DNA of 64,000 nt from Squalus acanthias (lineage: Eukaryota): positions 11,594,001 to 11,658,000 of the forward strand of contig CM059447.1 of NCBI GenBank assembly GCA_030390025.1, read 5' to 3'. The position numbers and the translations under genes are program-made. Under the pieces are notes generated by a model that saw only the letters and a list, made by a program, of their open reading frames with translations, ran no database searches and was not told the DNA's origin. Below, in pieces: positions 1-64,000 of this stretch; position 1 is the first letter of the stretch, and each line of letters starts with the position of its first letter.

Positions 1-3000
1 AAAATCCTACTGGACTTGTTCCAGAAATAAAGCAGAATCATATATCTGATACCATCAGCCAGACAATTTAAATCCTATAGGATTTTTTACTTTTTTTCTG
101 GAATTGAATAATATATTAAAAAGGGTACTTTTCAAATCCTCAGTGATTCCAGTAAAAGTTTTACCAACATTATTGTACTATTTTGCTAAATCAGTTGAGT
201 GTTTCTTTTAAAATATATGGACTTCTATTAACCCAAAAAGTGCCTGCACAGTTTTTTTAGGTTCAGGAAAGGAGGAAGGGGTATAATAGGAATAAAATCT
301 GAAGACATCAACTCTTAATTGCCCAAGTGACAAGCGATTTTTCATGTGTGGGTCTTGACAGTGAGCACTGACATGCTATTTGACTATGGGAGGAATCACA
401 ATTCAATCTTATTCTGTTCTCGCAACACATTTTCCAGTCGGGGCCAACTGTGATCAGGAGCAGGAACTTAGACAATTGTCCATAGCCTGGAACACCAACA
501 CTGAGAAGCAAAATTTTTTAACCAGGTTAAAGTCCTATGCTTATTTCAACATTCACTTGCAAAGATTTCTGCAAATCCAATTGATTTTGTGATCTATTGG
601 AAATAAAATGAATTAACACATTTCATTTTGAAAAAAAATCCAGAAATAATCGTTACGCAAAAAAAATTGTATCCTTAAGAGAATTGATCCTCAGCGACCC
701 TATTCCCAACAAATAATTTTGGAGTATGTAAGCCCAATAATCAGTTGGGAATTAGTGCTATATATATCTACATAATGGTTTTGAGGGGTCCAAAAGAGGG
801 TTCATCCTGAATGTGTCAACATAGACTGTTCAGTAAGATTTCAAAAAACCTAAGTTCAATGATTTCAAGGGGAAGAACATGTCATTTTTTATCACTGCAA
901 AAACAAATGTACTTTATTTTATATTTCTTTCCTTATTTTTGTATTTTTTCATGTTCTTCATCCCTGCTCCATAATTGTTTCTCCTAAAATTTAACAACCT
1001 TTCAAAAGATATATATGGCAGAAGTAAATTGCAGGGCATTTCAAATTAGCAGCAGCTTTGCACATAGTTTCAAGACCCCTAAAATATGACAACCCTTTTT
1101 CAAAAAGGACATATAATTGTTTATTAGCCTTCGTAAACAGAGGCTCAGCTCTAAAGATTACATGGTTTACATATACCCCGTTCAAAAACATACAAGTTTC
1201 ATTGCCGAAATGTTGAAAACACAAGCTTTCAGAATGTTTTCATGAGTTTGCAGAGAGGAATAAAATGTGATGATTTAAATTTACTACTGTATAGCTTGTG
1301 CATGTCTCAGTATCAACTTGTGTGGATGTTTACGGTCAACCGTATTCCGACCATAGCAGAAAAGCTGATATATGAGAACTGGATAAACCATGTTGATGAT
1401 AGCATTGCCGTTGGTGTAGCAATCTTTTGAATAGCTTACATCTCTCAATCAAATGGTACACTGGCTCCTGTATAAATGGCATACTACATTATATCTCATA
1501 TGTTTATCCGTGCTAGCGCCCACTTTATCATGCTCTGTTCGGTATTTTGTCTAAGGCACCACATTTTAAAAACGGTAATCCAATTGCAAATACAAATTCT
1601 GAAAATTCGAGTGGAAAATAAATTTTGCCCATTGCAACTGCATCTACTTGCTCGACAATTTAATTTGCTGACTTCCAGAAGCCATTCACTAAAATTATCT
1701 AGCCATCTCACAAAATCAAATATCTAAGAGATCATCATAATGAAATGGCAACAGCAATTTTAGCTCACTGAATTCACATAATGCAAACCTGAAGGAGCCA
1801 ACATGGAGAAAGCACAGAAAATGGTCATTCCTCTTTCATGTACTAGACATGCTTTACTCACACCAATGACTGGTATCAATCCCACCATTCAAAGAGACCA
1901 TTTATTTTCGGATAACCTCTTTACAGTCAATGCTAAACGATTAAGAATAAAAGCTTTATTGCACATATACCATATATCAAGACAATCTGATTTTCTGAAA
2001 TTCCTTAAAATTAAATGTAAACCTATAGCTTTGAAAATGATCTTTAAATCATGCAAGTCACTGCAATACTGATGAAATTTGCAATTTCTCCCATTAAATC
2101 CTGAACAATTTGCTGAAAATAAGTTAATAAAAATATTTAAGTAAACATTATGGCAGGTTTACGGCTGAAGTAACCGGTAACTATAAATTCCAAAGCTATA
2201 TACAGTCGTCTCGATGTGCTCCGACTGATTTACAAGCAGGACTGTCAGAAGGAGAAACAACTTAAAAAAGAATGTGAGGTACCAAAAAAATTTTCGAAAG
2301 CAGGTAATTTTTGGGTTATAAATAATTTCAGCCAGAGAGAACTTTTTCTTCAAAAGAAATGACAAGTTTGGAATTTTAAAAAACCAAAGAATTTTTTCAA
2401 AATTCTGATTTATATAAAAGTCTTTATCGCCACCGTGCAAGACACCAAGAAGGGGTCACAATCAGTGACCTCATAAGCTGTAGAATATTGGAGCAGAGCA
2501 TCAGGTCCTCCCTGGTCACTATTCTCACAACTTTCTGATCCTGCACTGCTTTTAACAAATCAGCCTCCAATTGCACAATGAAGTATACCATAGAAATGCA
2601 AATTAATCAAGGCTGTAACATCAGATGCCAAGAGTACAGAGCTAAGTATCTAATCACATTACATTTTGCATAGTAGTCGTCATATTATTCACAAAATATT
2701 GCACACTGCTGGAAATGTCTTTCTCATCGCTTCTGGTTGACAGTTTTATGGCCAAAAATGTAAATGCTGACATTTAAATGGGAATGCATATTGAGTAGCT
2801 ATTCTTGAAAAAGGTTGGGGCAAACACGATATTTGCTTAGCAAAAAGTAACTATGTTCAGCATTATTCTATAGAGTATAAAACTTTTTTCCTTTCCCAGA
2901 ATGTGCAGTTCAAATGTTTTTTTTTAAAAAAAGCAACATCATTTCCTCTTACCGTTGCTGTACTATGTGGATCACTCAGCAGGCCACCACCCAAAACGAA

Positions 3001-4109
3001 GGTATAATATTCCTAATGCAGCTTCCTACGGACACAGTAGAGACTGAGTAAACACTCAGGACAACATAGTTGATAAAAAAAAAACTAAATTGTTCTTGTA
3101 CGTGCACCGAAGTAGCTGTGCATAAGGCAATGAAGCTGAATTTTCCATCCTGGTGAACAAGCTCATCAAGTTGTACCATGCTAAACAGAGTAGAAGCCAT
3201 TAGAGTGCAACAGGTGCCTGCACTGGCTGAGAAGCCTGTCCATACAGGCAGGTGAATGATTGGAACACCACAAAATGTGCCTGCACTGCTTTGAAAATTG
3301 TCTACATCTCTCTATATGAAGCTAATCCTGAAGCCAGATGAAGATGTACACTATTAACAGAAGCCCAAGGACACCTTCTCTTAGGCTCCATTCATAACGG
3401 CAAAGCACGCAAACAACATAGCAATTGTTCTCTCAAATGTCACCTTTCTTGGAGGCCGTTTTCCCCACAAAACCCTTGCTTTTTTCATATAAAGCATCAC
3501 ACTACCTCAAATCTCTCTACTGAAACAATTTACATAAAATATTCTTGTCTGGCCAAAACAATTTGGCTCTGTTCTAGTGCATTCCAAAAACCTGTTCTTA
3601 TCCGCCTTCAGTAGATTCAGTAGCAGACCGATCACACAAAGCCCATATTCAGCAGGAGGCATGGAAGGCCCATTTTTGATTGCCGTGTTATCAACAGCAT
3701 CTGAAGGAAACAAAGAAGTCAAAGAAAAGTTCCCGCCGTCACAGTCCAGCCTAATATACATAATTAGAGTATCCCAAAAATATATTTTAATATTTTGACT
3801 CTGTCACACTGTTTCATGAAAATTCAACTTTCGGCTGAGTGCACTTTGGTAGGTTCTGGCCATTTCTAAACATTTCTTCGATAAATCCCTTTTGGTGACC
3901 AGATGCCTGACAACTTTACACAGCTATCTTCAAGTTCTTCGGAAATTGGTACTTGTAATTCAGTACACTCAGTTCACTAGTTTTTTTTAAATTGAGAAAT
4001 CTAGAAGAACACCAAGGCCCGTGAGAGTAATGTTGAGGATGTGAGGGAATGTGTCCAGGCCGACACTAACTGAACCAAGAGTGGCTGTTACTACTATTAG
4101 TTGTACATT

Positions 4110-4720
4110 TGTTGAGAAAAATCACAGAGTGGATTGATAAATGGGATTCAGTGGATGTTGTATATTTAGATTTTCAGAAGGCATTTGGTAAGGTGCCAAA
4201 TAAAAGACATTATAAAAATGAAGGGGTGTGGTATTAAAGGGAATGTAGACACATGGAGAACGAGATGGCTAGGCATCAGAATGCAGAGGGTATGGATAAA
4301 TGTAATGGTTTTCTAAGTAGTGATGTGCCCCCAGGGACCTCTTTTGTTTGCCATTTATATAAATTATTTGGACATCGGCACAAGAGAAAATATATCAGAG
4401 ATTGCCGAGGATGCCAAATTAGAAGGTGTGGCAAACTTAGAGAAAGAATACAGAAGATTCGATGGGCTGAATGGCTTCCTTCGGTGCGGTACTATTCTAT
4501 GATTCTATGATCCGTAGACTGCAAAATTGTGTTGATTTTGAGAGGGTAAGTAGTGCAAGATAGTTTCAATTGCTTCCATTACTTGGTGAATCAGTAGTAA
4601 TGGGCCATAAACTCATGATCATCGCTAGGAGATTTAAGAGGTAAGTCAGAAGAAATGTTTCACAAAGGTTTATGAGAACATGGAATGCATAAAAGGGAAT
4701 TGTGCTTTGTGGAAGAGTGG
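4110..4720 (+). mobile_element. CR1 LINE fragments (RT) and a short (ATTCTATG)n-tailed 3' end at ~4460-4511
   Basis: VDVVYLDFQKAFGKVP and PQGPLLFAIYINYLD RT motifs; tail TATTCTATGATTCTATGA. Confidence 0.8.
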
Positions 4721-7589
4721 GTAAAGTTTGGACTCAACTTTTTCCAAATGAAAGGAACCCCATAAATAAAATATAATCACATTATTACTGAATCTTCGAC
4801 TCATGCAGCTTTAAACTTGATTTCAACATAGCTCAAAACCTGTGCTTTACCCTCCTGTAGTTAGTGAATTGCTGATGTGAATTTGGTCTCCGTGACTCAG
4901 TAACACAATAACAGTAGCATTTAGCCACTGGCCTATAGAGCTCCTTCTCACAAATTCCAATACAAATGTGAAGCTTCCCAACTGCTGAATGGCCTATTGG
5001 CACCAGTGTGCTGTGACACGGATTGGAATGATGCAGCTTCACATGTTATTCCTCATGTGCTGTATTCCAGATCTCAGCCAGCCAATGATAGATGTGCCAA
5101 TTGGAGGCACAGCACTTTCTCCCTGAGAGGGGTGAGGTTAAAAAAAAAAACTCTACAGATGGTAAGTGAATCTGTGCAATACTTCTGTACACTTCCCTAG
5201 ACCTTCGCACTGAGCGGTTCTGTAAGACACCTGGCAGGAAATTATTGGTCTGTCTCTTTTGGCAGGATGTTGCATGAGGGAGAAGAGCTAAATAAAGAAT
5301 CTTGCTGATGAGCAAGCCCATTCAAAAAAAAAAGAGCTTACTATGCACCATTACATGAAACATTATCAGTTACAGGCAAAGTGAAACGCTGATGGAGTAG
5401 ACAGCTCTTTTATGTCTCACGTGAATGAATACATTAAAAAAACTTGGGACATTAGTGGACAGTAACAATGGATGGGAAATGAAGAAAAGTGGTTCCACTG
5501 TATGTCTCAGTGGTTCTGAAGTGTTAACTAGAATAGAAAACACTGAACAAAAAGCCAAGGTAAAATAAGTACAAAGGTGCATTGCATGTGGCAAGCTAGA
5601 GATCTTTGTGACGACTATTCAGAGCTATTACAAAACATGTAAGCTAAAAATTATTGTTGGATGTACAGAACCTTTACAGGATATTATAAATCTTAGAATA
5701 TCATATCGACAAACAAGATCAAAAGACACCACCTACACAGGCAAATTTGTTTTAATACTCAGATTTTTCCAGTACCGACATGTATTTTTCTCCCCTCCAC
5801 CTTCAGGAGAGGAAGGCTAAGAGTCATGCTCAAGTTATAATCTCCTCAACCCCTTCTCTGCACCACACGCCATTCTCGGATTCTCTAACTAGCTGCAAAA
5901 GGATGTCTCAGAAGAAGTTGCTGAGCAACTGACCTTCTCTTCCATTCCATCCCTCTAGTGAACTGCACTGTCTCAGGAATACACCTCCTCCTGACAGTGC
6001 AGCCAAGATCAGGATCTTCTCAAGCAAGGAGCAAGGTCCCACAGACAGCTATCAACAGTAAATAGACAACTCCACGCAGAGAGAATAATTGATACCCATG
6101 AGTAATTACAAGGCAATAGTCTCATTGATGGGTACAGATAACATCGCAAACCACGACTGCAGGGCTAAAGCAGTTTAGAATTGTCATTTGAGCCTTGAAA
6201 TGAGGTTACAGTCTTAATATCACTTTTATATATACACCTTCTTTTAATTTAATACCATGGAATTAATGGAGATCATGTTGTTCCATTTTTGGTCTTTCGT
6301 GGTACCGATTATAGATATTGCATCAGACACCTATGGTTCCACAAGTTGATGCATTTGTTTTACGATAGTCCACAGGTGATTACTAGAAACACAATCAATA
6401 TGGTTTAACCATCCTTAAGTGACATTTTCAATACGTTGTTAGACTATTCCAAAATCGTTTTTTATTTCTTCCACCTTTTTATGCCAATCTTCTCCCCTCC
6501 AAGGTTAACACAGGCACCAGGTGTCTATAATTGTGAACAAAAGAGAACTATGGTGTGAAAGGCAAATACTCAGCAGCCAATAGTCAGGGTATATAGAAGA
6601 ACACATAGGCATGAATGGGTTATAAGGCAGGAACACATCAAAGAATGCAGACAGTATTATCAAATGCAAGGAATAAATGACAAGTTTTGTAAGATCGGCT
6701 GCACTCCAAGATTGGAATACAGTATTATGTACACACATCAAAAAAAAATATTTCACATTACTTAAAATTGCTGGTGGAATGGCAGACATCTGCAACTATG
6801 ACCAGTCTCATACCATACAGTCAGAGAATATTGTTCATTGAACATCACAGGAAGTAATATATCTTAGATAAAAGTTATATTCAGAACACTAGCACTTATT
6901 TATGTAAAGTTATTGGAATCTATAACACGTTCTACACTACAAGTGTGCCATGAAATCTATTATGATGCAACTCCTTCAGAACACTGAAAAGTAGCTCCGA
7001 ATATTTGCGTCTCATTTTACTGATGAGGCAAAATAAGGAAAAATAAGACGTCGTTACAAGAAACAACATGCATTTAAAATTATTAAGGTGACCACTGTTT
7101 CTGCTACTCCCTATATGGTTTAGCTATCCATATTCCCGGAAGAATATTCAAAACAACTAGATAGTTAATTTAAGGTTTTCCCCCTGTTATCATGTCGGTA
7201 TGAAGAATGCAAGCAACAGCAGGTTAGTGCAACAGCTGAATATGTGATAAGAAAAGATTAATGCTATCTCTACCTTCCTCTAATAAGTACTAATTGCTCT
7301 TTTTTCACTGCGTCACTGCCAACAAATTACTGAACCAGTTTTATTGAACAACATAGGACACAAAGTGCAAATGTTTCAATGTCACCTCAGGTGGCACCTT
7401 TAACTATCTGTTGCACAGGTATGTCAGAGCTAATGAAGGTGTTAGAGATGTGATAAGCACTATTTAAACTTTACTTGTACCCAAACACCACATGTCAACA
7501 CTAGCCCGTGCCCAAACTCTCTGATCAAGGTAGGCAAACAGCCAATGAATGCAATAAATTATCCTGCTTCACACTGGCTGAAGTCATGC

Positions 7590-8570
7590 CTGACACAAAT
7601 GAAGATAGTTGTGGTTGTCAGAGGCCAATTATTGCAGCCCCAGCACATTACTGTGAGAGTTCCTTAGGGAAATATCCTCAGCCCTACCATCTTCAGCTGC
7701 TTCAACAATGGCCTTCCTTCTGTGATAAGGTCAGGAACGGGGCTGTTTGCTGACAATTCCAGTGTTTAATTCCAGTCACGACTCTTTTGATGAAGGAGCC
7801 CATGCCAGTCTACAGCAGGACCTGGACAACACCCAGGTTTGGGCTGGCAAGTGCCAGGTGACATTCGCCTCACATAAATGCTAGCCTATGACCATCTTGA
7901 ACAAAAGAAAGCCCAGCCATCTCTCCACAACCTTCAACAGCACCACCAGCATTCCATCACCATCAACATCTTAGAGGTCACTATTCACTAAAAGCTAAAA
8001 TAAAACAGCTATATAAATGCTACTGGTACCGAATCAGGGCAGTGGTTGGATACTCTGTGATAAGTGGATAATCTCCTTGCTGAGATAGTGCAACCACAAC
8101 AACATTCAAAAAATTCAACACTATCCAGGACTGAGAAGTCTGCTTGATCGGCACCCCTGTCACTGGACTCAATATCCAACACCTCCATCATTAGCACACT
8201 GTGCTTGCAGTATGTTTGATCTACAGGATGCACTGCATCAACTCACCAATATTACTTAAACAACACCTCTCTCCCCGTGACATCTACCACCAAGAATGAA
8301 AAGAACAGCAATTAGATATACCATCACCTCCAGGTTCTCCTCCAACTCACCCACTAGCCTGACTTGGATATATATCACCATTCCTTCATTGTCACTGGGT
8401 CAATATTCTCTAATTCCCTACCTAGTGCCATTGTGGGTTCGTCACCAGCACAAGAACAGCAGCGGTTAAAGGATGAGGTGCTTCACCACCTTCTCAGAGC
8501 AACTGAGCATAGGCGATAAACGTGGCCTTGCCAGCGCTAATCACATCCGGAGAACACATTTTTTAAATGC
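7590..8570 (+). mobile_element. Old LINE 3' fragment (CR1-group), same family as 28111-33689
   Basis: LQQDLDN motif; colinear with 28130-28260 and 32980-33680, ending GGCCTTGCCAGCG...CACATCC. Confidence 0.75.
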
Positions 8571-8638
8571 TCTAAAGCAGAAACGTAATCCTCTCTGACT
8601 CCACAAGGTCAAAAGCAAGCATCATGAGTCACATAAGT

Positions 8639-9087
8639 GTCAGCCTTGGCTCAGTGGTAGCAGCAATGTTGCCTCTTAGACAGATATCATAGGTTGAAGC
8701 CCCACTCCAGAGACTTCAGTGCAGTACTGAGGAAGTGCTGCACTGTTGGAGATGCCGTCTTTCAGATGAGATGTTAAACTGGGCATGGTGTAGTACAGGG
8801 ACTCTCAGTTCGATGTAAAAAGATCAAATGGCACTTTTTGAACAAGAGCAGAAGAGTTCTCCCAGCACTGGACAACATTTATCCCTCAAACAATACCACT
8901 AAACAGATTATCTGGTTACAGTATTTATCTCATTGCTATTTATAGGCCCTTGCTGTGTGAAAACTGGCTGCTGTGTTTGCCTACATTACAAGAGTCACTA
9001 CACTTTAAAACTACTTCATCAGCTGTGACGTGCTTTGGGACATCCTGAAGACACGGAAGACGCTATATGAATACAAGTTCTTTCTTT
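8639..9087 (+). mobile_element. tRNA-derived Deu-domain SINE (SacSINE1/AmnSINE-like)
   Basis: A-box-like TGGCTCAGTGG head; central TGCTGTGTGAAAACTGGCTGCTGTGTTTGCCTACATTACAA; 3' CGCTATATGAATACAAGTTCTTTCTTT. Homologous to 15744-16964. Confidence 0.8.
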
Positions 9088-9673
9088 GTTTACACTGTTT
9101 TTTATCCTACCAGTTATTAAGTATTTTCACAAGAGTATCCTAAACTTAAGACATTCAAACAGCAATAAATACCATTTCAATCTCATTTAATTTTTGTTTT
9201 GTAAATATGCTTAAGACGATGGCTGGCATCTCACCTAATTCTTAACTACCAAAACAGCACATTGCATTGACACCAATTTTGCTGCATGGCAGAAATCAAC
9301 TGAGGTGTTACAACAATTCACAATATTTGAATTGTAACATATACTAGAGTAAATCCGGGTAACAATTCAGAACTATTTGAACACCTCAATTAGATTAGTT
9401 TTATCTATTCTCAAAGATGGAATAAGCCTTAATTACATTGTTTCTTATTGTGCAATGACATCAGGCCTATTGCTTTTTTGACCATGTAAATTTCAGTCCC
9501 GGAAACTGATTACTGCATTATTTTGAAAATACTTAGCGACACTGGATTTGGATATTGCACAGCATAGATGAATCCATTTATTAATACTCATCAGCAACTT
9601 TATGAGTTTAAAGAAACAATTTGCTTAAAATTTTAATCTATATGTTAAGAGATACTTGTTAAGATTCATACTG

Positions 9674-9809
9674 CGGAGATGCCGGTGTTGGACTGGGGTG
9701 GACAAAAGTGAGAAGTCGCACTTCACCTGACGAAGGGGCAGCAGCTCCGAAAGCTTGTGATTTCAAATAAAACTGTTGGACTATAACCTGGTGTTGTGTG
9801 ACTTCTCAC
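9674..9809 (+). mobile_element. Penelope-like element terminal fragment with 15-bp flanking duplication
   Basis: TTAAGATTCATACTG at 9659-9673 and 9810-9824; internal inverted segment AGTGAGAAGTCGCAC / GTGTGACTTCTCACT; hammerhead-like core; AATAAA. Confidence 0.75.
9723..9760 (+). ncRNA. Minimal type I hammerhead ribozyme-like motif
   Basis: UCAC-CUGACGA-A-GGGGC-AGCA-GCUCC-GAAA-G-CUU-GUGA: both core boxes, stem I UCAC/GUGA, 5-bp stem II, palindromic AAGCUU in place of stem III. Confidence 0.6.
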
Positions 9810-10619
9810 TTAAGATTCATACTGACTGAGGATTTTAGCTGAATGATTTTGAAATTGGTTCGGATAGTACATCCTCAATCCACATGCCTCCATCCATATT
9901 AGATACAGACATAATACTGAACCTATTGCATCTATCCCTGGACTGCACCATGCCCAGGAAATGGTATCAGTCTGAAGGAGCACATAACTGTAGTTCCTTT
10001 ATCCCACCCACAGGAGTGCTAAATTATTATTTTTTAAATGGTGAAGACCTGAGATACCTTATTTCTATGATGCTTCGATATTATTCATTCATTTTCAGAT
10101 TATTAGCAATAGAACAGCATTAACAATTCTATCGCCAACTAATTGTGCTTGTAGCTCCTTTAAGCAAATATAATTTTCATGGTTTGCATGTATCACCTAA
10201 CCATTTGAAACAAGTCCAACAATTTTTGTATCATTTAATAAGGTCAAGGGAATGTTTAAAAATGTACAACCCGATGATGTATTTATGGTGAGCCAGAGAG
10301 TCAATCTGAATTCACCCACTAATTATTGATCAAGTGAAATTCCAACTTAATGGCCTATCTTAAAATTCTGGCAGCTTGCAAGACTTACTAAAAAAAAACA
10401 AATCTTAGCAACTTAAGACTTTTTCACATTAAATATGTTACATCTCTCTTTTCATATAAATTATTCCACCGTATGATGTCATCGGCTGAGCATATGTTGG
10501 CTGTGATTCAGTCTATGACATAATCTCCACAACAATACTGTAGCAGAAATATAAACAAAGTAGTAACATTAAAGAAAATCCATGCAACATTTTGATGCAT
10601 ACTATAATTTAAACAGTAA

Positions 10620-11314
10620 GGAGGAAAAATGGAGTCACGCCCCTTAGAATTATCGCCCCCGCGGCCGAAATTGAGTGGTAGCGCCCCACAAGGGAAGCGG
10701 GGCGCTACTGGAAGCGCCCCGCCTCCCTCTTGGGGTGCTGCGAGGGAATATCGCGGCGCTATATGCCGCGGTACTGCAGGCCTTCCTTCCCTTCTTAAAG
10801 GGGAGGGGCCTTGCGCAGCGCGACCCGGGGCTCAGCTCGGCCACTGGGATCAGAGTGCCGGCAAAAGAGCCCGGCACTCAAGTGAAGTGCCGGGCTCATG
10901 GAGCGCAGCCGGCACTCCGCAGCGGGGGGTGCTCAGGAGGCCAGGGATGGCAGCGGAGGCAGGTGCTGGCAGGCGGCCAGCAACAAAAATGGCCGCCCGG
11001 CACTTCGCCTTTAAATAGCACTGCCCCGGCCGCAGGTAGGCCCCCCTGACCCCGTCGGACATAGCGTCCGGCGGTAAGTCAGGGGGCGCTACCAAAGATC
11101 GCCACCGGGGCGCGAGCGGGGCGCTGTGCACGGTGATGACGTCATCGCCGGCGGCACAGCACCGCGGGGTGCTAACGGTTACCGCCGCCGCTAACCTCCC
11201 GCTGAATTTCGCGGGAGGCGTTGGCGGTGCCGCGCCCGGGCGCTAGTTGCTTTGCGTCCCGTTAGCGCCCTCTTAGGGCGCTAACGAGGCGCAAAGCAAC
11301 CGAATTTTCCCCCC
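10620..11314. mobile_element. Harbinger-type MITE (695 bp, CpG-rich)
   Basis: TIRs GGAGGAAAAAT ... ATTTTCCCCCC; TSD TAA/TAA (PIF/Harbinger hallmark); repeated GGCGCTA/TAGCGCC subterminal motifs. Confidence 0.85.
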
Positions 11315-12147
11315 TAAAAGCTTAACTTAACAGTAGTCTGGTGTTATACTCTCAATTGATTTTAGGAAGATTGTTATGCCACAACATTTAGCTAAAAAAA
11401 ATGATAATCTGCCCTATTCCCTTGCTTGTGTTCTAAATATACTGTAAAATTATTACAGTAGTACATACAACAAAGTTATTCCATCTCTCTTCATTTAGTT
11501 TATTACCAATTAAAATGACAGATGCAAGTGCACACTTACCACATACGGCTCGATAAGAGGCACTGCCTAGCAAATGGAATCAGACTGCGGGTAGACTGGA
11601 AGCCCCAGTTTGCTCAGTCCATTCAAAGTGGCTGTCCTGGGACAGTAACAAGAATACCATCTTTTTTGATATAAATGGTATACTCTACACTATTTGATTT
11701 GGTAAAAGCACATTAGCAGTTGTATCAATGTGTTGAAGCAAAACATTTAGTCCATAGCTGTATTTATAAATTCAGAAATCAACAAAAAACACAACTAACC
11801 AGATCCAGCATGCATTTCATATTACAAATATCAAAGATTATTAAAGGGGGTTAAAAACACAAGGGGCCAAGTTACCACACACTTAGCTCTTAGGGTATTT
11901 TCTCCTCTAGCCTCTAATGTGATTGAAGAAGTAGGTACTCCAGTTTTACACTTAGCTGACTTTTTCACTTATAACAATCAAAAGAAATATATCCACTGAT
12001 CTATGCCTATATATTTGAAGAAAGCATAAGACTGTCACCAATCATAGAGTAGTTAAAATTGTGTATGCATTAATAAGGCAGCTGAGACACTTAAAAGGGC
12101 AAATCGGAAATGTGTTTTGTTACAAAATAAAGCCATGCTTATATTAA

Positions 12148-12243
12148 TACCCAGAGTGACTCTGGGTACCACTAGAGTGGACAGATCATTCTCTATTCAC
12201 ATTAGAAAACGTGTGAATGGAGAATGATCTGGCCACTATGGTG
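12148..12243. repeat. Two adjacent inverted repeats (10-bp perfect; 32-bp stem with 10-nt loop)
   Basis: TACCCAGAGT-G-ACTCTGGGTA, then CACTAGAGTGGACAGATCATTCTCTATTCACA-TTAGAAAACG-TGTGAATGGAGAATGATCTGGCCACTATGGTG. Confidence 0.85.
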
Positions 12244-12556
12244 ACGATGGATTATGGCAGTGATAGATACCAGGTGTAATACCATCAGCGTCCGCACTGC
12301 CAAGCAATAGTGATGGTCACCAAAAGTCAGGACTGTTTATACTACTGAGTCACTAGAATCAGAATACAAAATGTGGTTAGGCATTATGTGAAATGCAAGT
12401 TTTTCTTTTCTCTTTTGGATTATTCGCAGGTGAAATCTGTAGTCTGAGTGAGGCTGCATAGCTCTCATCAGTAACAGAACTCAAACATACTCAAGAGATG
12501 GTAGGGTGTCTATTAATGAGTTAATTTGTGCTTCCAATAAATGTGGCGGGACATAT

Positions 12557-12950
12557 AGGGCTTCCCGATGACTCCGTGGGTAAGTGCAATGCACAGCGTG
12601 AATACAGATAAGAAAGGTCCAAGGTTTGATCAGTAATCTGTGACAAACGCAACTGCAAAAGGAGTTGAGGTGCTACTATTGGCCTCAATTTGCCTAGGCT
12701 AATGAGGGGAAAAGGTAAAACCACAGCTGGAGCACCCACTCCTGACTGCTACTTAATTGTCGCTACTGGAATGTGTGCGTGTGTGGATGTCAGGGAAGGG
12801 CAGGATTCAGATCAGTATGGTGACTCCCTTAGTCAAATAGTTTATCAGCGCTCACAGATAAAGAATGGACCTTTGGATGAGGTAACCAGAGGGTAACCAG
12901 TATCTCTGCAATTGTACCTCAGCAGGAATCAGTGCATTAAGGAATGGAGT
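12557..12950 (+). mobile_element. Degenerate tRNA-headed SINE
   Basis: Degenerate A-box TGACTCCGTGGG and B-box GGTTTGATC; family not assignable by eye. Confidence 0.4.
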
Positions 12951-14279
12951 GAAGAAAATTAGAAAGAAAAGGCATTGCAGGTCCAATATGGAGAACAGAT
13001 AATTATTTAAAATTCCATGCCTACAAGTGTTTTGATCAATATGTGGAACATTTGCAATTAGAAGCAGCAATGTCAAATATCTACTGCCTTGAAAGAAGGA
13101 TAAATTATGTAAGGAAAACTTGCATACAGGTGTAAAACGTGGTCTCACTAATCACGTGCCTCTGCCATTTATCACTTGACTGTGGACTATTGAGGATTCC
13201 ATTCATTCCTCACAGGACGTTTAGGGTTGAAAATCAAACAGTTATCAAGATTCCCATAGGGAAGAGACACTTCATCAAACACCACAGCTCCTCTCCCGCC
13301 GTCAAACCAGAACTTTTCTCATCAGTTTTCTCCACAAAGTGATCTACGCTAAACTTTGTCAGGATTCTCAATACGGTTTGAAATACGTAGTCTGAGATAT
13401 ACCTGGAATGCAGCAATAAGTGTTTTAAATTTGCAGCAAGTACATCAAATTCATGACACTCCCTCATATCTTGTAAATATGTTGCAGATTAACATAATCC
13501 TAAACCAACAATGATTTGTCAACAAACTGCAAAGTGCTCATTTCCGTCAGTATGTTTTAAATATTACACAGATGAAAACTCACATTTATGATTCTAAAAA
13601 TTCAGATTTGGGGCTTATTTTCTCCACCAAAGAAGTTCCATACATTGCAATTAATTTGTAATAAGTTTTCCATCATCATCAGTTCAGCAAGACAGTTTAA
13701 AGTACTCTCTAAATGTTTTAGAAATGTTCTCAATTATGTCCTTAACTTCCCAATTTCTCTGACTAAGATAGATAAATGGACACACAATTAAGTATTGCTC
13801 CCTAATTCTTGCTTGAAAATAGGTGTTTTGAAAGGAAAATTAAGGAGATAACTTATACAAATATTTAATTACTGTTCTGTGTCAGTCATACATGTGGAAC
13901 TAGGAAACAGCATGATTACCACAAGGTCCCAGCATCAGTGTATACATGCCCTTTGAACCTAACACGAACTATTATTAAAACTGAATGATAATAAAGAGCA
14001 TTAGTCTTTCTTACCAAGTTACTGGCTAACCCAATTTACTCACGAAAAAACACAGTCTACCTTTCAGAAGGGATCACAATGAGGTACCGACTGTCCAGCT
14101 AGTCGTGCTGTGCAATCATATGTAACCGGTCTGGGTGTCTGTTTCTGAGAGACATAATAGGGATGCATTACAATGAGAAGCAGCTCAAAGACAGGGAGCC
14201 TTCTGTACAATCCATATTGAAAAGACAAAGAAATAGTATCATAGATTGTCAGTGTATATATTTTCTTGCACTTTACAGG

Positions 14280-14960
14280 TAAAATAATGGAATTGATTAT
14301 CAGGAGTAAACTTGAGATTTACCAATAAGATAATAATCTAGTAAATAGCAATCAACATGGTTTCAGTTGGGTGGAGGATAAGAGCCTACTCGGCCAATGT
14401 CCTTAACATTTATTTTTAGGGAAGTGACACTCCAAGTCAACTGTGGAAAGTCTTACAACGTGGTGCACCTAGATTTCCAAAAGGCATTTGACAAAGTTCC
14501 ACACAAAGGGTTGTTAGTTAAGCTTAAAGCATCAGAAAAAGAGGGGGGCAACTTGAGAATGAGTCCGAAATTGGTTGATGGATAGGAAGCAGCAGGTACG
14601 TGTTAAAGAGTTATGCTGGGAGGTGGGGGGTGCAAAAGTACGGAGCGATGTGGCCTAAAAAGACTGGGGTTGGGCCTTCCTATTTCTAATTTACAGTAAC
14701 ATTTTGGATTCAGGAACGTAATACAAACTGGGCAGAATTGAAGACAATACCAAAGTAGCAGGGATACTTGATACTGAGGAGAAGCTCGGGAACCACAAAA
14801 ATGAGCTGGACAAAATATGTAAGTGGGTGAGAATAACAGATTCTATTTAATACAGACTAGTGTAAAGCGCAGCACATAGGAATAAATAAAACGGAGGGAC
14901 ACAACAAGTACTCCATGTATGATGTTAAAATAGCTAAGGATGAACTTGAAAAGAGATCCA
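14280..14960 (+). mobile_element. CR1 LINE RT fragment
   Basis: SNQHGF and YNVVHLDFQKAFDKVPHKGLLVKLK; degenerate downstream RT motifs. Confidence 0.8.
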
Positions 14961-14961
14961 A

Positions 14962-15480
14962 GGGCCTAGACATTTGATTGGACGCAAAAACAGGCGTGCA
15001 GGGGGCGGGGCGCATACTGCATCCCTGCACAGCAAATTGCAATATGTTGCTGATGTCACTTGCTGCCGTCTGGAAAGAGCCCGCAGTGTAAACATTATGG
15101 GGTACGGTCACCTTGACAGTCACGGGCAGTCCGTGCCCTGATGTGGGGCTCCAGTTGTGGCTGCAGCAGATGACACCAGCGATGGCCTCCGTGGTGAAGC
15201 ACAGGCACCTGACTCCTCAGGGAAGTTTAGGTGTGAGGAGTGCTTCCTGAAGACCCGCTGTGGGTATGGCGTTCTGCGCGGTAACCTCCTCCCTCTTCTA
15301 GCTGCTTCTGCTCTCTTCTGCCTGCTCTGCTGCTCCCCCTCATCCTCCAGCCCCAAAGGCAGACCAACCAGACCATGCACTATTACAATAAAACGGTTTC
15401 CAAAGCAAACAAACGTATCCAGCACCAGCACAAAGTTGTCTCCAGAAATGAGAATTTATTATTGGACATCATGTCAAAAA
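14962..15480 (-). mobile_element. Harbinger fragment with degenerate HARBI1-like transposase N-terminal coding sequence
   Basis: Minus-strand peptides GLPLGLEDEGEQ...RRTPYPQRVFRKHSSHLNF and VKVTVPHNVYTAGSFQTAASDISNILQFAVQGC, frameshifted. TIR-like GGGCCTAGACATT at 14962; other end unclear. Confidence 0.75.
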
Positions 15481-15743
15481 AGCTGGTTGAAGAAAGGAGC
15501 TACACCACAGGAGGAGGACAAGCGGACCATGCAGATTGTGATGCTTACCAGGAAGGGCAACAACCAACAGGTACAGTACCAGTACAAGCTAGGAATAGTG
15601 CAGTGTTACCGTATAGATTTAAATAAAATTGATAGATTATTGAACTTTTGGGAGGTTGATGAGTGGGTACTAAAGACTACTTTTCTATTTCAAAAATGTT
15701 GATGCAGAAGTTATTAGGAGTTGCTGCATGACCTAATTCACTC

Positions 15744-16964
15744 AAAGAAAGACTTGCATTTCTCGAGTGCCTTTCACGACCACCGGACGTCTCAAAGCGC
15801 TTTACAGCCAATGAAGTATTTTTCAAGTGGAGTCACTGTTGTAATGTGGGAAATGCGGCAGCCAATCTGCTCACAGCAAGCTCCCACAAACAGCAATGTG
15901 ATAATGACCAGATAATGGCCCAGAAATTTGACTCGGAGGCTTGCCGCGGGGGTAAGGATCGCGCGCGATATCACACTCCGCGCCGGCCGTTGTGTTTTGG
16001 GCCCACAGGAACTTCGGGTCCTGGGCCTCTCCCTGGTGCTGGCGCGCAGTGTGTGCGTGTCCCAGGGGCGCAGTTAGTGCGATGCGACCTCTGGGATCAC
16101 GTGGGCCATGGAGAGCCAATGGCAGCACACCATCTTTCATTCATAGATTTGACAGGAGACCTGTCAAATCTGTGAATTGAAAGAGACCCCAAAAGAACAG
16201 CTAAACCTCAAATAATTTTTTTTTAAAAACCATCACATTAATAAAATAACTATAGTTAAATAAATTAACCACTTTAAACAAAAATTTTAATTTTTGAAAA
16301 AATTAGAAAATGTTTTAAAAGTTATAAAAATAAACTTACCTTTCTTTAAAGTCTCTAAAAAAGATAAACCTGTTGAAAAAAATTAAAAATTATACTTAAT
16401 TAACTACTTACCTTGTTCAAAAGGGGTCTTACGCCTCCTTTTTTCTTGCGTAAAATCTTCCATACTTACCCTCGCGTTGAAACCTGAAAAAAAACCTACG
16501 TGTGCTGCGTGCGCACAGCCTGTAGTGTGCACGTGGTTCACCTAGGAACCGCCCCCTTCGCCATACCGTAAGTGCCGGTTTCCCGCGCATGCGCAGTGCA
16601 TGCAGGAAACCGGCACTTCGGGACCGAATACGGGTGAGTACGCAGCGGGTACTCTCCCATATTCGGCCGAATTTTTGGGCCATTCTGTTTTTGTTATGTT
16701 GGTTGAGGGATAAATATTGGCCAGGACACCAGGGATAACTCCCCTGCTCTTCTTCAAAATAGTGCCATGGGATCTTTTACATGAGAAAGCAGATGGGGCC
16801 TCGGTTTAACGTCTCATCCAAAAGACGGCACCTCCGACAGTGCAGCACTCACTCAGCACTGCACTGGAATGTCAGCCTAGATTTTTGTGCTCCTGGAGTG
16901 GGACTTGAACCCACAACCTTCTAGACTCAGAGGCAAGTGTGCTGCCAACTGAGCCACAGCTGAC
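15744..16964 (-). mobile_element. Deu-domain SINE, second copy, split by the 15917-16681 MITE
   Basis: Reverse complement of the 8639 copy; head GTCAGCTGTGGCTCAGTTGG...GGGTTCAAGTCCC (A and B boxes) at the 16964 end. Confidence 0.82.
15917..16681. mobile_element. Harbinger-type MITE (765 bp) inserted into a SINE
   Basis: TIRs GGCCCAGAAATTTG ... CGAATTTTTGGGCC; TSD AAT/ATT; GC-rich arms around an AT-rich core; splits the SINE at GACCAGATAAT|CTGTTTT. Confidence 0.85.
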
Positions 16965-18532
16965 GCTGGTAGATGACTAAAGAAAATGTATTTTGCAATG
17001 GAAGTCCTTGAGCGAACGAAGGTGCACTTTCTTTCCTGTGGGCATCAAGGTGAGGGATGTCTCACTATTGGAAAGGATTGTTGTTTCCACTTTTGTTTCC
17101 TGGGTCAGCTATGTCATAGATCAGATGAAGACTAATGTCACATTTATGGTGCACAGAAGCAAAAACAGAAAATGCTGGAAGTTCACAGCAGGCACAGCAG
17201 CATAAGTCACAGATTTCTCTTTGCAGACGCCAGCAGCCCTGCTGTGTATTTTCACATTTGCAGATTTTCTTTCTTTTGATTTACATCATGCGGAACTGGA
17301 GGGGATGTTCGGATGTCTCTGGACGGATGAATTAAGATGGGCCAAATGGCCTTTCTCAGCTGTAATTATCTTGTGAAAGTTATAACCGAGATTAGCACTC
17401 ATCTGCCATGTCATGGGCATAAACTCAGATCATTCCACACGTTAGAAACACCAAAGTTGTGTGTGTTGCAAAGTTAATCGTATTTAAACAAATTTAGCCG
17501 ATACAGATAATATAATGCAGGAGACATACACTCTAATAAACAATGGCTTCTAAAAAGACTGTAGCCTATTTAAAGAATGTTAAAATTGATTCCCTGGGAA
17601 ATTAATTTTGGTCTGTTAATTTGTGTCATGAAAGTATCAATTTACATTCATTTAGAACTGTTTGAATATATCTGCCTCCTAAGGTAGCAGTAACAGTTTT
17701 CAAAGTTAGTTTTATACACTGCTTTTTTAAAAAAGACTGCCCTGTTAGCATTCTGTGAAAACAACCCTGAAATAGGCTGATATCTAATGGGTGAAAGGAA
17801 CACAACTGATATACTTGCCATTTCATGGTTTTCTCAGGTTAAAGCAAAAACTAGCGAAAAGTAGGATTGATACCTTAAAGGCATAACTCTTTCATTTTCT
17901 TGGCAGACTAGAATCTGTAGTTTCTTAGCATACGAGTATCAAGCATGTTGCAACCTGCATCCAATCTACATGTATTCAACCACATAGTTTCATTTTATAA
18001 CTACATATATCAATGTTTCAAAGATTCATTCTGTCACCTTATTCATCACGTTAAACTGTAAGAGTACTAAATTGCTTTCCATGTACAGTTCTACGAATCG
18101 AGGTGCAGCCCCAGTTAAAGCTATGGCATACTGTAGCTTTTTTGTTGGTTCACACAAGTTGTAAATCTCTTGCTAACATAACTCAACATCCTCACAAATG
18201 TTTCAGTCTTTCGAAAATTAAATTTTTTCAAAGTCATTTTTTACTGTCTCTAAGGAAAAGATGGCAGTCAATAGGGCTCCACTGTTTTTTCCCTTTTAGA
18301 GAATTTCCTTCTACTTTTAAAACCCGACAAAAATACTTCTAAAAATGTACAGGTCTTTCACCATCTAGTCTCAAAATAAAAACCGTTCGTAACCTAACAT
18401 ATATGGTTCATTATACAGTTGATCGTGAGAAGGCAGGTCAGATTTAATAACACAATAATGTTCCTTTAGTTTAAAAAACACAACTTTTTTATTTTGAAAG
18501 GGTGTAAAACTTTCATCTTGGTAGTAAGAGAA

Positions 18533-19306
18533 GGGGGAGAAATTGGGTATCGCCCATTTTGGGGCGCTAATATCGGCCAGGCGTAAAGTTTAGCGCCTGG
18601 CGCTAATTATCACCTCCGACTGCAAAATTCACCTCTATCGCCCCTGGAGGAGATTTGAGCGCTAAATCAGGCGCTACACACCTCTCTTAAGGCGTAAACA
18701 TCGGGGAGCGAGGCGCTAGCTCAGAACGCTACCGAAGCTCAGGCGATGTCAGTTACCATGGAAACCAGACACACTGGCGCCATCGAGTTCTTAAAGGGGA
18801 GGGGCCATCTTGCTGGCCAGCCACTCCCTGCTCATTGCAGCCTTGAATCTCGGCCTGGAGAGACCTCAAAAGCAATTGTGTGGAAGCACTAATGGATAGG
18901 CCCAGGGAAAGAGCTCGGCGCTTTGGAACCTCAAAAGTGGTGCTGAGGGCCAAAACTCCTTCGGACAACGTTAAAACCAAAAATTTTGCCGATAAGAAAA
19001 GGCAGGAAGCGCCCGCCTTTAAATAGCGCTCCCCCAGCCCCTTCCCGACTTGAAAACGTTCCCTCTACCTGTTGTTCCTAGCGGCAGGCGCTAGGGCAGG
19101 GGACGTGACTCAATATCCAGCCCGGGGTGCTGCACACTCGACTGACGTCACGATCTGCAGGCGCAGGAGATCGTGGCGGTAGTGTTTAACGCCGCCGCAA
19201 AATGTCTGGTCAAGTTCGCGAGCGGCGCAAACATCGCTGCGCTCGGGCACTAGTTGCTTTGCGCCCCATTAGCACCTGAGGCGCTAATCAACCGAATTTT
19301 TCCTCA
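18533..19306. mobile_element. Harbinger-type MITE (774 bp), related to 10620-11314
   Basis: TIRs GGGGGAGAAATTGGG ... CCGAATTTTTCCTCA; TSD GAA/GAA. Shares CTTAAAGGGGAGGGGCC, CCTTTAAATAGC, TGACGTCA and CTAGTTGCTTTGCG with the 10.6 kb copy. Confidence 0.83.
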
Positions 19307-20395
19307 GAAATCTCTAAAATGACAAGTTATAGCACATTGAACACAATTCAATCTTCAATTTTTAACCTCTATAACCAATGTTGCGACAAGAACTGCCGCA
19401 ACACTTGTAAGAAAGGATGACAAACAAAATCCTCCAATTGTCCCCCAGCATCACCCAAAACCATAGCATTCCCACTTTAATGCAAAACTGATGGCACAAT
19501 GCAGTGGGATAAGCAAATCTCCTGCAAATTGGCTGGCGGCCTACTTTTCCCACCTTGCCAAACATTTCAAAGCTTTGCTCATTTCGATACACCGAGTATC
19601 CAAGGAGGAAAGATCAAAGCTCAAGACCAAGATGAGAAAACAATCAGCCAGTTGAATTGTTCTTTCAGGAAATAGCTGGATCCTCACAACTGATTTGCAT
19701 ATTCTCCAGACTCTGGCGTCTTTCGCAATTGCTTTGCTTTAATTTGATACCAATGGACTAATCTCGGAGCATGTTATTTTGTGGTCTGCCGGCGAAAGCA
19801 GCTGAAAATGCATGAGATTCGATAAGTCCTTGTAAAAGCGAGAAAAAAACTACTCAACAGGAAATTCCACAAAAACAACCGAAACAGCTTATGATCATAA
19901 AATCCAGGACATAAACTGCACCTTTGCACAGGTCTTAGTAACCTGCAAATCTTGGACTGCAACTTATCCAGTGATTAGATGTTTTCTCTACCAGCCCCAC
20001 CCAGCTATACTGAGGAAAAGATATGAAGTATAGGTAGCATATTGTTATTTTACAATCTTAAAACTTACCTTTCTCCTGAAGTTCATTTTTTTTATCTTCT
20101 TTCTGTTGCGAGGAACCACTTTGTTAGTAATTAACCCATGGCATCTTTAATGATTACATAACTGAGTGTGGAACCAAAAGTACTAACAGCAACTAGATAA
20201 CTCTCTCATGTTTGCCTGTGCAGATGAAAAAAAACAGGTGATGCTATTTATATGCTGGCGCCAAAACAAAAGGAGTTAAATTACAGATAAAATGCGCAGA
20301 TATGATCCACAAGAAACAGGATATAGGTGGCTGTTTAATTCAGCCAATATTTACAAAAAGCCGCAAATATATTAATTACAGATATTTGGCACTTT

Positions 20396-21400
20396 GGAGG
20401 TGATTTTCAAGATTCTCCGAGATGGCCAAGGTTGGGTCTTGAGCTGAAACGCTGGTTTAGCCCACGTTTAACGCAAGACGCCATCTTGGTAAAGGAGTTG
20501 AAGCGCGCGGTAGGAACAGCCGTCTGGAGGATCGTTAAGGGGCTGGTTGCCACTTAAATTGCCTGCTAGCGCTCATTAATGAGTCTGCACGGTATTTTGT
20601 TGGATAGTGCTTGATTTGACGCCCTCTGCTCACTGCGATCAGCCAATTGGGAGTAAACAAGTCACTGCTGAGGATTTTGAGTGCTACTTAAAGGTATATC
20701 ACCTGTTACTGTTCACTTTCTGCTGGAGGTTTGAAGAGAACTTTTGAAACACATCAGGAGACTTCCTGGGAAACTTTGTCAAGACTTCCCCAACACTCTA
20801 TCAACATTTATTCCAGAAATTCTCTGAGGACTTCACCTAAAAAGAGTAAGTGCTGTGCTACTCTACCTTATTGGCCATCAGGAGTGCTTGGTCATGGGCA
20901 TCTTGCTAAGGGACCCCCTTGGTCTACAGGAGGAATGGGAGGAGGACATGAGGCCAGGCAGAGAAGCACCAGCTGCTGCAGGAGATAGAGACAAAGGGGC
21001 GAGGTGGACTCCTTCCCCCCTGCGGGTACAGGATTTCTCTCCTCCTCTGAACCTCCTCCACCAGGACCTCCAGTGCTGCGTCCGAGAACCTGTGTGCCCT
21101 CTCTCTCGGTCCCTGAGTCATCCTGAAACATGCTGCTGTGTGTCAGCCAGCGCACTCCACACCTTCAGTGGAAGTGGGTGCGTGGAGCCCACATACTGCT
21201 CCACGAAAATTGCTTCTAATCAGCATTTGAGTGCTAAACCTACTGGTGTCTGTTGTAGTGCCTCCAGGCAAGTTCAAATTATGGTAATCAGCAATTAGGA
21301 CCAGAATTGTGCTAAAACCAGACTTTCAAACAGGCGTGTCTTATTAACACAGCAGCCATTTAGCGCCTGTTTTCACCCTCTAGCCAAAATAACACCCCCT
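20396..21400. mobile_element. Internally deleted Harbinger element with convergent transposase and Myb starts
   Basis: Left TIR-like GGAGGTGATTTTC; + MGILLRDPLGLQEEWEED (~20894) abuts - MTQGPRERAHRFSDAALEVLVEEVQRRREILYP (21121->). Right boundary approximate. Confidence 0.7.
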
Positions 21401-21585
21401 CCCCCATCAACTTTAAACTCCGATTTGCTTGTACTCTGCAAACCTGCTTTTCATCAGTGTGTGTGCGTGTGTGTGTACACCAGAAGGGGGAAATTATCTC
21501 CAATAAAATAGAGGTCAAAGCTACACTTTGAATGATATCTTTCTCCATTATGATAGCTCTAAGATTTGGACTGTTTAAACATTAT

Positions 21586-23289
21586 GGCCGGAATGTTGCC
21601 TACCTGGGCAGGTTTAGTGCGGGCGGTGTCCGTGGTGGGTCATGACCCCGCTGCTGGCTCCATCTCGCTGCTGAAAATGACTTTCCCTTAATAGGGCCTA
21701 TTAAAGCCGCCCAGCGCGTTACCCAGCCCAATTAAATGGTGCGGGTCTGGTGACATCATCGATGACCCGTTTTCAGCCAGGATCTTTAAAGGGGCCACAG
21801 GCCACATTGGATTTGAATATCAATGTAACATAGTTCTGTCAGTGCACTACAGCATTGGAGTGCTGCAAACACTGACAAAGACTGCACAGAGGCAGAGGGC
21901 AGCACCCAGGTTCTCCGATGACTCCCTCCATATGCTTATGGAGGGAGTCAGAGCAAGCAGGAAGGTCCTCTTCCCTTCCAATGGGTGGAAGAGACCTCCC
22001 CAGGACTCCAAAACAGCAGAGGAGGTCTCCAGCAGGGATGTGATCAGGAGGACATGGGTGCAGTGCCGCAAACGTTTCAATGATCTCATTAGATCAGGAA
22101 ACGTGAGTACAAAGCCACACTCACCTTCATCCTGCTGTGCCTCTCATCACATCCCATAACTCTGCCTTCCCAACCCTACCCCTGCACATCCTTACTCACA
22201 CCAACATACCTTGCATGTCCATCCATCACTCTCTCTCTATCTACATGATCGCATCCCCATCTCACTAGCCACCCCTCTCACTCACCCTCATCCTAGTGCA
22301 ATCACACCAACTAACAACACACAAGGAGGCCACTTGGGTGTTTTATTCAATGTTTATGTAAAGTTTCCGTTAATGTGCTGTCAGATATAAAAATCTTTAT
22401 CTTCAACACCTTCTGGTGTTGGACAGATTTGTGTGCACCTTTGGAAGTGGCATAGTGAGTTGCAGTGAATGGTGAGACATAACGGTACCTCCAGCAATGG
22501 TAGTGAGTCTGAAAGGAATGGCTTGGTCATTGCAGGGATGCTTTATGGTGTTACTGTGGGGTGGTGCCAACCTGGTGCATCAGGGTGTACAGTATCAAGT
22601 GATGTAAATCTGGCCATGATGAGGCCATCCCTGGCCTCCCGGGCAGCAATGTGCTCGGGTGCTGATGCCCTCTGTCCTGTGCAGCATCAGGTGATTGCGG
22701 AGAAGGTTGGTGTTGTTGTTGGTGCTGCTGGTGTTGGGCCACATCGTGGTCAGATTCTGAGGACCAAGGTGAGGCAGTATAAACGGCATCCATGCTGATG
22801 GAATAGATGGCAGGTGAAGTAGAGATGACAGGTGCAATCTCTCAATGGTGAGAGACTTTGCTGGAAAGACTGCAGCCTTCAGAATCTGTGCTGGGAATGC
22901 AGTGAGAAACAGCTTCTGCTGAGGAAAGTGATCATCTGTCAGGTGGGAGCTTTTATAGTACATTTGATGCTGTCAACTAATCAGCTGGAGCAATTGCCAT
23001 TGAACTCCCGCCTCAGGTTGACAGACGTGGTTCCCGAGCAGCATGTTTCCTGTGGCCATGCAGTTAAATTTAAAAGGCAAGGTTAAAACCACTCTTAAGG
23101 GTCTGACAACTCGCTACTAATAATTTCAATTGAGTCGCCCGCCTCTGCCGGTCGGGTCGGGTCCGCGCTGACAGACACGCCTGGGGGAAACGCGTGTGGG
23201 AGCGGGATGACAGCGGGTTCCCAACCCGCTCCCAAAAATAGCAACTTTCCCACCCGACCCGCCCACTATCACCCCGGAAAATTCCGGCC
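21586..23289. mobile_element. Non-autonomous Harbinger element (1.70 kb) with Myb exon 1 and the same transposase remnant
   Basis: TIRs GGCCGGAATGTT ... AAAATTCCGGCC; TSD TAT/TAT. Myb/SANT fragment RAAPRFSDDSLHMLMEGV...RRTWVQCRKRFNDLIRSG|GTGAGT (+, ~21880-22102). Minus-strand remnant at 22551-22793 is homologous to 28799-29025. Confidence 0.87.
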
Positions 23290-23593
23290 TATATTGCTAG
23301 TAAATGTGGTCCCCGTATATAAATTGCCACTGTAAATCTAATTACTTACTTTTTGTACTTCTGCAAACTGTTAACGATGTAACAGATGACAGCTGATATA
23401 TGACACTCACGCCGAAGCTGAGTCACAATTGATGCAAGATTAACTGCTTTGGAATGTTCTGTTTAATGAAATCATTAATTTCAAAGACTACATTGACCCA
23501 TTTTTATAAGTCTTCTCAATCACAACTTTACAGCGAAAAGAACTCGTCCTACTAATATGACCTAAGTAAATGTGCAATCGCTTGCAAGACTAT

Positions 23594-24323
23594 GGGCTGG
23601 ATTTTCAATGACCCGTGGAGTCGGGTTTGGAGGCGTGTGGGGGGTTAAAGTTGCAGATTCGGGGGTCCCGACCCCATCCCGCCTCCACGCAATTTTGACA
23701 AAATCGGTCGCGGGGTTCCCGACTCCGTCCCGCCTCCAAGAGGCGGGAGAGGCCATTAAAGCCCTTAACAAGCCCTAAATTGGCTCTGTAATGCCAGTTT
23801 GAAACGTTTCAGCTAGTTTAACCCTTTTCCGACGTGAAGTACGCCTGATGTGAAACACGCCAGTGAAACCTGGCGGGAGCACAAGTGGATAGCTGACTAT
23901 CAGCTGCAGGTCCACTATTACAACGGAGATGTGATGAAGGTAGTAGTAGTATTAGGTCTGAAAGTCGCCTCTGATGCTGCTGCATTGAATGTCTTCAGAG
24001 ACTGCCTGGGAGGACTTGGTTGCAAAAAAAATTCTCTCTCTCTCTCTCTCTCTGAGAAGCTGCTCATTTTGCATCCAGGTCCTCTCACAGCAAAGGCCAG
24101 GCAATCTCTGAGACCAGGCAGTCTCTGACCTGCAATGATGACATCATCAGAGGCGACTTTCAGACTGAAACCACTAATTGGTTCATGGGTTCCCACATGC
24201 TGGAACTCAATTGCCCAATTAAGTGAAAATTGCATCAATCTCCCACATCCAATTGCAGTCGGGTGGATAACACGAAATGCGGATGACACGACCCCAACCC
24301 GCCCCAGTATCAAAATCCAGCCC
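23594..24323. mobile_element. Harbinger MITE (730 bp), deletion derivative of the 28276-31545 family
   Basis: Perfect 12-bp TIR GGGCTGGATTTT/AAAATCCAGCCC; TSD TAT/TAT. Both subterminal regions match 28276-28600 and 31350-31545 (e.g. TGAC[A/G]TCATCAGAGGCGACTTT, GGTTCCCACATGC, TCAATTGCCCAATT). Confidence 0.88.
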
Positions 24324-25589
24324 TATGTAACTGCTAATGAGTCAATCCTGTTATCTACTACAGAAACACAACCCATTAATAGATACTTTTGCCTTGCAAT
24401 GGGATGGTGTAATAACCCTTTAACAGTGCACCCAAAGGGTTACAATTCTTGCGGTAGTCACCTAAGCTGATTAACAGCACTCCGCAAGCACTGTAGAACA
24501 CTGTAGTTTACAAAGGTTCAACGTTCTTCTTCCCCTAATGCAAGTTATTTTCCTCATGCTTTACATTCTACTAAACCATTCATAATCTCAGATTGTGAGT
24601 AGCAGCAATATTATTCCAGCCCATTATGTGTCATGCTTTTGAAATGCCTGCTCCATGATATGTGAGTGTGCTACTGCTTGACTCATTCCCTGATTTCCCC
24701 TCTGTGGAAGTACTTCACATCTCCAGTCAGTGCTGTCCCCCAGTCCACCCAGCTGAGATTGATAGCTTACCTTGTGAGGAATCATTGGAAAATATCCACA
24801 TTGTGTGACAGAACACTACAGGCCAACAGTGGTATTAATATTTGGGTTTTTTGTAAACATAAAATTGTAGTTTGATCTTGGGGTACAGAAACATAATGTG
24901 CTTATGCTTCATTATCAGAACATCTTGATAGTTACTCTTATATATTATGGCTATATTTAACATGAGAGTTATATCGTTTTAACAAGGGACATTTAAGTTT
25001 GATGTTCTGTATTTCAATTTAACCTCTGCATTCCTTTAACATAATCATTAATAGACAGCTAACCACGTGGTCTATTTATGAAAGATATTCCAATTTTTTC
25101 CAAGTCTTCCAATCCCGTATTCTATTCTTGACATGGTACAATGACATCACAACACTGCATGTTTAAGAAAATTTGAATTCAGATCCCAAGAATTACTCCT
25201 GAAGGCAGCATTTGCACTGCGCAAAGGGATTCATGCTTCTCCACGAGTTTCACTTTTGGATCCATGAGTATATTAAAGATTCTATGAAGGATGTAGGAGT
25301 GGAATTAAGAAATCCTGTTTATTTGGGGAATATATAAAATGTACAATAAAGTGTGATCCTAAATCAAGTAATGCACCAATTATTCTCAATCTGAAATATT
25401 TTTTAATCAGGTAATAGAAAATAGATGTGATTTCCAATTGGTCATCTTCCACACAGCCTGTTTCATACAAAAAACCTACTAAAGAATATTCTTCCTACAC
25501 ATTTGTTATTTTAATAATTGCATTGCTAAATAAATAGGGAATCTCTATAGTTAGCACAACAAATGATATGTATATTGGTATGGGTGTCG

Positions 25590-27100
25590 TTATGCTCATC
25601 CAAGATTGGATGTTGGACAAGCAGTCTGATAACAGAGGCAGTGGAGTGGTCAAGAGAGGTGGTAGAGAGTTAGTGCTGGGTATCATCAGCATATATGTGG
25701 AAGCTTAACCCATGCCTGAGGATGATCTCGCCAAGGTGAGGAGGAGGAGGGGCAAAAAAGGATGATCTTTGGGGGACTCCGGAGGTAACAGTATGGGGGT
25801 GGGAAGAGAAGCTTTTGCTAGAGATGCTCTGGCTACAATCAAATAAGCAAGAATGGAACCAAGTGAGGCCAGTCCCACTGAGCTGAATAAAGGAAAAAAG
25901 GCATTGAAAGAGGATGGCGTGGTCAACCATGTTGAAGGCAGCAGAGAGGTCAAGAAGGATGAGGTGGGATAATGCACCGCAGTCACTGTGAATTTTATTT
26001 CTGACTTTGGTTACTGCTGTTTCATTGCTTTGGGAAGGACAGAAATCTCGTTTGGAGAGATTCAAACAGAGAGTTGCAGGAGAGATGGGCACAGACCTGG
26101 GATGTGAGAACATGCTCAAGTGTATATGATAGGAAAGGGAGGTTGGAGATGGTGGTGGTATTCTAGAAGGACTGAGAGGTGCGAGGCTGGGTTTTTTTGA
26201 GGGAGGAATGATTGCATTGTCTTTAAAGAGAGGGGCTCAGTGCCCGAGGAGAGGGAACTCACAAGGGACCCAGGAACAGAAGTTGGATGGGTAGCAGCTT
26301 AGTGGGAATGGGATTGTGGGAGCAAGAGTGGTTCTCATGGATGGAATGAGCTTGGAGAAGGTATGGGGGGGTAGATGTGAGAAAAATGATGGAGAGAGAC
26401 AGAGAGAGAGAGAAACAGGTTAAAGGGTAGGGTAGGGGGGACTGGGAGGCGTATGGATTGATAGGCAAGGGTGGAGGAAGCAGCAGAGGGAACTGAATGA
26501 TGGTTTGTGTTCATGGCAAAGAAATCTATGAGCTCTTCACACTTGTTGTTAAAGGTGAGGGTAGAGAAGTAATTGGAGAGAAATTTAAGCGAACAGTTGG
26601 TAGTGGGGGAAAGAAGCTGGGGTTATTTTTGCGGTCCAGGATGATTCTCGAATAGTGGGCAGTTTTGAAAGAGGAGAGTACGGCCTGGTAAAGCTTGATG
26701 TGGTCCTGCCAGTTCTGTTGATGGAAGGTCAAACCAGTTGTGCACAAGATACACTTAAGTCTGCAACCCTTGGACTTAAGGGAGCACAGATGTGGGCCAT
26801 ACAAGGGAGAATAACCAGGATGGGAGACAGTGAAGGTTTTGCTGGAGACAAGGTCATCAAAGATGGAGGTGAGGGAAAGGTTGAGCAAATCGACAGCTGC
26901 AAAGGTATCACAGCAAATGGATGGCCCAAAGGCTACACAATTGGGAGCTTGAAAGTGGAGAGTTTTTTCCAAGGCCAAACACTGGAGAAAATGCATCTGG
27001 AAGGGGGTAGGGGGGTGCGGGTGATGAGAGGTACAAGGAGGTGGTCAGAGGTGCATTATGAGTGATCATGACCAACATAATCCTGGTCAGTGCCTGAGCA
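25590..27100 (-). mobile_element. L2 LINE ORF2 fragment
   Basis: LILLDLSAAFNMVDHAIL, WFHSCL, SGVPQRS and FHIYADDTQ motifs with frameshifts. Confidence 0.85.
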
Positions 27101-28798
27101 ATGTACTCCACCACTGAAGTATAACTGCAGCCTTGGCGACATTTTGGAAAGAGAAAGTTATCTCGTCACCCAAGTGCCAGTAGGTGACTACAGTAAGGAA
27201 TAATCATACCTCTCAACTGCCCATTTTGTAATCGAGGTCAAACACCAAAGTCACCAAAATCAGCTGATTTGCCAGTTGTACAGAAAACCATGATCCCATT
27301 TTAAGAGCGAATCACGTTCCACCCTTTGAAGACATTGCTGGTTGAAAGCTCTATGGATAACTTACTATGCCACAACTTTCTACAGTGAAGACCAGAGAAT
27401 CTTTTTAAACATCAAAGTCAGGCTGCCATTATACTTCAGATAACAGTCTGAGACTAGTATATTTATCGAACAATATACAGCCAACAGACTCAAACTGCAA
27501 AGCCATTTGCTTCTCACTGTGATTCCACTGAGATGAGCAAATAGGAGCACGGCGTATGCGTACTTGCATGTGCAGCGCTCCGCTCACCAACAGCTAACCT
27601 TTAATGTTATGAGAGCAGAGGCAGGAACATCACTTTTCTCAGAACATTAAAAACAGTCAAAACTTTGTAAAACGCCGAGCCTGTTGGACTGCATGGGTAC
27701 TTTTGAAATGTGGCTCCGAACAGGGCTGAAAGTAGATCTATCCAGCACAAAGCCCAAAAAATGCAAGATCAAACAGCACAGGTAGTCTCACACCTGTTGC
27801 TCTAGCTTGCTCAAGAATCAGTTCGTCAACTTCACTCCTGAGTCTTTCACCGACGCTGAATCATAAACCATTGCATTGGCACAAGTGGCAGTTTAATGGC
27901 AACCTAAGATTAACATCAAATCTTATCAGAGAACCTGTCTTGTTTTCAATACTTTAAATACATTTTGTAACTCACTCCCAACATTGTTTTTTCTATTCTA
28001 AACTGAGGTTGCTTATTAAGAAATTAGATTAATTTCAAAGATAATCATAAATCATCTATATGTGAGGGGTACATGGCTTTTCTCACAGGATAACTTGTCT
28101 TCTAAAATCCTCAGATAATGAAACAGTCCATGCCCATCTGCAGCAAGACCTGGACAATATTCAGGCTTGGACTGGAAAGTGGCAAGTAACATCCGCGCCA
28201 CGCAAGTGCCAGGCAATGACCATCTCCAACAAGAGAGAGTCTAACCACTGCCCCCTTGACATTCATAGAGTCATAGGGCTCGATTTTGCCAGGCCCGAGG
28301 AGGCGAGATTGGAGACGTGTGAGGTGGTAAAATCGCAAAAAATGGCGGGCAGGCCCTAGCCCGCCTCCATCCCGCCTCCAAGCAATTTTCCCAAATGCGT
28401 GTTTTCTGACCCCGTTTCCATCCCGCTTCCAAGAGGCGGGATAGGCCCTTAAGGCCCTTAACAACCAGCCTCTATAATCCCACTTTGAGAGGCCTTTCTG
28501 ATTTTACCACTTTTCCCACGTCCTGCACGTCTCCTCTGGAACACGCCAGTGAATCCTGGCGGCCTCACAAGTGGATTGCTTACTAACAGCTGCGGCTCTA
28601 CCATTAAGAAGGAGTTTTCAGCAATCATCATTTGCAGGTGGCAGAACTTTGTTGTCTCAGGTCTGGGGGAACTTTTAGCAGGCATACCCATTGTTGTGGA
28701 AGTTTGGAGCCTGACACCCATCTCCAGTGTGACCTCCTGGGAAACCCCTCTCGCCACCTTGACTGAGCGCTTCCTCAACTGAGGCAGAAACCAGAAGC

Positions 28799-29025
28799 AT
28801 GGGAACCATTTATTTCCTTTCCTCCTGGACATCAGATTTGGATGAAGACCAGCCATGGCAGCAGCGGAACCATGAACAAAAGCACCACCAACAGCAGCAG
28901 CAACAACAGGAGCACCAAGCTGCTGCTCACCCACCTGAAGCTGCACAGGCCAGAAGGCGCCAGCGCGCGACCACATTGCTGCCCGGGATGCAAGGGACGC
29001 ACTCATCTTGGCCAGATTTGCTTAG
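28799..29025 (+). pseudogene. Harbinger transposase remnant: Q-rich N-terminus joined out of frame to the extreme C-terminus
   Basis: MGTIYFLSSWTSDLDED...QQQQQQQEHQAAAHPPEAAQARRRQRA, then in another frame from 28972 HIAARDARDALILARFA*, resembling a HARBI1-type C-terminal helix. No DDE core is present. Confidence 0.6.
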
Positions 29026-29283
29026 CCTGCACAATCAAACACTTTTGCCTCGCACCTTCTGATCAGACCATCGACAATGGCCAAGAACCTGCGGATTCCT
29101 ATCACTCTGACCACCATACTGACAATTGCAAGTCGTCCTAAGCCCTCAATGTGGAAGTCCCATTAGCGAAATGACACATGCCACAACTGCAACAGTTTGC
29201 CATCAGAATTTTTAATGACAATAAGCAACTGATGGCTTTTCAAATTTAAACACAACATTACACCCAAGTGACTACCCTTGTGA

Positions 29284-31265
29284 CTACTTGTGCATTATCT
29301 TCCTCTTACGCGTGCTCCTACGTGGTGCTTCCCCTGTGGCTTCAGCAGATGTGGAGGCCCCTTGCTCACTTTCTTGCTGCTCCTGTCTCGACACCTTTGG
29401 CGGGCGTCCTCTGGGGTTGCGAACCTGTGAGGGCTCGGCAACAGTCTGCTGCTCCTGCGGCTGTGCAGGGGTTGAGACGCCGATCTCAGTTGGGTGGGGA
29501 ATCTGGTGGGTCTCTGACCGAGGGCTCTGCAGTGGCATGGTCGTGTAAGCACTTGGAGAGGAGCCCCCACTTCCTTGTTGTATGCCACCAACATCCCTCT
29601 CATGGGTCAGCCCCACTTCAGACCTAGCAAGTGGCTGGACAGCACCTTGCTGCACTGCAGGGGGGCCATGAGGACCCGTTTCTGCACTGGAAGTCCTACT
29701 CCAGAGGACTTGCATGAAGGTCTGGTTTGTTTGCTCAATAGCTGACCATAGCTCCTCAAGAGATGTCAGTCTATTCTGAACAATTACCACGTTTTCCATA
29801 CCCTGGCGACTAAGCTCCTCCATGGACGTAGCCATCATCTCCTCTACCGTAGCCGTCCTCTCCTCTATGGTAGCCAGCCTTACCATGGAGGTAGCCATCC
29901 TTTCCAAGGAGGTTGCCATCCTTTCCGTGGTGATGCGTTCATGCGCCAACGCCTCCACAAAGGCTATGCTCATGTTAGCGATGGACTCCTCCATTCGCTC
30001 CACACTCGCAGCGACCCTGGAGACAAAACCTGCCAGAGACTCTTGCACCTGTTCCTGGAGTTCCAGCACCGCTCTCCTTCTGGCTGGACCCGGAGGTACA
30101 GGGTCGACATGCAGCGGAGCCGAGCTGGGAGCGTCCTCTCCACTGCGACGAGGACTCTCTACTGCTGTCCCTGTCTCCACCATCTGCTGATGCTCACTTG
30201 TGAGCTGTGATACACCAGGTGACAACTCTACTCTATGTCCCGAAGGTCTCACCGAGGTGTGAGTGTCTGCGTTGGTGCAGGGTGCGCTTAATTCTGCTGA
30301 CGCTGCACCCTCAGAGGTTGCAGCTTCCTCTGAGGAGTCTGGAAGCTCAGGCTCTTCCTCCTGGACAGTGGGGACGGGGTCTCGATGGTCCTGTGGGGGA
30401 GTAAAGGAAAGAGTTAGAGATGTGAGGTAAAGGTTGCATGCACATTGAATTGTGCAGCTGATCATAAGTCAATCTGTTAGAGCATCAGAATCATTATTAG
30501 TCACTCATGCAATGTCAATGAGAGAGATGCCAAACTATTCTGTCACCAGCTTGCTGTGATGCGCCCGCCTGTCCGTCCCCCACCTGGGAATCCTCCTCGA
30601 TCCCGGCAATTTCCAGGGCCGCCTCCTCCAAGGTGGTGAGCTGGGCTACTGAGGGTGGCCCTCCTCCTGTCCCCGCCCTTTCCCTCTTATTGTGGGCTCT
30701 CTTTTCCTGCAATGAGGGACACAAGTGGAGTTTGAGTGAGAATGAAGGAGTGAGTGTAGAGAATCCATAGCATAGATGCTTAGAAGGAGATAAAGGGCCC
30801 TCCCTGTGTGTTGTAAGTTGTTGTCATTGCATCACAGTGATAGGGAGTGTGAGGGCTGCATGGTCGAATAGTTAAGTGAATATGACCATAGAGAGAGAGG
30901 GAATGGGTAAGGGTGCAGAGATGTCAGTGTCAAGTGGGATGTGGAGGAAGAGGTTGTCAAAGCAGAGTGCTGGTGAGGAGAGGCGATGGGGATGAGATTG
31001 AGGGTGATGAGAAAGTCATACTCACTTTTCCTGTGCGGAGAAGGTCATGAAACCTCTTCCTGCACTGCAGCCAGGTTCTGCGGCACATAGAGATGGCATT
31101 GACCTCCTGGGCCACTTGCAGCCACACAGCTTTAGTCTGTTGTGGTGGCTTTTTTCTCCCTGAGGAAGGGAAGAGCACCTCCTTATTAGATCTTGCTCCC
31201 TGCACCAGAGCTTGGAGGAAGAGCTCATCAAAGCGAGGTGCACACTTTTGCTTGCTGGTGGACAT
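29284..31265 (-). CDS. Harbinger-encoded Myb/SANT-like (MSANTD/NAIF1-type) DNA-binding protein; predicted exons 31265..31026, 30706..~30547, 30390..29284
   Basis: Exon 1 MSTSKQKCAPRFDELFLQALVQGARSNKEVLFP...WLQVAQEVNA...RTWLQCRKRFHDLLRTGK|GTGAG. Exon 2 TGCAG|EKRAHNKRERAGTGGGPP. Exon 3 is about 368 open codons with heptad repeats, PRGRPP and RRSTRKRK. The exon 2/3 phase is unresolved, so it may be a frameshifted copy. Confidence 0.7.
29821..29925 (-). repeat. Five 21-bp tandem units encoding heptads ERMATSL/ERMATSM/VRLATIE/ERTATVE/EMMATSM
   Basis: Units start at 29821, 29842, 29863, 29884 and 29905. Confidence 0.85.
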
Positions 31266-31556
31266 GATCGGTAAATGAAGTCCTTCATACAATGTCCAAG
31301 GCGTTTCCAGTCTCCAGAAGAATCAAGGCTGCTTGCAGGCCTTAAATCCAACAGCATTGATGACGTCATCAGAGGCGACTTTCTGCATGAAAAGACTCAT
31401 TGGGCCAGTGGTTCCCACATGCAGGAAATCAATTGCCCAATTTGGGGAAAATCCCACTTTTTCAACACATCACTTAGGAGTCGGGGTCCTGACACAATTT
31501 CCACCTGACACGCCCCAGCCCGCCCACACTGACAAAATCCAGCCCATAGAGTCTAC

Positions 31557-32402
31557 GGGTGCAATCTTGCCAGCCCTGGGGAGGCGGGTATGGAGGCAGG
31601 ACTGCCGGGAAAATGGCAGAATTTGGGGGCGGGTGCCCAACCCGCCCCCAACCCACCTCCATGCCAACTTGCCAGGAGGCAGGTAGCCGTCCCGCGCCGG
31701 GTCCCGTCTCCTTGGAGGTGGGAAGGGATTACAGCCACTTAAGTGCCTGTTAACAGGTAGTTAACAGGCAGAAAATAGGCTTATCACCATTTGCCCTCAC
31801 AAGTGCGGGCTTCCCGAAGGCTCCGAACCCCCCCCAGGGTCACCGAGGCGAGTAGTGGGTCTGCGGGGGTCTGCGGGGTGCAAAAGTGCGCTGTGAAGGT
31901 GAGTGATGGGTGCAAGTGTGGAGAGGTGAGTATCTGAGGTAAGTGGAAAGTGTTAGAAAAAGTGTACTTACCTTTGTTTCTTCCTGCAGGCTTCAATCGC
32001 AGGGTGTGCGGAGAGTCTCGCACCTCCGCGGTAGAGATGACAGATGGCCATTGCATTCTCAGATGCAGAAACTATCTCATTTCTGCAAAAGAAAGAGGTT
32101 TGATGAGGTCTTGAATTCAAGACCTCATCAAACAACAGAGAATGTCACTGTTTGACAGCTTCACAGAGCTGTCAAACGATGACAATTCATCTGTCAAAAG
32201 TTTTTGACAGCTGAAACGTCATACGCTGACGTTCTCTGCAACCGGCTTTCCCTTAATTGGCCTGCTAAGCCCATTGGGCGGGCTTAACAAGGTCAATCAG
32301 GAGAAAATAGCGTGGGTTGGCCAGAAGTTGATGGAGGCGGGACTAAAACCCAACAAGTGGGAGTCCCGCCTCCAAAAGCTCCCCATTGGCAAAATCACCC
32401 CC
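31557..32402. mobile_element. Harbinger-type MITE (~850 bp) next to the 3.27 kb element
   Basis: Imperfect TIRs GGGTGCAATCTTGCC ... GGCAAAATCACCCCC (11/15); GC-rich arms with GGAGGCGGG/CCCGCCTCC motifs; TSD not cleanly preserved. Confidence 0.7.
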
Positions 32403-32970
32403 ATAGAGTCATAACGGCACAGAAGGAGGCCATTCATCCCATCGAGTCTGTGCCGGCTCTCTGTAGAGCAATCCAGTCAGTTCCATTCCCCCGCTCTATC
32501 CCCGTAGCCCTGCAAGTTTATTTCCCTCAAGTGCCTATCCAGACTCCCCTTGAAAACATTGAGTGTCTCCGCTTCCACCACTTCCGTCAGCAGTGAGTTC
32601 CACGTCCTCACCACTCGCTGCGTAAAAAAGTTTTTCCTCACGTCCCCCTGTATCTCTTGCCCAAAACCTTAAATCTCTGTCCCCTAGTCCTTGTACCATC
32701 AACTAGTGGGAACAGCCTTTCCCCGTCTAGCATATCCAAACCCGTCATAATCTTGTGCACCTCTATCAAATCACCCCTCAACCTCCTTTACTCTAATAGA
32801 AACAAATCCAGCTTCTCCAACCTGTCCTTGTAGCTAAGATCCCCCATCCCTGGAACCATTCTGGGAAATCTCATCTGGACCCTCTCAAGGGCCTTCACAT
32901 CCTTCCTAAAGTGTAGTTGCCAGAACTGGACGCAATACTCCAGTTGTGGCCTAACCAGTGCTTTATAAAG
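32403..32970 (-). mobile_element. CR1 LINE 3' end (5'-truncated) with (ACTCTATG)n tail
   Basis: LYKALVRPQLEYCVQFWQLHFRKDVKALERV on the minus strand; tail units CATAGAGT at 28264, 31545 and 32402. Confidence 0.85.
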
Positions 32971-35900
32971 ATAGCATTCACTAGCATTACCATCGCTGAA
33001 TCCCCACTATCAACATCCTGGGGATCACCATTGACCAGAAACTTAACTGGACCAGCCACATAAATACTGTGGCTACAAGAGCAGGTTAGAGGCTAGGTAT
33101 TCTGTGGCGAGTGTCTCACCTCCTGACTCCCCAAAGCCTTTCCACCATCTACAAGCCACAAGTCAGGAGTGTGATGGAATACTCTCCACTTGCCTGGATA
33201 AGTGCAGCTCCAACAACACTCAAGAAGCTCAACACCATCTAGGAAAAAGCAGCCCGCTTGACTGGCACCCCATCCACCACCTTAAACATTCACACCCTCC
33301 ACCACTGGCGTACCGTGGCTGCAGTGTGTACCGTCTACAAGATGCACTGCAGCAACTCGCCAAGGCTTCTTTGACAGCACCTCCTAAACCCGCGACCTCT
33401 ACCACCTAGAAAGACAAGGGCAGCAGGCACATGGGAACACCACCACCTCCAAGTTCCCCTCCAAGTTACACACCATCCTGACTTGGAAATATATTGCCGT
33501 TACTTCATCGTCGCTGGGTCAAAGTCCTGGAACTCCCTCCTTAACAGCACTGTGGGAGTACCTTCACCACACGGACTGCAGCGGTTCAAGAAGGCAGCTC
33601 ACCACCACCTTCTCAAGGGCAATTAGGGATGGGCAATAAATGCTGGCCTTGCCAGCGACGTCCACATCCCGTGAATGACTAAAAAAAAATGAACAGGTTT
33701 CTATCCTTTAGTGGCTACTAACCTATTTGCTATTAATTACAATGACGGAATGCTAAAAGAAATTAAAACTACTAATATTTCTAATTTCGTTGGTGTTTCA
33801 AATTAGTTTGCACTATTGTAATGCATATTTGCTGCCATAAAATTGCTGATGAAAATATGTAACTATCTGCTAACTGTGAACAATATGTCCTAAAATAAAC
33901 CAAACAACGCAAAATTCTGCTGAAGTGAAGTGCTGAGCCAAATAAAACCGGTTCACTAAATTGACCTTCAGACTTCCATTTGCAGCATCCCACACTATCC
34001 GTGATTACTTCAGACAGACTAGTTATTTCAGCACTCTCAGCATTTAGGACTAATTTAAGATTTTACGTGTACCTAAAAGATGTCTCAGCCAAACATTTCT
34101 GAGTGGAATCTGACTCCAATGGAAGCACCATAGACATGATTTAGCAGTTTGCTCACACTGTTTGTTCTGAATTTTTACAAAGTAGCTTGAACTCAAGCTG
34201 AGAAGTTTCCCAAGCCCTCCGCCAAGTTGCAGGTCCAACAAGTAAACACCAACACCAGCCGGTATCGTCCTCAAAATTCTGAGAACTTCGCCATCATGGG
34301 AGACATTTTTTCATAGTTTAGTGCAAAAAAAAGCAATCAACTCTAAATTGGCTTTAGAAGAAACAATTCAAAAGGGAACAAAATGTGAACAGTTTCCAAG
34401 TGATGTTCTCATTGGTTAATCTATAATACTTTTCCAAAGATTATTTTTCTTCTCTGCAACAATTTTTTCAAATGCTACTGCCAAAATTTCACAAGTTGCT
34501 GATAACCTGACTTTCATATATAAAATATACTGTTTTCAACCTTGACTGGTTTTCAAAACACTGGGTTTGTGACTTATCTAGAAGACATAGTTTTCTGAAA
34601 ATTTCTATGAATGATGAATATTTTAAAAGGAGAATTATAAAAATATACAGAATCACAGAATATACCTTAATCCTTCATTCTTGGACTCAAATTGGAAAAA
34701 TAACCACGATTAGAGTTTTGGTTTTGGTGAACAAATCCTACTGCAATCCCCTCAAGGGCAAAAATTGAGTTATCGAATGACTGAATAAGATGTTTTTTCA
34801 TTTTTTTAAAAATTATTTTCATAACAGTAACCAACTTTGTAGAGACAGAAATGAGAATTACAAGACTATGTTATAATACGACAGCAGCTGCATTCTGTAG
34901 TGAGCTTTTTTAAAAAAAAACTTTTTTGAAGTCTTGGGTAGAACATGCAATCTATTTTTAACTCCCATTTTTTTCCTTCAGACTCGTACTGTTGCATCAC
35001 ATCACTACACGAACTCTTGTTTTTATGTGTAGAGCAGGATTGCTTGCAATACATACTTTTCTGCTGTATGCTCCAATACCATTCTCTAGTGTATCAACGG
35101 GCGGTCCATTGATGTGAAATAGGACTGCCCCCGCTAGCTTCCTTCTCCTCGGCCCTGGCCCAAAATAAAATGCTTCATCTAGCAGCCAAAGAATCAAGTC
35201 CGAGTGACAGTCGACACCGGGTTTGAACCCAAGCACTCCAAGGGTCTAGTACATTACCTCTAAAGCTACAAGGCTGCAGCAATCCTGGCTTTAAACTTCT
35301 GTGCAACCGCAACATATGCCATTTCACAGCTAGCTTGCAAAAGATCCATCTGTAAAAAGAAACAGACCAGAACACATCAGTTTTTTTTGCCGCTTCCCAA
35401 ACTCAGTACACCTACCACACAAGCCAAAAACCGGTAAAATCTAAACTGTTCCGGCAGCCAGCCACAGAATGCAATCCTGTAACTATCCACTTGGGAAGTT
35501 AGGACTGTAACAATTATGCTATCAAGCTGCCCGTCAGGAGCCAACTATATTAATTACAAAGTGCTCAGATTCAGCTAATTTTTAAAGGGGAGCTGAGCCT
35601 AACTCCCAGGGTTCGTTATTTGGGAATCTTAGAAATGTTTTCAGGTAGTGGATGTACAATAGCGTTTTTTTATAAAGAGCCAATATGAGCAGCAGCAAAA
35701 CTTGGCTGGCCAAAAACAGGTTACAGAAGCTGTTGGTTCTAAGCTGACAAATCTCCAACTCCCCTTAAATCTTCATCTATGTGGCAGTCCTGCTCGGTCT
35801 CCTATGAACCATTTTAGCAGTATAAAATAGTATGTTTCAGTTTTTAATGTTCTTTTTGGATGCTGTAGATATTCTATGATGGAAAACACATTTTGAAAAC

Positions 35901-38135
35901 TGTTAAAGATACCCTGTACTGAGAAGAGTTAATCGAATTCTGTTAATCCACATTCAGGCATGCCCATGTTGTGTTAAAAAGAATTTCTGCACAAAATCAA
36001 TTGAAAAATGCAACTTGTGCGCATTTTCTCCAGAAGAAGGAGAAATGAATCGCAGAACATAGTTATGTGACTTTAGACTTTATTCAGAGACAGAATCCAG
36101 AGCAAATTTTTCTGTTGAAACACAGCAACTTTGACTACTAGCTGATTGAAGGTGAAAGGTATAATTGTAGGTGAAGTATCGATCATAAGTAATCAGGTCG
36201 TGATACTCTGAAATATCCCTGATACTTGGAAACTCCATCCATAGGAAATGAAATCATATTGAATTCTTGTAGATTACTCAACATGCAACAAATTGACCGA
36301 CCCATATTTGAGTAGGAGCAACAAAATTAGGAATGCACTTTTATATAAAGAAAAATCGCAATACCAGTTAAACCTTCAGACTTCAGCTGTCCTTTACTGT
36401 CGGAATAAATCAAATAACTAGATTGCAAAATAATGCATATTTACAAATCATCTATCATCTCATGTACTTCTTTATCTTAAAATGAGTTTATGTACTCAGC
36501 ATTTAACTCCCTGCAAACAAATTGTGAGTTCCACGGCTACCTATTGATACAACTTCAGGGCTATTTCAGGGACAGGGCGACCAACAGACAAATTTGCTCT
36601 GCTTTAACCATCACTCCTGCTGACTGATCATCACACAGCATTTACAGGCTGTGCTGTGATCCCCAGGAAGAGAATTCATCACAATGAGGAAGGTCATAGA
36701 GGGAAAAAAATAAATCAGGACAATAGTAGTGAAAGAAGAAGAGAGTATCAACAGAAAAATCACCACAAATCCTTTTTGGACAGCCTGCACAAAACTTGAA
36801 GCTTCCAAACTTTTAATACTCAAAACTGTTAATGTGCTCAAAGTTTCATTCTTAACGGTACAAATTTAAATTTATGCAGGAGCTTAAAAAATAATATTAA
36901 CACAGGATCTTTCAAGCATTTTAGGAATTTAAGGCAAGGAAGTTCAAGAATTTGCCTCTAAGTAGATGAAAAGCAAAATACAGAAGTTCAACTGAGCGTT
37001 TTGCAAAGCAGGATGCTCTATAAAAACAGGGCATGTATCTATGCAGGAATCGTCATGCCCATCCTATGTCAATCAAAAGGAGATTAAATGAGCAGAGTTC
37101 TGTATTAATCAACGGCCACTTGATCGTGGATAATTCTCCAGGCAACCAAATTGCCCGGCATCAAATAAGCAAAACAAGCAACCAATCTAATAGGTTGACC
37201 ATGAATAAATTCAAAAAGAACACTTTTAGATAAACCTACCAAACAACTATAAGCTGATGAAAAAGTGTAATTTTATGGGTAAATTTAAACCCAATCCCTC
37301 TCGGTCTCCATTCAGAAGTTAAAACCTCCAGGCTTGTGACGTTGATTTGTATAAACCAATGTCAGGTTTCTCAAAAGAGTGACAAAAGGGTTTTCCTTCC
37401 CACATTGAATGAGTCACTCAAAAAGCAGAATGCAAATTTGTTTAGATTCAAATTTAGTATTTATCCCAAAGGAAACATATGACATAACTTCCTAAATCAA
37501 ATAAAAGAATTTGTCCTTGCAAGTGACAAGTGTCCTTCTCCTCTGCTATACAAATAATGATGAAACTTATCATGCAGTCCTGTGTAGTTAGTCCTCTCTA
37601 TAAGCATACATACACACTATTGAAATTTGAGCACAATACAGTTAACAAAACAGTTGACTGTAATAATTAAATGAAAGCAACAAATTGCAGTTACGTAACG
37701 CCTCTAATATAATAAAACAGAGGTGAAATTAACCAGGTGCTGAGAAAAATTAAGGGCGGTACCGGAAAATCAAATCAAAGGGTAGCTTCTGAAGAGGCTT
37801 TTGATAGAATGGAGAAAGGTAGCAAAGCAGAGAGGTTCAAGGAGCATGTTCCAGAGTATGGGGCTGCAATAGCTGAGAGATTTGCAGCAGAAGTAAGCCG
37901 GAATGCAAAGGAGGCCAGAGCTGGAAGACTGGTTGGGAGGGGTGAAAATTTGTAAATGAGGATTTTGAAATTGATGTGTATGGAACAGGGAGCCAATGAA
38001 GTATGGCAAAGCACGGGAGTAATAGAGGAAATGAGACTCAGTGCAGGATAGGATGCAGGCAGTTGAGCTTCAGATGAGTTGCATTTTCTGAAAGGCAGAA
38101 CCTGGGAGACCGGCAAGGGGAACAATGGAGTAATT

Positions 38136-38445
38136 GGCCTAGAGATTCGGGTATTGGCACGCGGGGGGCACAGGGTACATGCCCTACACCTGAATGGTGA
38201 GGCCTGAGGCTCCCCCGATATTGGGCCTTGGGATAATGGAGCCGGCGAGGCGAGACAAACCCGCCAGAGAAGAGGAGTGCAAGATCAGGCCACTGCTAGC
38301 ATCGCAAAGGCCCACAGGTTAAGTGGGTCTGGGGGTCAGGGCAGGCATCAGGGCCAGGGATCAGGGTTGGGTCCGAGAATCACGGGACTGGGGATCGAGG
38401 GGACCGGGGAGGCGGGGCCAGGGTTGTAGGAGGCCACCGATCGGG
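38136..38445. mobile_element. Truncated GC-rich TIR-element arm
   Basis: Begins GGCCTAGAGATTCGG, like the other TIRs; GC/CpG-rich; no partner TIR found. Confidence 0.4.
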
Positions 38446-38509
38446 AGGGTTGTGTTTTTAGAGGATGGGTCGATGTTGCAATGGGTAATCTTGAAAAGTA
38501 AGAGGCAAA

Positions 38510-39985
38510 GGGCTAGAAATTCATTATAGCCCAGGAATGGCCGGTATCTTTAGAAAAGTTTGAGAATTAGCGCCATGCACTAATGCTTTAGACTGCACGC
38601 AAAATTCATTCTCACTGCTCAAAGAAATGATTGGGGCGATAAATCAAGTCTTAAAGGACTAACTCAGTGGCGTTACACTCAAAGGGTGGACCAATATCGG
38701 GTGCAATCTAATCTCAACTCATCATTGCCACAGGCTTTTCCCAGCACTTAATGGGGAGGTTCATTAACACTGCAGCACCTCATTCTCAGCATTGCTGGCT
38801 GTGCAGCTGCCTCAGCAAGGAGAAGCACAACAAGGAGAAGGAGCTGGAGGACTGAAGCAGGTGTGCTCATGGCAGATCCACCTCAGTCGGGTGGTCAGGG
38901 TGACTGAATGCTTCAACAAATGCTCCATACCACCATCTGTACCACAAGCTTCACACACTGCCCAAAGCACCACACCCCCAGCGCTCACCCATCAACAATC
39001 TCTACCTACCAACGCTCGCACCCACATCTCACGCCTTGCACATAATGACAGCTATTCAACTATGGCAGGCACAAGGGTCATTAGTTATTAGAATGAATGT
39101 GATATGTGTGATATCTTTATGCATAAATTTATTAATGGAGTTTGCAATATTTTGTGGTGTCTCTCATTTCACCTTTGCACCCAGGAGGACGCTGTGATAT
39201 GGCATGAGACAGGGACAGTACGATGGGCATGTGGTGAGCAAAAGGGATCTGGGATTTAAGTCATCCTGGTGTGAGGCTGGAGGTCTGTTTGGAGGAGGTG
39301 GCAGAGTTCTGTGACCACCACCTTGGTGATGCGGAGCTGTCTAATACGCTGCTCCTCGCTTAATTGAAGGTAGAGAAGTGCTGTCGGAATACCCTCGGAG
39401 GGTAAGGCCTCCTGGTGAAAGCCCTGATGGCCCTCCTCATCCCTCTGTGCACATGTTCCCATATTTCTGTAAATCCTGGAGGGTGAGGTGGCATGCCAGT
39501 ACAGCCCCCCATTAATGTTGCCAAGTGTAGCAGTTTGAATCTTTGAACAATAAATGTAGCCACTTTGCACTTGCCAGAAGACTGCTGATAAAAAGAAGCT
39601 TGAAATTACTCATACAAGCTGCTCCACTGGCTGAAACGGACAAGAAACCACTGAAACTAACCTGCTCTGACAGCTGCGAGTGATTAATGCTGATGCCTTT
39701 AAATAACGTCGCTGGAGCCGACTTCCTGCAGCTATGATCCTGCTCTCCCTGTCGCTGTCTGGTCGAGGCATAAAGGTAAGTGGCGACAATGAACTTTCCA
39801 GATCCGGTGCCCAGTTGCAAGCTCACTGACGTCACGATCTGCCTGGCGTTGAAGTCCCCAGCGGTACCTCGTACCGGCGGCGCAACGGGGGGGGGGGGGG
39901 CCGGATTTGCCTTGCGGCGTTGGATTCGCCTCGCCCCGGCGTTACTTCATCAGCGACCCATTACCGCCCTCTGAATTTTTCCCCC
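38510..39985. mobile_element. Harbinger element (1.48 kb) with a transposase 5' remnant, inserted in an L2 LINE
   Basis: TIRs GGGCTAGAAATTCA ... TGAATTTTTCCCCC; TSD AAA/AAA. Minus-strand RRPYPPRVFRQHFS / YLQLSEEQRIRQLRITKVVVTELCHLLQTDLQP at ~39256-39450. Confidence 0.83.
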
Positions 39986-41389
39986 AAAGCCTGAGGAAAG
40001 GGAACTGATGAGCCCATGAAAGAGCATTTGGCCAAAGTTGGTCTGGTGGAGGATATGAGCTTGGTGAGGGTCTGGGAGGAGATTAGAGAGAATCTGTAAT
40101 GTGATATGACACCATGGCAAGGGTATGGAGATATTAGGAGAGTACAGGGTGGGAGAAGAGGAGGGGGGGGATTATGGCTAGGGCAACTAAGTGGATGGTT
40201 TCACCCGTTGAGATGAAGAAATACATACGTTCCTCACATATGAGGTTTGATGGAGGGAGCAGCGGAAGGAGATCAGAGAGGACAGGTAGATAGAAAAGCC
40301 TGGTCTTCCGCTAAAGTGGGTTTAGTTGTCAATGAGCTTCTATTACGCTACTTTGCTGCCATAATAACCAAATATAAACCACTTCCCATTTGTTATATAC
40401 AAGCTGGCGTGGACTTGTCTTGGCATTAAAGTGAGGAACAGAGCCTACTCAACTAACCTTACAAGAAAGTCACACTTTCAGGAAACCAAATTGAGAAATT
40501 TTGTGAAGGAATTTTTAAAGCAACAGGACATTTATTGAGTCTCCTGCAAAAATAGTGTCAGAAAGTGTTTGCAATCATAACAAAAGGTTTTTAAAAAAAA
40601 TACCCAGTACCACCAAAAATACATTAAAATGTTTTTAAAACGGTCTAATGACCATACAAGAATGGCTTTACTGAAGTTCGCATACAACCAGGAATGTAGA
40701 AAATCGTAAAAGTGTAATCGTGCGCTACCAGCTGCTGAAAGCCACGGGGTTATTATCATCCACATTCTCATGGCGAAGACCAGAACAACTGACTCTGTCT
40801 CTAGTACGTTCATTTATAACACAAGATCATGCAATTCATTCTGCTCATATATCAAAAGAGAGTAGATAAAATTAGATATTTGAAAAGATAACCAAAAAGA
40901 CAAAAAGCTGGCATCTTGTAACCTAGTTACATTTTCTAAATAGAAGAGGAATTTTGAAATTAACTTGCTTTTACATCCCAAGGTGTTTCCCAGATACTAC
41001 AGCATTTCCTCCTCGTGGAGGGTATGGGCAGAGGTTTGTGGGACCACCACCTACCACCAATCTCTCTCTCTCTCTCTCTCGCAGTCATTTGCTATCTTTT
41101 TGAAAACAAATACAATGAGTGAGAATTACATTTGGTTGCCAGAAGATGCAGTAAAACCCAGGTGTCGGCATGCAGGTCACCATGCACCAAGCAATTACTT
41201 GATGCTTTTAGGTTGCATGAAAGGCTTTGAGTGAAGCAACACTTCCAGGTGCATGCTGAGAGCGTAAAGGGCACTGCACAGCCTCCTGAGCATTAATGGT
41301 AGCAATTCAAGTACTTTAACAGAATATGAGGGGAAGAGCATTATAAGTGACAGACATGCTTAGTACACTGTATTGTTGAAAGGTGTGGC

Positions 41390-41860
41390 TGGTCCTTCTG
41401 ATCTTGGTAGACCTGGTAAGGTCATTAAACTTTTTCCACCACTGAGTTGCGTTGCGTACAGTGGTCAAGTTTGTTTGTTATCGCCCTGGCCGCCTCCTGC
41501 CACTGCGGCCGTGTTTCTCCCTTTGAGGGCCTGATTCCATTTGTGCGCAACAAAGCCTCCCTCCACTGGCGGACATCCTGGAGAAACACTTGCACAGTTT
41601 TGTCTCTGAACCTGGGTGCTTTGGGCCATCCACCAGACCTCACTGAGGCTCTTCAAAGAAGCCAGCTCTTTGTTCTGCAGCCAAAAGGTTTTTTTTGTAT
41701 TATGGCCCTTTTAAGCACACTAATTCCTTCCCCCAAATGGCAAGCTCCCAATGACTGGTATCCTAATGCCAGGAGTTTGCCATTATTATGGTAATTAGCA
41801 GGGTCAGTCTATTTCCTCACACGCTGCCAATTTTCTGCCCGCGTGAAAACTCTAGGCTCT
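41390..41860 (-). mobile_element. Old Harbinger fragment with degenerate Myb/SANT exon
   Basis: KAPRFRDKTVQVFLQDVRQWREALL...WQEAARAI, then frameshifted KKFNDLTRS; TIR-like GAAAACTCTAGGC near 41846-41858. Confidence 0.7.
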
Positions 41861-43612
41861 TGTCTCTGGGCAAATAAGCAACAGGAGTTTTAAATACTCC
41901 CTATAATATCCATATCTATTAATTTGCTATGAAGCTAATTCTGAGATGATTGTTCGTCTCCTTTGGCTGTTGTAGTCCTTATTGCTTAAATAAAGAATGT
42001 TCCATACACCAAAGGAAATCACAAGACACTGTTCCTTTAGAAGCCAAAACCCATATGATTTTTACTTTGCTCCCTCAGCCAAAGTCAGTGCAACGGTAAG
42101 GTGCTTTTTTTTAAGTGAGCAACATGAAGTTAGTGATAGTTATAGATTCAAAAGAAAGGAAGATTAGTTTATGCAGAAACAGAGTAAAGTCCCAAGCCAT
42201 TGCTATAGATTCTACGGATGACCTAATTTCCCATGTCCTGTTCATAAATTTAGAAATTGAAGAGTCCTTTGGGGACACATGAAAGGCTAATCTGGCATCA
42301 CAGTCTAATATCTTTAAGTTTGAAGTCCTCATCAAAACGAGAGCACAAGTGAAATAATACAGATGGGATCAGGATTCTACATAAAAAGAATCCTCTTTTC
42401 AGCCCTGACAGCACAAAGCCAATTGCTATTACTATTCTATTTCTATTACCTTTCCAGGAATGGAATTCCTGGGCCATAATAGTGGCAATGACCTGATACT
42501 GCAACCCAATGGTATTCAAACACTCACTCTTAGCAACTGATACCCATTCATAGCGACAAATGCGAACCAAATGAATCTGTAATTTAGCTCCCATTTACAA
42601 CCATAAATGACACAACTTTGCATAATCCAAATGTTTGAAGCTCCAACATTAATCGCTGCCTTTGCTTTCCCGCCAGTGTAAAGAGTGGTAACGCTGAAGG
42701 CAAAAGGCTACAGAGTCAGAATGTATGACTCTTCCAAAACCTACTGGTCAAAGGCCTCCTGCATGACCCCAATACCATAATCACAGTACAGTGATGTTGC
42801 TCCTACTTAACAGTATCCTGCTTCTCTAGTTATGGAAGAGGTTTGAGGGTGTTTTGAACATACTGCATATGAACCCACATGCAGCACGAGTAAGCAGCAG
42901 CTTCTCCAATTATTTCTGACCTTTTTACCCTAAAACTTCTCTCATTGCTGGAGAAGCAACGCACCAGCAAATACAAGCATAACTGCTGCGCTAATGGTAG
43001 TGAGGAAAGAAGCAAGAAGGTTCAACTTAAACAGGCCATGTTTTCCATTTTTTAATCCCCTTTTTCACAAAACTGACCTGCACTACAAAAAAAAGGAGAA
43101 TTTACATTTATATAGTATCTTATCACGTCCTCAAGACAGCCACGTAATTGAACAGAATGGTTTTTTGGCAGGAGGGGGAAAAGCCCTACAAGTACAGAGC
43201 TGCTTTTGAAAGGAGCTCTGCAATATAATGGGGAACCAGAAATCATTCCTGCTCCATTGTTAGCATCAGAAAGTATGCTTTCGCTGACGAAGAATTATGC
43301 TGCCACATTATTCCCCCTTCCATAATCTACCTGCCCATCAACTAATAAACTCTCGCAGTGCTGACAGACACATTTAAATGTCAGCTGCAACTGAGATTTA
43401 AACTCATGACCAACATATCTATCACTGGAGATGACAATATTTAAAAAAATATATATGTTCAGCTATGGATGTATAAACTAAACATACACATCTGTACCTT
43501 GGACCTCACGATCTGTTGGGAACATTTCAAGTGCCTACTCAATAAGTTATGCATACTTCAAAAGAGAAAAACAGAATCATATTAGGATGTTAATTATTTC
43601 TCCTAATTCCCG

Positions 43613-43632
43613 CCCCCCCCCCCCCCCCCCCC
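43613..43632 (+). repeat. poly(C) tract
   Basis: About 20 consecutive C. Confidence 0.9.
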
Positions 43633-45439
43633 ACCCACCACCACGAGAAAAAGTTTTCCTCATTGCTCTCTCCCTGCGAGAAATACTTTTCATTCAAGTT
43701 CAATCCAGATTCTTCCCCCCCGCCAAACCATCCCCGAGTTCCCGTAGCTCGGGACAAACAAATCAGCAAACACCAATTCCCAGCCCTCAAACAAACCAGG
43801 GCACCAGTCACAAACAGCCTAACTGGAGAGATGTTGGCGAAAGCAAACAAGAGGTTACAGGAGATGGAAAACTGCAGCTGCCGGAGCAGAGAGGAAGATT
43901 AGGACAATACACTAAGCACTTAATTTCTCTTGAGACACAAGGTGGGAGGTCAAAAATCATTAACACTCACTCCATGAATTAACATGAAGGTCATTGTTAC
44001 AGTACACTTGCTGATGTAAGCAAAGTGAAGGAATGGGCCCAGTGCCACGTTGAGTATTTAGAAAAAGCATTTTTTAAGAAGCCAAAAGTACACTTGTGGT
44101 TACAACACTTCCAACACTGGAAGCTCTCAGTATTTTTTCATAAATGTAATTAATTTAGAAAATCAGCTTCCATAAATGCTTCTGAAAAGGTAGAAAGTTG
44201 GTATTTGCCAGAACGAGATCTAACTGATGCACTAAATAAAACCTTTGACAAAGTACAAATTTTCACTAAGAAGCTCTCCCTTGTGCTAGTCAACAAATGC
44301 TTCCCAGCAATAATTAAGCCATTTTCTTTGAAAATGAAAATTTGAAATTTTATATATCAAATGTATGTTTCTGCTTTATGCACATCTTTACCTTTTTCTT
44401 ATCCTCAGTTCCTCTCTTCATCCCTCTAAAAACCACTATGCTTCCATCTTTTTCTGACCTATAGCATTTTCTGCGATCACTGTGAATGATAAACTGACAT
44501 AAGACAACAGAAGGCACAGTTGCAGCAAGAAGTGACAATACTATTAGTTTTTCCCCTCTAGAATTGGAATTCCCGCCATTGCATAGAACTTCATCTTGTG
44601 GACCAGCCAAGGAACTTGTTCTCGCTGGCAGCACTTGGACTCGATGGACAGGTAAGCCCTGGATTCAAACCTATAACCATCCAAATGCCAGGCAATTGGT
44701 GTACTGCCTGTAGTACCCTCCTGCGAAATGACACTTCTGTGCTTATATTTCAATTAGTTGTTCTTCTCTCTGTAAATGCACAATACAAGAAACCTTGTAA
44801 ATATTTCCTTTCCAGTTATATGATGCTACCTTGTACAGCCACTTCTGTAAAACCAGCCAATGTAAGGTCTAAAGTCACCCATGGTGATAAATTCACCTAT
44901 CTGAAGCAGTCCTGGAAATCAAACACCCAACCATACCATTCAGCTACTGGGCCATCTGAAGTTTAATTTGTTTTTATTTTAGTTGTGATCCATCCAACAT
45001 TTCAATCAAATCTTTGAATTGTTAAAAATAACCAATCTCAGCATATTTGGAGTAAGTTTTGAAAAAGTCTAGCAGATCACAGTTAAAGAAAAAGGTGCTG
45101 AGGCAAAGCTCCGTACCCAGTCCCAACTATTTCAGAATGAAATACTAGCACTAGAACTCTAGATGGAAACCATTCATATTGCCTCAACTTTAAATGTGTG
45201 CAGGAGTAGCAAACAGCAGATAAGACTTAAGTGCAAGGACAAACTGAAAAGCTAAGAACTCTCCTCAAGATTTACACATCACGCAGAATTGATTCAAAGC
45301 AGATTGAATGCATCCGAACCAGAGCAGAGCCAAAGCAAGGAAGGCAAACAGAGAGGAAATTAACAAGGGGAAAATAGGGGTAAAGCAAAATGGCAGGCAA
45401 GAAAATATTTGACTTTGTCGAGCCTCAGCGTGACAAAGG

Positions 45440-45850
45440 CATGGATGGGAAATAGGTAAGGGTGGAGGTGGAGATGTTTTGGAGGTGGAAGAACACAATC
45501 TCGGTAACAGCTCAAGTGTGGGAAGAAAGCTGAGCTTAGGGCTAAACAGTACACCAAGGTTCTGCACCTTTGGATTCAGTCTTGGGTGACAGCTGGAAAA
45601 GTTCATGAATTCAAGGCTGTAGGCATGTAATTGCTGTCGGGAGCCAAAGAGGATCATTTTCCAACAATTAACTGGAGGTCTTAGTGCCAGTCAACTAGTT
45701 AAAGAGTGTGGCAACGGGATCAATGGACGAGGTGTAGAGTTAAAGCTGGGTGTCATCAGCATATGGAAGTTGGCTCTAAGCTTCCAGAGGATGTCACAGA
45801 GCACGTAAGTAATGAAGAAAGAGCTGGGTGACTTTGGAGCCTTGTGGTAC
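45440..45850 (-). mobile_element. L2 LINE RT fragment
   Basis: GCTGGGTGTCATCAGCATATGGAA (YADDTQL on the minus strand); PKVQNLGVLFSPKLSF. Confidence 0.7.
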
Positions 45851-47955
45851 AACAGAAGTGGCTGAGTGGGCATTAATATTAGCATTAATCTTATATAATG
45901 CTTCCACAAAAAGAGATAAATAAGTGCTGTAGAATTAGAATGCAAGCAATAACACAAGTCCTCCTAAAATCAATGTCAATGGAAAGCTATCTTAACCAAA
46001 ATGTAGTCTTGGGACATAGGTCAATGTTAGACTAAAGTTACCCGTGGTGATAATGACAATCGGTTTGTCCCACTTTTCCTATAAACCAAGATAATGTTAT
46101 AGGTTCTTAATCTTGAATCAGAATTGAATTAATCTCTTAGCCCGCACATCAATGATTGTGTTTTGAAGTAATCATTAATGGACCAGTTGGTCTTTTCCTG
46201 CCCGTCAGTTTTGTATGTTCCTATAACCTTTTCTCACTAGATGATGATTGCAGGGAAGCTACAGATGTTGATGGCTGAAATACATGGAGAACTAGGAGCT
46301 CTTTAACTGTAAAAATACTAATGATTAAACAGAAGAGTTTTCTGCGCAATATAACAAAACTAACTAGGTACAAATCTCAGGACTTCCTGCTTTTCAGACA
46401 GATGCAGGTAATTTCTTCAAATCACCAACCAGTGCAAAAAAGAAGCCATTTAAAGAAAATAGAGGCAATTCTGTGTTTATCATACAAGTAAAGTTGGCCT
46501 TATAATTCATTAGTCCAGGCAACAATGTTGTAAGTGAGTTATATATAGGGCTGGTTCACAAGTGTGAAAATTACAGCCTTTCCTGGAAAGTATTCTGCTT
46601 ATACAACTGTGCTGGAGTTTTGGGGGAAAAAATGGTGGATTGTATCTGAGTGTAAGTTTTTTTTTAAAAACATGAAAACACGGAGCCCCATGAATTGTTA
46701 ACTTCCGACACTTTAAGGGCTGACAATTCCTCAATTGCCTGGGGTCTAGTTTGCAGTCTAGTTTTTTTTTGCTGAATCAGAATTTGATTAATTTTGCTAT
46801 GTTAAAGAAAAGGTTTATTTTTGGATTCAATTGGGGGCTGGCTTGGTGTTTTCTTTCTGGCCTTGCGATAGTTTTTGCCCCCCACCCCGCCCCCCTCAGT
46901 CTGCAGCAAGAGACAGCAACAACTGCTGCAGAGTTCACAGGTGGTGCAATTTGCAACCCTCAGACGCTGACTTAATTTTTTTCAGATCCTCAGGAGGTAC
47001 AACTACAGTTTGCAAACATAAATGAAAAAGAGAATACTGGAAACGCACAGCTGGTCATTCAATCAGGGTTTTGCTTTTAATTGACTGGCCAGCTGTGCAG
47101 TTCCAGCATTTTGTGTTTGTTGCAGCTTTCCAGCATTGTGTGTTTTTCTATTTTCCAAACACAATGGTGTTGCACTGCAATAAGAAACGTTTCACATTCT
47201 GTTGCAACAGAACAGCATCGATTTATCGAATTACGAATACTTGCAGAACAACACCTCCAAACCATTTAATGAGTGCTACCGTGAAAGCAGATAATATTCA
47301 CTTTCAAAATTATTTTGACTGTGTAAATGAAATTGTATAAAGTGATGATGTGAGCAACAAAATACTGCATTTGGAGTGTCGTACACACCAACTGTAGATG
47401 CACTGGAGACGCAAGTTTTCTTTGAGATGGATTTGATTGGCCGCATAATTACACTACAGTGAATTGTAATATTTGTGCTCATGGGAAAAAGCTGACTTTA
47501 AGAGAGTCCCACTGAACTTATATAGCCATGACTGCTACCTCTTCATTCCACGAAACATAAAGAGTTTCATAACTAAGATTTATTGTTGCTGTGGTGCAAT
47601 ATTCTTTGATGGTTAACTTATTCAACAAATGCCTTTTGAAACTAATCTATGATATTTAAAATTCAAATGCTTACATTTGCAAATATCAAAACAATTGAGG
47701 GCTATTTACATATCAACTTGGAAATCATTTGACTCGCACTTGATATCTTTTGTGACACATTAATCCTTTAAACCCCAGTCACGTAAAAATATAACTATGA
47801 AATGCTATCACATTTGAGTAAAAGTAATTAAGTTCCACCGTAATCCAATGTCGTTTCAAAATAATTCTAATACAAATATACAAAATTGACGGGCAGGAAA
47901 AGACCAGCTGGTCCATCACACCATGATGGCTGGAGCATCGTGACTAGATATTTCC

Positions 47956-48117
47956 CAATGTTGCGTTTAATTTTTTTTGGGTGCGCGGCCCCTTTAAGGG
48001 GCTGTGCGGACCATTCAGAATACGGCGCACGCGCGGTTTTTCCTATTTAAAAGCCGATGAGCCGGCTGCGTGGGAGCTGCAGAGCGCTGCGCGGCCGCAC
48101 AGCTTAAGGGAACATTG
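47956..48117. mobile_element. Small CAATGTT-ended MITE (hAT-like ends) nested in another repeat (~47875-48310)
   Basis: CAATGTTGCGTTTAA ... TTAAGGGAACATTG inverted termini; CpG-rich body; TSD not resolved. Confidence 0.6.
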
Positions 48118-49373
48118 CCCCTTACCCCATACCCCGTGGCCATGTAATCTCCAAAAAACAGAGGAAAAAACCTAGGGTCAATAAGGGAAAAAAATACTCT
48201 GAAAAATTCTTCTCTGACCCCCTCAGGCGACCGGAACCAGTCCAGGAGATCACATGGACCACGTGTTATCTGTAAAGCCACTTACCTTTCATATGATACA
48301 CTCTCTGCTCCCAGTCTAATAACAATCGATAATGTGGATAAATTCCAAGTATCAATATATGTAAATTTAAAAGGTTCTACTCGAATTCTAGATTCTATAA
48401 AAGTGGATTAGGATAGCATGAGCTGCCAGAACTTAGTGTGTTGAATTCTATAGGGTTTAGCGACTACCTTTGAAGCATCTCTATTTCATAACACCTGAAG
48501 CATAACCATTCAGCTACTCCCACTCCTCAATTAGGATATCCCACTGCAGAAATTCAATCTCCTCATCTTTGTTGGGCTCAAATGCTATCCCCTGTGTGCT
48601 CAGCTCTTCAAAGTACAGTTCAGATAAAGTTTGTAACACAGAAGGCGCTGCTTACATTTAACTGAGTTATGGGATCCAACCCATTCTAACTGTATAGAAA
48701 AACCTGCTGTTTTGACAGTCAGAGACTGACATTTTAATATTTTTCTTTCAGGCTCTCATTATCTAAAGTCCAGTTGTGAGATGCTGAGCCATAAGTAAAA
48801 CTGGACTTACAGACCATCTCACAGCCTAGACGTCCAATCCACAAGAGATTCTGTGTCAAATGACTGCAATTCAGAACAAATTCTCTGACAAGGTTGGCAG
48901 CCTAAATGGAACAAAATTCACTCTGCTTCTAGTACCACATACAATAATTAAGAAACATCACTTTCTTAATGTGATTTCCACATGGAATTCTATTTTCCAC
49001 AAGTTTTTTGTTTCCATTTTCCTCTTTCTTCAGACAGACATCTTTATGAGTTTGTATGTAATCAGAAAGCTGCTACATTGTTTGTAACTCTATTTTGGAA
49101 AGACAAACATCTTTCGGTAGTACTTCAACCTTCATTTTCTCACATACGTAATCAAAAGCTGTCGGAGCACACATGTTTCCATTTTACAAACACAGTCCAT
49201 ATTTTAACTGAGTTCATAATTTTATTTGCAACAGTCAAGATATTCAGGCTTAACAAAAAAATTATAAAGTATAATTTGTTAAATGTGCAGAATCAGAAGC
49301 AATGGTTGGGTTGGGAACATTAAATCCTGGAACCTATTTGAAATATTACAAAGTATGAAATGTTCAGAATGTT

Positions 49374-49512
49374 GAGGTAGATTTTCATGTTCGCCGCCAC
49401 CCAATTTTCAATCTTTTGATTTCAACGGATGAAAATCAAGTGAGTTCGATAAAAGACACGCAATCCACTCCGCCAGATCGCCGCTCCGGTGATGAAGACG
49501 AATGTCTGCCCC
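49374..49512. mobile_element. Short degenerate palindromic MITE (probably Harbinger-type)
   Basis: Ends GAGGTAGATTTTC ... GAATGTCTGCCCC (9/13 inverted); central ATTTTCA...TGAAAAT symmetry. Confidence 0.45.
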
Positions 49513-52500
49513 GCTGTCTCTACAATGTTTTGGGTGAATGTTGTATTCATAAGGGTAGCAGGTCGTCACTGGGGGAGTAGAATATTTTCTATTTTTAGCT
49601 CCCAGTGAAAGCATTCATCGCTCCCAGATCTGGCAAAGCATGGGTTAGATTATTGTAATGTGGCTTCTGCAGTGCCCCAACCATGTGCCTTAAGTTCAAT
49701 AGCAAAAGTGCACCTGCTATAATAGTGTGACATTTCCATTTTCCACACCAGGCTGCCTGTGTCCCAGAGATAATGGTAGTGACATTAACCACCCAGTCTC
49801 AAAAATAATATTTCTAATTCTCATAGTTACTGTTATGAATTAGTCATAGAGTAGTCTAAAATAGTACTAACATTGATATTATAAGATTTTGGAGCATTTA
49901 TTTGTCTGATGGAAATAGTGAATGACAATAGTCTACAAAAGATGCAATGTCAAGCAAGTGTAAATAATACAGAAGCGTTGCTAACCAATTCCAGAGCTGT
50001 TAACGTTAAGGAAACCATGAAAATCACATTTATAATTAGCAACAGTGACACAGATTACAACTCCCTTTCAACATACGAAGCTGTGCTTGTTTTAAGACGT
50101 TATTTTCTTTTAAAATCAAATAGTATAGCTGCCATTCCTAAAGACTGGCACTTGCCAGTCTGCTGTACCTTCAACACCAACACTTTTACTCCCTGGCCTC
50201 ATGTCTTTGCTTATTAATCGTTAATTGATTGACGATTCAATAATGGGGCTAAACCATAAGTACATTAAGTATGCATTAATATTATAAACAGTGGAAGCCT
50301 AGAAAACATGCATTATTAAGAAGGCAGCATGTTTATTTTTCTTCAAACTCCTTTTACCTTTCTCTTGTCTGTTTTATTGCCCGGCCTTTGGCTCCAACAA
50401 TGATTCCCACCTTTGCACCCCACCGTCACATGGGTGTCGTCGCGGGGCTGACCTGCAGACGGCGCATGCGCAACCTCACCTCTTGCCCTCTTCCACCTCC
50501 CAAAATAAGTTGCCCAGTAAACAAAGCAACATCTGGAATAAAATCATGACACCCTGACAACGGTACAACAAAATATCACAGATCACTACGCGGCAGGCAT
50601 ACCAATCCTATTTCGTTTCACTTCTGCTGCTGTTCCTAATAATTGATTATTTTCTTTTACACGGACCCACTCTTTTAATTACCCAACTGAAGACCTTGCA
50701 ATTTCACTTTTTTTTTTCGACTTGTTACTCTTTTTGGCGGAGTTTCTGGTCTATTTCGAAACATTCTGGCGTGACTGATTATTCCAATGCAACCCAAAAT
50801 GATAACGCTCTGAAAAATCTGACCGATTGTACCGAATCAATTGTTCAACACTTTTCAAATGCACGATTTTTCGTCTCGCTCAGAACGCTTGTGAGCAGAG
50901 TTCAGACTTTAGCAAGATTGCTACATTGGGAGGAAGAGATGGGGCAGCTAATTGTCTCTGGCACTTCTCAGTTTGTGTGCGTGCAATGTGGAGCGGAAAA
51001 TTTGCCTAAAAAAGAAATAGGTTCCAGTATTCCAACTAAACCTCACGATGTGCATAGCTGCAGAGTGATCCGAAATTTACAAGCGGTGTTGTGCATGTTT
51101 GCCTCTACTGGGTTTCTTTTTTGATTTGCTCGTCACTTACAAGTTTCTAACTTGCTTCTCGTACGCCACAGATTATTTTCAGGATGCCCCTCGTGCATTC
51201 AGGAGAAGTAAAATGAAACAACAGATATCAAAGTAAAATGAATTTATGTTATTGTCAGGGGAGCGTCATCTTGCCCTGGCGTGCCCTTTGCTTCTACAAT
51301 GTTTGTCGTGGCTTCGAGATTGTCCGCGCCTTTGCTGTGGGCCACTGAACTTCACTTTCCAATAATGTATTTCGCGATAAATTCAAGAGAAAACACAGCC
51401 CATAAAACGGTAACATTTGTAAACGAAGAGCAAAATACATCCAGTGTACAATTCGGTGAATGCTGAATTCAAAAAATTGGACCATTCTTTGCAAACACAT
51501 GGAATATGAAAAACTTTAAACGCGAGTGTTACAATACGTTATAAAATAACCTCCCACGTGGTTCGGAGAATTATTTTTTTAAACGGTGAGGACTTTGAAC
51601 CAGAAGCTCGACCTGAGTGACTGAGAGGACGCACAACTGAGCAGGGAGGAAGAGGGAACCACTCTTTTAATTGCACCTTCATTAATGGGGCAACAAATGG
51701 AGATTATGAATCGCAGCGAATATATAAATAAACTTGCGGCTCAGGGGGCACCGAGATAATAACGAAAATGGTTTGTATGTATTTTGAAAAGTCCCTGTTT
51801 CGTTTTAAGCTGGTGTTGGCATATAGTATTTCAGGTTCATTTCAGCAGGAGCGCTGACATAACGTAAATAAACAAATGTTACAAGCAGCAGAAGACAAAA
51901 ATTCCCCCTGCAAAACACAGGACGCGTGCTTTGAAATGGATTTGGCCAGCGACATCTGAAAACGATTACAATTTAGAAGCCTCCAATTAGCTCAGGTGCC
52001 CGCAACCACACGCGCTGCCCGTATTACACCCAGGAATTATATTTCCACAACTTTAGAAAACAAAATAAATAGGCTGACTACATAACAGATTTGTGGTAAC
52101 TTGGCGAAAACGGGACTCACAGGGCGAATGCGTGCTTTTATAAAACCCGAATAAAATGTTAACAGTATTTTTAAAATCGCTGATTAATGCAATACTGTCC
52201 ATGTGTTCGAAATTGGAATCCGTATTATTGTTATTTTCTTCTATGTTGCTTTGAAATGTCCTTGTTTTATCTGGTTACCACGACTTGTGTTACGAGGGGA
52301 GACTCGTATCATCGCCCAGCTGACAGGTAGTCCATATGTCGCCAGTGTCTCTGTGAAATGCCGCATTCCACATTGCTCCCAGTCCCCTGGTTTACGGTCG
52401 CACTAAAATCACTGTAACAAGCAGAAATGTTCAGAGCAAATCACATCACCATTCCGAGAGATTTGTGGACAAGACTCAGCAATAAAATTCATTCGACATG

Positions 52501-53127
52501 GAGCACCAGAAATTGTAACGAGAGCCTATTCTTCCTGAACAGTAAAGAATTGCTTCGTGCGTTATTCTAGGATTATAAAGTAGGGATAGAAATGACAAGT
52601 ATAACAAAAATAATACCGTTCGCGCTTTGATTTTTCTGCACATTTCTTCCTTGTGTATAATTCTACTGCACGACAGGCGGAAGTGTAATCCTGGGGTAAA
52701 ATATCAAATACTGTACCTATTTACCTCTGCGGCTCGTCCTGGTTAATACTGCATCTTCAAACACACGCTAAAAAGCAGATAAGACACGGGACGGGCATGG
52801 GTCAGGATCTTTATTGTAATCCTGCACAGCCACAGTAGTTCAATACTCAGGTGCAGATAAACACCAGAGCAGTATTTTACCCCAATAAACACCTTTTTAA
52901 CCAGTGTTATTTCTGTGTAACGTGTTGCATGGTGTGAATTAGAATTAGTTCAGAAATCGGTTTAATTTGAGTTGCTTTCCCAAACCACGAATTTTCTCGA
53001 CCTTAATCTCTATAGAGTTTCTCTCTCTCTCTCTCTGACCTTTGGACTGAATGTTAAGCTGAAACCTAGTTTCTGTTCGGTTCTCTCTCAGTTTAATACG
53101 ATATCACTGATTGAAACCTACCTAATA

Positions 53128-53143
53128 ACAATGCTCCCATTGT
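53128..53143. promoter_or_regulatory. Perfect SoxE dimer palindrome ACAATG-N4-CATTGT (candidate autoregulatory site)
   Basis: Sequence ACAATG CTCC CATTGT, about 6.1 kb upstream of the SOX9 ATG, in non-repetitive DNA. Confidence 0.5.
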
Positions 53144-56100
53144 AAGAGTGTTAACAGTGACTGGACAATTTTCAGAGTCTACAAGGTGATACTGCCACGC
53201 CGTTTAAGGTGGCTCTGTGTCCAAGTTTCTTTTTTTTTAAACTCTTCCCTAACAGTGAAGCCAATATTTCTCACACAAGGCAGGAAACTCCTGAACTTGC
53301 TTAAAATGCATTGTATGGCATGCAATCGTTAACATAAAGTAGAACTGCTTTTTTGAAATGTCTGGACTAAGTTTTATCTTGTTGAGAAAGTACAGCCAAA
53401 TTAAATAAAACGCCAACATTTAACCTTGTCCGGTTAGTAATTATATAATTTGTTATATTTAAAATGGACATTCTGAAAGCGTGGGTGATGTAACCGCCAC
53501 ACGGAAAGAAAAATGTGGAGACTGGACCAGGCAAAAATCTTCCAGTATATATGCAACTTTTCACACAGTAAATGTAATAAGATCAACTCAATCTGGGCTG
53601 AGCAGCAGCTAGATTTGAAAAGGAGTCGAACAAAACAATAATAAGGATGAACTAGGGATAAAGTTGTTCTGTGAGCAAAGGGTCTTATCTGAGGTGTTCT
53701 AAACAGAAATCAGCTGGATCGGTGCACAACACTTTAAAGATCTCTTTTGACTACCTTAAAAAGAAATCCTGCACTCACTATCAAAGTAGACCGAATCAAA
53801 GTGGGGAGATTTTTTTTTCTCTGACGTAAATGTTGCACAGTTTACGGCTCTGCCTATTACATCAAAGCACATGTCAAATGTTTGTGTTGTGTCTGACTCA
53901 TAAAACATATACAAGCTCTTCAAAGCTCCCGACGGTTTTAAAGACAAATAGGCTTGCTGTCAAAGATGCCCTGTCACTCGTTCAACTCCCCGGGCATGCG
54001 CAAGAAGGGGCTCAGCCTCTGGCACTGAACACGATGAAACTGGATGTCGGTTTACTGTTTCCTCTGCCTCGCATTTCCTATGTGTTAACGGCACCAATCA
54101 CGTTTAATTTTTTGACAATTTGTGAAGACCTATGCCGTTTTAATATTAACTCCTGTCAACCTTTGCTGCATTCATATTCCACGAATCTGACTCGACCCTG
54201 GAAGTCCAAAGTTCTTGATCTTGGCCTATTGGTCATGAAATGAAAAAACGAAAATCATTTCCATAAATGACGTTAGCTGTGTACCTTGCCATTCACGATG
54301 TTCCTCCCATTGCTTTCCACTCTATTACATTGTTGTAAACTCCTTCACTGTGTGTCTCCCAGACGTTTGCACTTTCTGCCCTGCAAAAATCGCACTTAAT
54401 TGTACAGTAAATGTTGAAATATCTCAGTCTCGTTCTTGGGGAGCTAAACAGTGTGGATTACGTTGTGTGAATCTTAACCTCAGGTAGCAATCTCCAAGCA
54501 ACCGCACAATCATACGAAGGACAGAATCATTCTGGCAACACACAGTGTATTTTCCCAGGGACTTAAAATCACCGTCCTTTGTGCAAAGTTGGTGTTAAAT
54601 GTTATTTTCTGTCAATTTAATACTAAATGCATTTATTTCGTTGATGCTAAATAATAATAGAATGACTGGGAATCGCTAATTATCTGTATGTATCTGTAGG
54701 CGTGTTTCTTGAAATATAGCATGATAAAAACCTCCGTTATCTTTCGAGTTTTTATTAGTCTATTACTCAGCACTGTCCTCTCAGGTTGACACCGAGGAGG
54801 GTGATGAATGTGTGTATTTCCAGCGTGCGGTTGTCACTTTTTACACAAATGAGTATCAACTCGAGAATGTTCAGGATTGATATGATTATTGCCCCCATCC
54901 ATCCAGACACGATTTGATTGATGGTGATTTTGCAAAATTGACAATATCCGTAAAAGGGGCACCACAGGTTTGGGGCTAGTGTAACCCTATTGATCTTACC
55001 TCAAAAAACATGTGCCGGACATGGATAACAAAACTGCAACTGGGAAGAGATTTATTGCGAACGCCTGTACATATAAATGAGGCTGTTTTGAAAATATTCC
55101 CTGAATCCGTATTTCTAAAATTTGACAGGATTATAAAATGTGAAAAATTCTGTCTCGAACAAATTTAGGCAGAAGCAATATAAAGGTAGCAAAGGTGAAA
55201 CAGAGTATTGTAATTGCAATAATGAAAATACTACTCACCGAGTTAGGGCTTTGTGGTCAAGTTAATTTTAGATAAGCATCGTTGTGATCTTTAGCCCATA
55301 TCGTCTTACTTTATTTTTAATTAACCCCTTAAAAGTAAACCATTCTGTGACATGGTAAAGTAATAAAGGGTCCCCCCCCCCCACTTAAAATATTGTATCT
55401 GTGGTTATTTTATAAGTTATCAGAAAAAGCTAGTTGAGTTCATTCCAGCACATGCAAGATTGGTCAGGCGAACCAACAGTTGCATTTAACCAGACTTGCA
55501 GGAGACAAAACGGAGAACTGACTTAATATGCAAGGACCATAATTGCTTTCTGTTAAGCAGCTTGCATCTATCAGAACATTGTTTGTATCGCAGCTTTATT
55601 TAATGTTATCTTTATACTATTTAGTCGCGTGTTTCAAAATGCAATGATGTACTTTAAATGTTGGTTATGTTTATATTTGAAAACGGTGCCAGTAAAAACA
55701 AAATAAATTCTGCGGTTTGTTGCATCCTTAGACGCTTGCCGATACTTTATCAGTGCTAAAATAATTCTTTCTTTGAACAGATATTTCGGGTGGTTGGACG
55801 TGAACTTTGAGATTTAACGAACTATTAAAAACTAATGCATTACAAGTGACATCGGAGTACTGCATTTCAGTGATATGAAATTTAATTATAATTTCGCAAG
55901 CAAAATATGGAAATCCAGAGCGATTACGTGTTGTTGGGTTTAGTCACTTAGATGCAGAGTGACAAGGTACATTATAATGCTGTACTTGGAATATAAATTC
56001 ACCTTTCATTTCTTGCTGGGGAAATTGCAAGATTCGCGACCCCTTTCTTCTGCATTTATTTAAATGTTTTTTTTTTCTCCTAAGTCAAACTAAATGCTGG

Positions 56101-58974
56101 CTGTGGAGACAAAATAAAATGCGGATCTTTTCTTGGAAATGTCATTAATGTTGGGCTTTTTTCGAAAAAAAAAGGCAGATACTCAACAAAAAGACCCCGC
56201 ACCGAAAAAAAATAGAAGTGTGCTCACTTTTTGTTAAAACAGTCCAGCAAACGAGTGAAGCATATCTCGGAGGTCGTTAATTCCTCGTGTTGTGATTCCT
56301 CTATCGGTCAATGGTTGACACAGTTACACTCTCGCCTTCCTCACACTTCCTACAAGGATGAGTTGAGAAAACTTGCTGAAGTTTTTGGGAACGTGGCGCC
56401 ACCTCTGGTTACAATAAAGTATTGCACCCCAAAAGTTCTGGATTCACGAGTTTGTTTACAAGCCGTTATCTCGAACAAAGATAAACAACAGTCATTAATG
56501 AGATAATTAAGGCGATTTTTCACGGTCGGTATATTTAAGGGGAGGCACTCGCCAATTCCACAAACTCGTGCCGGCAAGACGATCGTTCGTAAGCATAAAG
56601 CCATAAAATGAGTCACAATAAGTTTTATTATGTATATTTCCCGTATCGTTCAAAATAAACCTCATGCAATACAATTATTTGTGTGAAGTTCCACCGTTGC
56701 AAAACGGATCTTATCGGAACGAAATTAAATTAATATTGCAACTTTCTTTATTTCCTTGAAGGCGAATTTGGGAGGTGTTATTCGAATATATTTTTGACAT
56801 CGGTCAGAGGACACTGGAGTGCCTTTTTGTCAGCGTTTGCTGCCCTTTCACACTTATCCAAAAATGGATTTAAACAGATCTCAATTCGAAAATAAGAGCG
56901 ATGCGAAGAGGTTTAGGAGCTCGATGATTTAAAAAAAATTAAACTCGTGACAAGAACTTCCGAGAAATAAATAAAGTGCGCCGGCTGTATTTCTGGAATG
57001 GTTTAACTATTCTTATTACGAAAAGCAAAAATACAATTGTTGCCGAGAAGGCGTTCAGTCACAACATCCAAAAGACCCATTAAAGTCATTATTAACGTGT
57101 CCTGAATATTAACAACTCTCATTAAAGTGACTAATTTACTTAGCTCCGTGAAAACTGCAATTAAAATCCCAAAGAATAGTGTTCAAGCAGACATGTTAAT
57201 CAGGATTTAGTGTTCCTGTCTGCAATAGCTATATATTTGGCCAAAAACATACCTCCATATGTTTTATCAAGGGTGGACTGAATGCGAATACAATGTAATT
57301 ATTACGAGGAGAAGGTTATGCCAATACTGACTGGGAGTGTTCTTATCTGCAGTTATTACTAATTGCAATTTACAGAAAATTGCATTAAGATTCGCGTTTC
57401 ATCTGAAACCAAAAATATATGGGGGGGGGGGGGAGGCGGCAGAATCCTACTGCAGCTCCGCATCACACCGAGGGCAAACACTCGCAAAGAAAGCTTGGAT
57501 TATTTTCCACATTAAACCCCCACGGAAGGATTCCCCAAATCCAACAGTATTTGGATTCATCACAAGACAAATATGCACCCATCGCCTCACCAGCACAACT
57601 TCCCAGGTCATTGCTTTCTGCAAAGCGCCGCCAGCTTCCCCACTGAAGATAACTCGCTCACTATGTTACTTAGGGCCTTACAAATATTTATTTACCACAT
57701 CAGTTTTTTTAAAAAATATTTGTTGGAAGTAACTTTTTTTGGTTACCAAAGTTCGGAGAGCGCACAATTAGATTGCTTCAGGCTGTTGCATCAGCACCGT
57801 CTCTGGCACTTTGTAACAAAACGTGTGGATCAGACATTTTAACAGGATTCAGATACAATACGAGAAGTAACTCATTGGGGAGGGTGAGGACCGGGCCATT
57901 TTTTGAACAAATCCGCACATGCCACTAAAGGACACAAACTGCGCCTCTGTGTTCAGCACTGACACACATACATGTTAATGAAACACACAGCCAGCTCGGA
58001 ACTTTCATACAGTATCAAGTGGGCGCGCTAATAAAGGATGCTGTCATTCCCAAGGTGCAATAATGGCATAATATAACAGTATCCAGACATCAAGTATTTA
58101 CTGATTTTTATCTTTGCTTTGCTGCTGACATTTTAAATCTGCTCGATTGTGCATTTGATTTATATATAATTAAATTCTTAATTAAAGTTCGGCCATGGTT
58201 ATTGAGTTTTGATTTCTCCGTACTGAAAGATGCCCATCAGAGGTTTATTAAGTCGGAATATGGCGATCCGGGTCTTGCTGACCCTGTCCTCCTCACAGGA
58301 TTATCACGCTGTTGCTCAGACCACCAAAATTCAATGCAGGAGCGGAGCGGCGCACCGTGTAAATACTGCACACCTTTATCTCTGGCATTTCATTATCCGG
58401 CCCCGATGAATTTTGCATGCACCTTCCCTGCAGTGCCAACTAATCCCGAAGACTGCATAACAAGCAGGGACATCACCTGATTTATAGTGACTGGAGGAAT
58501 TTGATTAGATCGAGCCGAATGGCATTCTCGCAGTGAGAATGAAGTCTACACTTGGCATCGCCAAACGGGCGAAACTCTAAAATCGCAAAAAAAAAACCTG
58601 TTTAAACGGCAGCTGGGAAAAAAAAACAAAGCCACATTCAAGAGGGAAAGTGTTTCAAAAACAGCAGCGCAAACTTTCTCAAATAAACTGCAATAACTTC
58701 ACCCTCCCGACTTTCAGAGAACAATACGCTCAACTATTTCCTGTTTACAAAATAACGCGGCTTCCAAATGAAACACGCGCCATGTGCAGACACAGACACA
58801 CACACACATATACATATATAACAACACAGTAAAAGCATAAGGAGACTGCTGCTAAAGCTACCGGTATCTGTCGCTTTATCTAATTACATCAGTTCAAGTC
58901 AAGAAAAAAATTGGAGCTCAAATTTGATCAATCTTCGGTTTCTCAGCTGAGCCGAGATTTTTTCCTGGACTCCT

Positions 58975-59080
58975 CCCATAACCCGCCCCTTAAACTTTGA
59001 ACCAATTGCACAGATGGAAACCAGTAGGCGGTTTATTCCGATTGGTGCCTGCAAGTTTATGCCCCTCTATTTAGCAAGTC
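58975..59080 (+). promoter_or_regulatory. SOX9 proximal promoter: GC box, two CCAAT boxes, TATA-like element
   Basis: CCCGCCCC 58982-58989, CCAAT 59002-59006, inverted CCAAT (ATTGG) 59041-59045, TATTTA 59068-59073, about 190 nt before the ATG. Same element types as in the characterised mammalian SOX9 promoter. TSS not determined. Confidence 0.7.
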
Positions 59081-59165
59081 AAATATACTCAGCAGACAGC
59101 CCGAGTTCCAGCAACAGAGCCACTTGGTTACAACTCCGAGCGGATTGGAAAGTTTCTCCGCAGAC

Positions 59166-59183
59166 AGAGAGAGAGAGAGAGAG
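59166..59183 (+). repeat. (AG)n microsatellite in the putative SOX9 5'UTR
   Basis: Direct reading. Similar (CT)n tracts at ~24033, ~41061, ~53020 and ~60329. Confidence 0.9.
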
Positions 59184-59260
59184 AACAAATTAAGCAAGTT
59201 CTCCACTACTACCATTTTATTTCCTTCCAGTTGCCTAGTGCAGTCGCCTCTTCTTTTTGC

Positions 59261-59697
59261 ATGAATCTCCTCAATCCCTTCCTGAAAATGACAGAAGAAC
59301 ACGAAAAGACGCTCTCCGACGTGCCCAGCCCCACCATGTCGGAGGAATCGGCCGATTCCCCGTGCGGATCTGGGGCTGGCTCCGACGCCGAGAACACCAA
59401 GCCCGGCGAGAACGGCCAGGACGATCTGTGCGCCCAGAGCCTGGATTCCAAGAAAGAGGACGACGACAAGTTCCCGGCGTGTATCCGGGAGGCGGTGACC
59501 CAGGTGCTGAAAGGATACGACTGGACCCTGGTGCCCATGCCCGTCCGTGTTAATGGCTCGTCCAAGAACAAACCTCATGTCAAAAGACCCATGAACGCCT
59601 TCATGGTCTGGGCTCAGGCAGCACGCCGAAAGCTGGCTGATCAATATCCCCATCTGCACAACGCAGAACTCAGCAAAACCCTGGGCAAACTGTGGAG
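59261..59697 (+). CDS. SOX9: SOX9 coding exon 1
   Basis: ATG at 59261; ends ...CTG TGG AG|GTGAGT (donor 59698), splitting the HMG box at the canonical SoxE position. Confidence 0.97.
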
Positions 59698-61931
59698 GTG
59701 AGTGGCCCTGACTTTGCACATTTCATCTCAATCAAGTTTTAGCGAATGGTAGATTGTTGAAGGTGGCAGTTCGGTGCACGGTAATTTTTATGCTCGTTTT
59801 GCATCTGTTCCAAAAAACCAATCTCCCCAGCCTGTTTCTAAATAATATGCATGAATTATTTCATGTACAACACATGGGATTTGTTTTTATTTAGAATGAA
59901 TGGCTTGATCTTTGATCGATGCAGTAAAGCACTCAGATAAAAGGCATTCCTCCTGGATTGAAACAGTATCTTGCGCGCTGAGTTGTATCTGAAGTAGTTT
60001 GGATGTAGAGGGACTTTTTTTTTTGCACATCTTACCGTGGAAACAAACACGCGTGGAAATGAATGCATTTGAGTAAAAGAGTCGTACGTCAAACGATTAA
60101 GAGTTAGCTTGCAGAATGCAACAAAACCAATCCTCTCATTGAGGCCAGGAAAGATTTAGAGAGTGCAAAACTTCACCGCAGACGGTGCTTTGCATGGATT
60201 GGTGCTGGGGGCGAGCTGTGCAGAAATGAAAGGGTTCAGGCGCGTTTTATTCCTGGTGAAAGTTGGTGCCTGTCTGCTCAGGGGAGGGTTGGACGTCAGA
60301 ACGAGTTTGGTTGGTTTAAGAGAGATTTTCTCTCTCTCTCTCTCTCTTGAGTTGAGTCTCAGTTGAACCTGTCTTGGCCGCGCGGTAATTGGAAAGGAGA
60401 CTTGTCAACAAAAAAAATCGATCCGATCGAATTCCTTTACAGTTCACTTAGCCCATCTCCAAACCGGCTTTGGCTGAACGTGTCCCGACAGAAACCTGGG
60501 GATCCGCCTGAGCTTACTGGCTCTGAGATAAATGCAACAGTTTAAAAAGAGAGGAGGAAAAAAAAAGTTTTTGGAATTATGCATAAACTGATGTCACATA
60601 CATTGTGATTTCCTGCTTTGCAAACGCCCCCATCGTCAACACGGTGCTGAAGCTGGCCGCTATAGATTTTATTATTATTTTTTTGAAATCGGGAGCATTG
60701 TTATTAATATATTTTTTTTGCTTTCCGGGTTGGCTACAGATTGCTCAACGAGGGCGAGAAGCGCCCATTCGTGGAGGAAGCCGAGCGCCTGAGGGTGCAG
60801 CACAAGAAGGATCACCCCGACTACAAATACCAGCCCAGGCGGAGGAAGTCGGTGAAGAACGGGCAGGGCGAGAGCGAGGAGGGAGCCGACCAGACTCACA
60901 TCACCCCCAACGCGCTCTTCAAAGCCCTGCAGGCGGACTCCCCGCACTCCGCCTCCAGCATGAGCGATGTGCATTCTCCCGGAGAACACTCAGGTAAAGG
61001 GCAGAGACGTGGAAATAGTGATTGAGACTGAGATAACCGGGCAAAAGCTAAATGCATTCTGTCTTGATAAGTTGCGAACTTTTTTTTAAAAAAAAAACAC
61101 ATTGAGAAGTAAGTTGGTTTGGAGATTGGGATATGTTGCACACGTAAGCTGTGGCAGGTCGGAATAATAAACTGACTTCTATTTTTCTGACCCTTAGGGC
61201 AATCTCAAGGACCACCGACGCCTCCCACCACTCCCAAAACAGAAGTCCAGCCTGGTAAACCTGATCTGAAACGTGAAGGTCGCCCCCTGCAGGAAGGAGG
61301 GAGACAGCCTCACATTGATTTCAGCAATGTGGACATTGGAGAACTCAGCAGCGAGGTCATGTCGAACATGGAGACGTTCGATGTCAACGAGTTTGACCAG
61401 TACCTCCCACCCAATGGGCACCCAGGAGTTCCAGTCACCCACGCCGGCCATGGACAGAGTGCTCAGGCCACCTACACAGGCAGCTACGGGATTAGCAGCA
61501 CTTCGGTCAGCCAGGCAGCCCACCCTTGGTTGTCCAAGCAGCATTCCATGACGAGCCTCACCAGTGAGCCGGGACAGCAGCAGAGGACACACATCAAGAC
61601 AGAGCAGCTGAGCCCCAGCCACTACAACGAGCAGCAGCACTCGCCCCAGCAGATCAACTACGGCTCCTTCAATATGCAACACTACAGTTCATCTTACCCA
61701 TCCATTCCTCGTACCCAGTACGAATATTCAGACCACCAGAATACCAATTCCTATTACAGCCATGCTGCGGGGCAGACCACCGGCCTGTACTCCACCTTCA
61801 CCTACATGAGTCCATCCCAGCGCCCCATGTACACACCCATTGCAGACACCACGGGAGTCCCTTCCATCCCCCAAACCCACAGTCCGCAGCACTGGGAGCA
61901 GCCAGTCTACACACAGCTGACCAGACCTTAA
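59261..61931 (+). CDS. SOX9: SOX9 (SoxE HMG-box transcription factor), 3 exons: join(59261..59697,60740..60993,61198..61931), 474 aa
   Basis: N-terminus [13 protein letters not shown], dimerisation domain [30 protein letters not shown] box [79 protein letters not shown]-terminus [17 protein letters not shown] introns in phase 2 and 1; exons 437+254+734 = 1425 nt, open throughout. The termini distinguish it from SOX8 and SOX10. Confidence 0.98.
60740..60993 (+). CDS. SOX9: SOX9 coding exon 2
   Basis: Acceptor ...GGCTACAG|A TTG CTC AAC; donor CAC TCA G|GTAAAG; 254 nt. Confidence 0.97.
61198..61931 (+). CDS. SOX9: SOX9 coding exon 3
   Basis: Acceptor ...TTTTTCTGACCCTTAG|GG CAA TCT ([14 protein letters not shown]); K2 domain, IKTE motif, PQS transactivation tail; TAA at 61929-61931. 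Confidence 0.97.
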
Positions 61932-63650
61932 TTGACCCACTGGTCTAGACTTGAGTACGTAAAGGAGGTTGATGAGGACCACAGAGAGGTGCTCTCTGCA
62001 CTAACATGAACTGCTGTGAGAAGTAGCCGAAGTGTCCTACCACAAAGTGCTTTGCCGTGTCCATTCAGTACTGGTGACTGATTAAAAAAAAAATGTTCAA
62101 ACATTCCATGACTGAAAGTTAAGGCAAGTCATTGAATGAACAAGTCTGAGCAGTCAAGTCAGCTGGTTTGGTCATTTCCTGTGTTTGGACTTATTATTTT
62201 GTAGTATTGAAATCCTCTGTGAGGAGAATTTTCTTTAATTTTTTTGAATTTAGTATGTACTGTGTATGAGTCATTGCCATTTGCAGTGTGGGGATTTATA
62301 CATATTTTAGAGAATAAAAGCTCTTATTTTCAAAGATCAATTGCCAAACCACTTTTGGTAGAATACTTAACAGTTTGCATTTGCTATTGCCATAAGACCT
62401 ATTTTTGTATGAAATAGTATCTTTTTCACTCTATTTACAGTGTCCTTTTCGAAAAATATGTTCCTGCAATTTCTGTCAAGAAGAAAAAGCAGATTAAGGC
62501 CAGAATATAGTAAAAGGAAGGGATTGGTGACTGTTTGTACCAGTTTGAAGCAGGAATGGCATTTTCTGTTAACTGTAGAGGTACTGATAGTTTCACCAGG
62601 CCTCCCCACACACACGGTGCCATACGTTGTGTTATGAAATGGAATAGACATTGAGGTGGATTGAGTTTCTGAGCATTCCTACGCTGAGAACTACAGCATC
62701 CAAGCATTAGGTAGTAAATATGCAGCTGACGTCCAGCTTCCTGCATGAGAACTTGTGCATTAAAAAAAACAGGAAGTGTTTTTAACCCTCTGAGTACAGC
62801 ACGCGTGTTGCACACTGCAAGCAGCAAAACAACTTCCAGAGCTTTGAAAGTCTAAATACTGTCAAATCCTCATTGGTACTGCAAAATTTGAACCAGACAG
62901 CATTACGAACAGTAATTATTATCTTGCGCAGGTAAAACAGAGAAGGTTGTACCCCTGTCTTTGGGTGTCCATTTGCTGTTTTAGTACTCAGAGGGGAAGA
63001 GCTCGAATTGTCAACTCCCAAAACATGGTTTAAAAACTGTAAACGTTATTTATCTTGTAAAGTTTCTTATTAAAGTCATTTTTTTTTACATCTTGTACTT
63101 AGTTCTTTTCTGTACAGTTGTGTGGATGTTAAAAGATAAACTCAACTTTATTAAGCTAATCAGAAATGTGTAAAGACTGGAAGATCGATTTCACATGAAT
63201 ATGCAGATTGCAAATGTAGTTTACAGCATTTGCTAATTGCTTCAGCTACTACTTTTTGCTAACTAGAGAAAATGAAAAACTTTTTGTAACTTTTTTTTAC
63301 CTGACATTTACAAAAAACCTCTTAAAAGTTTTCACTCTATTTTCATTAAGCTGTGGCATGGTTGTACAGATTGCTTTTTAAAAAAGACAACAGGCATTCA
63401 AAAATATATATTTGTTAACAGTTTTATTGGAAAAGTGTAATAGGGATTCAGTAGTACAGAATTCAATTACTCTGTAATATGGCTGAAACTCTTATTTCTG
63501 TATAAAAGTTGGACATTAAAGTATTTCTGTAACTTAAAACTATCAAATCAGATATTTTGCCTTTAGGTGAGTTTGGAAAGACCTGTCTTTAAAATAAACT
63601 TACCTTTTGTATATTATTGTTTGCAATAAATAAGAAATGTATTAAAATAT
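61932..63650 (+). other. SOX9 3'UTR with polyadenylation signals
   Basis: AT-rich sequence after the stop; AATAAA at 62313, 63593 and 63625. The blocks at ~62245-62331 and ~63593-63647 resemble the mammalian SOX9 3'UTR as I recall it (not aligned). Confidence 0.7.
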
Positions 63651-64000
63651 AACTTGTTTATGGTCTCCTTAATACACATAAAGAAGCCACATTATTGAAC
63701 AAATTCAGCATATTAAAACAGGGTTTGTATGTTAATGCAATACATACTCAGGTATATTACTTTCACTCTATGGTACTTTTACTTTCGATACTCAAATTTT
63801 AAACAGTGTTCTTGTATTCCCCACATGCTTCTGTTATCCTTTTCTTTTGATGTCCATAAGAATCTGTAACAACAAAATGCTTTTGTTCAGCGTTGTTCTC
63901 TAACATCTGCAAAAACACAGATGAAAAAATTTGCTTCCAGTAGGACACAGCTTTGATCTGGACGATGCCTATCTAATTTGACCATTCGCTGAAACACAAT

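Follow-up and report, generated by a model that had tools for sequence, protein, structure and literature searches.

When a PIF/Harbinger element loses its transposase core and keeps its DNA-binding partner gene, does that gene still serve the elements that carry it? We took up this question at a locus within a window of 64,000 nucleotides of the Squalus acanthias genome (contig CM059447.1, positions 11,594,001 to 11,658,000), the whole stretch of DNA analysed. The initial annotation had described there an element with a reduced transposase and a Myb/SANT gene, and had proposed either a semi-autonomous lineage that supplies its own targeting subunit and borrows a nuclease in trans, or a source of new MSANTD-like genes. 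The answer for which we find good support is that the window copy is a frameshifted member of a non-autonomous Harbinger family of ~2,000 copies, which is likely mobilised in trans and whose Myb versions were likely re-acquired from sister elements by recombination.

A Harbinger element without its transposase core

The element, its ends and its transposase remnant are as follows (window positions):

28273–28275, forward strand: left target-site duplication (TSD), ATA
28276–31545: Harbinger element, window copy, 3,270 nt
28276–28292, forward strand: left TIR, 17 nt; autonomous copies end identically
28763–28966, forward strand: N-terminal remnant of the transposase, ATG at 28799
28966/28967: junction of the deletion, which removed 1,018 nt from the transposase core at an imperfect 6-nt microhomology
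28967–29025, forward strand: C-terminal remnant of the transposase including the stop, in a frame different from that of the N-terminal piece
31529–31545, reverse strand: right TIR, 17 nt
31546–31548, forward strand: right target-site duplication, ATA

The two TIRs are identical at 15 of 17 positions, confirming, together with ATA on both sides and the 227-nt remnant, the TIR/TSD-bounded element of 3.27 kb that had been annotated. The remnant frame runs from the ATG at 28799 to a TAG at 29025 and joins the N-terminal piece to the final 18 codons in a different frame; the in-frame upstream start used by open autonomous copies is a CTG in the window copy, at 28763. A Pfam search with the N-terminal reading of the remnant found no match to a DDE family. 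Short TIRs, a 3-bp TSD, a Myb/SANT-like second gene and, in autonomous members, a DDE_Tnp_4 domain place the family among PIF/Harbinger elements, and the window element itself lacks an intact transposase. The TSD, perfect in 38 of 67 copies and with one mismatch in another 15, varies in sequence and does not follow the TWA consensus: the 38 perfect cases include 13 ATA/TAT, 6 AAA/TTT and 2 TAA/TTA. We regard this as an A/T-rich variant that is no bar to membership. The surroundings of the TSD are palindromic, roughly GASWC-NNN-GWSTC. A 730-nt MITE carrying the same TIR is also present in the window.

The Myb gene of the window copy

The second gene lies on the reverse strand:

31026–31265, reverse strand: Myb exon 1, Myb/SANT-like domain (Pfam PF13873, Myb_DNA-bind_5)
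30707–31025, reverse strand: Myb intron 1, GT..AG
30547–30706, reverse strand: Myb exon 2, 160 nt, with a phase-1 donor at 30546
29284–30390, reverse strand: Myb exon 3, 1,107 nt in the window copy, where 368 codons in a row are open; 1,109 nt in the family
30375–30380, reverse strand: private 2-nt deletion ~12 nt into exon 3, a frameshift
29820–29926: 21-nt tandem repeat inside exon 3

Exon 1 matches its Pfam family at 42 bits (E 9.4e-11, cut-off 21.7). The phase conflict between exons 2 and 3 that had been noticed earlier is real and is indeed due to a frameshift, albeit to a private loss of 2 nt and not of one: the 2 nt near 30379/30380, absent from the window copy, are present in all 29 other copies compared. 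Because 29 of 29 keep them, the family's donor is the one in phase 1 at 30546. The alternative phase-0 donor, CAG/GTGGGG, was rejected, its enabling base occurring in 2 of 69 transposase-less and in 0 of 51 autonomous copies. With the family splice sites, the window copy reaches its first stop after 147 codons of a 502-codon family frame, so that the description of the gene as nearly intact holds for the master sequence of the family but not for the product of this copy, which is itself ordinary and broken.

A single deletion origin for the transposase-less family

The deletion junction has 1,359 exact matches in the genome, and all 40 positional copies have the deleted form, which rejects a one-off deletion and bears out the earlier expectation of many transposase-less copies; we estimate the family at ~2,000–2,400 members. 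It is amplified and carries a Myb gene and no DDE frame, as do DNA-binding-gene-only Harbingers. Its deletion has a single origin: the junction is alike in nine subfamily representatives, and of 3,270 columns just 2, including one at a distance of 4 nt from the junction, distinguish the 69 transposase-less copies from the 51 autonomous ones. Six of 80 transposase-less loci, incomplete in the fetched stretch, were left out, as were L045 (degraded) and L011 (a near-duplicate of L010) from the analysis of rare changes, and removal of three more rows with long insertions gave the 69-row set.

The subfamily masters retain an open 502-codon Myb frame. Of the seven subfamily majorities that were tested, six (A1, A2, D, E, F, G) have it open, and GT/AG splice sites are kept in all seven; the break in subfamily C probably reflects a tie between 4 copies, given that the deletion common to them measures 42 nt. 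Among individual transposase-less copies, the frame is open in 3 of 69. A second common deletion defines a subfamily (4 of 40 positional copies) that lacks the 3' 195 Myb codons and was amplified as well; with 36 of 40 copies outside it, the long form predominates. An older sister deletion family, ~25% diverged, has a similar junction at the homologous place, and next to its remnant only Myb exon 1 matches (16 of 20 loci).

A co-resident autonomous family of ~4.3 kb has the same TIRs as the transposase-less family, from which it differs mainly by the 1,018 nt, and yields 592 exact pattern matches. The transposase core is present in 18 of 20 candidate parent loci, and 17 of the 20 are 81–92% identical to the window element. 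In our sample (51 of ~850–1,800 copies; 29 of 80 candidate loci that were not full length, overlong or too distant were left out), 8 copies have an open transposase frame of 414–416 amino acids and 7 an open Myb frame; in L273, a member of the family, DDE_Tnp_4 (PF13359) matches at 130.9 bits. A nuclease source in trans, as had been postulated, is therefore available. Distances from the column majority (2.1% for autonomous a1 and a2; 2.3%, 1.9% and 1.9% for transposase-less A, F and G) show both classes to be of similar age. This direct parent was found with a second negative pattern; the first had led to the older sister deletion family and to an autonomous family that is distant and decayed, with about 65–85% local identity, and a genome search with Pfam DDE_Tnp_4 had led to a different young family, 29 of its 30 loci having no DNA match to the element.

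Constraint on the Myb gene

Several observations would suit a semi-autonomous helper lineage, in which transposase-less copies provide functional Myb protein and are selected via their own ends or by capture of a transposase-matched Myb. These are the open frame in most subfamily majorities, the excess of transposase-less over autonomous copies (1,359 versus 592 exact matches), an asymmetry also reported for Caenorhabditis inopinata (PMC13668399), and the exon 1 dN/dS of 0.10–0.32 between transposase-less subfamilies (30 synonymous to 18 non-synonymous changes, p 7e-7). The expected dN/dS below one was thus found, but it lends no support to semi-autonomy and was set aside on comparison with autonomous copies, in which 62 of 70 diagnostic exon 1–2 alleles (89%) also occur. 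Counting alleles seen in at least 2 autonomous copies, this holds for 37 of 42 synonymous (chance 0.37) and 25 of 28 non-synonymous ones (chance 0.16). Private coding alleles of the transposase-less class, only 21 over the whole CDS (7 synonymous, 14 non-synonymous), are consistent with neutrality (neutral share 0.72, p 0.63). Within exons 1–2 they number 5 to 3 (p 0.047), or 1 to 2 without CpG sites, which we counted in favour of helpers and against a passenger gene.

After insertion, the Myb ORFs decay neutrally, with 204 synonymous and 524 non-synonymous rare changes (N/S 0.93 of the neutral expectation). Stops show a mild deficit (31 observed versus 41.7 expected) that we likewise counted against a passenger; 39 of the 72 copies behind this count were picked by best match, which biases them towards better-preserved ones. 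Transposase-less copies do not have an open Myb frame more often (3 of 69) than autonomous ones (7 of 51; Fisher p 0.095). Further against helpers, the Myb-truncated subfamily was amplified. In general, the proteins encoded by eukaryotic DNA transposons work in trans, with no preference for the copy that they come from.

Nine runs, only guessed to be RNA and labelled as three other organisms, gave contigs that show presence only. Intron 1 is joined exactly in one contig each of two runs, from related organisms and with the element class indistinguishable; this fits helpers inasmuch as either class could be the source. Of the 8 joints in one set, a single one lies at intron 1 and intron 2 is not represented, and among 15 of 32 joints in another set none falls on the introns. 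Taken together, a helper role of the transposase-less lineage seems to us unlikely, its semi-autonomy is unsupported, and the proposal that it provides a targeting subunit of its own, maintained by selection, finds no support in these data.

Evidence for exchange between the two classes

The Myb genes of the transposase-less copies do not form one clade (p-AU 3e-64; 43 of 120 rows): those of each subfamily group with a different autonomous subfamily, and 4 label changes between the classes are needed on the tree. Haplotypes are mosaic between the classes. On the left, subfamily F is of A type, agreeing in 34 of the 36 leading informative columns; its middle, from 29623 to ~31390, is of the autonomous a2 type with 2 exceptions; and its last 3 informative columns are again of A type. 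As judged from these columns, a tract of 1.8 kb in F comes from an autonomous subfamily. Selection for fresh Myb alleles would predict a tract that, like this one, spans most of the Myb gene, and we counted this against a passenger gene. Because tracts include introns, the template of exchange was DNA; parsimony argues for a direction from autonomous to transposase-less copies.

The grouping of each subfamily with a different autonomous one could also arise if the same deletion had recurred at the microhomology in several autonomous subfamilies, making the mosaic only apparent and exchange unnecessary, and the older family, broken at the homologous place, would be a precedent. Two derived bases are, however, common across the transposase-less subfamilies (28971, in 67 of 69 versus 1 of 50 autonomous copies; 28522, in 56 of 67 versus 3 of 51), and A-type ends around an a2-type middle could not result from independent deletion. 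We therefore consider recurrence very improbable. Given the alleles common to autonomous copies, the rejection of a single Myb clade and the F tract, the low dN/dS between subfamilies was probably imported for the most part by recombination from autonomous copies.

Discussion

In the explanation that we prefer, recombination with complete sister elements, one 1,018-nt deletion would have founded the non-autonomous family, whose copies, as common TIRs and age suggest, are likely mobilised in trans by the sister transposase. Myb versions would be acquired repeatedly from complete sisters, possibly by template switching or conversion while excision gaps are repaired. The Myb gene would then be a passenger, kept open in master copies by the scarcity of new mutations between bursts and by overwriting from autonomous copies, in which it would be under selection. 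Any Myb protein from young transposase-less copies would add to a shared pool and give no advantage to the element that encodes it. That Myb is dispensable in cis is indicated by the Myb-truncated subfamily, the older sister family and the 730-nt MITE. It is conceivable, though we doubt it, that this is a two-class vertebrate Harbinger in which the deletion allele persists through bursts by capturing current Myb and ends, selected as a helper or titrating regulator.

Harbinger Myb genes have been domesticated several times in vertebrates (PMC9392472), but domestication of the window copy as an MSANTD-like host gene is highly implausible, and it is no candidate source of one, given its private frameshift with an early stop, 17 amino-acid versus 9 silent changes relative to its subfamily, intact TIRs and TSD, and its place among thousands of copies. 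NAIF1 and MSANTD1–4 share the Myb/SANT-like domain and Harbinger origin and are described as fixed syntenic host genes, unlike the multicopy, mobile element with its frameshifted gene (PMC9392472).

The autonomous parent follows the two-gene plan of vertebrate Harbingers such as zebrafish Harbinger3_DR, described with a DDE transposase, a Myb-like protein, short TIRs and a 3-bp TSD (cited in PMC9392472, PMC9179366); the window element differs from such autonomous Harbingers by its missing DDE core, rare TAA/TTA TSDs (2 of 38) and palindromic flank. As in Medicago MtPH, where internal-deletion PIF/Harbinger derivatives are attributed to abortive gap repair, non-autonomous members derive by deletion directly from a co-resident autonomous element; the MtPH table has transposase-only or non-coding non-autonomous classes and lists no amplified orf1-only class (PMC2213677).

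The closest counterpart is Harbinger-1M_cIno of C. inopinata (Sato et al. 2026, PMC13668399), a DNA-binding-gene-only Harbinger with TIRs and a 3-bp TSD that kept a DNA-binding (MADF/Myb-like) gene, lost its DDE gene and was amplified alongside MITE derivatives, its transposase being inferred to act in trans. That report describes 19 MADF-only elements (14 intact) with recent activity and a single intact DDE gene, two-gene elements in intact form being absent; its abstract, family results and discussion contain no dN/dS or recombination test. By contrast, the Squalus family has ~2,000 copies, a Myb frame that is broken in most copies, and a large two-gene family of the same age with which it shows evidence of having exchanged segments. 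It is a new vertebrate case of this known type, called 'previously unreported' in the nematode in 2026, and extends it to a large vertebrate genome at a ~100-fold higher copy number. Titles and opening lines of abstracts, in a search that left Repbase and most subscription journals aside, yielded no vertebrate Myb-only Harbinger family, and this one may have been annotated before.

Low dN/dS among non-autonomous subfamilies can come by recombination from autonomous relatives and alone is no evidence of semi-autonomy or domestication. In a teleost survey, Harbingers with a single ORF were not found and recombination between sublineages was described as rare, but the survey concerned family consensus sequences, whereas the exchange in Squalus takes place within one family. 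Here, the single junction provides a marker by which conversion tracts inside a DNA transposon family can be mapped across thousands of copies.

The window element and its Myb gene

The initial annotation had described a Harbinger element bounded by TIRs and a target-site duplication, carrying a transposase remnant and a convergent three-exon Myb/SANT gene, and all of these parts were recovered:

28276-31545: Harbinger element; TIRs of 17 nt, 15 matching; target-site duplication ATA
28799-29025, plus strand: transposase remnant, ATG 28799 to TAG 29025, 227 nt in total
Within the element, minus strand: Myb gene of three exons, exon 1 being the Myb/SANT-like domain (PF13873, E 9.4e-11, Pfam)

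From its ATG, the remnant consists of a glutamine-rich piece joined out of frame to the final 18 transposase codons and stop. The phase conflict in the Myb gene had been ascribed to a 1-nt frameshift or an alternative phase-0 exon 2 donor. A frameshift is indeed present, but as a 2-nt loss about 12 nt inside exon 3, the sole coding indel private to this copy in an alignment with its 29 best matches; the donor is ruled out, its enabling base occurring in 2/69 copies with the deletion junction (28966/28967; hereafter transposase-less) and 0/51 autonomous copies, which have both genes. The window copy of the Myb gene is therefore a frameshifted pseudogene; its reading frame ends after 147 codons, and with the missing 2 nt restored the exons comprise 240+160+1,109 = 1,509 nt, or 502 codons. 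Exact joins across intron 1, one contig in each of two runs guessed to be RNA (from two studies, under two organism labels; at an 80% likeness threshold, with depths 7 and 12 and sides 20 and 28 nt long), weakly back the family gene model, autonomous and deleted sources being indistinguishable in them, while no joint at intron 2 occurred among the contig joints listed for such runs.

A transposase-less family and its autonomous relatives

Searching the 3.7-Gb genome with the whole element yielded 44 matches among 40 scored candidates, mostly full length and 91-96% identical. Patterns spanning the junction and within the C-terminal remnant had 1,359 and 1,144 exact matches genome-wide (reversed controls, 0 each). 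Scaled by their match rates among the 40 copies (23/40 and 22/40), these counts suggest a rough total of 2,000-2,400 copies, the calibration sample leaning to close copies. The deleted form was found in 40/40 copies picked by position on contig 1 (the first 41 C-terminal-pattern matches, one dropped as already sampled). With so many junction matches, the one-off deletion that the initial annotation had set against its own reading does not apply. Four of these 40 share a second deletion, from 29276 to about 29868, with which the final 195 Myb codons and the stop are lost. Its joint (29275-29870) was also observed in contigs labelled as another organism (runs X2 and X3, guessed to be RNA), so this Myb-truncated subfamily may be older than a species split. 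Target-site duplications in the family are 3 bp, A/T-rich and variable, set within a palindromic flank of about GASWC-NNN-GWSTC (38 copies with perfect duplications), position -4 being A in 66 of 76 sites after symmetrisation.

A pattern running from the N-terminal remnant into non-junction bases had 154 matches, and 18 of 20 hand-picked loci contained the transposase core; their shared parts are 81-92% identical to the window element in 17 and 78-84% in one. These autonomous elements measure about 4.3 kb, have the same TIRs, and are separated from the transposase-less form by a deletion of 1,018 nt. The 592 exact matches to a pattern within the deleted part, scaled by match rates of 14/20 and 6/18, would correspond to roughly 850-1,800 copies. 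Among 51 full-length copies, the transposase frame is open in eight (414-416 aa), and the transposase of one autonomous copy, L273, matches DDE_Tnp_4 (130.9 bits, Pfam); the nuclease source in trans that had been postulated thus exists. Open Myb frames occur in 7/51 autonomous versus 3/69 transposase-less copies. Judged by divergence, the young autonomous subfamilies (2.1%) are equal in age to transposase-less subfamilies A, F and G (1.9-2.3%). In a separate Harbinger family (L081-L110), open transposase frames of about 391 aa are numerous and nearly identical, which suggests very recent activity.

One deletion across differing backgrounds

A tree of 74 transposase-less copies resolves at least seven subfamilies, with copies 1.6-3.6% from their own column majority; the Myb frame is open in 6/7 subfamily majorities tested and splice sites are retained in 7/7. 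The dN/dS below 1 proposed as a sign of selection is found between subfamilies in exon 1 (0.10-0.32) and in exon 2 (mostly 0.15-0.65), exon 3 lying at about 1, and diagnostic exon 1 alleles comprise 30 synonymous versus 18 non-synonymous changes (p 7e-7). However, 62 of the 70 exon 1-2 alleles marking these subfamilies are also carried by two or more autonomous copies, many more than chance would give, and exon 1 alleles confined to autonomous subfamilies have a like synonymous excess (25 versus 20). C and F have in-frame contractions of a repeat by 42 nt that also recur in autonomous copies. Of the initial reading as a semi-autonomous Myb-only element, the element and its amplified family stand, but selection on its own Myb gene is not supported: the 21 coding alleles restricted to transposase-less subfamilies (7 synonymous versus 14 non-synonymous) fit neutrality (p 0.63), the eight in exons 1-2 dividing 5 to 3 (p 0.047), or 1 to 2 with CpG removed. 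We consider semi-autonomy improbable. Myb changes after insertion are neutral, rare changes (204 synonymous, 524 non-synonymous) reaching 0.93 of what non-coding sites predict; this is the decay that the initial annotation, together with a lack of transcription, had named as counting against it.

The deletion junction is identical in nine subfamily representatives, and just two columns distinguish transposase-less from autonomous copies: 28971 (derived base in 67/69 versus 1/50) and 28522 (56/67 versus 3/51). In the Myb-gene tree the two forms are interleaved, F grouping with autonomous subfamily a2, G with a3 and A/B with a1; forcing the transposase-less genes into one clade lowers the log-likelihood by 457 units (p-AU 3e-64; 43 of 120 rows used, three from each subfamily). 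Subfamily F is a mosaic, A-type up to 29423, a2-type from 29623 to about 31390 including introns, and A-type at the right end. Divergence between subfamilies is 3-14% in exon 1 (A1 and A2 aside) versus 1-6% in intron 1, which points to imported segments. The right end (31266-31545), which holds the Myb promoter and the subterminal region, varies most, by up to 20% between subfamilies; that of A1 differs by 14% from the closest autonomous copy sampled, placing its donor outside the sample.

Proposed mobilisation in trans and related elements

According to work cited in PMC9392472 and PMC9179366, Harbinger transposition requires both proteins, the Myb protein binding the ends and carrying the transposase into the nucleus. 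We propose that the deleted form, retaining both ends, was mobilised by its sister elements, which would also have supplied Myb. Excision gaps would have been repaired from other family members, setting the junction on new backgrounds or overwriting the Myb gene, and template switching may have produced the mosaics; for Harbinger derivatives in Medicago, abortive gap repair has been put forward (PMC2213677). The Myb gene is dispensable in cis, since the Myb-truncated subfamily was amplified, Myb matches beside the remnant are limited to exon 1 in an older sister family whose junction lies at the homologous position, and a non-coding MITE shares the TIR. Both of the latter occur in the window:

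21890-22838: older sister family, decayed copy; N-/C-remnants of the transposase on minus strand, and Myb exon 1 (49% amino-acid identity)
23594-24323: non-coding MITE, 730 nt; TIR as in this Harbinger family, TAT duplication, 73-76% to family ends

The junction of the older, decayed transposase-deleted copies (L161-L180, L111-L140), which are 69-86% identical to the window remnant, may correspond in position through common origin or through recurrent deletion at a microhomology.

MADF-only Harbinger elements, with DDE inferred in trans, are described as expanded in C. inopinata by Sato et al. 2026 (PMC13668399), who term the arrangement previously unreported. No vertebrate Myb-only Harbinger family appeared among the titles and abstract openings retrieved from the literature; the Squalus acanthias family is a new vertebrate case of this recently described DNA-binding-gene-only kind.

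Within the window, a second TIR-bounded element (31557-32402), apparently non-coding and with internal hairpins, begins 11 nt past the Harbinger element; both are inserted in one ATAGAGTC octamer repeat, which we take to be a LINE tail. About 28 kb downstream of the Harbinger element lies a SoxE-type gene (59075-61928) with Sox_N and HMG_box matches (Pfam), whose frame 61191-61928, with no Pfam match, resembles the last exon of SoxE genes.
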